DNA from: Squalus acanthias
Lineage: Eukaryota
Direction: 5' to 3'
Assembly: GCA_030390025.1 (NCBI GenBank)
Contig: CM059440.1
Span: 22,878,001 to 22,942,000, forward strand
Length of the DNA: 64,000 bases
In this document: in pieces, positions 1 through 64,000 of the stretch
Numbering within the stretch: the first letter of the stretch is position 1
How the letters are laid out: the number at the start of each line of letters is the position of its first letter
Notes under the pieces: model-generated
Database searches by the model: none
Seen by the model: the letters and a program-made list of their open reading frames with translations, nothing else
What the model was told of the DNA's origin: nothing
Made by a program: the position numbers and the translations under genes

Positions 1-140
1 CCTCCGACAGTGCAGCACTCCCTCAGTACTACACTGGGAGTGTCAGCCTGGATTAGGTGCTCAAGTCTCTGGAGTAGGACCTGAACCCACAACCTTCTGA
101 CTCAGAGGTGAGGGTGCTACCCACTGAGGCACTGGCTGAC
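1..140 (-). mobile_element. SacSINE1-like Deu-SINE, tRNA-derived 5' head (cut by window edge)
   Basis: Reverse complement matches the head of the copy at 20700 (GGCTCAGT..GGTAGCAC..CTCTGAGTCAGAAGGT..GGGTTCA). Confidence 0.8.
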
Positions 141-144
141 CACT

Positions 145-326
145 TATAGGGTAATACAGTTAAGTGTATAGGGTACCTACAGAGCTAAGTGAATAGGGTA
201 ATACAGCTAAGTGAATAGGGTAATACAGCTAAGTGAATAGGGTAATACAGTTAAGTGCATAGGGTACCTACAGAGCTAAGTGAATAGGGTAATACAGTTA
301 AGTGAATAGGGTAATACAGCTAAGTG
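145..326. repeat. Minisatellite: 8 units of 22/25 bp arranged as 2 x 91 bp
   Basis: Units AATAGGGTAATACAG(C/T)TAAGTG and (T/C)ATAGGGTACCTACAGAGCTAAGTG in the order ABAA-ABAA. Confidence 0.95.
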
Positions 327-1619
327 TGTGGCCATCTAGTTTATCACAGTATCAAGAAATTACGTAAGGGGAAACGTATTAACTCATGTTAATCCAATCT
401 TGAAATGCACGATCCACAATATTCTTAACAGTGCCCAACACCAAACCGCAGCCATTGCTGCAGAAGGCGGCCTAATAAATAGATTTTAGGTAAAAATCCG
501 GTCCCGGATGATTGCATTAGGTTGGACTGTGTGTGGTTGTTCCTTTACTTGATTTGATGCATTGAAACGTGGGTGGGGAAGGGAGGGCGCTGCGATTGTT
601 GTTTTCTGACTGAAAGTTATCCGAGCACAACCAGTCCTCCAAATAAACCCGATCATAAATAGCCCGTTGGGATGCTTCACTACATCAAAGGCGTTATATA
701 AATGCAACGTGTTGTTGTTGTGTTGTCGTCGGAGGCTAAAAGGACAAAAATTCCCCACAAGAAGAAAAATATGAACTCTGCAGGACGGGAATATTAAATT
801 GCCTGTACCTGTCAGAACGTTTGCGCGGAGCACATTTTACAAGATTCAAAAACAGCCAACATTAAATGGGCACCAGTGTATCTGACACTCCCTCAACTAT
901 TCCACGAGAATGGGCGCTCTCGCCATTGAAATCGAAATCAGCGGCACTGTTCCAGGAGGCACAACTTTGGAATATATATATATTTTTTTCTCCTAAATCC
1001 TGGAAGAATTTTTACAAGACATTTTATGAATCACACCAGAATCCAGCGCTCCGTTTTACAGGCAGTGAAAAGTTGGCAGAATTGAAATTCGCGGCGCTGA
1101 TTTGTGTGTGTTTGGTACGGATGGCGATTCTGGAGCCTCTGTAGCTTGTTTATAAAACTGGTGATAGAAGCCATTCGGTGATGATGAACAGCCTTCAGTT
1201 CATTTCTACCGTCCCCCCGATAGCTGCCGACGGCACGTTTCCCATCACTGGCGCTTGCCAGTGAATTCAAATATTATCTGCAATTAAATATTACAAGATT
1301 TGGAAAAGAACGCGGTTTCTGCCTTTTTCATTGCTTGGGTGCTGAAGGATGGTGTATCGCTTTAAACCTTAGTTTTATCATTGCGGAGAAAGGTGCCTGA
1401 GTTCCGGCATTGCTTCTTGAAACAAACAAAAACCAACAGGCAGCCACGAGGTGGGAGGAGAGAATTTTTAACAACCAGTGCCACCTACTGACTGAAATGT
1501 AAATACATCTAAATGCACAGGGCACGCACAAGTAAGCGTGTAGCCCACTGTATTATTACATTGTAAAGTAAACAAATCTCCAAACACAAGAAAATAAGGT
1601 GAAACTGTTTCCACTGGCA

Positions 1620-1872
1620 GGAGGTTCGGTAACCAGAGGACGCAGATTTAAAATAATTGGCAAAAGAACCGGGGGAAGATGATGAGAATTTCTTTGACTG
1701 AGTTGTTATGATCTGGAATGCACTGCCTGAAAGGGCAGGTGGAGGCAGATCCAAGAGTAACTTTCAAAAGGGAATTGGATAAATACCTGAAAAGGAAAAA
1801 CATGCTCATGCAAAAAGCCTGCACAGGCACGATGGGCCGAATGGCTTCCTTCTGTGCTGTCTGATTCTATGC
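1620..1872 (+). mobile_element. CR1 LINE 3' end fragment
   Basis: ATCTGGAATGCACTGCCTGAAAGGG...GGGCCGAATGGC tail, shared with 23370 and 57980. Confidence 0.85.
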
Positions 1873-2059
1873 ACAACTTACGAATGCAACAGAAAATCCA
1901 TCTTTAATCGTTGGACTAATCTATCGATTTAAAAAGCAGTCTCTCCATGTCTGCCCATTGTCAGATCTGATTGGTCTGTGAAATCAGTCACCGTTAATGT
2001 GTTAGCAGAGATTGATTACAACCCTGAGGGCAACGCAAGTGCTCTGTTGCCCCTGAGTT

Positions 2060-2407
2060 CCAGTGCTCTCCCACCCCTGGGTTCCAGTGTTCCAGACATC
2101 AGTGCTCTCCCGCCCCTGGGTTCCAGTGTTCCAGACATCAGTGCTCTCCCACCCCTGGGTTCCAGTGCTCCAGACATCAGTGCTCTCCCACCCCTGGGTT
2201 CCAGTGCTCCAGACATCAGTGCTCTCCCGCCCCTGGGTTCCAGTGCTCCAGACATCAGTGCTCTCCCGCCCCTGGGTTCCAGTGCTCCAGCCATCAGTGC
2301 TCTCCCACCCCTGGGTTCCAGTGCTCCAGACGTCAGTGCTCTCCCGCCCCTGGGTTCTAGTGCTCCAGACATCAGTGCTCTCCCACCCCTGGGTTCCAGT
2401 GCTCCAG
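2060..2407. repeat. 39-bp minisatellite, about 9 copies
   Basis: Unit CAGTGCTCTCCC(A/G)CCCCTGGGTTCCAGTG(C/T)TCCAGACAT. It generates the repetitive ORFs at 1978-2770. Confidence 0.97.
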
Positions 2408-2764
2408 GTTGTTGGCGCTATGCAGACGATGGGAACCAAGGCAGTACTGAGGAGATTTCCTCTTGCTTGGTTGCTGTCCTGGCCTACAGGTGACCTATGT
2501 GGCAGGTCTGGGTTTGAACCACATGGGACCCAGGGAGCCTCCAGTAACAGGAGTAGCAGCATTAGGATGTTCACTCTGCCCCGGCCTCACCGGCTCATTC
2601 CAACAAGCTACGTCTTGGTCATCATCTCCAACAAGACCGGCCTGACTGTTCCAGAGCCACAGCTCGCCTTCCATCACCAACACGGGCCTGCCTGCTTCCA
2701 TCCCTGGCATTGGGCTTCCACCTCTGATCCAAGACACAGCCTTGATCTCTCTCTTCTCACAAGA

Positions 2765-3500
2765 TCATAATATAGTTACAGATGTGGAAAGTCATTTGGT
2801 TTAACAAAATTAATCCATGCAGAAAGATCCTAAAGTCCCCCATTGCAGCATCCAATTGTTTCTTAAATGCTTCTAGGCTTTTTGCTTCCACGACTCTACC
2901 TGGAATACTATTCCACATGTTGATCCAGCTTTGTGTGAAGGATTTCCCCAAACCTTTCCTAAAATTACCTTTTACTAGTTTGAACCTGTGTCCCCTTGTT
3001 TTACTCTTAAAATTTTAATTTAACTATCTTGCAAACCCCCATAAGGTCTCTTCTTTCCAGGCTGAAAAGGTCAAGTTTCCTCTGCCACTTTACCTTTAAT
3101 TCCATGGGCCTTAATCATTTTTGCAATTTCTTCTGTGCCACTTTAGCAAATATGTTTTGAAAATCCAAATAAACCACATCCACTCCGTTCCCTTTGTCGA
3201 TACATCTGGTGAGTTCCTCAAAGAATTTGGTTAACTTAGTCAAGCTGATCATCTCTTTACAAATCCGACCCTCATTAGCGTATGTCCTTACAAGTGTTTG
3301 CTAATATTTTCCTTATTTGGTCTCCAACAGGTTTCCTACTATTAACTTGAGCCTAACTGGCTTACCACTTGCTCCTTTTTATGATTAGCTGTTTAACAAA
3401 TAGTACATTCCAGTCTGTTGGTACAATTACTATTTCTAAAAAATAAAATGGTAAATAATGGTTAGCCATTTCATTGCTAATCTCCCATAATATTTGGGGT
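2765..3500 (-). mobile_element. Old CR1 LINE fragments
   Basis: Minus translation WNSIPGRVVEAKSLEAFKKQLD is typical of the CR1 ORF2 C-terminus; degraded RT-like sequence follows. Confidence 0.7.
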
Positions 3501-3536
3501 GTAGCCCATTCCAGACTTCTAACTTATTGGCCCCAG

Positions 3537-4088
3537 GAGGACCAAACGCAGATTGGGTGACCACTTTGCGGAACGCCTCCGTTCAGTCCGTAAGGGTGAT
3601 CCCGAGCTTCCGGTCGCTTGTCACTTTAATTCTCCGCTCCACTCCCACCTCTCTGTCCTCGGCCTCTTACACTGTTCCAATGAAGCTCAATGTAAGCTCG
3701 AGGAACAGCACCTCATCTTTCGATTAGGCACTTTACAGCCTTCTGGACTCAACATTGAGTTCAACAATTTCAGACTATAACCCCTGCCCACACTTTTACA
3801 GGCGGCAGCTGTTGATGATTCTGCTATCCTCATTTGCAGCATTTAATCTCTCCTGCCTTCCATCCTAGCACAGACGGTCTCTTTTGTTCTTTCCTCCCCT
3901 CCTCGTCTTTCCCTGCCTCTGCACCTGCTTAAAACCTGTTACATCCCTAACTTTTTCCAGTTCTGACGAAGGGTCACAGACCTGAAACGTTGACTCTGTT
4001 TCTCTCTCCACGGATGCCGCCTGGCCTGCTGAGTGTTTCCAGCATTTTCTGTTGTTATTTCAGATTTCCAGCATCCGCAGTATTTTGC
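3537..4088 (+). mobile_element. Penelope-like element 3' fragment (GIY-YIG endonuclease C-terminus plus terminal repeat)
   Basis: GDHFAERLRSVRKGDPELPVACHFNS...LEEQHLIFRLGTLQPSGLNIEFNNFR, followed by the TTCTGACGAAGGGTC..GACCTGAAACGT terminal motif. Confidence 0.85.
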
Positions 4089-5349
4089 TATTGGGCCAGA
4101 AATTAGACTAGGACTGGGTAAGCTGGCTACCAGCCTAATTTCGGAGTTCCCATAGGGAAAAGCCTCTGCCCACCCCATACAAGGCCAGTGGTGTCAAAGA
4201 AGGTTGGGCCCAGGGCAGAGATTTCCTGTGCTAGGAGTTCCTGTATCCCCGGCCTAGGATTTAGAGCAGATTTGGCAGCCAGTACTCCCAGTGAGAAGAG
4301 CCTGCTGAATGGCGTTTTTGGGGCCCACCTTGGAGGTCCAGGCAAAGGACTGTGGCCTGGAACCTCAGATCAATAGCGGAGATTTTTTTCTATCAGTCCC
4401 CTTACAACTGACTATATGCCACAGTTTCCATTATGGGAGGCAGACGCCCATAATGGCCTGGGTGCCTGCCGAGAACATTTCGATTAGGTGACTGCACATA
4501 TTCTGGTTGGGTTAACAGCAGAGGTCACCGCCCGGCGCAATCTCAACAGAATTGCCGAGATCACAGGCCCACATGTTTTCTGGGCCATTATCTTTAACTC
4601 CCATTAATTCTTTCAATAAAGTGCAAAGCAGTCGCAATGATTGATTTGGGCAGCCCTCAGTTTGATCGTTACATCCAGTTGATCACAAGTTTTAATCAAT
4701 TTTATTTACTGACATAAATCAGTACAGTGCTACAAACACCACAGATGACAAACGCATTGGAGAATGAGACGACAGTGTTAAATGTCCAAAGTGGCATTGT
4801 GTGTCCAGTGGAGTAGTGTGAAATCAACATCTGGGTCTTCACCATCGAGCCTGGGTTCTGGTTGGTCAGGCAGTCATTCATAATTTTAGACCACATTGTT
4901 TATCAGGTTGGACAATGTGGACCATGGGATTTTAAAATGTTTCACCAGATCTCTTTGACTAGTTTTTATCACTGTCTCAACGTCCTGCAAAATCTCCACT
5001 TTGCTTTGCAAGGGCAACACAGAGGGGTTCCATCAAGTATTTTAAATCAGCAAAGAACGCTATGCAAAATGTGCTGTTCAGGAGAAAAGAAAGATGCACC
5101 ACACAATTTTGCATTGCTACGGCAGGTGAATGCTGTTCTAATTCACATTCCCACCAGCTGTTAAATTCTTCACCTGCAGCTACTGGACAGTGTTGCACAT
5201 AACAGACAAGGTGCAAGCCCGTGGGCTAACTGGCAAATCATTAGGCTGGATTTGTGCGTAGCTGGAAGGCGGACAGCAGAGTGGTGGTGTGTAGGGAGGT
5301 ATGCCATTGGATTTTCACAGGGATTGGTGTTGGGGGGGGGGGGGGGGGG

Positions 5350-6400
5350 GGTCACTGTTGTTTATAACTTCTATATAAGTGACTTAGAAAAGAGAACATT
5401 GCCCAAGGTGTCTAAGGTTGCAAACAACCCTGAACTGTGTGCAGTGGCCAATGATGCAAAGCAGTGTTTGATAATAATAGGGAGCTGGACAAGTTGGATT
5501 AATGGACGGAAGAGGTGGCAAATGGAGTTCAACAGAGACAAGTGTAAAGTCATGACTAAGTAGAAAAGTTAATACTTAATGCTAACGTGTTTGAGGTAAC
5601 AGAGCAGGAAAGCAGCAGATCTGGGAGTTTTGGCGGATTAGTGCTTGCATTATAACAGCAGCTACGCATCTAAACACTTCACCGGCTGTGAAATACTTTG
5701 GGATGTCCCAAGGACGTGAGAGGCGTGATATAAATACAAGTTAATTCTTTCATTTAGGTCATTAAAATTGCCAGTTCAGTGTTTGCAGTCAGTTAAGAAA
5801 GCAAATAAAACGTTGGGATAGTGCAGGGGTGCATTATCAGGCCTTGGTGAGATTTCATCTGAAGTATTTTATTCAGCTTTGTTCTCCACATTACAGAAAA
5901 GCTAGGGAGTTATTAGAGGAAATCCTGGGGATGGAGGGGCGGTGGGCACGAGGCTGATTCCTGAACTTAGAGAGCTGGTTTATGAGGAAAGATTGTCTAC
6001 CCAGGGACTTTAGTGTCTTGTGAAGAGGAGAATGAGCGAGGACTTGCTAAGGTCCTTAAAATTTTCAGGGATAGGGAGAAATTAGATCCAGAAACTTCTT
6101 GTGTCAGGTACAGAATTTAAGGATGAGGGAACACAATTTAGAGTTAAGGGTATCAAAAGAAATTAGGCAACATTTTTTTTTCGTAGGAGGGTGGTAGAAA
6201 TGTGGACAAGATTACCAACAGAGTTGAACAGAAAACCATGGCAGGTTTTAAAAAGAACTGGATGAATTCCTGTTAGCAGTTAGGATTCAGGGTAATTAAT
6301 TGTAGAATCACAGTAAGAAACTTGATGGGAGGTTTGGAAGGGTAGGCTAGATCGGGAGACACTGATCTTGTCCTGCCCAAAACATTACCATGTTACTGTG
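5350..6400 (+). mobile_element. Highly degraded CR1 ORF2 relic with a SINE/L2-type tail inserted near 5650-5750
   Basis: RWQMEFNRDKCKVM motif and downstream CR1-like sequence. Confidence 0.7.
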
Positions 6401-7145
6401 TAGCTGAGATATGCACAGCGAATTGTGGAGTTGCTTGCTGCCTGTGAAGTACTGAAGAAAATTTACTTTGAATCTGGTGGTTTACAATGAAAATGTGCTG
6501 ACCATTGCAAGTGAGAGCACCAGCACAAATGGGAATGGATTTGATCCTCTGTTAGCCAAAGGTACTCTACAAGCAGTGGTATTTAAAGCCAAACTTCACT
6601 ATTTTACTACCTATCATGACTTACCTTGCAGAACAAAATGACACTAAAAGACAAGCACAAAGATAAAGTTTATGCTCATTGGGAGTGTTCATTTGCTGTC
6701 TACTTGGAACAGACCCCCAGAGATGGTAGTTGATTCAGGACCAATTGACACATTTAAGAGGGAGCCAGATTGATATCTGTTGAGAGGGATGCTTGATGGT
6801 TATACAGATTTTAGCAGCACTTTTCATCTGAGGAGGAAGCGAAAGAGATACAGGCTGGGAATTTCCTACTGGGCTTTGCTGCTGTTCCACTGCTGTAACT
6901 TCACCCGAAGTCACGTCGGGGGGAGCGGGAGCAGCTCCGAGGAAATTCCCAGCCATAGTGTTGGTTAAAATAGGGGACCAAGAGATAGTGGCAGCCCATG
7001 ATAGAGTAATCATAAACGGTCTCTGCACGGAGGAGGCTTGATAGGCCAAATGGCCCTTGTTCGAGAATTTCTTAGGTTCCTAACTCTATAAATAAAGTGG
7101 CTTTTCAAATGTTCCTAAAATGGCTCCACAGTCTATTGCCAAATC

Positions 7146-8118
7146 TCAAAATCTTGGTCTCCGACTTATTCGGAGGATATTATATGTATTAAGACCCGGA
7201 GCATCAAAACCAGTAGACAGGCCTTTTCTATTGAACTGAAAAAAATTAAACAGCTGTCCATCTTGAGCTTCAAGTGATACTGAAGCTGTGCTGAATTTCA
7301 AGACACATGGATATTCTTTTTCAAATACAATTTGAAATACCCTCTCTTCTAAATAACATAGCTTGATAGTCCTATATCTCTCAGGTATCAAGGTTTCAAT
7401 ATGAGGGCCAAACTGCTGCATCACTAATACTCCATTCTCATCTTTCTTTATCTCATAAAAGGTCAAATTTGCAAATGTATAGTAACCGACATAAGGCTTC
7501 GAGTGAGGAGGCGGAGAAAGAACCTTGTTGCTTTGTCGGAAGGCAGACTCCATCGCAGGTATTAGATAATTATAAACTCCCGCAGTCAAGTCTTCCTCTT
7601 GGGGCCGGGAACCTGACATCAAAATAATGAATCCTAATTTGAGTTTAGGAACCAGGGAAAACGTAGCCGAGTAACCATCCAAGTCGCCATCTTTCTTAAT
7701 GATATCATAACCAAATAGTTCATTGATTTCCCACGGTGTTCCTGTCTTGCTGGCAAAGTAATCCTCAGAACACCTGAATACCGGCGTAAGCATCATTTTT
7801 ATGGCGTCAGGCTCCAGAAGATGTTTGTGAATAGCTCCCAAAAGCACCATAGCCAATTTCGCCAGATCAGCAGCAGTTGAATACATTTGGCCAGAGGGTC
7901 GGTACCAACCAAGGTCGTAAAGCTGTGCTGGCTGGCCATTGCTGTAAACACCGACCGCTAGCTGAGAGCGGACTGATAGTGTAAACTCAAATCCAGTGTG
8001 CTCCATTCCTATTTTAGTTAAAATATTCTCAGTAATCCAGCGCTGATAGTCTGATCCAACAACTTTATTGGCCAGGATGTGAGCCAGGAGGGAAAATGCC
8101 AAATTACTGTAATGGCAT
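7146..8118 (-). CDS. LACTBL1: LACTBL1 last coding exon (YxN motif, KDG motif, stop TGA)
   Basis: AG acceptor at 8119-8120. Reads (R)CHYSNLAFSLLAH...RPSGQMYSTAADLAK...KKDGDLDGY...RRPRF*. Phase 2 matches the upstream exon. Confidence 0.95.
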
Positions 8119-8187
8119 CTAAGAAAGATAGAATAGTAAGTGTCATTCAGTTATTATAGCACTTCCTGTTATATAATAATATTATAA

Positions 8188-8352
8188 TAACGCTCCTTAA
8201 AACCTATCTCTTTGACCAAGCTTTTGGTCATTTGCCCTAACATCTTATGTGGCTCGGTGTCAAATTTTGTTTTTTTGATAACGCTTCTGTGAAGCGCCTT
8301 GGAACGTTTTATTACATTAAGGGCACTATATAAATGTAAGTTGTTGTTGTTG
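8188..8352 (+). mobile_element. L2 LINE 3' tail
   Basis: CTGTGAAGCGCCTTGG...CTATATAAATGTAAG(TTG)n, the same tail as the L2 at 24365. Confidence 0.8.
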
Positions 8353-8867
8353 CCTTTGCACATATGCTTCCTTGCATAAAAACATTAAATAGAACCTAAA
8401 TTATGAAGCATCTATCTATTTACCTGTAATATACATATGGCTGCATGCACTTCCGGTTGTGATTTTTTGTGTGCCAATTTTTTGCCATTATAAAGTCCTA
8501 AATCTGCCTTTATAATGGGAGATGCTTCTGTAAATTTGTCACTGATGATATAATCTGGCTACCAGGTCTCCCCAATTCTCTTAAATGGTTTCTGAAAATC
8601 CAATTATTTTTATTCCTTGGTAACAAATTCGTGGGTCCCTGAACCATTGCTGAAAATACAGCAGAGTGAGGCTTCTAACCACCGACTGACCCATGGGTGG
8701 ACCAATCAGAAATACCAAAGTCAACTAATTTAAATATTGCTGGGCAGGACAAGGACCTAAGTTCCATCAACAGTTGACTTGTTCCCCTGGCGGGGGTGGG
8801 TGGGGGGGGGGAGCAGGAAAATTTGTGAGATGGGGCAAAGAGTCTAAAGGGGTCAGTGACAGTAGAA

Positions 8868-9218
8868 GGGGTTTGACAGTGTTAATACTGGGAAAATGTT
8901 TCCCCTGGCTGGGGAATCTAGAACACGGGGTCACTGTCACAAAATAAGGGGTAGGCCATTTAGGACTGAGATGAGGAGAAATTTCTTCACTCAAAGGGTT
9001 GTGAATCTTTGGAATTCTCTACCCCAGAGAGCGGTGGATGCTCAGTCGTTAAGTATATTCAAGACAGAGGTCGATAAGTTTTTGGGAATGAAGGGATATG
9101 GGGATAGTGCGGGAAGGTGGAGTTGAGGTAGAAGATCAGCCATGATCTTATTGAATGGCGGAGCAGGCTTGAAGGGCCAAATGGCCGACTCCAGCTCCTA
9201 TTTCTTATGTTCTTATGT
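8868..9218 (+). mobile_element. CR1 LINE 3' fragment
   Basis: MFPLAGESRTRGH..IRGRPFRTEMRRNFFTQRVVNLWNSLPQ; tail TTCTTATGTTCTTATG. Confidence 0.9.
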
Positions 9219-11593
9219 AAGCAGCACCACCACGACCAAAACAGGGCAGCTAAGTTTTCAGAGGGTGATGTGAAGATATATCACTCCTTGGCCTCATAGT
9301 GTTCACCCATTATCTTATGGGGCTGCTTAGTGCACCAGTCATCCAAAGTCCCATCCTTCACCCACGTGACCTGAGTAGATACCTTCACTCACAGACCTCC
9401 CTCTTAATGTTCCCTTCCCATGTGCTTAGTTCCTTCCAGCTCCTATCTTTCCCTTCAGTTTGAATGCTGACTGCATGGGCTCAATAGGATGTTGTGTCAC
9501 CCACATGCATTTCACATTGTTTAACATTCTTCCTTCAGGAGAAGATTGTCCGAAATTCCAGGGTAAGACAGGGCATGAAGGTGGGGTTGGAGGGGGAGGG
9601 GGGAGATTTGAGTCCAGACCCCTCATGAGGAAGAGGGCCCATCCCTCCTGGGGAGGCACTCAAACCCAGACTGTGACTGTTAGAGAAGTGAGAGGCTGTG
9701 TGTCGTATACCTCCCGCTGCTTTTCTCTGCTCTTTGGTGGGAGCACAGCCAGACCTCTTACAAGGAGACTCCTGTTATGCATTTCTCTGCGACAGGCATT
9801 TTTCTACTTTGTCCAGCGCACTTTCTAACCTATCATCCTGCACTTTCCTTCTAGATGCAAGACAGCAGGGAGCAGTGGAGGAAGAGAGAACGAGTAGAAG
9901 GAAGTAGTAGTAGCAGGCCTCTCAACCTCTGGATACACCACCACATCACCACCCACTTCATCATTCACCATCTCGCTCTCCACCACCAGCCCAGAGAACC
10001 CCCAGGCAGAGGTGGAGAGACATTTTAGATGGAGACTTTGCCCCGGCGACGCACAGGGCACAAGGCAGTCAGAGAAGGCAGCAGTGGAAAAATAGCCTAA
10101 GGTTGCTGAGCCCAGGTTTAGGAAGCTGCAGATTAGATTTCCGGGGGTCCTGCCATGAAAACAAGAATGTTGGCCGAGCGTTACACATACGGGGAGGGAC
10201 TGCACAGGCTCTCCCAGGATGCACAGCAGATGGTTGGGGTCATGGTGGAGTCCAAAACCATTCTCTGCGCTATGATCAGGGAAGGCTTCTCGTCCATGTA
10301 GAATGAGCGGCAGCTCCAGGAACATCTTCATCTGCCCCCCTCAATAGAGAGACTGGTCAGTGCCTCCAACATGGACGCAGTAACAACGGAGTACCAGGTC
10401 TTGGGGAATTGTTTGGAGACAATGATGGTGAGTGACTTCCAAGATCTTCCAAGTACCATCGCTCAGGGATCGCAGGAAGCCTTTAGGTAGTCCTCGTCTT
10501 GCCTAGGGAGACTTTACACCTGCAGATAATGTCCTCTCATGAAGTGGTCTTCCTCCTCCTCCAAGTCATGGAACAGTATGAGCGTTGATACAGCTCCCAA
10601 CCTCCTTAGGCATCACTTGTACTGCAGCAGGATTGTGACACTGTAAATGTGAGTGTAGCCCAGCAAAACAAAGGCTTGAACAAAAAGGCAGCACTACACA
10701 GAAATACCAAAGCCTAACTTTAAGAAGCTTGACTAAGCAGTTCTTACTAGCTCAGCAGTCATATGCCCAGTTATAATAGGTAAAGTAACACTAGTTATGA
10801 AGCCCGCACACGCTGGTAGCACAGCCAAGCTATCAAGCCCTCAAAATCACGTCGTAAAATTGGATCTGCTAAGTAAAAAAAAATTGCACAAAATTCTGTT
10901 CCCGATTTCCCCACCTGCTTCCGCTAATGAGGCGGCCTCAAGCTGCGGGTGTGGCCTCACAACATTGCTCAGATGTTGTTCTGTTACAGTAAGGTGAGTC
11001 AGTGCTTAGAAAATTTCTTAAGACAAAGAGGACTAATAGCACTGATAATGTACTTCTGCTTTCACTCAATTTGTCTCGGATGTGGGTTAGTTGCAACATT
11101 AATCCATAAGTGCACCATAACTCTCATCTAAAATGCAACCCCCACTGCAGAAGCATAACACCCGCTCCACCTCACGCGCTCTGGACATTGGTCTGTCAGC
11201 GTAATCACGCTGGCGCCTTCCAGATTAGTTATAATGGCAGCAAAACACCAATCAAATATATTTTGAGGCAGTCTTTGTGATGGAAACCAGATTAAATCTG
11301 TCCTTACTTGTTATTGCAGTGAGATGAGCGATCTTCCCACCATATTGTTTAAGGTGGGTTGAAGCCAGACCCCTTGCGCTACTCTCATGAACGGTTTCAC
11401 CAACTATTTGTATAGAATAAAGAAACATTGGAATACTTAACTGGGTACGGATGGTTCATTACACATAAATTTTTTTAAAAATCAATCAAGGGACAGCTAG
11501 AAGTTCTAATTGGTCAGCAATTCTTTAAAAAGTTTGAAATTCCGCGCTACTTTTTGTCAGCGTTGCAGGATGATATAAAAGTTGAACTCCAAC

Positions 11594-11699
11594 CTTGTGC
11601 CAGGATCCGCAACAAGTAAATCGTCCTGCAGAAGATTCAGTGCCATCTCAGTGTTTCCTTCCCATAGCAGACTAGTTGACCTGAGTCGCCTGGGTAACC
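11594..11699 (-). CDS. LACTBL1: LACTBL1 coding exon (106 nt)
   Basis: AG/GT boundaries. (G)LPRRLRSTSLLWEGNTEMALNLLQDDLLVADPGT(R); phase 1 in, phase 2 out, consistent with neighbours. Confidence 0.93.
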
Positions 11700-12476
11700 C
11701 TGCAAACCATTTCACACAACATTTAAATGTTTCTGCAACTAAAGCCAACAATTACAAGTCCTTAGGGGTTGATCTCAAACTGAAAGCCACCAAAACCTTA
11801 AGGTACACTGAAGCATGATTGGGAAGTTGGAGAATGTGAAAAGGCGACAGATAAAGAAATTAATTTTATTTAAAAAAAAGTGATTTCTCCACATAATTGA
11901 ATATTATGTGGCCAAGTTTACTTGGCTGTTTCACTGTCTTTCGCTGGATACATTGGGTCACCTTGGAACAGTGGCCATGGTCATAGGCCTTGATTGAGGC
12001 CTGTTTTTGAATTGTCAGCTTTTTGGGGTGGCGTCAGCTTTTTTGAAGCTATTTGTGAGCTTTTCCGAGGTTTGTGGGTTGGCATGTATGCAGATGAGGG
12101 TTATAAAATTTGATGTTTTGTGATACTATCTAAATTCTTTGTTAAGATATTTCGTTCACTGGGAGAGCATACAGCAAATTTGGGCCCATAGGTCAGCAGG
12201 CTTCGCAGGATGGAAAATATTCTGGGACCTCCTGAAGTCCAGGCCCAAATTTCCAATATATGCTCCTGGCCTGTAAACTGCACAGGTGCAAATGTGTAAA
12301 ACCTGCTCATAATTGGCTTAGGTGTTCACTACGCTCTTTCTTTGACTTACTCCATGCTAACTCTATTTCTTGACATAACGTTGTTACTTTCTAAAATGAT
12401 TAACTAGACAACATTTACTGTGTCAGTTTAATCTATATTTTGTTCAAGAATATATGTTGTAAAATACTTTCCTCAC

Positions 12477-12724
12477 CTGACAGCTGACTGGCCATTCTTT
12501 TCAATGTCACAGATGCTACCTTTGTAGCAGATTTCCCTCTCTCAAGAAATACCAGGCCGCCTGCTTCATATTTATGTTCTAATTCTTTTGAGTTGCCCAG
12601 TGGGTTTTTAACTGTAAAGTTTGCGACATATTTTGTTAGTGGGTCATCCAGAGATGTAATTTTTCCTTCCTGCCATAGTTTGTACAGCATTATAGTAGGG
12701 AATATCTTGGAAATGCTTGCAATC
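12477..12724 (-). CDS. LACTBL1: LACTBL1 coding exon containing catalytic SxxK (SISK), 248 nt
   Basis: AG/GT boundaries. (R)IASISKIFPTIMLYKLWQEGKITSLDDPL...VTLKRMASQLS(G), typical of the serine beta-lactamase fold; phases 2 and 1. Confidence 0.95.
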
Positions 12725-12879
12725 CTGAAACAAGAGAAATTTGATTAGGATTTTCACTGAGTTCAATACCACAAAACGTTTCACATTTACTGGTATTAAG
12801 AGGAATCTCACCATAAGTGCATATTTAAAAAATGAAAGTGTGCAAAAGAAGTCGAATTAAGTTTGTTTTTTCCCCATCT

Positions 12880-13860
12880 TTTTCTTCTGATGAGGAGGAA
12901 AAGGATTTGCTTCTAATTTGGACACAAGATGAGCAAACATCTCTAACAATGCATTGGCTATGGTATCTGCGGCCATGGGCACAAGAGCTACTGTATCTGG
13001 ATACCCAGGTGTGTAGTCTATCATGGTTAATATGTACCATTCCCAGAGTGACTCCTGACAGTTCAAGGAACCCACAACATCTGTATGTCCACCTTTTTTT
13101 CCACACTGTACTGACACCACAGTCTTTGCCTGACTCCAAGTCACCACTCAAGCTTTCTCTTCTATAACCAAATTAGCAACAACATGCCCATCATACAAAT
13201 GATTTCCCAGCAGAAATGGTATAGGTGTAGATGTTACTACTTCCACTCCCAACTACGAGTGGTATTCTGATCAATCCTTGGCCAACTGACCCAGTGAGAC
13301 CACGAGCAAGCATGAGCCAGCCTACTCTCTAGGTATTAGTCGTCCTGCACCAGGTGTGGTTTTACCAGTGTAAGGGTGCACCCAGTATCATGTAGTCCTT
13401 TGGTGGATCGTTTATCAACACTGAGCCTAGGAACGCTATCGTATGCCTTTGCACGCACCCCAGTTTCATGTCTTCTGAGTTGGGTTTGGCCTTCCTAATT
13501 GGGATCTGGCCCACGCCTGGACCAGTAGTTGCTCGTACTGTGCCATATTGCGCTATAGCTGGAGTACCTGAGGTCTCACCCCATGGGGTCTTGCTCTGGC
13601 GCACCTGCTGGATTTTGAAGCGGTGGACACGCATCCAACTGTCTCCTATCCAGTCGCTGGGACCCCAACACTTGTAATGTGGCATAGTGGTCTGCTCATT
13701 CACCTAACTGCTTCAGAGTCTTATGCTCCTAGTCAAGCAACCATATTCATAGATCTTCTGGAATCACTTGCAGAATTCGACTACCTCACAGAGAACAATA
13801 TAGAAACTTTCTTCTGAGCAGTTGTCAGCTTCTACCATTGACTTGTCCTGTCGGACATCT
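12880..13860 (-). mobile_element. Degraded Gypsy-type LTR retrotransposon pol relic (integrase core near 12880-13150)
   Basis: YILTMIDYTPGYPDTVALVPMAADTIANALLEMFAHL resembles the Gypsy integrase pattern YILTxVDYxTRYPEAVAL...AETVAxALLxxF. Extent beyond 13200 is uncertain. Confidence 0.65.
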
Positions 13861-13898
13861 GCCAAATACTTTTAATGTATCACATTTAAAGGGAAAAA

Positions 13899-14284
13899 AG
13901 GAAGAACTTGCATTTATATAGCGCCTTTCATGACCTCGGGACGTCCCAAAGTGCTTTACAGCCAATTAAGTACTTTTGAGGGTAGTCACTGTTGTAATGT
14001 AGGGAAACGTGGCAGCCAAGTTGCACACAGCAAGGTGCCACAAATAGAAATGTGATAATGACCAGATAATCTGTTTTAGTTGGTTGAGGAATAAATGTTG
14101 GCCAGAACACCAGGAGAACTCCCCTGATCTTCTTCAAATAACGCCATGAGATTGTTTATGTCCACCTGAGGGGGCAGATGGGGCCTCGGTTTAATGTCGG
14201 ATCCAAAACACAGCACCTCTGTCAGTGCAGCACTGCACTAAAATGTCAGCCTGGAGTATGTGCTCAAGTCTCTGGTGTGGGGCT
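13899..14284 (-). mobile_element. SacSINE1-like Deu-SINE
   Basis: Reverse complement of the 20700 copy (Deu domain and GGCGCTATATAAATGCAAG tail). Confidence 0.85.
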
Positions 14285-14290
14285 TGATTT

Positions 14291-14540
14291 CCCATCTGCC
14301 CTCTCAGGTGGACGTAAAAGATCCCATGGTACTATTCACAGAAGACCAGGGGAGCTCTCCCGGTGTCCAACACTTATCCCTCAATCAACATCCACCTTGT
14401 GGGACCTTGCTGTGACCAAATTGGCTGCTGCGTTTCCTACATCACAACAGTAACTACACCTCGAAAGTACTTCGTTGACTTTGGGATGTCCGGGGGTGGT
14501 GAAAGGTGCTACTATATAGAAATACAAGTTCTTTCTTTCT
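14291..14540 (+). mobile_element. SacSINE1-like Deu-SINE, 3' part
   Basis: CTCTCAGGTGGACGTAAAAGATCCCATGG...AAATTGGCTGCTGCGTTTCCTACAT. Confidence 0.85.
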
Positions 14541-16296
14541 TACAACAGTCTCTGCACTTTAAAGTAATTGATGGTGTGTGAAATGCTTTGAGATGTTTTT
14601 GATAAATATGAGTGTTTTACAGATGCAAATCCTTATTTCTTTCAAATCGATGCAAGTTCAGTAATTACACTATGGCTTCAGTTAGCCATTTTGTCTGCAA
14701 CTGTAACATCCAATATCGCCCTGCAGTAACTTTATAGAATGATTATTATGATTGTTGCAAACATTTTCAGATTTTTCACCTTCGTTTACCAGCAGTAAAT
14801 TAACTTACAGGAAACAGAATGATACTGTACTTAGTGTAATAAGTAACACTGTGAACGGCAATTAGAGCACCTCAGGGAATAATATTGCTCATTGCTGCAT
14901 GAGTCACAGCGCATAATAGTCTGAGAATGCACCTCGTGGGGAAAACAGGTCCTGGCCACAGAGGGAGTGGAAAAAGAAACACAAGGTAGAAAAGAAGGGA
15001 GGAAAATGAAAAGAAGGATAAAGAAAAGCTTTGCCACATGACATTTCTTTACAAATTACTTACAATGGAAATCAAAGGTAATACATGGATGCAGATTAGT
15101 GACTGCCCAAAGAGAAGGAAGCAGAGGTTGGCTGTAAGGGGGGATGGATCGAAATGGAAGGAGATATTGAGTGAGGTTCCCCGGGGATCTTTGTTGTGAT
15201 TTTCTCTCTCTGGTATACCGAAGTGACCTGGATGTGATGTCTCACTTCAAGCTAATTAAGTGCACAGATGACGCCAAGCCAGGGTGCGTTGTGGCCTCAG
15301 GAGCGCCACCGGGTACGAGCTTCAGCTGATCAAAGGAAAATGAAGTTCAATACATTCAGACAGAAAAACCAGAAAGTAGGTGGACTACTTGGGTGGAAAA
15401 AGGACCTGCCGATGGAAAGCTGAAGCAAACGTGGCGGCGGGGGTGGGGGCTGACAGGGGAGCAATTGTCAATCATTGCATACAAGCAATGTGAGGGGGGA
15501 AAAAACCTCAACTGAATACAATGACTTGATGAGATAATGGCTCTTCAACCTCAAAATGGATTGGCGCGAAGGGGACATTATAGAGGTGTGAAGCTGCTCT
15601 CGAGTCCTGGCCAGAACACTGTATATCAGTGACGTAAGAAAACTACTAGGCACTTGGTCTAAGCGTTAAACAAAGCTTTAATCAACTGTTTTTCAACATG
15701 GAGGTCTAGTTGTGTCCTTTTCTAGTTCCTGTCAAGGAATGTCCTGAGCAAGCTGGGCCCATGCCCGAGTATTTATACTCTCCCTGGACAGCACCACCAG
15801 CAGGCCGCCCAGTATTATTTCATAAGTCATTTCCACATGAATGACAAGATTCATATCAATCAGATCATTAACAAAACAGAGAAAGTAAACCCAGAACAAT
15901 AATTTAAGATACGACATGGCCGTGGGATAAGAGGGAACAGGTTCAGGATTCTGAAGGGCAAGTTTAGCATAAATGCCAAGAAGCTGCGAGGGGCTGTCAC
16001 GAAAGATGGTTTAGACGACTGGTTTCATTTAAGAAACAGCTGGTACTGCAATGGGAAGATGGTAGGGTTGGTATTCTGAGACACCAATGGGCTGAAGGAC
16101 CTCCTTCATCCAAACCTATCTTGTGATTTGTGAAATAACAAAATCTTTTGTAAATAAACGGCACCTTTACACTTACGGAGTTGCTACAGGTAAAGGTGCC
16201 TTAAATAAGCGAATGCAATTCTGCACTGGATCATTTGTCATGGAAAGTAAGATTGGTCTAAGGTGTCAGAAAGCACAGCTGGATGTGTAAAGTTAC

Positions 16297-16454
16297 CTGT
16301 AAGCAGTATATTCATTTGGTGGAGGCGAAAACTCGTCTGATGCATTTCTTTTCCCAAAATTTCCAGTCCACAGCACAGTATCATTATAGATTACAATAGC
16401 TGAAATGGATGGCAGCCTCATTGGATGTATTTGATGGCGTAAAAGAAAGTCAAC
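16297..16454 (-). CDS. LACTBL1: LACTBL1 coding exon (158 nt)
   Basis: TTTTTTCAG acceptor and GTAAC donor. VDFLLRHQIHPMRLPSISAIVIYNDTVLWTGNFGKRN...PPNEYTAY(R); phases 0 and 2. Confidence 0.93.
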
Positions 16455-17174
16455 CTGAAAAAAAGTCCACATTTGCCTAACTTTTATTTGTGAATATTCA
16501 AAGAGAAATATAATTTTGGTAATAACATGCAATGAAAAATATAACTCCTGAGTGAATGGGGTAGATCTTGACTCTGTGCGACAGTGTAAAATGGGCGATG
16601 GCGAGTCAACAGCCTGTTTTACATCTCTCCCCATTTTAATTTCCATTGAAGTGTTTCACCTTTCATTATTTTAAAGACTTATATCATGTCTCCCCTCAGT
16701 CTTCTTTCTTCCTGCTCACCTTTCTCTGAATCCTTTCTAACAAATCCTTTTGTGATTTCCATTGGCTAGATGCTTTCAAGCATTGATTTATGAACATTCC
16801 CCAATCCTTTTATTTATCAGCCTTTGCCGGTAGAGACTTTTTCATGTTATCTCAATCGCAAAGTTCCATTAACCTAACTAAAAACAGAACCCTTTCATAT
16901 TATACTTATATTTGCTTTTAAAGTCTATCTGCCATATTGCAACCCAGTTACATAATGAATCTTTGCATTTTACTTGTTATCTACTCACATAGCTCCATGT
17001 CATTGGCAAATATAACAGCACTATTACAGTTCCATATCATTCACAAGTATTAGTCCCAATCTTGTGCTCCCAACAATATTTGTGCCAAGGCAAAGCGAAC
17101 CCACAGCACATTGTGTAGACTGCATGCAATTGTGTGGGTTCAAGTCATATGAATAATTGGTATAGGCTCTTTGT

Positions 17175-17622
17175 ACCAGCAACACCATCCAGGACGAAGC
17201 AGCCCGCGTGATTGGCGCCCCATCCACCACCTTAAGCATTCACCCCCTCCACCACCGGCGTACTGTGGCTGCAGTGTGTGCCATCTACAAGATGCACTGC
17301 AGCAACTCGCCAAGGCTTCTTCGACAGCACCTCCCAAACCCGCGACCTCTACCACCTAGAAGGACAAGAGCAGCAGGCTCATGGGAACACCATCACCTCC
17401 AAGTCACACACCATCTGACTTGGAAGAATCGTCATTCCTTCATAGTTGCTGGGTCAAAAGCCTGGAACTCCCGACCTAACAGCACTGTGGGAGTACCTTC
17501 ACCACACGGACTGCAGCGGTTCAAGAAGGTGGCTCACCACTACCTTCTCAAGGGCAGTTAGGGATGGGCAATAAATGCTGATCTTGCCAGCGATGCCCAC
17601 ATCCCAGGAACAAATTTAAAAA
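17175..17622 (+). mobile_element. LINE 3' end (CR1/Jockey-group; exact clade unassigned)
   Basis: HPLHHRRTVAAVCAIYKMH...SFIVAGSKAWNSRP...LQRFKKVAHHYLLKG and tail TAGGGATGGGCAATAAATGCTG...GCCCACATCCC. The same tail occurs on the minus strand at 55365-55430. Confidence 0.75.
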
Positions 17623-18280
17623 AACCTAATGAACATGGAGTAAATCTGGCTAGCAACTCAAATTTAAAGGGACGTGCCTACATAAAGGCTGAACAGGCAG
17701 CCAAATATTGTTTCAGTCTTTATAAAGCTTCAAAATGGGTTTGAAAAATTCCTCAGCCCTTGCCAAAGCTGTATGGCAAGGGGTGGGGGGAGAGGGGAAC
17801 AAATACCAGGCAAAAATGAAGGGAAAGCAAACCCAATATGTAGGCATGAAATGAAGTCTATGGGCAAGAGATGGGGCGATGCAGAACGTGGCCTCCCATT
17901 TTATGGTTGGTGAAATGGAGCATGAAGTGGGTGTAGGGAGGGTTACCCTGTTTGGCAATGCAGGGCAGCCACCCCAGAGGACAGCAGTGCAACATGTCTG
18001 GCAGTTGATGGTGGTCAGATGTAACTGTCTGTATAACACATGGCTGCCAACTACAATACTCTTCATTTTTGAGAACCTTGTCTCCCAGGAAAAGTTCTGT
18101 GCCCTGTCTATCTGCTGCTTCCTCTCTGCAGGGAATGTGATGTTGCCCCTTACAAACAAGGCCTCTGTCACTTGTTGGATACATTTGTTGTGTCTGATAA
18201 ATTTAATGGAGTCCTTTCAGGAAATGGTAGAGTGTATTGATGAAGGAAATGCAGTTGATGTTGTGTATATGGATTTTCGA

Positions 18281-18641
18281 AAGAAAAGAAAGACTTGCAT
18301 TTATATAGCGCCTTTCACGACCACCGGACGTCTCAAAGCGCTTTACAGCCAGTGAATTACTTTTTGAAGTGTAGTCACTGTTGTAATGTAGGAAACGCGG
18401 CAGCCAATTTGTGCACAGCAAGCTCCCACAAACAGTAATGTGATAATGACCAGATAATCTGTTTTAGTGATGTTGATTGAGGGATAAATATTGGCCAGGA
18501 CACCCGGGATAACTCCCCTGCTCTTCTTCGAAATAGTGCCATGGAATCTTTTACGTCCACCTGAGAGCAGAAGGGGCCTTGAAAGACGGCACCTCCGACA
18601 GTGCAGTACTCCCTCAGTACTGCACTGGAGCGTCAGCCTAG
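18281..18641 (-). mobile_element. SacSINE1-like Deu-SINE nested in an older plus-strand CR1 RT relic (about 18180-19020)
   Basis: CR1 'GNAVDVVYMDF(R)K' is interrupted by the SINE tail and resumes (GCGTTTTATAAG) after 18641. Confidence 0.85.
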
Positions 18642-19027
18642 AGGCGTTTTATAAGATGCTACATAAGAGAGCTTCTTGATAAAATTAAGGCAGACAATTT
18701 TAATTGGAATGTGATACCATGGATGGGAGTTTTAAGGGACAGTAAACAGAGAGCAGTGATTAATGAATGATTTATGGACAGGAGGGATGTAAACAGTGGT
18801 GTTCCTCACGCATCAATGTTGGGACAAATGCTCTTCTCACTGTATAAATAAATGGCCTGGACTTGAGTATAGGATATCAAAATTGACAGATGAGACAGAA
18901 ATAGAAAGCATGGTTGACTGTGAAGAGGATTGTATGTGACTTTTGGAAGACATAAACAGGTTAGTTGACTGGGCAGATAAATATTGGAATAAATTTAATG
19001 TGGAAAAATGTGAGTTAATATATTTTA

Positions 19028-19416
19028 CATAAGAACATAAGAAACAAGAGCAGGCGTAGGCCATACGGCCCCTCGAGCCTGCTCCGCCATTCAATAATAT
19101 CACGGCTGATCATCGACCTCAACTCCACTTTCCCGCCCGATCTCCATATCCCTTGATTCCCCTCAGAATATACTCAAAGGCGCAGCATCCACAGCCCTCT
19201 GGGGCAGAGAATTCCAAAGATTCGCCACCCTCTGAGTGAAGAAATTCCTCCTCATCTCGGTCTTAAATGGCCGACCCCTTATCCTGAGAATATGCCCCCT
19301 AGTTCTAGACACTCCAGCCAGGGGAAACAACCTCTCAGCACCTGCCCTGTCAATCCCCTTCAGAATCTTGTATGTTTCAATGAGATCACCTCTCATTCTT
19401 CTAAACTCCAGAGAAT
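19028..19416 (-). mobile_element. CR1 LINE 3' fragment
   Basis: [17 protein letters not shown]...RNFFTQRVANLWNSLPQ; (CATAAGAA)n tail. Confidence 0.9.
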
Positions 19417-19519
19417 ATTAAGAAGAAACATACACTTAAAGGTAAAACTTTGAAAGGAGTAAAGGAGTAGATAGACTTAGGAATTTCATACACGAATCTT
19501 GATTGCACAGCGCCTTCTA

Positions 19520-19795
19520 CAGGGTCACCGGCCTAGTGGTCCTGATACTGGACTAGCAATCCCACTGTCGTAAGTTGTGAAACTGAATTCAATAAATGTT
19601 GTAATTTGTGGGTTAGCACCAGAATAAAAGTGATCACGAAAGCTGCTGGATGGTTGTGAAAACCCAACTGATTCATTTCCTTCAGGGTTACGTTATTATG
19701 TGGTTGAATCTTGATGCCCTCAAGGAACTAGGGATGGGCCAGAAATGCCGCCTTGCTGGTGTTGCCCACATCCGAAGAAATATATTAAAAAAAAA
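19520..19795 (+). mobile_element. Degraded SINE sharing its 3' tail with the LINE at 17175
   Basis: tRNA-like start GGCCTAGTGGT..ACTGGACTAG and tail CTAGGGATGGGC...GCCCACATCC followed by an A-rich stretch. Confidence 0.6.
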
Positions 19796-20312
19796 TAAAC
19801 TCACCCGCCCACCACCTCCACTTGCAGATCAGAAGGATGTGCTGAGTCACGTCAGTGACAGTGACCCCCACATCCACTGCCATACAGTAGTTCCAATCCA
19901 TGCCACACGTAAATCTTCAAAGTAATTGACAGAATGATAATTCCTAAAGCAACAGTTTCTACTGTTACTTTTTTTTTTTACAATTCTGAGGTTTTGTGTA
20001 AAATATAAATTGGTAAGTTAAAGTTACCTCTTTCCACGTTGAACAAATCCCCATCTAATTAAAATTGAATTTCTAATTTTTCACTGGGAAATGTCAGATC
20101 TGGCTCCGTGATTGAACACACAGTTTTCTCTCTATTTTTGTTTTTGCTTCTTTCTGGCTATTGTTTCAACTTTGTGTTATTCTGCCAAAAATGAGCACCC
20201 TTCCAAAGATGAGCAGTTAGTGTAAAATTCTAAGTTGACCAGAATCTTGCCCTTAATTCTAGATTTTCCAAATTTCTTTTAACGCCAGGCGCACTATTTG
20301 TTATTTACTAAC

Positions 20313-20422
20313 CTTTTCGAGAGCTTCTTTTAGAATCGGCATGGGATGCACCAACGGCACAGGTTTGGGATGCCTGGGGCACATTTGGACTGGTTTGGGC
20401 TCTTTAGACAAAGTAAATTCAC
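20313..20422 (-). CDS. LACTBL1: LACTBL1 coding exon (110 nt)
   Basis: TTTCAG acceptor and GTTAGT donor. (S)EFTLSKEPKPVQMCPRHPKPVPLVHPMPILKEALEK; phases 1 and 0. Confidence 0.92.
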
Positions 20423-20697
20423 CTGAAATAAACAGAAAAATAACACAGCGAGGAAGATTTAATTTTAGACAATATTCATTTGGAGGACTCACATTCCGAG
20501 AAAATAACATTGTTAACTGAGCAGTGAACATAATATTTCATTCAATTAAGTATTCAGCTTGAGGATGGGGCAGTGGTGGAGGACAGCTCACAAGTGAAGA
20601 GGAGCAAACGGAGGTAGTGGCAGGGAAAACACTCAGTAGTTACCTAGGCTTTCTGTCTGAGACAACTGTGGGCAGGAAACTGGTACCCTATTGTGCT

Positions 20698-21150
20698 GGT
20701 TAGCTGTGGCTCAGTTGGTAGCACTCTCGCCTCTGAGTCAGAAGGTCGTGGGTTCAAGTCCCACCCCAGAGACTTGAGCACAGAAATCTAGGTTGACACT
20801 CCGGTTGTACTGAGGGAGCAGTACTGAGGGAATGCTGAACTGTTGGAGGTGCCATCTTTCAGATGAGATGTTAAACTGAGACGTAAAAGATCCTACAGCA
20901 CTATTTCAAAGAAGAGCAGGGGATTATCCCCGGTGTCCTGGGCCAATATTTATACCCTCAATCAACATCACTAAAACAGATTATCTGGCCATTATCACAT
21001 TGCTGTTTGTGGGCGCTTGCAGTATGCAAATTGGCTGCTGTGTTTCCTACATTACAACAGTGACTGCACTCCAAAAAGCAGTTCATTGACTGTGGGACAT
21101 CCTGGGGTCATGAAAGGCGCCATATAAATGCAAGACCTTCTTTCTTTTTT
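20698..21150 (+). mobile_element. Near full-length SacSINE1-like Deu-SINE
   Basis: A box TGGCTCAGTTGG, B box GGTTCAAGTCC, Deu-type central domain and an L2-like tail ending in T-rich sequence. Confidence 0.9.
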
Positions 21151-21215
21151 GCAACAACACTAATGGCGATACTAAACCTCAGCTCCAAATAATTGACCAA
21201 CCTCCTTTCACTTAC

Positions 21216-21360
21216 TCGTGTCTATCTTTGGGAGTTTGTACTGCCACACGAAGCAGCAAGTCATGGTGATGGAGACGAGTATAAAGAAAGCCATTCCAAG
21301 ATGTGGCCATTTCAAATCCATAATGAGGCCTTTCCTCACACCTTGCCCATCGGGACACTG
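21216..21360 (-). CDS. LACTBL1: LACTBL1 exon encoding hydrophobic signal/anchor; internal ATG at 21321, frame open from the acceptor at 21360
   Basis: TTTTGTAG acceptor and GTAAGT donor. QCPDGQGVRKGLI-MDLKWPHLGMAFFILVSITMTCCFVWQYKLPKIDT; phase 1 matches the next exon. Not in the ORF track. Confidence 0.9.
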
Positions 21361-22539
21361 CTACAAAACAAGAACACAGATTATAAACACATCTCCTATT
21401 GCGTCCTGCGAGGCTGATGACTACCTTAGGATGATAACATTCCTACTTATTTCTAAATTCTAAAGGAAACTCCTCTAGGATCTGGAAGTGTACTTGCTTT
21501 CCAGAACTACTTGCTCGTGACCAGTTCAAAAGTTCACAGCAGTCTTTAGCCTCACTACGTGAACTGCAGCGACTGCCTGAGATTGCGGTGCAGCGGAAAT
21601 AAAGAATCCAGTGTAGCAAGGGTCAACTTGTTACATGTCACTGACATGCCATTGAACCAGTGGATGACTGATAAAGGTCGAGTCAGCCTCTCTTTAATTT
21701 GGACACGCGTACACATATTTGGCGCTTTGCACAGCTTCGTACACTTCTTATGCAAATGAAATGAAAGGAACGCCTCCCATCAGAATGAATAAATGGGAGG
21801 CTGCAGCTTAGGTATGCCCAGTGATAACACCGATTCATATCTGCCAACCTCCAAACTCGGAAAAGCTGACAAACAACTTCAAAACAGCTTGTACACCCCA
21901 AAAAGCTGACACCTCAAAAAACAATGTGCGGGTTTAAAGCAGCCCTGATGAAAGGCCAATGACCAAGGCCACTCGTTCAAGGTGACTTTTTATTACGTTG
22001 GAGCTCATGACTTTTATTAACGTTTTCGCATTCCGCAATTCAATTTGTTTTTTTGGGTGGAAACTAAAACCCAATTACCTCACGCATGACATATGAAAAG
22101 AAGTAGTTACAATGGGAGTGCAGTGGGAGGTGAACGTGTCATGATTTGTGCTGCAGGTATACCCAATTATTCATATTATAGGGAAAACTGAAGTACATAA
22201 AAGTGCAAATTTAGCAGGACCGGATTTAGAAAGGGGAATGTGAGCTCTGAAAGTGCAAAATTTATTTCCGAGGAGTTCTGAGAGCATGCCCTCCTCCCAG
22301 AAAGTGTTGGTTTCTGACACTTTTTACATGCTTCTAACAGCATTTAGAAGTGTACTGTGGACCCAGGCCTATTGCAATGAATCATGAGCAATTTTGTCAG
22401 TGTCAAAGATTGCCTACATTCAGTATTGAATAGCTGTTTGATCTAACATAATAATTGATCTACCGCTTTAGTTTCAGGATCGCTCGGGATGGAGGTGTTT
22501 CCAAGCCACCTTGACAGAGATCAAAGAAAAGGCTCCTGA

Positions 22540-23577
22540 TACATTTTGGTAGGAAGAACGAGGAGAGGCAATATAAACTAAAGGGTCCAATCCTAAAGGG
22601 GGTGCATGAACAGAGAGACCTGGGGGTATATATGCACTAATTGTTGAAGGTGGCAGGGCAGGTTGAGAAAACGGTTAAAAAAGCATACGGGATCCTGGGC
22701 TTCATAAATAGAGGCATAGCGCACAAAAGCAAGGAAGTTATGATGAACCTTTATAGAACACTGGTTTGGCCTCAACTGGAGTAATTGTGTCCAATTCTGG
22801 GCACCGCACTTTAGGAAGGATGTGAAGGCCTTAGAGAGGGTGCAGAAAAGATTTACAAGAATGATTCCAGGGATGAGGGACTTCAGTTACGTGGCTAGAC
22901 TAGAGAAGCTGGGGTTGTTCTCCTTACAACAACAACAACTTGTATTTATATAGCGCCTTTAACGTAGTAAAATGTCCCAAGGCACTGCACAGGAGTATTT
23001 TAAGACAAAAAATTTGACTCCAATCCACATAAGGATAAATTAGGGTGGGTGACCAAAAGCTTGGTCAAAGAGGTAGGTTTTAAGGAGCGTCTTAAAGGAG
23101 GAAAGAGAGGTAGCGAGGCGGAGAGGTTTAGGCAGGGAATTCCAGAGCTTAGGGCCTAGGCAACAGAAGATTAGAGCAGAGAAGATTGAGAGGAGATTTG
23201 ATAGAGGTATTCAAAATTATGAGGGGTCTAGACAAGAGTAGATAGCGAGAAACAGTTCCCATTGGCTGAAAGGTCGAGAACCAGAGGACACAGACTTAAG
23301 GTGATTGGCAAAAGAACCAAATGCGACATGAGGAAAAACTTTTTTACGCAGCGAGTGGTTAGGATCTGGAATGCACTGCCTGAAAGGGTGGTGGAGGCAG
23401 ATTCAATCATGGCTTTCAAAAGGGAATTGGATACGTACCTGAAGGAAAAAAATTTGCAGGGCTACGGGGAAAGGGCGGAGGAGTGGGACTAGCTGAGGTG
23501 CTCTTGCAGAGAGCCGGCACGGGCTCGACGGGCCGAATGGCCTCCTGCTGTGTTGTAACCATTCTATGATTCTATGA
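22540..23577 (+). mobile_element. CR1 LINE 3' fragment interrupted by an L2 tail
   Basis: RPQLE..VQFWAP..RKDVKALERVQKRFTRMIPG and FFTQRVVRIWNALPERVVEA; tail (ATTCTATG)n. Confidence 0.9.
22927..23170 (-). mobile_element. L2 3' fragment nested in CR1
   Basis: (CAA)n tail plus L2 3' sequence splits the CR1 string TTCTCCTTA|GAGCAG, with TTA duplicated. Confidence 0.85.
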
Positions 23578-24364
23578 GACCTGTCAAAAGGGGACAGGAG
23601 CATTGATTGGCTGGTGTTCTCTTTGATGGGTAGCTCAGAGACATCCCATTACAGAATTACTTTAATCAGTCTGCAGCCTGTGTTTGAGTGTTGCGGCCAA
23701 CAGTTGCAAAGCTATAATGTTTTATAAAATTCTGCACCGTGTAAAAGAGAATTAGGCCAGACAGCAGCTATGGTAAGTAAATTTCCATTTTAGGTCTATG
23801 TTTAGAGAGAAAGCAAGTGGCATTTTTAATATTTCATTTATTGAGGTGGCTAGAGAAATATGTAGTTCATTGTGTTATACTGCTTACTGTTCATTTATCT
23901 GCCTTATGAAAAAAAAACATTTGTTCCAAGACTCAGATTGGTAATAGCATGTATCCAATCTGCTTTCGAAGAGAGAAGAACAGCGTGGTGGCATGTGATA
24001 CATTCCAGTAGCTGGTGTACAAAGGGAGAGATCTCTGTTACGATCCCTGGGTCTCACTATTGTTTACATAGATACTGGGCAGGAAAAGGTACACTCCTCC
24101 TTCTGCTGAGAAAACGCAATCTATTAAGGTGGCTGGTGGGATGGAATGGAGGGATCTGATGTACTTCAAAGTTCTGTAATGCATTCTTTTGATTAGTTTG
24201 ACTTACAGGGGCGCATAAATGATTGGTGTGTGGACATCATTGCATCAGCGCACAGTATGTGAAAAAGGGTCCCCTCTTCTAAGTCACAGCGACAATACTT
24301 ACCTTCCAGCAAGTAGCCTAATTTAGCTGCACTAACAGCGTGTAACAGAATCTGTGGAGAACAT

Positions 24365-25602
24365 ACAACAACTTATATTTATATAGAGCCTTTAACGTAA
24401 TAAAATGTCCCAAGGCGCTTCACAGGAGTGTTATCAAAGAATTTGATAACAAGCCATATAAGGAGATGACCAAAAGCTGGGTTGAAGAGTAGGTATTAAG
24501 GAGCGTCTTAAAGGAGGAAAGAGAAGTAGAGGGGCAGAGAGATTTAGGGAGGGAATTCCAGAGCTTAGGACCTAGGCAGCTGAATCCATTGGTGGAGCAT
24601 TTAAAATCGGGGATGTTCAAAATGCCAGAATAGGCGGATCGCAGTGGTCTCAGGGGATTATAGAGCTGGAGGAGATTACAGAGATAGGGAGGGGCGAGGC
24701 CATGGAGGGATTTGAAAACAAGGATGAGAATTTTAAAATCGAGGCGTTGCTTAATAGGGAGCCAATGTAGGTCAGCGAGCACAGGGGAGATGGGTGAGCG
24801 GGACTTGGTGTGAGTTCGCAACGGGTGGCAGAGTTTTGGATGATCTCAAGCTTATGGAGGGTAAACTCAGGAGGCCGGCCAGGAGTGCATTGGAATATTC
24901 AAGTCTAGAGGTGATAAAGGCACGGGTGAGGCTTTCAGCAGCAGATGAGCTGAGGCAGGGGCGGAGATGGGCAATATTGTGACGGTGGAAATGTGATAGA
25001 ATGGATATGAGGTAGGAAGCCCAATTTGTGATCAAATATGACACCAAGGTTGCAAACAGACTTGGTCAGCCTTAGACAGTTGCCGGGGAGAGCGATCAGT
25101 GGAAAGGGAACGGAATTTGTGGTGTGAACCGAAGACAATGGCTTCGGTCTTCCCGATATCTAATTGGAGGAAATTTCTACTCCTCCAGTGCTGGATGTCG
25201 GGCAAGCAGTCTGATATAGAGATGGTGGAGGGTTCGAGAGAGGTGGAGGAGAGGTAGAGCTGGGTATCATCAGCGTACATGTGAAAACTCACGTTGTGTT
25301 GCCGATTGATGTCACCGAGGGGTAGCATGTAGATGGGAGATAGGAGGGGGCCAAGGATAGATCCTTGGGCGACACCAGAGGTGACAGTGCGGGATCGGGA
25401 AGAGAAGCCATTGCAGGTGATTCTATGGCTACGGCTGAAAAGATAGGAATGAAACCAGGTGAGTTCCAGCTGGACAACGGTGGAGAGGCGTTGGAGCAGA
25501 ATTTTGTGGTCAACCATGTCAAAGGCTGCAGACAGGTCCAGAAGGACGAGAAGGGATAGATTACCTTTGCCGCAGTCAATTAGGATGTAATTTGTAACCT
25601 TG
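24365..25602 (-). mobile_element. L2 LINE, 5'-truncated, with RT domain and frameshifts
   Basis: LVLLDLSAAFDMVDH, SGVAQGSILGP, HMYADDTQLY, LHWLPIKQRLDFKIL motifs and an L2 tail. Confidence 0.92.
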
Positions 25603-26277
25603 TGACATACGAACAATGACGGACTGAAAAAGACCCTCTGGTCCATCCAGCTGGTCCCACACAACTGTGATGCCTTGTGCATCACAATGTATATACTCCA
25701 GAGTCCACACCCCACCCCACCCGAAACCATGCGATCTCCTGGAAGATGCGAAAAAACAGATAAAAACCCAGGCCAATTAGGGCAAAAAAATCTGGGAAAT
25801 TCCTCTCCGACCCCCTTAGGCAATCGAAACGAGCCCAGGAGATCACTCTGGCCCAGATTAAAGTCATGCAGTACCAACCTTTTGTACGAGCTGATCGCCA
25901 CCCCAGCCAGGAACAGGCCCAGCTCTTGCTCAGAGGAATTCAGCGAATCAGCATCCACCACATGAGCCGGTAGCCTGTTCCAGAGTTCCACTATTCTCTG
26001 GGAAAAGAACCACCTCCTGACACCTAACCTAGTCCTGGTCTTGCATGACTTGAGATTGTGACCCCTGGTCCTCCCTGACCTATTTAGATGGAACAAACGG
26101 TCAACTCGAACACAATCTGTTCCCTTCATCGTCTTAAAAACCTTGATCAAATCACCGTTACGTTTATGCTTCTCCACAGTCCAGAGTCCCAGCTCTTTTA
26201 ACCTATCTTGATGCTTCAAACTGTGAATTAATCTTGAGGCCCTCCTCTGCACCCTTTTCAAAGCCTCAATATCACCA
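25603..26277 (-). mobile_element. CR1 LINE 3' fragment abutting the L2
   Basis: DIEALKRVQRRASRLI...GDLIKVFK...FFSQRIVELWNRLPAHVVDA plus 3' UTR. Confidence 0.85.
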
Positions 26278-27078
26278 ATCATCCTCCATTCAGTTAACTT
26301 TAGCTGAACACTGCTAGATGGACGCCAGGAACGGATTTCACCAAACGTAGTTCCAAAAATAGTGAAATGCACCGCAAGACAACACACTGGACCAAGCTTC
26401 ACCATTAAATTTCCAACTGCTTATGTTAACCAGTAGCAGATACAACATCAATTAGTAGTAATATTATTCTTGCCTAGTATTATTTTTATTATTAAGAAGC
26501 CAAATGAAGAGCGAAGGTCACTGAGTAAAGGCATGATGAGGTAAATCAGCAAGCAGTTTTAAAATGTATTACAAATACTAGCACTATAAATATACCTATT
26601 GTCTACACTGGATAAAAAACTAAGTATCCACTCACATCTGCCACCGTATGGCCCATGTACAGGGATTACACATGTGTTGTAAAATGTGTAAGCTTTATTT
26701 CTCCCCTCCACCCCAACTGCACAGGAGCTGATACTGGAGAGCAGGACAAGCTATGCTTTCGATTCACGAATCACGTGAATATCATGTGCATAGCTCCAAA
26801 AAAAAAAATTGCTTCTAAGCCTGAACATTCATCAGCCGTTCAGCCAACCTATTATCTGCTGCTATTTTGTAGTTCCATAACTCATTGTGTAATCACATGT
26901 TATTAGCTTTCTAACTACATTTCACCTCAAAAAGCATTACCATATCTTTAACGCTCAGATCCAAATGACTGGAGTTTCCAATATGGCAAACCGCTAGATT
27001 TTTAGAGTATCGACTTGCTATAAGAAAATAACTTTTATTTTTCACGTTTTTCCCTGTCATTATCAACAGGAAACTCAC

Positions 27079-27108
27079 CCAACGTCGTGTTTTACTCGTC
27101 GTTGACAT
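27079..27108 (-). CDS. LACTBL1: Probable LACTBL1 first coding exon (MSTTSKTRRW)
   Basis: ATG plus 10 codons, then a strong donor TGG|GTGAGT in phase 0 that joins the open frame at 21360. Lies in a repeat-free, CpG-retaining patch. Confidence 0.65.
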
Positions 27109-27300
27109 AAGGCGAAGCTATCTTCAATAAAATGTTGTAGAATCCGCCTCGAGCTTTAGATCACGGGATATTTGCAATGAATGGTTGTAAGTGCATTGGC
27201 TCTGGCAGTTTCAGATCATGGCGAATTACCAATGCACTCTGCTCTCTCAACTCAATTTCTCCTTTCCTGACGTCATAATCCCTGGGTTTATATCTTAAAC
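27109..27300 (-). promoter_or_regulatory. Candidate LACTBL1 promoter / 5' UTR
   Basis: Local CpG retention, perfect CRE TGACGTCA at 27268-27275, minus-strand TATAAA at 27287-27292, and an inverted CCAAT-containing 10-mer pair at about 27190 and 27229. Confidence 0.45.
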
Positions 27301-28204
27301 CTACAAGTGGGAAGCAAAGTCTTTAATCCTCCCATTTAATTCACTTCTGCCCGAATAGATAGCCCTCAAGAGGAAAAAAAAAACTCTGTAATATACTGGT
27401 TTACCGTTATTACAGTAATGTTTTACTATTCAGTATTTGCTGAAATCATGCATTTTGCCTGTGGCTCCCTCATTAATACTAGAAATCAGCAGTTAATCCT
27501 AGTGTCTTCCTAACCATACATGCTACACAAATCTGTCAGCACAGTGCAAGAACATTACATTCTGCACATCATAATTCTGCAATATTTCAATTTCTTTTAA
27601 GAGTCATTGTTTACAGAACAAGCAAGTTTTAGAATTTTTTAAGATAGCAGTGGGACTTCTAAAAAGAGAAGGGGCAGGGGACCTTTTAGAAAAGTGGTGA
27701 CAGTGAGACAAACATCAGAACAGGATTTAAAACACACACACACTCGAGTGTGCCTTAAAAAAAAACATAAGACTGGGGTTAAAAAATTACTAACAAGAGG
27801 GGAACATAAAAGCAAAGCAGTTTAGAAAAAAAAACACCAAATGGGCATAAAAACAAAGAGCAGAGTGAGATTTAAAAAAACAAACAGACATCAGAATGGG
27901 ATTTAAAGAACAAATAACAGAGTGGGATTTAAAGAAGATTTTAAAAAAACAAGCACCAGAGAGGGTATTGGCGTGAGGGTTCATATCCTGTTCCTTCCTT
28001 GTTCGAGCCACATCATCAAAGAGGAAAGGAAGATGTGTTAGCAAGGTGTATGTGATAAATAGGGGTCATGCACAGTAGCATGGCCATTAGGATGCCATTC
28101 TGTTGATGTCCTGCTAATTAGCGATTGAGACATCCCATTATAAGCTATTCCCGTTATGCGAAACAACAAATGATTGAGCATAAAGGGCGACAAAAAAAAC
28201 CCCA

Positions 28205-29062
28205 CAAAAGGCTGTGGATGCTGAGTCAATTGAAATTTTCAAGACTGAGATCGATAGATTTTTCTTGGGAAAGGGTATCAAGGGATCTGGAACAAAGGCG
28301 GGTAAGTGGAGTTGAGTCACAGATCGGCCATGATCTAATTGAATGGCGGAATGGGCTCGAGAGCTGAATGGCCTAAACTGCTGTTCCTATGTGAAAAGAA
28401 CGTAAGAACATAGGAAATAGGAGCAGGAATAGGCCACTTGGCCCCTCGAGCCTGCTCCGCCATTCGATAAGATCATGGCTGATCTTGGACTCAAAGCCAC
28501 TTCCCCGCCCGCTCCCCATAACCCTTCACTCCCTTATCTTGCAAACATCTGTCTATCTCCACCTTAAATGTATTTAATGACCCAGCCTCCACAGCTCTCT
28601 GGGGCAGAGAATTCCACAGATTTACGACCCTCAGAGAAGAAATTCCTCCTCATCTCAGTTCTAAAAGGGCGACCGCGTTCTAGATTTCCCTACGAGGGGA
28701 AACATCCTCTCTGCATCTACCTTGTCGTGTCCCCTCAGTATCATATGTTTCAATAAGATCACCTCTCATTCTTCTAAATTCCAATGAGTATAGGCCCAGC
28801 CTGCTCAACCCCCTCATCTCTGGAATTAACCTAGTGAATCGTCTCTGAACTGCCTCCAATGCAAGTATATCCTTCCTTAAATAAGGAGACCAAAACTGTA
28901 CACAGTACTCAAGGTGTGGTCTCACCAATACCCTGTACAGTTGCAGCAGGACTTCCCTGCTTTTTTACTCCAACCCCTTTGAAATAAAGGCCAACATTCC
29001 ATTTGCCTTTTTGATTACTTGCTGTACCTGCATGCTAACTTTTTGTGTTTCATGCACAAGAA
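28205..29062. mobile_element. Two CR1 3' ends tail-to-tail (+ 28205-28392; - 28395-29062)
   Basis: Plus-strand tail GGCCATGATCTAATTGAATGGCGGA; minus-strand [36 protein letters not shown]. Confidence 0.85.
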
Positions 29063-31254
29063 GCCAAAGACAAGACTTACTTTATGGGCTGGCAATAGGC
29101 CACCAAGCTGGCTCACACCCATTCCCTTGATGGCCTCCAAATAATAATTATGGGGGCCCGCTTTCCGTAGCAGATGAGATGTTGCAGGACGGCTGGGCCA
29201 CCAGTGCGGGTTCTCTGCTCATGAGGTGCACAGCCTTCGCCTCTGAAAACATAAACGGATTCTTACAGCATGAGGAGGTCAAAAAAGGGACAATCCAATG
29301 AGCAGCGTAAATACATCCTGGTGTGAAACAATGAGCAGGCAGCGTGCAAATAGGCCATGTAGTGAGTTGGTGCAAAAACATGCTGGAGTTGTGAGAGTCA
29401 AAGGAAGTCTTTCCTTTTGGAAGTGTCTAATTTGGAGGTAGCGCTTCAGAAAATTATATTTAGGAGGCCTAAGAAGTGAAAAATGGGGCTGCAGAGGACA
29501 TTGCAGATGTGCCAGCATACTGTGGGCTAAGCACTTGGTACATGCTTAGTACAGCCAACCCCTTTGCTTTGAGTGGGAACCTTTTAGGCTTCCCTAACTT
29601 GATGCTCTTCCTCTGTCTAGAGAGCCTTTTCTTCATTTGTGTGACACAGAGGAACAGTCTTCGCTTGATTGGTCACCTCCCGCCATGATTACTGTGCACC
29701 GGCTCTAATTTCAGGGCAGGTTTACGATCTGCCCCATAAAAAAATGCCACTTTCCTCAGGGCTATCTCCGCCAGTAAAACCTATACTCTCTCCTCTGTGA
29801 AGGTGGCAGTTCCGGAGTGGCGGGAAGTGCCCTCCAGCTGTGTTGCACAGTAACATTTAGCTGTTACCCAAAAACAGCTGTCTTACTTTAAGAACTGCAG
29901 CAGCCCTTTAAGAGTTGCTGCTTTCCCAATCCTCCTCCACCCCTCCCCACCCACACTAAACTGACACAAATGACCAAACCATGCATCATCGAGAAGCCTC
30001 ACTAATAAGCGAGTGTATCCAGAAGTGTCAGCCAGTTGGAGCCAAAATCAGGAAAGTGGCCTTATTGAATCAATGCAAATAACTTTGAAGTTGATTGCAA
30101 TTCAACAGTTTGGAGCAGTCCAACTTCAAGAAAAAAATAATTGCTTGGATACAAGTTCAACATTCCTTCCTTGCTTTTGTAAACTATGTCTCTAGATACA
30201 AAATGAAGGATCGTTTTTTTTAATATAATCATGACAGAACCAATCAGTAAGGGTCAAACAGAACACCACTGCCAGACAGTAATTACAAACACAAAAAATT
30301 TATATAGCTTATGAGAAAAAGATGCAGTGAGGAAAATCATCCTACTTTGGGAAAACATTTTTTGCTGATGTGAAAATAGGCGGTAAGACAGATTAACGCA
30401 ATCAAATTTAGAAAGATTCAGATCCAGTAGGTGCATTCAATGTAGATAAGCACAACCTCTGTGTCTTTATAAGCAAGCATTGGGGGCATTTTCCTTCCAG
30501 GCTATATCACAACTGGAAGGGGGTTTGGGCATGATAGCCACCTGCCAGTTTGACCCCACCATGACACCCACCCATTTTCAGGGTGGTCTCCCAGTTGTAT
30601 CTCCACTCTTCAGAGGGAGTCCGCCACACTGCGTGGGAGCAAAAAGTCGGCATTGCAACACCTGAAATGGCAAGGCCTATTTTAAAAGGGAGGAGAAACC
30701 CCTTAAAATGTACTGGTATTCAATTATGAATTGTGTCTGAATACGCCTAGCAGCCGTGCAACATGCATCGCGAGGGGTTGAGGTTGGGAACTAACCATAA
30801 CCATCTTCTATTTTGTAGCCAGTTCTCCATTTTCCACTGCCATAGTTCCTGTTCCCACCCCCTTTTTTTGCACCTTCTCCTTATAAACAGTATAGAGGAG
30901 GGAAATGAGGGGCTGGCGTTGGAGGTTTATTTATACGCAGTGGGGCGGCCAGCCGACATTGGTGCCAGTGGGATGATGAGGGATATGGGATCGCCTGGGA
31001 ACAGGCATATTGCAGAAGGAAAGTCCAGCCTCAAGTACAAGCCGTGTCAAATAGTGTGTCATAGGATTAACAGCTACCCCCTAATTCTGGTTTATAATGC
31101 AATGGAGATCCCATGGGATACCTACCATGTTCTCTTGCTTTCTTAAAAGGTGATAAACATCAAATTGTCTGAATAAAGGCTAAAACTAATAATCATTTAT
31201 TTACAAATACACAGAAGCAGCAAGAGACAGCTAGTTACTTAAAGTATAAAATCC

Positions 31255-31866
31255 TGTATGCTTCAGAGACATGGACCATGTACAGCAGGCACCTCCAAGC
31301 ACTGGAGAGGTACCACCAACGCTGCCTCCGCAAGATCCTGCAAATCCATTGGCAGGATAGGCGCACCAACGTCAGTGTTCTCGCTCAGGCCAGCATCGAA
31401 GCCCTGACGACGCTCAATCAGCTCCGATGGACAGGCCACATCGTCCACATGCCCGATACGAGCCTCCCAAAACAAGCGCTCTACTCGGAGCTGCGACACG
31501 ACAAGAGAGCCCCAGGTGGCAGAGGAAACGCTTCAAGGACACCCTCAAAGCCTCCTTGAAAAAGTGCAACATCCCCACCGACACCTGGGAATCCCTGGCC
31601 CAAGCCCGCACAAAGTGGAGGAGAAGCATCCGGTAAGGCGCTGAACACCTCGAGTCTCTTCGCCGGGAGCAAGCGGAAGCCAAGCGCAAACAGCGGAAGG
31701 AGCGCACGTCAACCCAAGAACCCCACCCACCTGCCCCTTCAACCACTGTCTGCCCCACCTGTGACAGAGACTGTAGGTCCCGCATTGGACTCATCAGTCA
31801 CCTGAGAACTCATTTTTAACGTGGAAGCAAGTCATCTTCGGTTCCGAGGAACTGCCTAAGAAGAAT
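31255..31866 (+). mobile_element. RTE-clade LINE 3' fragment with C-terminal C2H2 finger
   Basis: LERYHQRCLRKILQIHWQDRRTNVSVL..LRWTGHIVHMPD..LPKQALYSEL, then RKRFKDTLKASLKKC, then CPTCDRDCRSRIGLISHLRTH at 31751-31813; tail AAGAAGAA. Confidence 0.9.
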
Positions 31867-33084
31867 ATCCAAAACAGTAAAAAGGTAGAATCAGTCAGAG
31901 AAGTTGAAATATCCTTGCTAGAACATAGTTTTTGCACAGACCAATAAAGGCCTTCATGACAGTAAGTTGTCCATGGATGATGTGAACATCCAATCCAGAG
32001 TTATACTGGGACTAATAATGTGGTCTCTGAGCCTGCGCATCAGGTGCTGTGCAAACAACAGGGGTGGGGAGAAAACAGCGGACCTAACACCGGACTGCAA
32101 GATTTGTTACTTCGATAGTTTTGCTTAGCGCACGGCTCACTGGGAGCATTAGGGAGGTCAGGAGCGGAATCTCCAGTTCCAGACACACTCAGAGGGCAGT
32201 CGGCTATCTTTAAAACTGTGCTCCCGTTTGATATGCGAAATGGTTGGGGGCAGAACAGCGCCTTTCAGCCATCTGATGTTGGAGGTCCTGCAGCAAAGGT
32301 TGACCCCTATTTGGAAGAAAAGGCTGGGCAGTGCAAGGTTACCAAGGCAATTATGCAAAGGTGAGATCTGTAGATCTGTAGATCTGTAGATGTTGTCTTC
32401 TTCTGATGGAACACCTCTTCCTCCTCCAAATGCAGGGCAGCCATTGGCAGTCGCAACAGAATGCCTGTGCTGAGCAGTGCAATTGCACCCGAGTTTGGCA
32501 ACTGGTGGCACCAAGAAAAAGCACTAAAGCAGTCCTGTTTTGCAAAAAAAAAAGTGGTAAACAGTAGGACAACAGTATTGCACAAGGAATTATGGAGAAA
32601 CAGCAGCATGTTTCGTCCAAAACAGCAACAAAAATCCAACGTGACTAAAATAGTCAAAGAATTTAAGAATTGGCATCCTGCAGCGAACATTAGGGATGCC
32701 CCCCCCCCCCCCCCCACCAACACCCATTTTAAACAGATGTACAGTGAACCTAGAGCAGCTGAGCACTAGACCACAGGGAATTCTTCGTGGGACCAATTTC
32801 TATTACTTAACAGTTTTTGTGAAAGTAATGAGCACGCTTGTAGGGTGGCCTCAAAAAATTCAACAAATTCCTCTTGTTCGGAATCGAAAGTAGAGGGCCA
32901 AGTGCGCTTGGGCCTACCTGCCTGATTCCAGCCTGCTCCTGTTGGTTGCACTCCAAGCCAACACTGGGGAAATTGACCATGAAAAGTAGATTTTGAGAGA
33001 AAGAACAGCGAAAGGAAGTATAATGTTAAGTTGGGATGAAATTCTTAACAGAGTGGAGCAACAGGTGCAGGTACATACCTTTAA

Positions 33085-33512
33085 TAGAAACATAGAATCT
33101 AGGAGCAGGAGTAGGCCATTCGGCCCGTCGAGCCTGCTCCGCCATTCAATACGATCATGGCTGATCATCCAAATCCAGTACCCTGTCCCTGCTTTAATCC
33201 CCACAGCACACATATCCCACCCTACCCCCGTAACCCCATGTATTTAATTCCCCCTAACATATCCCATCCTATCCCCATAACCCCACATATTTAATCCCCC
33301 CTAACACTAAGGGTCAATTTATCATAGCCAAATCAACCTAACCCACACACATTTTTGGACTGTGGGAGGAAACCGGAGCACCCGGAGGAAACCCACGCAG
33401 ACACGGGGAGAATGTGCAAACTCCACACAGACAGTCACCCGAGGTCAGATTCGAACCCGGGTCTCTGGCGCTGTGAGGCACCAGTGCTAACCACTATGCC
33501 ACCGTGTTGCCC
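33085..33512 (-). mobile_element. HE1-like V-SINE joined to a CR1-type 3' tail
   Basis: Reverse complement of the 44753 copy (tRNA head plus V domain), followed by a CR1 tail at 33085-33200. Confidence 0.88.
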
Positions 33513-33713
33513 AGAAAAGTTAATTAAAAAGCAAATGGAATTCTGGGTTTTACAGATGGGGCAAAGAATACAAAGCAAGGAACATGTTGACATAATATAG
33601 AAGACATTGATTAGGCCACAGTTAAAGTACTGCATGCAGTTCTGGGAACCCCATTATAGGAATGCTATCAGAGCAGCGGAAACAGTAGTGAAGATTCACA
33701 AAGATTATACTAT

Positions 33714-34504
33714 GGGGGCGATTTTGCCAATGGGGGCGCGTTGGAGGCGGGACTGTTGCTTGTTGGGTCGATGTCCCGCCTCCATCGATTTGTGGCCAAC
33801 CCACGCTATTTTCCCTTGATTGGCCTTGTTAAGCCCGCCCGGCGGGCTTAGCAGGCCAATTAAGGGAAAGCCGGTTACAGAGAACGTCAGCAAAATTTTT
33901 GACAGATGAATTGTCATCGTTTGACAGCTCTGTGAAGCTGTCAAACACTGACATTCTCTGTAGTTTGATGAGTTCTTGAATTCAAGACTCATCAAACCTT
34001 TCTTTTGCAGAAATTAGATGGTTGTTGCATTGGAGAATGCAACAGCCATCTGTCATCTCTGCCGCGGAGGTGTGAGACTCTCCGCATACCCAACTCTTGA
34101 AGCCTGCAGGAAGAAACAAAGGTAAGTAAACTTTTTCTAACACTTTCCACTTACCTCACATACTCACTTCTCCACACTTGCACCCATCACTTACCTTCAC
34201 AGCGCACTTTTGCACCCCTCCGACCCCCTACTCGCCTCGGTGACTCTGGCAGGGTTCGCAGCCTTCGGGAAGCCCGCACTTGTGTGGGTAAAATGGGGAT
34301 AATCCTCTTATCTGCCTGTTAACTACCTGCTAACAGGCAGTTAAGTGGCTGTAATCCCCTTCCCGCCTCCAAGGAGACGGTACCTGGCACGGGTCGGCTA
34401 CCTGCTTCCTGGCAAGCTGGCACGGAGACGGGTTGGGCACCCGCCCCCAAATTCTGCCATTTTCCCGGCCGTCCCGCCTCCCCAGGGCTGGCAAGATCGC
34501 GCCC
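33714..34504. mobile_element. TIR-bounded non-autonomous DNA element (PIF/Harbinger-like termini) inside a CR1 relic
   Basis: Left end GGGGGCGATTTTGCCA; right end reverse-complements to GGGCGCGATCTTGCCA. CR1-like sequence continues on both flanks. No clear TSD. Confidence 0.65.
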
Positions 34505-36014
34505 AGAGAGCGAGACATAGTTATGAAGATCACCTTGAAAAATTGGGCTTTTTCACTGAACCGAGAAGGTTAACAGACGACCTAATAGCGGTTTTCAAAA
34601 TGATCAAAGGGTGAATGGTTTTAGAAGGTGATGGAGCCAGTGGCACTTCTGATCAAAGTAATTGATCTCCTCCAGTATCAATTACCTTAGCCTGCTGGGG
34701 GAGAGAGTTCCAGATTTCCACTACTTTGTGTGAAGAAGTGCTACCTGACATTACCCCCGAAACGGCCTGGCTCTAATTTTAAGGTTAAGCCCCCGTGTTC
34801 CGGAGGAAATCGTTTCTCTCTATCTACCTGATCAACTTCGCTGTGTTTCGGACTGTCCAAGGTTTCTCCTTCATTGACTTATGTACTGCAGCTGCGTCAC
34901 GGCTTGCAGGTTGGGGATGCCGTTCGCTAATTCAAGGATTCATTCATCCGCCTTTTGATAGGACTTCCTCCATCAAGGCTCCCACTATCCTCCTCCAGGC
35001 ATTCAACTGCCGCTGGCACTTCCTGGAGGTGGCCAGGTTACTTAACTGCCCACTGGTACTCGGTGTTGATCAGGAACATCTACTGTCATTACATGAGCAG
35101 GTTGTAACACCTGAACTGACGCCAGTAACCATGGCACAGGTATTGGTTGAAGAGAGTTGACAACAAAAATGCAACACATTTTTATTAAACTTTAATGTAT
35201 GAATTTCCAACAGTTGCACAATCCCAGCAATAATTTTTGTTACTAAGTATCAGCGCTCTTAACAATACTAAGACGCTGTGATATTCTCTTGAATCACACA
35301 AGGTACAATTAGGCACAGGAACCAGTGTGAATTCCAACATGCTTTGTAGAGTTGTGATGACAAAATTCCAGTTCAAATATGCAACAGCTACATGTCTCTG
35401 GCTCGAGTTCTTTTTCTATCGGTAACTTGCATTTCCAGTGACATAATTGGAACTGAGAACTGATCTGCAGTTGATGAAAGAACTGGCTTGGGAGATTGGC
35501 ACAAGAAACGAGGGAATTTTTACTTCAGACCGCGTGGAGCCTGCTCAAAGAGGTTACATTTCTGTTATTTGGGACCAATTAGTAACCCTTTAATTGAGTT
35601 CTGGAAGTACTGTCTATGATCCTAATTTGTCCCAAGAGCCCAGCAGCATTTTTGAGCATGAATTAGTTAGGCACAGATGATGATTAGCTCATCAGATGTG
35701 AATATTGGGTAGACCTCAGAAATCGTGATGTCTGCCATTAAACGACATTAAACGAATGTTAACTCTTAAGAACAATTAAAAAATAAGAACTTTTAAATCA
35801 TAAACCAGCTTACCAACATGTCCAGTGTTTGCTTTGCGTCTACAACTAATAGATGATTTTTGGTTGCTGATGTACTAATCCTGGTAACATCACCCTCCTG
35901 ATCCAAGCTTATCTCTAACCACATCTGCCTCTGGAAACTGCAAAACATGGCAATATTCTCTCAGGCATGCAGAAAAGAGAGCAGGCAATACAAGGTCGTG
36001 GATTTTAAGTATTA

Positions 36015-36240
36015 ATGTGGCTCAGTGGTAGCACTCGCACCTCAAGTCAGAGGTCGCGGGTTGAACTCCCATTCCTGGGACATAGTCTAGGATGACACTG
36101 CAGTGTAATACCGAGATCTCTCTCATTGCTGGAGGTGCTGCCCTTTAGATGAGATGTTTAACCTAGGCCCTGCCTCCCTGTTCAGGTGGATGCAAAAGAT
36201 CCCATGGCACTATTTGAAGGAGCTCTTCCAGTGTCCTCTC
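36015..36240 (+). mobile_element. Degraded Deu-SINE, 5' half
   Basis: TGTGGCTCAGTGGTAGCACTCGC...TCAGGTGGATGCAAAAGATCCCATGGCAC. Confidence 0.8.
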
Positions 36241-37114
36241 CCATTCATGGAACCACACACGGCTACTGAACAATGCATGTAGATATCACACACCGTCCTG
36301 TCACCACGCACAGAGCCCTACAACTTCACATAATACAAGTATGGTTTTAAAGTAGCTGTGATGAATAGCAGATTTTTACACTCCATGTTACAGTGCCACA
36401 CAAGAATGTTAGGATCACTCAGCAAATTTAATATACAATAGATAAAAGTATTTTTGCCACATCATCTCTATAAAGTAGCGCCTACTGTGTGGGACGCCAG
36501 TCTGGGTGAAACTGTCGATACCCGCAACATTAAAAAGTTCTATTACAGTGCCACCTACAGGTAAGATTGTTACTGTAATGGATTCCAATTGGAGCAAACT
36601 TCATATGAAAATCTGGTGAAACATGTGCCCCATTACTTATAATGTATTTAAAACGGGCGATTGTCATGGGGAAAATTTATTTGAGGGGGTAAACGCTTGA
36701 TGCAACAATGCTGCCACATTTTGCAATTGCACACGGAATGGATGAAAGTGTTCAGCACCCCCTTTGAGCCCCCTCTCCCATGCTCAAGCCAGGGCCCAGT
36801 GTGGTACTGAAGCGCACAGGCCAGGAAGGTCTCAGTTGCAATTCCAAGATGTACTATCAGCTGATTTCAGTCAGGGTGACAGCAGGGGTGCTACCAGTGG
36901 TCTCAGGTGTCTCTGGGTTAGGGAGTAGGCTAAAAATCAGCCACAACACAAGCTCCTGATCAGCTTCCAGGTGACTCTTGCTGGCAAGTGCGGTGTGTGA
37001 AAGTCAAATAAGGTTAGAATTGGGCTCAGCCTCCCACGTGCCTGACCTTATTTACAATGCCCCAGTGAGGCATTCTTGCCATTGCAGGAATCAGTAAATT
37101 AGCAAAACAAAGAA

Positions 37115-37415
37115 AGGAAAAATAATTTGCATTTATACAGCACGTTTCATGACCTCAGGATGTTCCAAAGCACTTTACATCCAATGAATTAATTTTCAGT
37201 TGTAGGCATTGTTGTAACGTAGGCAAACATAGCAGCCAATTTGCACACAGAAAGGACTAACAAACAGCAATGAGAATTTAACAAATAATCTTTCAATGAT
37301 ATTGGTTGAAGGATTAATATTGGCCAAGACACAGAACTCCCTGCTCTTCGAATAGTGTCATGAGATCTTATGCACCCAGAGGGCAGACCAGGCCTCGGTT
37401 TAATATCTCATCCAA
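37115..37415 (-). mobile_element. Deu-SINE, 3' half
   Basis: TTGCATTTATACAGCAC...GCAGCCAATTTGCACACAG. Confidence 0.8.
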
Positions 37416-37687
37416 AAGAACTAAGGATAAGGGAGTTGCAATACAAGAGAAATGAGTGCTGAATGACCCACAGGAATGGTCTAATGGTAATTGAGCGTGT
37501 GAATGTGACAATCAAGCATTTGTGTGGGAATCAATGAAATGGATGCCCGAGGCGTCAGCAAATCTAGGGAATGCGACTGTGGCAATCAAGAGCATGCGAG
37601 AAGGCCGAGATTAAAAGCATTTGAGTACAAGAGCAGCAAAGTTGATGGAGCTTACTCTGCATCTAACCCATGCTGTACATGAACTGA

Positions 37688-38148
37688 AGAAAGAAAGATT
37701 TGCATTTATATAGTGCCTTTCACAACCTCAGGGTGACTCAAAGTGCTTTACAGCCAAATAAGTACAGTACTTTTAAAGTGTGGTCACTGCTATAATGTAG
37801 GACAGCCAATTTGCACACAGCAAGCTCCCACAAACCGCAATATGACAATGACCAGATGATCTGTTTTTTAGTGATGTTGGTTGAGGAATAAATATTGGCC
37901 AGGACACCAGGGAGAACTCCCCTGCTCTAAGAAATAGTTCCATGGGCTCTTTTACATCCACCAGATAGGGCAGACGGGGTTTTGGTTTAATGTCTCATCT
38001 GAAAGAGTGCTGCACCTTTAACAGTGCAGCACTCCCTCAATACTGCACTGGAGTGTCAGCCTAGATTTTGTGCTCATATCTCTGGAGTGGGGCTTGAACC
38101 CACAACCTTCTGACTCAGATGAGAGTGCACTACCACTAAGCCACGGCT
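37688..38148 (-). mobile_element. Near full-length SacSINE1-like Deu-SINE
   Basis: Colinear with the reverse complement of 20698-21150. Confidence 0.88.
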
Positions 38149-39349
38149 AAACACACAAGTTTAGCTTGGTGTTTGTTGGGACAGTGTAGTGTGAGCTTTG
38201 CAATAACCTGCAGTGCTTGACCTGTGACAGGGTAGAAGGAGGTGAGAATTACTGCTGACATTTTTCTACCCCCGTGACTGTGATCTCTTGAGAAACGGGA
38301 AACCAAGGTCAAGGAGAAGGCAAAGGAAATGGCTCGTTTATAGTCATTCCAGAAAGACACCATGGACTACAAGGCCAAACAGGTGAGTACCTGGAATGCA
38401 ACAGAATCAGCAACAAGTTTGACGGGACCATGCAGATCAAGTTTTACTCGGCATCTAATCTGTGCTGTACCTGACCTGGGACAATATAAAAGTAGCTAAA
38501 GTTACTTGGTGAATTACTAACCTGGCGTACAGGTATCCCCAGAAGAAGGGACTGAAACACAGCCAAAGTAGAGCAATCTTCCTGAGGAACGGACTGAGAA
38601 ACCTGTACAGATATAACTGAGAAACAAAATTTACTAAACAGTAGTAAACAATCTTTCACTATTTTGATTACCTGTTAGATCCTCTGGAATGAAAAAAGTC
38701 AAAATTTTTCTGATGCTATCATAACCATTATTCCTAAATTTCACCACTGAGCCTTTGCAGGTCTGTTTCCAAGGCTCAAATACCCTTGCACAAGATACCC
38801 AGAATACCGAAACTGTGACTTAACCATTATTTTTACAAATTTAACATAAAAATTCTCATTTAGCTTTTTATGGCCTTTGCTACTTGTACTCCAGTCTTAA
38901 AGAACCTCTGTTCCTGCACTCTATTAAGGATCTTAACATTTAAGGCATACTTCCTTTTACTTCCCTCCAAAATGTACTACTCCACATTTCGCTGCATTGA
39001 ATTACTGATTCTGCCCACTCTAACCTGTCTATGGTCGCCTGCAATCTCCCTCATTCTTGCTCACAATTTGCCAGGTCACTAATTTGGTTTCACCAGCAAA
39101 CTTCAAATTAATTTCTACTTCTGCCCATGTTCAAATTATTTATGTAAATGGCAAACAAGAGAGTTCTCGGCACAGATCGCAGGGGAGGAACACCACTACC
39201 CACATTCCACCAATCCAACTATCCCTACACTCTGCTTCCTGCCACCACCACAGACATCTGGCAGTGACCTCAAAAGGGTAACGATGGGATGCGGAGGAGA
39301 CAGAATGGAGAAAAATCTGGTACAAAAGGGATCAGCTGCACCACTTGTT

Positions 39350-41137
39350 TCATTTGTGATAAAGAATTTATTGATTTTAAAAACTGAAACACATCAGAAC
39401 ATAAACCTACTGTATATTGAAGTCAACTTTTTTCTTTAAAGTTCAAAATACATCTTTCCGGGCAAAGTTCATTAACATCATTTAGGTTGAGGTTTGTAGC
39501 TTTACTCATACTTTAATAGGGGAAAAAATCTTTAATTTTAATAATCTTGTGGATGATGTGGAGAGGCCTTGCAAAGTAATAACTTTTATGCTTGTCAGTT
39601 TAATGAATTTGCATTGTTTTTCCATTGTTCAGTTTTCAATAATTGCAAAATACAAAGTCACCAACACTTTCTCAATTCCAATGCAGTTTTCAAGAAACAC
39701 ACTTTTTCAAAGGCTTGACAAATATTTTGTACATTATAAAGTAGAACTGTAGAAACTTAATGAATGACAGACATTTCCCTACTCAATACGTTCAGAATAA
39801 AATTGTGGACTTTATGCTTACGGTGACATCAGTCTCTTCGTGGGAAATAAGTAACAACGTATTCTGGAAGATTGAGTCTTTTTCAATGACTTTAAAGACA
39901 AGCGATGATATTACTAAGATATCCTGTAAATTTTATTGAGTGTCAATTTACAAAGCAGTCATTGCTATTCCGCACAACATGCTCATTTCAGATTTATAGC
40001 CGAGTGGGACAGGTGTAGCTATATTCAGGGAATTATTTTAATTTGGCAAAATGACACTGTGTGTTCTTCAGTCAAGTGAAAATCTAGTCTAACTTCTATT
40101 GCTTGTTAGAAATGACATTTAACAGTATTCCAAATATCCTATTTTAACATTTAATGCCACCCATAAAACTAGGATGAGGCATTGCAAAGATCTTGCCATT
40201 AACAGTTTGCAATTGTGTTAACTGCTAAGCCCATCAAAATTTTATACAGGTTTTTTTTTGTTGGAAAAATGTACTGCAAAATTCTAAAGATATTGTGTAA
40301 GAGGAAAGACAAACCAGAAATAACTGATTAAGCAGCAAATTATTGTCCATTACAGTATTGCTTCCAGCGATACAAGTGGTGCATTTTGAGCATCTTTTCC
40401 TTTATGGAGATAAATTACAAAAAAGAAAACTCATTTATAAATTATGGTTTCTGTAACGGTTTTGCCAAAGGGTTACCCATAAAACCTAATGAGGAAAAGC
40501 CTGTAATTAGTTTGTAGGAATGTGCACAAGGTCTCGATTTCTCATGTGGTCACTTATTTTACACTGGACGACCAACGTGGCACTCTCACCTTTCCCAATT
40601 TTGCTAAAACAAAAAGAAGCACTTTTTAAAAAGTTATTTTAAGTCCACACCCAGTTTTATCCTGCTTAGCGTTTAATTTTTGTATTTTATTCCAGAAATG
40701 CTTCCAATATATTCTAAATACAACAGTAATATAAATACATTAAAAAGTCATATTTATGTTGGGGTATAGATTTTTAATCATTCTGAAGTAAACAATTAAA
40801 ATCTGAAAATGCTGCTGCAAAACACGCCCCTTTTTAGAAATAGCACTAGTTTCAGATTCACCATAATTAAGAGGCATAATATTGGTCACCCACTGTAAAA
40901 TATGTGTGACCAGCACAGTAAATCTGAACCTTCTGCATATTCTTGAACTATGTTAGCTCCGTTGATCCATACATCTGTGAAAGAAAACCATAGGCTCTAG
41001 TTGGTCACTTTTTGTACATATACAAATGTAATTTCAATTACATCACTCCAGTCTTACTCTTCCCCTTTCTGCAACGTTTCCCCAAAAGGAGTCCGATTTG
41101 CTTGCAAGATTGCAATGATTTGGTCTCTTCAGCAGCT
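39350..41137 (-). other. UBE2J2: Probable UBE2J2 3' UTR with polyadenylation signals
   Basis: About 1.8 kb of AT-rich sequence with no recognisable repeats, directly after the stop. Minus-strand AATAAA at 40686-40691, 39932-39937 and 39367-39372. Confidence 0.6.
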
Positions 41138-41416
41138 TTATTCCTGTGCTATGCTTCGTAACACATACTTCACTGTGTAGGCAAAGGCTGCAAAACCAAC
41201 AATGACGAACAAGTTTGCTAAAGCTCCCCCTAGGAGTCCATGGTTTCGGTTGGCCTGTTGAAGGCCTTGGTGGTTGGCAGCTGGTAGCACTGCATGGCCA
41301 TTAAGAAGCGGCATACCATTCTGGTGCACTTCACCATCAGGGATAACATCTGGTAGAGGCAGGGCCTGAGCCCTGTTACTTAGTTCTTCTTGTGCTCGTT
41401 GCTTTTCTTTTATTTC
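41138..41416 (-). CDS. UBE2J2: UBE2J2 last coding exon with C-terminal transmembrane tail anchor
   Basis: AG at 41417-41418. EIKEKQRAQEELSNRAQALPLPDVIPDGEVHQNG...GLLGGALANLFVIVGFAAFAYTVKYVLRSIAQE*, matching the vertebrate UBE2J2 C-terminus as I recall it. Confidence 0.97.
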   Translation of the reverse strand, partial: EIKEKQRAQEELSNRAQALPLPDVIPDGEVHQNGMPLLNGHAVLPAANHQGLQQANRNHGLLGGALANLFVIVGFAAFAYTVKYVLRSIAQE

Positions 41417-42569
41417 CTAGAGGCATGAGAGAATAAAACTAATGTCATTAAATCTATTTTGTTTGAAACCTCCTGGTTTCTTCTTTTCCTTATATTCTGT
41501 CCCTTCAATCCTAACCTCATGAATCTTCATCCCAGAAAAATATTGACCTAGAACTCTCTACACAAGGTGACCGATGACACTGTGGAGTGATAATGGTGTT
41601 ACGACCCATTAGAAACCCTTTAGTTCAACAAACTTCAGTATAGCACGAGGGAACAGAAAGCAACTGCAAACTTTTGACTGCAAGGTATGCTCAAACTCCA
41701 CTCTCTTTTAACACAAGACTCCTGCTCAAGAGTATTGTTTCAATGTTGCGGCCTGTACTTAACCCTTAAGGACATCTTAAATTCCTCGTACGTGGAATAA
41801 TCTTTAACCACTTTTCTACTGGCACCTGCGTAGATTACATTCCAAGAGACCAGCAATTCATGAGCTGCCTCCTGGCATTTATATTACTAAATCGGACTCC
41901 TTTATCCTGGTGGCAGAATCATAGACTGACAGAAAAACGTGTCAACGATTCTGCTGAAGTAAGGAAGACAGATTTAGTGTAGACGTTGGGAGCCGCTCAC
42001 CAATGCCAGCCTCACAAGTGTTAGTAGAAAACTGGCTACAGCTCACCCGCCCAATATTTATCCTTCCTATAATTAGGTGGCCAGAACACCCCATAGAACT
42101 CCAGATGCAGGACTAACCAACATCATATACAGCAACACAATCTCTTATGATGTGTACTCTATCCTTCTATTAAAGTGATGCTGTAGTTTATTCACCTTTA
42201 TTTACTGAAGCTAAACATTATGATGGTTTCATAGATTTATCTACAATGATCTCTTTCCTGATCAACATGCACCACCCCCGTTCTATTTAATAGCTACTCC
42301 CTCTTCTGATTTTTACTTCCATTCTAAAAATTCTTTTGTACCCAGTCACACTAAATGAAACTTGCTTTGACTTGCCCAGTCAACTGAAGGATCCAAATGC
42401 TTCTGAATCTGGTTTCATTGTTTCTCATTATTACCGCTGCCTATTTTGATATCTGCAGGCACAAGATTTTGCTTGCAATACGATTGGCCGGCTCATTTTT
42501 ATACATTCTAAAATAAAATAGCAAGTGCCCAAGATGGTCGATACAACTTGACTGCTTATGAACACTTAC

Positions 42570-42650
42570 CTCCACTAAATCTGGGAAGAGCTCACAAAAC
42601 ACTTTATCCTTTAGATTAAAAGCACTGCTTTGGGCAGCAAGTTGTCTTTT
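42570..42650 (-). CDS. UBE2J2: UBE2J2 coding exon (81 nt)
   Basis: CAG acceptor and GTAAGT donor. KRQLAAQSSAFNLKDKVFCELFPDLVE; phase 0/0. Not in the ORF track. Confidence 0.95.
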
Positions 42651-43049
42651 CTGCCAAGAAGTAAAGATTCAAAATATTAGCATTACTTTCAATTCATTCA
42701 AGGATCAGTATAAGCTGCCCCTAGACAATTTTAAATGAATAATTTTGCCAATTAAAATAAAACACCAGCATATATTATCAAAACAAATTCACAAGTGACC
42801 TTTCAAAGACTGCAGTAAAATCTTTGCATCAAAAGCTCATTTTTATTATGGAATGCACGATTCAGTACAAGTTATTATCTATTAAATCTTAAAAATGATG
42901 GGTGGTCTTCAGATTCTAATGGCACTGCCCCAGTAGGTGGCAGTACAAGCAGAAACAAGTCATGACCAATTGATTACAACAGGGTTGAACCAAATGTTGT
43001 GCGATGGCCCCTCAAATGAGCGGTCAGAACAATCAGTCACTTGGATAAA

Positions 43050-43462
43050 AAGATCCCCCCCCTCCCCACAGCTAAATTTCAGCCCTGAACACCCCCTCCC
43101 CACACTGAGCAAGCTTTCTCCGCTTCAACTACCTCCCCACTGTGCAGGTTTTCACCCCACAACCCCCACTGAGCACATTTTTAGCTCTCATTTCCCCCCG
43201 AACACCGAGCAAGATTTTGACCCTTAGCCCCCAACTGACTCAGATTTCAGCCCCAATATCCCCCCGCCCCACAGAGCATGTAATAAGCCCTTATGCCCCA
43301 CCAGCGAACTGTTTTCAGCCTGCACTCCCCCCGCCTCCACACACAGTGCTAGATTGTGGCCCTCAAATCCCATTGCCCCCACTAAGCAAGATTGTTTGAC
43401 CCATAACCCCCTCTCTCCACCCCCCCCCCCTCAGCCCCCTTCTTCTCCCCTTTCTCCCACCC
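43050..43462. repeat. Degenerate C-rich minisatellite, about 30-38 bp units
   Basis: Recurrent CCCCACTGAGCAAGATTTT(C/G)A(G/C)CCC-like unit, about 10 copies. Confidence 0.7.
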
Positions 43463-44530
43463 TCTAACAGTACTTGACATAAAAATTCAAATTGGTCTCG
43501 ACTACACATGTGCAACTAGTGTTATATTCAACATTATGTTTTGGGGACATTTTAGAACATGCAATGGAAACTGGTCTCACAAATGAACGAAGCACCAAGT
43601 GCATCAAGGTTTAAAAAAAGGCAAATAGAGAGGGAACTTTGCACCATCCCAAAGAATCAGGAGGACAATACTGGCAGCAGATAATCCAACATTTCTCCTT
43701 ACTCAAACTCACAAACAAATGCATCATGCTGAAGTAGTACAGAAAGAGAGCTGGAAAGCTGAAGAAGAGGGAAGTTTAGAACACAATACAACAATTAGAC
43801 CTTTATCTCAAGTTATTAAAACCAAGAGGATATCCTTGTGAAAAAGTGAATGTTTTGTGAAAATACGGAAATTTCACCACACAGAGCGTATTGAGAAATG
43901 TTCATATACTGGCCCTAACAGTGCCACAGCATGAGCAGAACAAGCTTTTACTATACCTAGTGAAACAACTAGCTAATAGACATAGGTACAGTCTAGTGCC
44001 CAGTTTCAAGGACATTAGCCTACTCCTACTTTCGTGAAAGAAACGAATGTGTTCTTACATTACTGCGGTGTCATCAATTCCCAATGCTCAGGTCTCCTGC
44101 AGTCAATGACACTTGCCGCCACATGACCAATGGCTACAGAGGTCTACTTTTCAGCTGGTCCCCCTCATCTCCCACCAGTACTATGACCCCCAGTCAGCCT
44201 TGTAAACACCGAATTGTTCAGCACACCAGCATGCTTATGGCACGATGCAATGGGGAACTAGGTATCCGCCCTACACAGAAGTCGGAATTAGCTAATTTTG
44301 TAAACACAGGCAGCAGCGCATGTATATGTCATTCTCCTGAGACGTAGACCCCAAGTGAAGATAAAACTACCGTAAGACGTTGTGAAGCCGAGGTTCAAAT
44401 TGGTTTGACACATGTAGAAAACATGATTCAGACCCCAGGTAGGCATTACTGGCTACAGAAATGTAATGCTCCCAATACCTTTCAGGTAACTGGATACCAG
44501 TGAATGTTCACCAACTAAACAGAGGTGGGT

Positions 44531-44622
44531 CAAGGGTCATCAACCTGAAACGTTAACTCTGTTTCTCTCTCCACAGATGCTGCCTGACCTGCTGAGTATT
44601 TCCAGCATTTTCTGTTTTTATT
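44531..44622 (+). mobile_element. Short Penelope-terminal-repeat insertion with 13-bp TSD
   Basis: AACAGAGGTGGGT at 44518-44530 and 44623-44635; body matches 3969-4060. Confidence 0.9.
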
Positions 44623-44752
44623 AACAGAGGTGGGTAATTGGCTGCAATGGCTGTCACATAAACTCTTAACAAACCAGGTGATAGACAATTAGTTAGTAAA
44701 TACTACCAATAAGTGTGGATGGAGTTACTGTAATTGCTTGATCTGCTTGAAT

Positions 44753-45072
44753 GGGCAACACGGTGGCATAGTGGTTGGCACTGTTGCCTCACAGCGCCAG
44801 GGACCCGGGTTCGAATCCGGCCTCAGATGACTGTCTGTGTGGAGTTTGCACATTCTCCCCGTGTCTGCGTGGGTTTCCTCCGGGTGCTCCGGTTTCCTCC
44901 CACAGTCCAAAAGATGTGCGGGTTAGGTTGATTTGGCTATGATAAATTGACCCTTAGTGTTAGGGGGATTAAATACGTGGGGTTACGGGGATAGGGTGGG
45001 ATATGTGTCGGTGCAGGCTCGATGGGCCGAAATGGCCTCTATCTGCACTGTAGGGATTCTGTGATTCTGTGA
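44753..45072 (+). mobile_element. HE1-like V-SINE, full length
   Basis: A box TGGCATAGTGG, B box GGTTCGAATCC, V domain TGTGGAGTTTGCACATTCTCCCCGTGTCTGCGTGGGTTTCCTCCGGGTGCTCCGG, and CR1-type tail (GATTCTGT)n. Confidence 0.92.
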
Positions 45073-47597
45073 ATCTGGTGAATAATCATGGGCAGCAAAG
45101 GAAAAACTAGCAAGGCAGAAGAGAATTGCGCCCATGCAATGAATATCTTGGCACCTGCAATCACTTGTTTTGAAAACTAGCAATAGATAATCCCGTACAT
45201 CAAAGATAATCTGGGGTGTCTCCAGGTGAATTGTGCACTTGCATGGTTGGACCGTACGCCTGTTCAAGATATCAGCTATGACATTCTGTGCCCCCACAAG
45301 GCTTTGTGCAGGATGATGGTTGTATGCTAATAATTAGTGCCACATTTGCACAATGTTGAGTCACGTCCAGCACAACCCACACAAATGGTGTTGTCTGTCC
45401 AGACAATCGGTGTCCTTTTACATTTGGGCAAATGTTTCTTGAATGTGGCACATTAGCGCAAGCAATGCTTTAGTTACCATGGAGGAGCTTGTAGCTCCTA
45501 TTCAGTATACTGGTCTCAACACTATCAATCGAGGTATTTGCTAGCTCCTGATACAATGGAGTGCATAGTGTGTTTTGGGGTCTACTTTATTTACATTGGC
45601 ACATATGCTTTCCCAAACATTTTTAGTGCATGTCTACATTGGTGGCCAGATAACAAAACTTGGTTGATAAATCCACTAAGCCCAAGAGTGTGTCCTCACT
45701 TGTGGTAAAGCTTCTTGAACAGAAAGACACACACTTGAGAGCAGATCTAAATATCAAATAAAATGCAGTAAGATCCCAGAATCTCGGGAATGGGACATTT
45801 CCCTATGCTGTCCAACTAAAAACTTACGGCTTTCCTCAAAAATCTCAGATTCAAATGTACGGACTATTTTTAACTGCCATCTGCTTTTACTAACGATTGG
45901 AGCGTGGCTGAGTGGATTCAATCAATGCTGGCACCTGGTGGCAATAGAATGCTGTTAAAACAGTTGAATCATTGACTACTGCCTTGGCTAAAGACTTGAT
46001 CAGTATCAGTACCAACAGCAGCAAAAGAGATCTTGCAAAGCTGTGGAAATGCAGTCAAAGCTTTACATTTCAGAAGCTTCGAAAGGAAGGATACTTTTGT
46101 CATCGACTAGCATTTATGGGAATAGCATTCTGAAAACTCATGGTTTCAGCAAGTGAGAAAGAAATAGATTCAAACTCCACCAATGATTCAGTATCAACTC
46201 GCACAAGAGTGCAGCTAGTGAGACTGATAGTTAGCCAATGTTCTTCAAACGAGTTTGCATCAATTTCAACACTTGTCAGCGTAATGAATTTTACTAATGT
46301 TCCAGTGCCAGAAGACATTAGAGCAAAATTAGTTTGCAAAGTCAGCGCTTGAATTGGAGCAGGTTATCCAACTCCCAGAGGGCCTCCAATGCCTCCTCCC
46401 TGGCTTTGAACTCATACAGAACACAACTCAACTGACGGTGTTGCTTTGATGCATTCTTGGGACTCTGTACGAGTTAGAGGTCTACTTCTTTGGCAAGCTA
46501 ACAACAGAAGCATCTCTGAATCTACTAAATGAAATCATCCAAGCTAGCAAGATCTCTTTCCAGTACATTGAATGGTCACAATAAGCCCAGCTGTAAAACT
46601 TGGAACAGGTTGCACACCTCGACAGATCATGTGATGTCGGCAGACAAAATTTTTGGAAAGATTACGTGGCAAGATGAACAGATTTTAAAAGCAAGCACTG
46701 ACAGCAACTGAAGCAAAACAAATCACAACCATTGAACTTAAATATCAACATCAATATTCTGAAACCAGAAACTTCAAAAATGTTAACCTTTACAAATAAA
46801 TAGCAAACGGTAACGTCTATTAAAACGACTAAATGTGTTAAGATACAAAACACTGAAGATTAGCTTGTTTTCCCAGTATACTGATAACAGAACAAACTGC
46901 TCCCAGTGACCGAAAGAATTCATATTTTCAGAATGCGGCCCGAAATACCGAAGTGAAAAGTGGTCAATATAACTCCCATATGGTACCAAACTCAAATAGT
47001 GCCGAGGGGCCCTCGGCCCACTTGTATGTCAGCCCAATGCGTTTGTAAATGGAGACTGATTAATAAGGAAGAATCAAAAGGAGCACAAAACAAGTTATCA
47101 GGTGATTTTAGAAACCACACATTTTAACAAAGACAAAGGTTACACAGAGCTGGAAAAAGAGTGAAAGAGTAGTTATTTATCCTTCTTTGCTCCGTTCAAA
47201 AAAGGTTCCACGGGGCACTAGCTTTAGTAGTTGAGCACTTGATTTCAAAACAGAAAATAGCACGGTAGAGTTCCAGAAGTGCCCGTTATCTAAATTCACT
47301 TGCTTTAGTCAGTGAGTTGTTGGTCTTTGCCCAGATCACCAAATCAAAAAGCCACTCCAATTGAACTGCACCTTCCACTGGCTGGTGAGAGTTATGATCA
47401 ATACACATGGAGAAATTAGACAGAGACAATCCTAACCTCCTGATGTAGGAGAATGGGAGACTAGAAGAAAAGAAAGTGGAGTGGAGGAGGATAAAAATAC
47501 AATTTGAAAGGCGCGCTCTTCATTCAGTTCAAACCTCAAAAAACCTACATGATGATAATGAAAGCCTTCTCTTTAGTAATGAATGGAAGGAACTCAC

Positions 47598-47736
47598 TGT
47601 ATATTCTGAAGTTTCAATACTGCCCAATGTAGGCCCTTTCTCCACCATGAAGCTAAGGAGACCCGTCAGGATTGTAGAGACAGACCAGGCTGGGTTCCAG
47701 GTATCTGGATGGAAATCAGTGATTGAAAGACATAAC
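47598..47736 (-). CDS. UBE2J2: UBE2J2 exon containing the catalytic Cys (139 nt)
   Basis: CAG/GTGAGT. (R)LCLSITDFHPDTWNPAWSVSTILTGLLSFMVEKGPTLGSIETSEYT. Confidence 0.97.
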
Positions 47737-50700
47737 CTGCAAGAAAAGGTCTTCACTAAAATTATGGTTCTTTTTTCGACGAGGTTTATGCAACTCCTCA
47801 AATCACTTAGCCCACAGATATCCCACATCAATGAACTGGTAAATAGCATTCACACTCCGTGTATTTTAGGCAATTTATCAAAAATATATTTCTCTTTGGG
47901 ACTCTCAATCTATACAATTTAACGGTATTAATTTTAAGGCAATACTTAACAATGTGGCTGGATGTCAGCCTATGATATCTCACATAGTGTGATCCGGATC
48001 TCAGGCGGGGCCTCAGAGAGGCAAGGATGTGACTCCGGACAAGGAGGGAAGAGAGCGGCTCTTCAGCATCCCCCTGTGACCAGTTACGGAGCATTAGCAA
48101 AGTTCTGGAAGATCAACTATAAAGCTTTGATTGAGCAAAGGTGTACTGGATTTTGAGGGAGGAATAGAATGGAAGATGTAGGAACTAAAAATGCAGAAAA
48201 TAAATAATGTAAGATTTTAATGGATGTAACGTTTAGAAATTCCTTGTGCCACAACAGAAATTCTTCATATAAGACTTTCAGTAGGTCAGCTCAAAGAAAA
48301 TGCATTAAAGATTCTTACACAGTACAAAAGCACTTAAATACAAGTTTTAATTAAATGATTTTAAACATGTAGCTTTTGGTAAACTTCACGTTTGTGTTGT
48401 CTCTGGCGAAAATACACAAGTTCACACATCCTTTGCAAAATGCATAGATCTCCAGATTATAAATTTATGGCGCACCTGTCACATACAACCATTACTTAAA
48501 CATATAACAATTATATAGATGACTATCCAAAGACAGTTTTTGTGCTGCCATCGGGTTATTAGTTATTTTTGCAAAGTCGGGTGGCTGGAAACAAATTACC
48601 AAATTGCTGACTAAAGGCATCAATCACATTATGAAACTACAGAATTACCATTTCTGCAACAAGCTATTTACAAGAGATGTTCCAAAAATAGCAAGAGAAA
48701 TTGTCTCTGAATGGATATGGGTACAAGAGGAAAATGAAAAACAGTGAAATCTCAATACATCAAAGTCTAAGTGGCTGGCAAAAAGACTTGGGAAATATTA
48801 AGACACCACCAGACATGCAAATGTGGATCAAGGAATTATATGATCAATCAGTGGGTCTGCAAAATAAACCCCCTAATGAGCCTTGATTTTTGGGGGGAAA
48901 ATGACATTACAGCTTGACTTCTAGCTTTGTAATAAATGCAGAGTATACCATTCAGGAAAAATCAGCAGGAAGCCTGCCACTATTTGGCTGTTTTTTTTTT
49001 ATTAAAAAAATCAGCAGCACACAGCATGCTACTCACAACAGGTAACATTGTCACATTAGCACAAGAATAGTCATTTCGGTTTACATCGATCAAAAATGAA
49101 AGCAATTTATAATCTTGATTAAAGCAATTACAAAGTGTGTTCAAAGGTACAGACTTTTTTTTTTTAAGATAAGCCAGTAAGTTGAAAACGTCAAATGATA
49201 CAACAGTTGGGTATAAAAACCTCGACTCCTTTCAAACCGATTTCAAAAGGATAAATGTTTCAAACCTTTAATAATGCTCATAAGTTGAAACACACACCTG
49301 TGAGAAAAAGTTCATGTCCAGTCAGATAGTCAGTGTGTTCCACTGGCCTCAGCTCATCAATTGCGGAAAAGCATAAAACATTCTATATCTTGTTTCACTT
49401 TTCTATTCTTTCTTCCCATTTCCAATTTATTTTCTCCCCCAACTTTAGCTGCCTCTCCCCTTCATTCCACACACCAAACACCAGCCAAGAGTGAGGCCTC
49501 TGTCATTGCTGCCCTATAGTAAGCCAGTGGGAGGTGTGCACAACGACACCTCGGAATGACTTGCCCTCCCAGGTCCTTTCCTGCTGGGAGGAAAGGGATT
49601 CATCTACACCCTGCGCCTCTCAGTAGCTTAACTGAGATTAGGAATGGCCCGTGTTAGGCCGCTGACTGGGGTTCAATGACAGATCGGAAATCTGTCTGGC
49701 TTCAAATAATAAAGGAATCTTTTTAATATTCTTTATGGGATTTTGGTAGCTAGCCAGCTAGGGATGACTTTAAGTTGCTTACTGCTTGTTGGGATCAGCC
49801 TGTCTGTAAGTATAATGAATTCACATTGCTGGCTGGTACATCACTTCAGAGACAGACGAGTTACCTCAGCTAGATAGACTAACTGATGAATGGTAGACAG
49901 AGGCGTTAGAAACAATTAATATTGTTTACCAGGCTGTGAGAAGGAGACAGCTAATCGTTTACGGGATTGCTGGCCGACTGAGGAAAAAACTATCACTCCC
50001 TGTAGGCAACTTGTTTTGTTTCACGAGCTAAATATTATTAGGAAAACCTGTCAGGCAGACTGTGTGGCTTTAAAACCCATTTGTGATTTGACACCTGTGT
50101 TTTTTTGAGTGCGGAAGACACTTGATCTTACTGTGACTGAATTGAGACTTCCAAATAAAGAAACGGCTTACTTCGGGTCCCAAACCAAGGTTTGTTTAAT
50201 GAATTTCTGCTTTGCCAAACATTGACAAGCTGGGACTAGTCAAACGCTCTGAATATTTAAGTTGACATATGAGCTTTTCCTCACAGATGTGTGTTCCAAC
50301 TTAGATGCATTATTAACCTTTTGAAACATTTATCGTTTTAAAATAGATTTGCAGTGCTGGGGAGAAATTATTTTACTGTGATCTAGTCAAATCTGCTGTT
50401 TGCTCTTGCTCCTGCTTGATTTTAATAAACTTGATTTATAGCTTAGAGCCTGGGAAATACGGTCCGTCAGAAAGAGCAGGAGAATATGAGGCCTCTTCCA
50501 GTCAGCCTATCAGCAGCAAAAGGTGTTTATCGCCACCGCGAACATGTTATATTATCGGATACTTTCCAGGTAAGGAAACGCTTCGGTTCATTGGAAGCAA
50601 GGGCTTGCTTATGGAGCGGATTTTTGTGTTGAGCATGGGGGAGAGAGTGCCTGAATTGTAACACGGACATCTTCTGTGGCTGATGAAAAAAAATGATGTT

Positions 50701-51145
50701 TTGCAAGAACTCCTTTCATGCTCCTGGTGAGCCTTGACAAAAAGTATTACATACCCTTCTAGTCATTCAAATGAATGTTCAAAAGTTGCAAATATTTCTA
50801 GCATCTCTGGTTAGGGGATAGTTAAACAGTTTAGCCTTTGGACTTGCACCAATTTTGAAACCATTATCTGAATTGTTGCTTTTTAATGCCTCCTTGAGAT
50901 TGGCGCAGACAATTTTGTCGGGTTTGAGGACAGGTATGTGCCAGAAACTGGAAACGCTAGATTCATTTTTGCCTAAACACAGCAAATGTAAATGCTAGAT
51001 CAATGTGAATAACCTGAGGTGAAGGCTGTAGGAAGGGAAAAACCGTTGACAGCAGAATCTTTTATGCTACTGTACGCTACAAGTTCTCTTACTTTCACAT
51101 TCACATGACTAATGAAAAGCTGAAATCATATACAAAATCTCTCAC

Positions 51146-51248
51146 CGTGTATTGCATTTGAATCTTCCATTTGGTGTAATCATATAAATACTAGGGGGTT
51201 TGAAGGGAAATTCTCTGGGGAAGACCAACTTCCCATGATAAAGACCAC
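51146..51248 (-). CDS. UBE2J2: UBE2J2 coding exon (103 nt); most 5' exon found in the window
   Basis: TAG/GTGAG. (G)[33 protein letters not shown](R); phases 1 and 2. Not in the ORF track. Confidence 0.96.
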
Positions 51249-54200
51249 CTAGATTTGAACAGAAAACAAGAGCACTATTAGAATATGTGTATATTTCACT
51301 TTTATATGTTCAGCAGTCAAAACTTTAAATATACCATTCTTTATCGCACAAAGGTCCCGACTTACAGCGAGGCAAAGATTTTATTTAAAAAAGGGGTAAT
51401 TCAAAGTTGTAAAATACCTCCACAACGGTCCTACCTGCTCTTTCGCTGGTAGACCCTCCACCTTCCCAACCTGCAACTCGCTCCTCAGGGCAGCCACCCT
51501 CCCCTCCCCCTCACTCTCACTCTCCAAGGTTTCACGTTTTGTGACAGGCTTCTGGCCCTTATCTGCCACTTGCTTCCTGTTCCGTTTCCACCCCGGACTC
51601 CCACTCGCTGCCTAACCTCTGCTTCTTAACTTGGGGAGATGCAATGGTCTTTAAAAACAAATAACTACCCCCCCATTTCTACAAATTTCAGAAATTTTAC
51701 CGCCTTATATTTTAATAGTCTCTACGCTCTTCTTGCTGCTGAGAAGCCAATCGGCTTGCAGTACCTCATCTCTATCCAGCAGGGTGGCAGCATAACTTTG
51801 CCATTAAACTTTTAAGCTGAAGTTAAGATTTTGATCTCATCAAACTCCTTTTTAAACAGTGAATCCATTCACTAATTGAAATTAAAATGCATTGTTACCG
51901 TGAGAATGTTCTTCGTCCATACCTTAAATGTTCAGTAAAATTTTGTTGATGGAAAATTGCACATCTCACAACTTGTACATTGCATTCGATACTCGGAGGA
52001 TAAATAATGAAATGACAATACTTAAAACTTTGTCATTAAGAAACGTAAATTTAAATCTTGCCCAACTGTGGCATGTCAAAACTGCTCATCAGTCAGTAAG
52101 GTATATATTTAGCAAGTTGTGCAGCAACCAGTTTATTATGGAATGATAAGCATGACTAAAGAATGTGATAAATTAAAGAGAGTGACATTAATACACCAGC
52201 CATCAATTATCAAATCAGAATATACAGGAATGCCAATACATACCCTCATACGGTGTTTTCTCAGGGCCTCGTACCACGTAATGCCTAGCAAGAGATGGCA
52301 AATGTTAAGGAAACCACAATTTTCCATGCTCTGCTTCCTAAATAAGGCTGTTCTGTGCTTAAATTTAGCACGCACATGGTCTTTTGCAATTTAATAATAC
52401 AATAGTTTTGCTGTATTCTGGTACAATCCCATAGTGTTTCGGAAGCCTTTATAACTTGTAAATGTTGTCGTTTTTAAACCTTTGACTCGCATTTCTATAC
52501 CTGAACATAAAATTAGAAGCAAGGGATTGACAGTGATGGTGGGGAATTAAATCACATCAGAGTAAAACTGCTCGTTACAGAGCATTGTTACAGCAATTTT
52601 ACCCCAGTGCATGAGGGGGTACAGCAAGCGATTTATCATCATTTAGACCCTAAGAAACTTCCATTTTTACTGTCCTGGTATTTTTATGGAAAATAAAAAA
52701 GGACTTGGCTGTCAGTTATTTTACACAAAAATCACGGGTCACAAATTACTGATGGTTGTGACTTTTTCCAACACTTTTTTCTCTTGTAAGTAGCTTGAAA
52801 ACAGTTTCCAGAAACAGATAGTGCCTTTTACAAACTGAAAGGTGCAGCTTTTACTTTCTGCCGCAGTGAGGTGGTGCAGCCTAGGTCAGTTTTGTCCAAT
52901 ATGTTAGCGACTAGTCACAGGAGGCCAATTGGGAATCCAGATATGGCTAATTTTGATCAGTAAACAAAAGATGAGTAATAGGAACTCCTTCATTGGGCAT
53001 GTGATCTCAATACTCATATTTGCACAGTGTGTGCATGTGCACTTTAAACTTGTTTTTTTAAGTAAATATACACTCGAAGTACATTCACCTGTACTGTAAG
53101 GAGTTTCAACTAAAATTAGTCCACGTGGCTAAAACAGTGTCGATGTAGCCACGCCTGTGCTAGTCAGCAGTTTCGATTGGACAGCACTGGCCTAGGTAAA
53201 GCAATTGACCTCAAGCTAAACAAATTGCTTGTGGTGCTGCAGGATTCCCACTGTTTCTTCTGTCGATCCGCAAGGCAGAAAACATTCACAATACAAGACT
53301 GTTTTGTGCAGGCTAAACTACTGATACATGATTAAACTGGTTCTTTAGAAATAGAATAATGGGCAAAATACTGTACAGTACAATTGGAAATCTATATTGC
53401 ATACAACTGGGTGAATTGCTTGAAAGATTTGGTTGTTCTCCCAGCTGCTCTGGTAAAGTCTTGGAAAGACGGTCTCTGGTGTAAGTACATAAGCACTGTT
53501 TATGAAGCTCTATATATATATCTAAATGTACAATACAATGGTACATGGCCATAACAAATGACCACCGCCCTAATACTTTTACACTGGCTCCCTTTTAATG
53601 CAGAAGCAGTCTCGAAGATGGCAAAGCAAACAGAACGCTAACATCCTTTGCACCTTGGTATACAATGGGATGATGGCAAGGGAGTTCTGTCTCATCACGG
53701 GAACTTACCTGAATTTCCATTAGCTCATCATAACACACATCAACCTATCCCTCACACTGGCATGAATTCACAAAATATGCTTGTGGAAAATCCCACAGAA
53801 TCCCAATGAGCAGCAAGCACGTTATCTAATAACAAATATGGTGATGCCAGTTGACATTCTAGTTCACAACAATCAGAAGTATGCAATCTACCCCTCACAC
53901 GACAGGCAAAAGAGCTGCAGGAGGCTGGTTAGCTGTCACTTCGATAAATTAGGGCAAATTTTGCAATCAGCAGCACAAAAAATGGGCATCCATGAGGCAT
54001 TGTGGGTCATCAACAGCAGCAGAACTATATACAACCACAACCTGTAACCTCATGACTCACCGCATCCCGTACTCCTCCATCACCATCAAGCCCAGGGACA
54101 AACCTGGTTAAATGAAGAGCGTTTAGAAGGGCAGGCCAGGAGCAGCACCAGGCATAACAAAAACATTTTTTTTTAAATCTAGGGGAACAGCTTTATTTTG

Positions 54201-54805
54201 AATCTCATATTTAAATGAGAAAGAAAAGGGACAGGTAAAAGGCTTTTGAAAAAGCATTTTGTGCAATTTGATCAGTTCAGGTTCTATTTTTGTTTGACTG
54301 ATAGAATTTCAGTACTTCTCAGTTACAGATCTGATCTGTTGCAGCTGAAAGAATGTAGAATTTTTTTTAAGCAATTAGATTGGTTCAGTTTATTTTTCCT
54401 TCGTGGTTTATTTTGCTCAGTGCGCATAGCCACAGGGCCGACTTTTCACTACTTCGTATAAAATTGGAGCAAAGCAAGTGAAAGTGTGTCACAGAAATCC
54501 ACATATAGACAGTGTGTCGGCGTCAGCATGACAGAAACTGCATGCTGGCTGTACCATTTTCACATGAAAAATGTAAGTATCAAAAGGGAATAATTGAAAA
54601 TTAAGTGCAAACTTAAAGAAACCACGAAAGGAGTTAAATTAGCTACGGGTCAAGTTGAAAAAACCCCCCAAAAGGCTCATTAGATTGAACACTCAGTATG
54701 TCCAACCAATGCAGAGTGGCAATCAACAAAGCCAATAGGTTGCTGAACGATCAAACCAAAACAGTAGAATAGAAGTCACAGGAAGTCAGCAGCAAATTGT
54801 ATAGT

Positions 54806-54904
54806 TCTGACGCAAGGTCATCGACCTGAAACGTCGACTCTGTTTCTCTCGCCACAGATGCTGCCTGACCTCCTGAGTATTTCCAGCATTTTCTGTTTTT
54901 ATGA
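54806..54904 (+). mobile_element. Short Penelope-terminal-repeat insertion with 8-bp TSD inside a CR1 relic (about 54690-55350)
   Basis: TGTATAGT at 54798-54805 and 54905-54912. Confidence 0.88.
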
Positions 54905-56501
54905 TGTATAGTGCTTTAGACAGACCACACCTCGCGTGCTGTGCCCAAGACACAAGGGAGACATTCAAGCATTGGAGGCAATTAAGAGGAGAGCCACATG
55001 GCTGTTCCCTGGTGTTAGAGGTTTGGGTTATGAGAAAAGACTGGAGAAACTTAGGCTTTCCAGCTTTGAAAGGAGGCTACCTTAGAGACATACAAGATAG
55101 TAAATGTTATGGAACGCTAAATCTGAAAAAATATTTTAAATTAAATTGTGACAGTTGGACATGGGGGCCGCATGTTCAATTTAGTATTAGAAGGTCTTCC
55201 CGAGTGATCAATACATGGAATGGACTCCCTGATAGAATAGTGGAGGCGAAAATTCATGAACCAATTAGATGCTGCGATGGGCGGTGACTTCAGGGTCATT
55301 CAGCACGTGAACTAAGATTGGCTGAATAAGCTTCCTCATCTGTAACCACTTTGCGATTGAGATTTTTTTTTAAATTCATTCATGGGATGTGGGCGTCGCT
55401 GGCAACGTCAGTATTTATTGCCCATCCCCATCTACACATACAACCAGTTAAGCAAATTTAACGCTATATATACACACTTACCATTCAAGAATATTAGATG
55501 GGAGAGGTTCGGCGCAGATATAAGGCACTGGGTCTTTCTTTATTCGAAGATAGTCCTGTTTCAGTCTCTGTGTTGCCGTTGTTGGAGCTCGCTTGTTACT
55601 GTTGTTGCTCATCTAAGATGAAGAAGTAAAAACAAATTCTCTCATTAGGCAGTTTACAGGTGTAGGGCAGAGCTCTTGTCAAATCCAACTGGCCATTCTT
55701 AGACTAAATGGGCATATATTAAAAAAAAGACGGAAAGCAGAACTAAAAATTAAAATCAAATCAATTGTGAACTAGCCAGAAATACTGTAACAAAGTTCAA
55801 AATAAAGTGAGACATGCAGTTGCAAAACTGATGAAAAATCATTCAGCCATTTCTCGCCAGTTTAGCACAAAAACCATGGCCTATTCACATTTGAACAAGG
55901 GATAAGCAGAACTCATATCCGATATTCTTGGGTATGAATGCGCTATGTCAGCAATGATAAAATTCAGTCAACTAAAACTCATTTTGAACATCCCCGATAT
56001 ATTTGTTTCTACTAAACTGACTGGGAAGTTATTCCAAAGACTTATCACTCTTCCTGAAGCACCCCAGCTCGGTTTGTACCGGGCAGGAATTTCTACAGCC
56101 GATCGATTCCACTTTAAACTCTTCACGTGCAGTTACTTTAAAGTGGTTGTTTTTTTTGACTATTTAGCAGCCAATTCTCTACAGCGATTGCAAAACAACT
56201 TTAGCCGTTCACCCTGCCAGTACCCTTGCAGCAAGATACATGATGTTGCTATCGGCCGCACCAGCTCCAAGCTCTGCTTGCCAGTCGGCGTTACCTCCAG
56301 CTGCAGCAGCACAGGGATCAGTTACACCAACGACTGCAGTGGTGACAAAAATCGACTTTTTTTAAAAATCTGTGTTGAATTTTTTAAACTTATATTTTTG
56401 TATCGCTAGATTCAGCACATAAGGGATTAAAACAGGATTGCACAGACTATTTCTCTAAAGGAATATACACAAAGGTCAGTTCCAGACAAGGTGACTGTGG
56501 T

Positions 56502-56746
56502 AACAAAAACAGAAAATGCTGGCAACACTCAGCAGGTCAGGCAGCATCTGTGGAGAGAGAAACAGAGTCAACGTTTCAGGTCGATGATCCTTCGTCAGAA
56601 CCCTTCCCCAGTTCTGACGAAGGGTTGTCGACCTGAAACATTTACTCGGTTTCGCTCTCCACAGATGCTGCCTGACCTGCTGAGTATTTCCAGCATTTTC
56701 TGTTTTTGTTTCGGATTTCCAGCATCCGCAGTATTTTGCTTTTGTA
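56502..56746. mobile_element. Palindromic Penelope-derived element with 14-bp TSD
   Basis: 100-bp inverted arms at 56502-56601 and 56611-56710. AAGGTGACTGTGGT at 56488-56501 and 56747-56760. Confidence 0.92.
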
Positions 56747-57544
56747 AAGGTGACTGTGGTGGTCTTCAGAAGAACTGATAAGACAGAGGACAATAGTAAG
56801 TTCCATGTTACTGTTCAAATTGGATGTGAAGCACTTTTGAGATGTCTTGAGGACATGATAAAAGTGCTATATAAATAGAGTTACATAAATGCACAGTCCT
56901 TCCTTCTAGTATGTGCAGCACAAGTAATCTGGCGATTACTATCCTTGAGGTCCTGCTCTTTAAGCTAACTCCCAACTCTTTAAACTCCCTTTTGCAGGAC
57001 CTCAATTTTGTTCCTTCCACGTTCTTGATTCCAATGTGAACCACAACTTCTCGCTGTTTCCCCTTCCCTCTCCAAATTCTTTTGTACCAGCGCAGTTGTA
57101 TCCTTGCCCCGGCAGCTGTGAGGCAACACACAATCAAGACTTTTGGTTGTGACTATGAAAGCACCCATTTATTGCTTGGACCATGGAACAACCCAATTAC
57201 GACTGCATCTCGCACTTCACACTCTCCCCTTTAAACACTACGTGCTCTACAGTGCCATAGCATTGCTCATAGTAGGCCGCCTCCACTTGTTGCCATCGTC
57301 ACAGGTATTCAATACTGAGTATCTTTTTATCCCTGCAATGCTTCCCCTTCCTGTCCCGATGGATGGTTATCCACTTCCCTTCCTCACATTGCCTGCAGAG
57401 TGACCAATTAGGAATGTGCACTTGGAGAACCCTTCAGCCCCCCCCAAATGTGACACGTGCCCCCAGCTGCTCCTTAAACTCAGAAACTTTAAGTTCAAGT
57501 GCACGCAGTTGGAGACACTTTCTGCATGTGTGATCATTTCCTTA

Positions 57545-58175
57545 TACGGGATCCTTGGCTTAATTAATAAAGGCAGAGAGTACTAGAGCAAGGAAGTTAT
57601 GCTAAACTTTTATAAAGCACTGGTTCGGCCTCAGCTGGAGTATTGTGTCCAATTCTGGGCACCGCACTATAGGAAGGATGTCAAGGCCTTAGAGAGGGTG
57701 CAGAAAAGATTTACTAGAATGGTACATGGGATGAGGGACTTCAGTTATGTGGAGAGAGTGGAGAAGCTGGGGTTGTTCTCCTTAGAGCAGAGAAGGTTAA
57801 GAGGAGATTTGAGAGAGGTGTTCAAAATCAAGAGGGGTCTAGACAGAGTAAATAATGAGAAACTGTTTCTAGTGGCAGAAGGGTTGAGAACCAGAGGACA
57901 CAGATTTAAGGTGATTGGCAAAACAACCAGAGGTGACATAAGGAAACATTTTTTTTTTAAAAACAGCGAGTTATGATGATCTGGAATGCACTGCCTGAAA
58001 GGGTGGTGGAAGCAGATTCAATAACTTTCAAAATGGAATTGGATAAATACATGAAGGGAAAACAAATTGCAGGGCTATGGGGAAAGAGCAGGGGAGTGGG
58101 ACTAATTGGATAGTTCTACCAAACAGCCGGCACGATGGGCGGAATGGCCTCCTTCTGTGCTGCATCATTCTATGA
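57545..58175 (+). mobile_element. CR1 LINE 3' fragment
   Basis: [37 protein letters not shown]...RLRGDL. Confidence 0.92.
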
Positions 58176-60800
58176 AATCTCCACACTTAGCCTTCTCTAC
58201 TCAAATGTGAGTAGTCCCAATATCTGAAGCCTCCCCTAATAACTATAGTTTTTCCAACCATGGCATTATCCTGGTGAATCTACACTGTTTGCTCTCTCTG
58301 GCTTTAATGTCCTTTCTAGAACAACAGGCCCAAGACTGCACACAAGACTAATTGTGGCCAAACCATTGTCTCGCACAACTTTATTACTTCTTCAACCTTG
58401 TACTACCTCACATTCATCTGTAATGAAATTATATCTGTCACAAGTCTGTGCATTCCGCTAACCTACCTACGTCCTCCTGAAATCTTTTAGAATCCTCCTC
58501 ACTGTAAACCTGCTATTTCGGGTCACCACCAAATTTCAATATTTTCCCAATGCGCAAATCCAAATCATCTATTTATTCAGGGAACAAAATGGCAGCCAGC
58601 ACTGCCCCGAGGTACACCACTTCCAACCTGTCTCCAATCGAAGCAACACCCATCATCACTAACCCTTTGTTTCTTGTCCGTCATCTTCTCTTATCCAATA
58701 CTCCTGAAGCCTGAGACACCTCATCAATTGCCTTCTGAAAATCCACGGACGCTGCATCTACTACATTCCTTTTATCAATCCAATCGAACATGTCTTCTGA
58801 AAATTATTAAATTTGTCAAACACGACTTGCTTTAACAAATCCATGCTGGCTGCTCTTAATTAAACCATACATTTCTAAATGCTCACTAATTTTATCTTGA
58901 ATGATGGATTCTAAGAGTTTGCCCACAACTGACATTAGACTAACTAGTCTATAGTTAGCTGGTTTAACCTCCTCTCCCTTCTTGAACAGAGGTGTTATAT
59001 TGGCTACCCTTCAGTCCACCACATGATTTGCATATATAAAGAAGATTGAAAGACTGTGAACAGAACCTATGCTATCGCTTCTTCGACTTCCTTCAACAGC
59101 CTTGTGTGCAGGCCATCAGGGCCCAGAGACTTGTCCACCTCGAGGTCTGCTAACTTCTTCAGAAGCAATTCCTTTTCTGCAGCTATCTCTTAAGATTTGT
59201 TCCACATCCTCCTCTGGTACATCTACATTCTCATCATCACTTTGTAAAAACTGGCACCAAATATTTAACAGCTCTGCCATCCTTCAAAATTGGATTTCTC
59301 TCTTCATCCTTGAGCGCTCCTACCCTTTCTCGAACTATTCTTTTACTTTTTGAATATGCTTATAACAGGCCTCGTTATTTTGCTCTGTTACCCATTAGCC
59401 TTTTTCATATTCCTTCTTAGCCCTCCTAAATCGCTCCTTTCTCCTCCCTTTTCTATATTGCCCATGATTTGGTTTAATAGTTAGCCCTAATTTTATGTAT
59501 TTACCGTTTAAGTTTGTTTATTTTTAATTTATTTCCCCACTGAACTCTATTCTTTGATAACATAAGAATTAGGAGCAGGAGTCGGCCATACGGCCCCTCG
59601 AGCCTGCTCCACCATTCAATAAGATCATGGCTGATCTTTGACCTCAACTCCACTTTCCCGCCCGATCCCCATATCCCTCGATTCCCCTAGAGTCCAAAAA
59701 TCTATCTATCTCAGCCTTGAATATACTCCACGACTCAGCATCCACAGCCCTTTGGGGTAGAGAATTCCAAAGATTCACAACCGTCAGTGAAGAAATTCCT
59801 CCTCATCTCAGTTTTAAATGGCCGACCCCTTACACTGAGACTATGCCTCCTAGTTCTAGACACTCCAGCCAGGGGAAACAACCTCTCACCATCTACCCTG
59901 TCAATTCCCCTCAGAATTTTGTATGTTTCAATGAGATCCCCTCTCATTCTTCTAAACTCCAGAGAGTATAGGCCCATTCTACATGATCTCTCATCATAGG
60001 ACAACCCTCACATCCCAGGAATCAATCTAGTGAACCTTCGTTGCACCGCCTCCAAGGCCTGCATGTCCTTTCTCACATAAGGAGATCAAAACTGTGCACA
60101 GTACTCCAGGTGTGGTTTCACCAAAGCCCTGTACAATTGTAGTAAGACTTCCTTACTCTTGTACTCCAACCCCCTTGCAATAAAGGCCAACATGCCATTT
60201 GCCTTCCTAATTGCTTGCTGTACCTGCATGCTAACTCTGTTTCCTGTACGAGGACACTTAAATCTCTTGGAACACCAACATTTAATAGTTTTTCACCATT
60301 TAAAATATATTGTTTGTCTATTCTTCCTACCAAAGTGAATAACCTCACATTTCCCCACATTATACTCCATCTGCCACCTTATTGCCCACTCACTTAACCT
60401 GTCTATATCCCTTTGCAGGCTCTGTGTCCTCCTGATGGGTTTTGTCTTAAATCTATCTGTCTCGTATTTGAAGATTGCCCACTGCTGATCAGGCATCCTG
60501 TTTGCTAACTTTTCTGTTGACTTAATTTGAGCCAGATCCGATTTTTCCACACCAAATTTTGCCTTTTTCAACCCAGCACCCTTATCTTTGGCTTCATTGT
60601 CCTTTTTCTGTATTTACACTGCACCTAACAATGTTGTGATTCATTCCCAATTGGTCATCTACTCTCACACAAGTTATTTAGCTGACTTCATTTCCTAAAA
60701 CTAAATCAAGTAATGCTTTTTTCCTTGCTGGACTAGAAACATACTGATTTAGGATGCATTCTAAAAATTATTCTCCACTTTGATCACATGCATTACATTT
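58176..60800 (-). mobile_element. Old minus-strand CR1 relic containing a younger CR1 3' fragment (59558-60425)
   Basis: Young copy: [44 protein letters not shown] and a tail at 59558. Flanks are degraded CR1 ORF2. Confidence 0.8.
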
Positions 60801-60954
60801 ATGCCAGTCTATCTGGGACAGTTAAAACCAGTCAACAGCATTAGCAGAGATGCAGCTTAAGCTAAGGCAGGACTACGAGCTAAACATTCCTGGTTAGAAA
60901 ATATTCAGGCGGGTTACAGTAGGAAAAATAGAAGGGACAGCAATATTATTAAGG

Positions 60955-61531
60955 CAAAAATAAGGTACTGCGGATGCTGGAAATCAAATAAACACAGAAA
61001 ATGCTGGAAATACTCAGCAGGTCAGGCAGCATCTGTGGAGAGAGAAACAGAGTTAACATTTCAGGTCAGCGACCTTTCGTCAGAACTGGAAAAAGTTAAG
61101 AGATGCCACAGGTTTTAAGCAAGTGCAGGGGCAGGGAAAGGGGGGAGGGGGGAGGACAGAACAAAAAGGGAAGGTCTGTGATAGGATGGAAGACAGGAGA
61201 GATTAAATGACAAAAGGGATGATGGCGCAAGGCAAAAGGAGATGGTAATGCGACAAGTAAAGAATCAAAAGATGGGTCCAGAGGAGGTGTAAATGGGAAC
61301 ATCAGAATCATCAGCAACAGTTGCCGTCTGAAAAAACAGGGAGAGGTTATGGCCTGAAATTGTCGAAATCAATGTTGCGTCCAGAAGGCTGTAAAGTGCC
61401 TAATCAAAAGATGAGATGCTGTTCCTTGAGCTTGCGTTGTGCTTCATTGGAACAGTGTAGCAGGCCGCGAACAGAGAGGTCAGAGTGGGAGCGGTCTGGA
61501 GAATTAAAGTGAGAGGCAACCGGAAGCTCTA
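60955..61531 (-). mobile_element. Penelope-like element 3' fragment with 7-bp TSD, inside a CR1 endonuclease relic
   Basis: Reverse complement is homologous to 3605-4088 (LLHCSNEAQRKLKEQHLIF..GTLQPSG). ATTAAGG at 60948-60954 and 61532-61538. Confidence 0.85.
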
Positions 61532-62329
61532 ATTAAGGATTCCATTACAGCACTAGAGCCCAACGATAATGGAAAACCTGAATCTATTTGATTAGTTAAG
61601 GGAACTCTTACACTATTGCAAGTTTACTATAGACCGCTGAAGGGTACAGCAGGAGATATTTAGACAAATTAGAGAAAGATGCAGAAATAACAAGGCCATA
61701 ATAATAAGTGACTTTAGTTATTCAAAGATAGACTGAGGTAATAGTAATGAAAGGGGGCAATGAAGGAGAGGCATTTCTACAATGTGTCCAGGACGGCTTT
61801 CGAGGTGAGTTGTTAGTCTAACAGTATTGGATCAAGCTCTAGGAAATGACATGAAGCCAGTCAGTAATGTAAGGGTCGAAGTCATCTGAAAACTGCAAAT
61901 AGAATTTAATAAAAGATAGAGAAAACATCAAAGATAATGGTACCTGACAGGAAAAATGAAGATTTCAACGAAATAAAAACCCCAGATAAATTGGAAAGTT
62001 AGCAACCAAGACTGCGCACGAAGAATAGGAAACTTTCAAAATGGAGACAATGAGACATATTCCCAGAAGTAAATGTGGCACAACAAAAACTGGAGTTCCT
62101 TGGAAGAGGAAAGAAATTAAAATGAGAATTAAACATGCATATTAGGTCAAATCTGGGGCTAACAATACGAAAGAAAATCCAGAGTATAGAAAATACAGGA
62201 GGAGGAAGCAAAAAAAATTAGAAAGGCAACAAAAAAATATGAAGACTGCTAGGGAACATTAAAGGAAATGGCAATTGATTTTGGAAGAACAGATAAAAAG
62301 TAAAATAAGTCAAAGAGGGATAGAACATG

Positions 62330-64000
62330 TCCAGGGAATTATAGACCAGTCAGCTTAACATCGGTGGTAGGAAAAATAATGGAATCCCTACTAAAAGGAG
62401 AAAATAGAAGAACATCTAGAAACCAAAAACATAATAATGAATAGTCAGCATGGATTTCAAAAGGGAAAGTCTTGCTTGACCAACCTTGTTGAATTTTTTG
62501 AAGAGGTAACAGAAAGAATAGACAATGGTACTGCAGTAGATGTAACTTATCTAGATTTTCAAAAGGGCTTCGATAAGGTACCCCATAATAGACTGATGAA
62601 CAAAGTCAGAGAATGCGGAGTCAGGGGACAAGTAGCAGATTGGATAGCTAGCTAGCTTCAAGACAGAAAGCAGAGAGTAGGGGTAAAGGGTAGCTATTCA
62701 CAGTGGCAGAAGGTGGGTAGTGATGTTCCACAAGGATCAGTGCTGGGACCACTGCTGTTCAGAATTTACATTAACGATTTAGACTTAGTGTGTATTTGTA
62801 CTCCTAGATCCCTTTGTATCCCATCTAGACTCGCACCCTCCAAGTGATAAGTGATAAGATAGAGAGAGAATGTTTCCACTTGTGGGGAAGAGCATAACTA
62901 GAGGCCATCAATATAAGATAGTCACCAAGAAATCCAATAGGGAATTCAGAAGAAACTTCTTTACCCAGAGAGTGGTGAGAATGTGGAACTCGCTACCACA
63001 GGGAGTGGTTGAGGCAAATAGTATAGATGCATTCAAGGGGCGGTGAGATAAGCATATGAGGGCGAAGGGAATAGAAGGTTATGCTGATAGATTTAGATGA
63101 GGAAAGAGGGGAGGAGGCTCGAGTGGAGCATAAACACCGGCATGGACTGGTTGGGCCGAATGGCCTGTTTCTGTGCCGTATATCCGATGTAATCCTACGT
63201 AAAAACATCTTATTGAGCATGTAGCATTGGTGGAGATACAAAATAAGTACTTTATCTTGGTTTGCTCATAGTGTGATAGTGAGAATGAAAGGGTCCAAGA
63301 GGAGATGCTGGAACAATCAGAGGGGATAACTATAGATAAGGACGCAGTACTGAAAAAAAATTGGTGGAACTGAAAAAAGAGAGGAAACGGCACTCGTCCC
63401 GAGAGCATGCACCTTAGAATGCTGAGGGAACTCTGACCACAATCTCACAAACATCGTTCAATATGAAAGTAGTGCCACAGGACTACAGGCTTGCACATAT
63501 ATCAATTTTGTCAAAAAGGGATAAACCAGGTAACTATAGACCAGTCAGCTTAATATTTGTAGTGGGTAAGCTTCTAGAGGCCAAAATACAGCAAATAATT
63601 AATATTCATCTAGAAAGACATGGCTTAGTTAAGGACAGCAGTACGGATTTGTAGATGGCAAATCATGTCTGACATATTTTAGACGGCTCTTTTAAGAAAT
63701 AATAGTGTACCGAGAAAGGAAATGCAGAGTATGGTTAATGGATGTTTTTCAGGTAGCAGGGATGTAAACAGTGGTGCTCCTCCAAGATCAACGCTGGGGC
63801 CACTGCTCTCTTCTCTCAAATTATCTGAACTCAGTGTAGGGGTCACAATACCAATATTTGCAGACAATACAAAAACAGGGAGCATGGAGTAAGCAATTTC
63901 AAGAGGAAATAGATAAGTTAGATTGGGCAGATGAAATTTAATGCAGAGAATGTGAGGTAATGCAATTTGGCAAGATTATGGACTTGTACACTAAATGGTA
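62330..64000 (+). mobile_element. CR1 LINE fragments (RT N-part 62330-62790, 3' end to about 63200, older RT relic to the window end)
   Basis: [47 protein letters not shown] and WNSLPQGVVEA motifs. Confidence 0.88.

Follow-up and report, generated by a model that had tools for sequence, protein, structure and literature searches.

Background

The head-to-head arrangement of Penelope-like element (PLE) copies is already published (PMC3846280, PMC8557442, PMC4209133), and the origin of the tandem and inverted structures of these elements is called undefined in PMC8557442. The biochemical study closest to the subject (PMC11167929) describes a PLE protein, predicted to be dimeric, which in vitro cuts and extends both strands of its target, copies uncleaved RNA and starts at two sites bounding the tail, with start sites used alike on both strands. 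It leaves the later steps of integration open, and a search of its text revealed no treatment of inverted products or target-site duplications (TSDs). As to the minimal type I hammerhead ribozymes (min-HHRs) of PLEs, single motifs are described as showing no cleavage and dimers as having low activity, a dimer of the same sense being required (PMC4209133). A literature search, with most subscription journals outside its coverage, brought up neither a paper on PLE hairpins in sharks nor one on twin priming by PLEs. Here we describe a hairpin-shaped insertion in a 64,000-nucleotide stretch of genomic DNA of the shark Squalus acanthias (the whole stretch that was analysed, hereafter "the window") and the genome-wide class of insertions to which it belongs.

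Results and discussion

Anatomy of the hairpin at 56488–56760

The insert is 245 bp long and comprises two arms of 100 nt each (56502–56601 and 56611–56710) with a 9-nt gap between them, flanked by the 14-bp direct repeat AAGGTGACTGTGGT (56488–56501 and 56747–56760, 14/14 identical). The sequence re-check thus reproduced the 100-nt arms, 9-nt loop and perfect 14-bp TSD of the original prediction. The arms are 91% complementary, differing at 9 of 100 positions (9.8% over the scored columns); none of the nine mismatches is compensated and the longest perfect run of the stem is 31 bp. The folding z-score is -20.4, and none of 200 shuffles folded equally well. Both arms open, on opposite strands, with GTT-CTGACGA-A-stem-GAAAC, so that the hammerhead-like core claimed for each arm, one per strand, is indeed there. 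The hairpin is not a symmetric palindrome, because the right arm alone carries a 36-nt extension (56711–56746) without a partner in the left arm; this extension is the known PLE "tail", and since it lies outside the right arm, the inverted repeats do not occupy both termini of the 245-bp insert. With element positions numbered from the hammerhead C3 as +1, the features are as follows:

56488–56501, no strand: left TSD of 14 bp, the commonest length among the TSDs of 50 sister hairpins
56502–56601, minus strand: tail-less arm, PLE 3' end from -2 to +97, reading outward (sequence comparison)
56566–56602, minus strand: left-arm hammerhead-like motif, in sense orientation within UBE2J2 pre-mRNA; its core is intact, its triplet is GUU and helix II contains an A-C mismatch
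56602–56607, no strand: filler CCTTCC, which the upstream sequence of the parent lacks and which repeats CCTTC of the left arm
56608–56710, plus strand: tailed arm, PLE 3' end from -5 to +97 (sequence comparison)
56610–56646, plus strand: right-arm hammerhead-like motif; core intact, triplet AUU, 15.2-16.2 pair lost, U-U in helix I
56711–56746, plus strand: 36-nt PLE tail, on one arm only (sequence; tail as described in PMC8557442 and PMC11167929)
56747–56760, no strand: right TSD, matching the left copy at 14/14 positions

The filler is likely a templated insertion made during end-joining.

Parent element and other copies in the window

Sequences matching both arms occur at four further places in the window:

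3537–4093, plus strand: 5'-truncated parent copy with the GIY-YIG end, hammerhead and tail (sequence match)
44532–44622, plus strand: single-armed tail-less stub with a 13-bp direct repeat (sequence match)
54803–54902, plus strand: single-armed tail-less stub starting at -3, the first base of the hammerhead (sequence match)
60955–61529, minus strand: 5'-truncated parent copy with tail (sequence match)

The proposed likeness of the arms to the ends of the copies at 3537 and 60955 was confirmed (88% match). The closest genomic relatives of the 3537 copy reach as far as about 2 kb upstream, into an open reading frame (ORF) with a reverse transcriptase (RT) region (YIDD), followed by the linker CKRRRCNTC and a GIY-YIG domain with internal cysteines (CCHH-type); Pfam matches to RVT_1 (E 0.0015) and GIY-YIG (E 0.0005) are both below the curated cut-offs. 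The suggested PLE origin is upheld by the match of the arms to copies of this RT plus GIY-YIG parent, and judging from sequence the arms are the 3' end of an EN+ PLE. All hallmarks of an EN+ PLE insertion were found: a parent with RT and C-terminal GIY-YIG, an inverted 5'-truncated neighbour copy, a tail at one end and a TSD. A CX2-5CxxC linker together with CCHH marks Neptune and Nematis, while Penelope and Poseidon lack the linker (PMC8557442); since the linker Zn-finger CKRRRCNTC stands upstream of the endonuclease, the parent would by its motifs be of the Neptune/Nematis type rather than Penelope/Poseidon.

Two other repeats were seen in the window. The first (13894–14541), likewise an inverted head-to-head element, is larger than the hairpin and belongs to another repeat family; it has several arm segments that are 70–85% complementary, and a 12-nt near-direct repeat at 13795/14511 that is not a clear TSD. 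The second (2061–2407) is a tandem array with 78-bp spacing and about 96% identity.

Hammerhead motifs

The Rfam scan of the window (E up to 1) returned two unrelated weak matches and no hammerhead, and the identification therefore leans on the description of min-HHRs in PMC4209133. In 107 family copies, picked by motif pattern, the core CTGAYGA is kept in 91, pairing in 86–91% (helix II) and 76–87% (helix I), and C-G at 15.2-16.2 in 87, with loop II variable and helix changes one-sided only. The family thus exhibits the CUGANGA/GAAA core, the extra base before helix II, helices I and II and the palindromic 15.2-16.2 pair of the minimal type I hammerhead, while the pair G10.1-C11.1 is represented by G-U in 60, A-U in 33 and G-C in only 3 of the 107 copies. 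Minimal type I ancestry, as originally proposed, is accordingly supported in all features except the last.

The same cannot be said of self-cleavage at the hairpin. Both motifs are damaged (left: A-C in helix II; right: AUU, 15.2-16.2 lost, U-U in helix I), the predicted probability of their helices within the hairpin is 0.000, forcing either motif to form would cost 45–46 kcal/mol, and min-HHRs need a dimer of the same sense (PMC4209133). Whichever strand is transcribed, the antisense arm comes first. Both hammerheads are predicted to be masked by the stem, as inactive passengers.

Genome-wide class

The exact arm 15-mer occurs 58,110 times in the genome. Head-to-head pairs within 200 nt number 4,049 vs 32 tail-to-tail pairs, and the latter count is close to a rough chance estimate of about 45 from the 58,110 anchors. 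The window hairpin is one of thousands of stub-sized head-to-head PLE insertions. For an unselected sample we took the first 75 anchors on one contig (C1), which gave 66 insertions after four anchor pairs and two loci already sampled had been merged and three duplicated loci dropped; 19 of these were two-armed, while the 47 single-armed insertions comprised 24 tailed and 23 tail-less ones (counted by eye).

The tail distinguishes the two arms of nearly every classifiable hairpin. Among the first 50 of the 4,049 pairs together with the window hairpin, 43/51 joined a tailed arm (ending near +131) to a tail-less one (near +97), one had two tails and seven were unclassifiable; with three near-duplicates and the window locus left out and slightly wider bins, the combination was found in 44/47. 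A second set, 50 of 59 hairpins chosen for a junction at the hammerhead start, contained 36 mixed hairpins and 2 without a tail on either arm, while 12 could not be classified. Of these 50 junction-selected hairpins, 40 are flanked by a TSD of 10–20 bp (mode 14), the null expectation of the caller being 0.45.

As a separate observation, the arms of the 19 two-armed insertions were, by eye, both short in 13, both long in 4 and mixed in 2; like-length arms look as if the same end of one RNA had been copied twice.

Origin of the inverted arms

We consider it probable (roughly 0.6) that the hairpin is a single insertion of the 3' end of an EN+ PLE, in which both strands of a staggered 14-bp cut were primed on the same RNA and the cDNAs were end-joined head-to-head. 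After the staggered 14-bp cut, both nicked target strands would prime reverse transcription and copy one RNA, one of them at the start site at the end of the tail and the other at the start site about 35 nt inside; joining of the two cDNAs end to end would then yield the head-to-head arms. Two priming events, one RNA and end-joining are what we infer. The original prediction of one insertion event during target-primed reverse transcription (TPRT) is retained in this form, and only a simple single-RNA inversion of non-overlapping pieces has to be given up, because both arms carry the same 100 nt. In L1 twin priming, the two pieces are not known to repeat each other. The equal use of start sites reported in vitro (PMC11167929) would not by itself predict the strict pairing of a tailed with a tail-less arm.

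The evidence for one template comes from variants common to both arms. Non-majority, non-CpG variants were shared by the two arms of a hairpin 72 times in the 50 junction-selected loci, vs 11.5 +/- 5.0 in the null (maximum 27 in 1000 shuffles), rare variants carried by 2–4 arms coincided in one locus 12 times vs 0.78 expected, and arm divergence was 5.0% within loci vs 8.2% between loci. A mixed set of 63 loci gave 37 shared variants vs 3.0. "One RNA" is a result for the family and not for the window locus, because the arms of the latter differ at 9/100 positions and rank only 44th of 50 in likeness; they disagree at the common family variants +30 and +73, the second of which is discordant in 4/55 pairs. 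Shared variants could reflect a single source locus, a single active subfamily, or gene conversion after insertion.

Such sharing, together with the strict head-to-head orientation, is also explained by folding back or self-priming: a single cDNA or antisense RNA would be copied into a hairpin before integration, one end losing its tail by trimming. PMC3846280 favours self-priming on an antisense template. The junctions of the 51 hairpins speak both ways: 22 show overlap (microhomology) and several are perfect palindromes, as folding back would produce, but 27 contain fillers (the remaining 2 are blunt). The 5' reach of the arms is harder to reconcile with it. Among 44 mixed hairpins the tail-less arm reaches further 5' in 15, the tailed arm in 14, and 15 are level; where the tail-less arm extends further 5', neither arm is nested in the other, an arrangement impossible from one cDNA unless the centres were later deleted. 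Later deletions at palindrome centres could obscure which arm extended further. Folding back onto an internal site also does not predict that the arms often stop together at -2 to -5 with unrelated fillers between them, and on balance we regard the fold-back route as unlikely.

Two RNAs, or two pLTR copies of a tandem transcript, might instead serve one target strand each in a dimeric enzyme. The discordance of the window arms at +30 and +73, that at +73 in 4/55 pairs, and the predicted dimer (PMC11167929) would suit this, but rare variants shared 12 times vs 0.78 expected would not; there is no obvious reason for one tailed and one tail-less start, and the data would require the two RNAs to stem from a single source locus, which makes the explanation improbable.

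Two observations on base changes stand apart from these alternatives. No one-strand A-to-G scar was seen in the arms of the window hairpin. In the 50 hairpins, unshared changes in element sense comprise 24 A>G on 15 A columns vs 20 T>C on 31 T columns, and 33 C>T on 21 columns vs 8 G>A on 11; this strand skew could stem from old CpG sites, subfamily variants or RNA-level editing.

Junctions and mobility as a unit

The alternative offered in the original prediction, a non-autonomous hairpin family (MITE-like or retrozyme-like) that moves as a unit, did not find support. The arm-loop-arm junction of the window hairpin has no second copy in the genome with up to 2 mismatches allowed, and the centres of 50 unselected hairpins vary widely across loci; because of both, the window hairpin is not a copy from a hairpin family. 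MITEs have inverted repeats at both termini and occur as a fixed unit whose many copies differ in their TSDs, whereas here the junction is unique and the centres vary. Two recurrences speak for a mobile unit: a junction found at 5 loci that differ in their flanks but have the tail on the same arm, and a 10-nt loop common to two loci. Yet the junction recurs also with the tail on the other arm (L272), and the loop is ordinary upstream sequence in a subfamily with 622 matches. We therefore consider a hairpin family very improbable.

The recurrent arm-arm junction, related to that of the window, was observed at six unrelated loci (L252, L263, L265, L266, L270 and L272), with the tail on the same arm at five and on the other arm at the sixth; two further matches are due to chance. 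A small sub-unit may move as a unit there. The 10-nt loop was rejected as a mobile unit after inspection of 30 of the 622 matches, all 30 of which proved to be the subfamily's upstream sequence. That subfamily (L221-L250, e.g. G000:C1:10037901; 622 exact matches) consists of very similar copies, several of which form inverted pairs 0.1–2 kb apart. The L221-L250 upstream sequences differ yet keep a pyrimidine tract and CAG before the hammerhead.

Inner ends and the putative transcript start

The inner ends of the arms pile up just 5' of the hammerhead: out of 94, 32 lie at -6 to 0 and 6 upstream of that range, while 4 are close to the cleavage site, within a 200-nt pair search that limits long arms and allows ends to about -45 on both sides. 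Individual stops are spread over -2 to -5. With 4/94 ends near the cut site, hammerhead cleavage was rejected as the origin of the inner ends. We infer that the pile-up at -6 to 0 marks the 5' end of the RNA.

The site at the hammerhead start reads CCAGTTC, which fits both the initiator pattern (YYANWYY) and a 3' splice site. The base following a stop at -3 is G in 18/29 arms (p 0.0014 vs one third), a position at which 27/27 long copies carry C; genome-wide it is G in 535 cases, with A plus T in 727. Untemplated G at full-length L1 and SVA ends has been read as a copied cap (PMC4859970), and the extra G here gives a hint, and only a hint, of the same. Other explanations apply to 4 of the 15 G loci inspected: overlap with the other arm accounts in part for the G in 2 of the 15, and in 2 long copies it is a plain substitution. 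The wall of inner ends may also be due to a spliced upstream exon: a pyrimidine tract with CAG is kept at the site by three subfamilies, and an intron ends at the same spot in D. virilis (PMC4209133), but no constant sequence precedes the extra G in any of the 15 loci.

A more specific version of the single-insertion model can be put forward tentatively, with odds rather against it: one enzyme dimer would hold ONE capped RNA, each target strand would always be primed at a different start site, and the cDNAs would end at a transcript start at the initiator-like CCAGTTC, located at the first base of the hammerhead. If true, this model would cover the inverted ends, the one-sided tail and the TSD together, and the thousands of hairpins would be a genomic record of the unsolved step of PLE integration.

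Genomic context and age

The exons of UBE2J2 were found by translation, on the minus strand of the window; the genome search with PF00179 missed these short exons. A later exon at 47598–47738 matches PDB UBE2J2 (E 8.8e-27), and the first coding exon is the following:

55482–55612, minus strand: first coding exon of UBE2J2, with a pyrimidine tract and AG immediately ahead of it

About 0.9 kb separates this exon from the hairpin upstream of it. The signals in front of the ATG exon (pyrimidine tract, AG), together with the clear CpG islands found beyond the window, likely place the hairpin in UBE2J2 intron 1. The original claim of a long stem in probable UBE2J2 pre-mRNA is thereby supported: the gene and its minus strand are confirmed, and the intronic position is deduced from the exon boundary.

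Flank contigs of organisms B and C enter the left arm by 29 nt and the tail by 25 nt, and those of organism E enter the tail by 24 nt, overlaps shorter than the 31-letter bridging rule for presence; they end where the same-species run ends, and their flanks diverge by 3–7%. Because these contigs run 24–29 nt into the element, the hairpin is likely shared with organisms B, C and E, and its insertion is likely old. No empty site was seen among the 15 joints inspected out of 1,468, a sample that carries no weight as evidence. The hairpin likely decays neutrally in intron 1. That it was kept because it serves the UBE2J2 pre-mRNA (by self-cleavage, as an editing substrate or in splicing control) is hardly credible: flank contigs of two or three other organisms run into the element, which is likely shared, and its stem is long, with a perfect run of 31 bp, but it has nine uncompensated mismatches, both hammerheads are damaged and masked, and an arm divergence of 9% is of about the same order as the 3–7% of the flanks. 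Close to the hairpin, at 56817, the runs X5, X6 and X8 all have 6 extra bases relative to the window, and a 17-bp inverted repeat (56830–56868) adjoins this difference.

Comparison with known systems

The locus itself is ordinary; its value lies in the class, whose family statistics are of modest mechanistic worth. The pairing of tailed with tail-less arms, the variants common to both arms and the wall of inner ends at the hammerhead start make concrete predictions for the existing in vitro system, and intronic dsRNA may arise in this genome from the thousands of inverted repeats of about 100 bp.

Unlike in L1 twin priming, the same 100 nt are present in each arm, and the insert terminates on either side with a 3' end of the element. 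In common with the L1 case, a second primer supplied by the other target strand would produce the inversion in the course of TPRT and leave small indels where the two pieces meet (PMC4859970). The non-LTR retrozymes described in 10.64898/2026.07.22.740005 are likewise non-coding, PLE-derived and equipped with a type I hammerhead, but they consist of two or more tandem units in succession, each bearing a complete hammerhead, where the present element has an inverted pair. Metazoan PLE min-HHRs (PMC4209133) share with it the CUGAYGA core, the extra base before helix II, the 4-bp helix I and the palindromic 15.2-16.2 pair, and differ in 10.1-11.1 (here G-U or A-U, not G-C), in helix II (here 5 bp) and in the triplet (here GUU). 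Dual min-HHR motifs on opposite strands are reported there for Schistosoma mansoni at a distance of 100–700 bp, vs about 15 nt between the two cores of the window hairpin.

The Poseidon element of Anolis (PAc) studied in vitro (PMC11167929) agrees with the shark family in a tail bounded by two RT start sites with a hammerhead just upstream, and with the model proposed here in the cutting and extension of both strands and the copying of uncleaved RNA; the shark parent carries the CX4CxxC linker that Penelope and Poseidon lack (PMC8557442). Close counterparts are the insertion units of EN+ PLEs (Pen2a_Av in PMC3846280; Fig. 2 of PMC8557442), in which, as here, an adjacent inverted 5'-truncated copy lies head-to-head within a TSD and a 30–40-bp tail is present at one end only. 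Their TSDs are 8–10 bp long vs the mode of 14 bp here, and what sets the shark insertions apart from these units is that both arms comprise just the last 100–136 nt of the element, with no ORF, and that such hairpins are counted in thousands.
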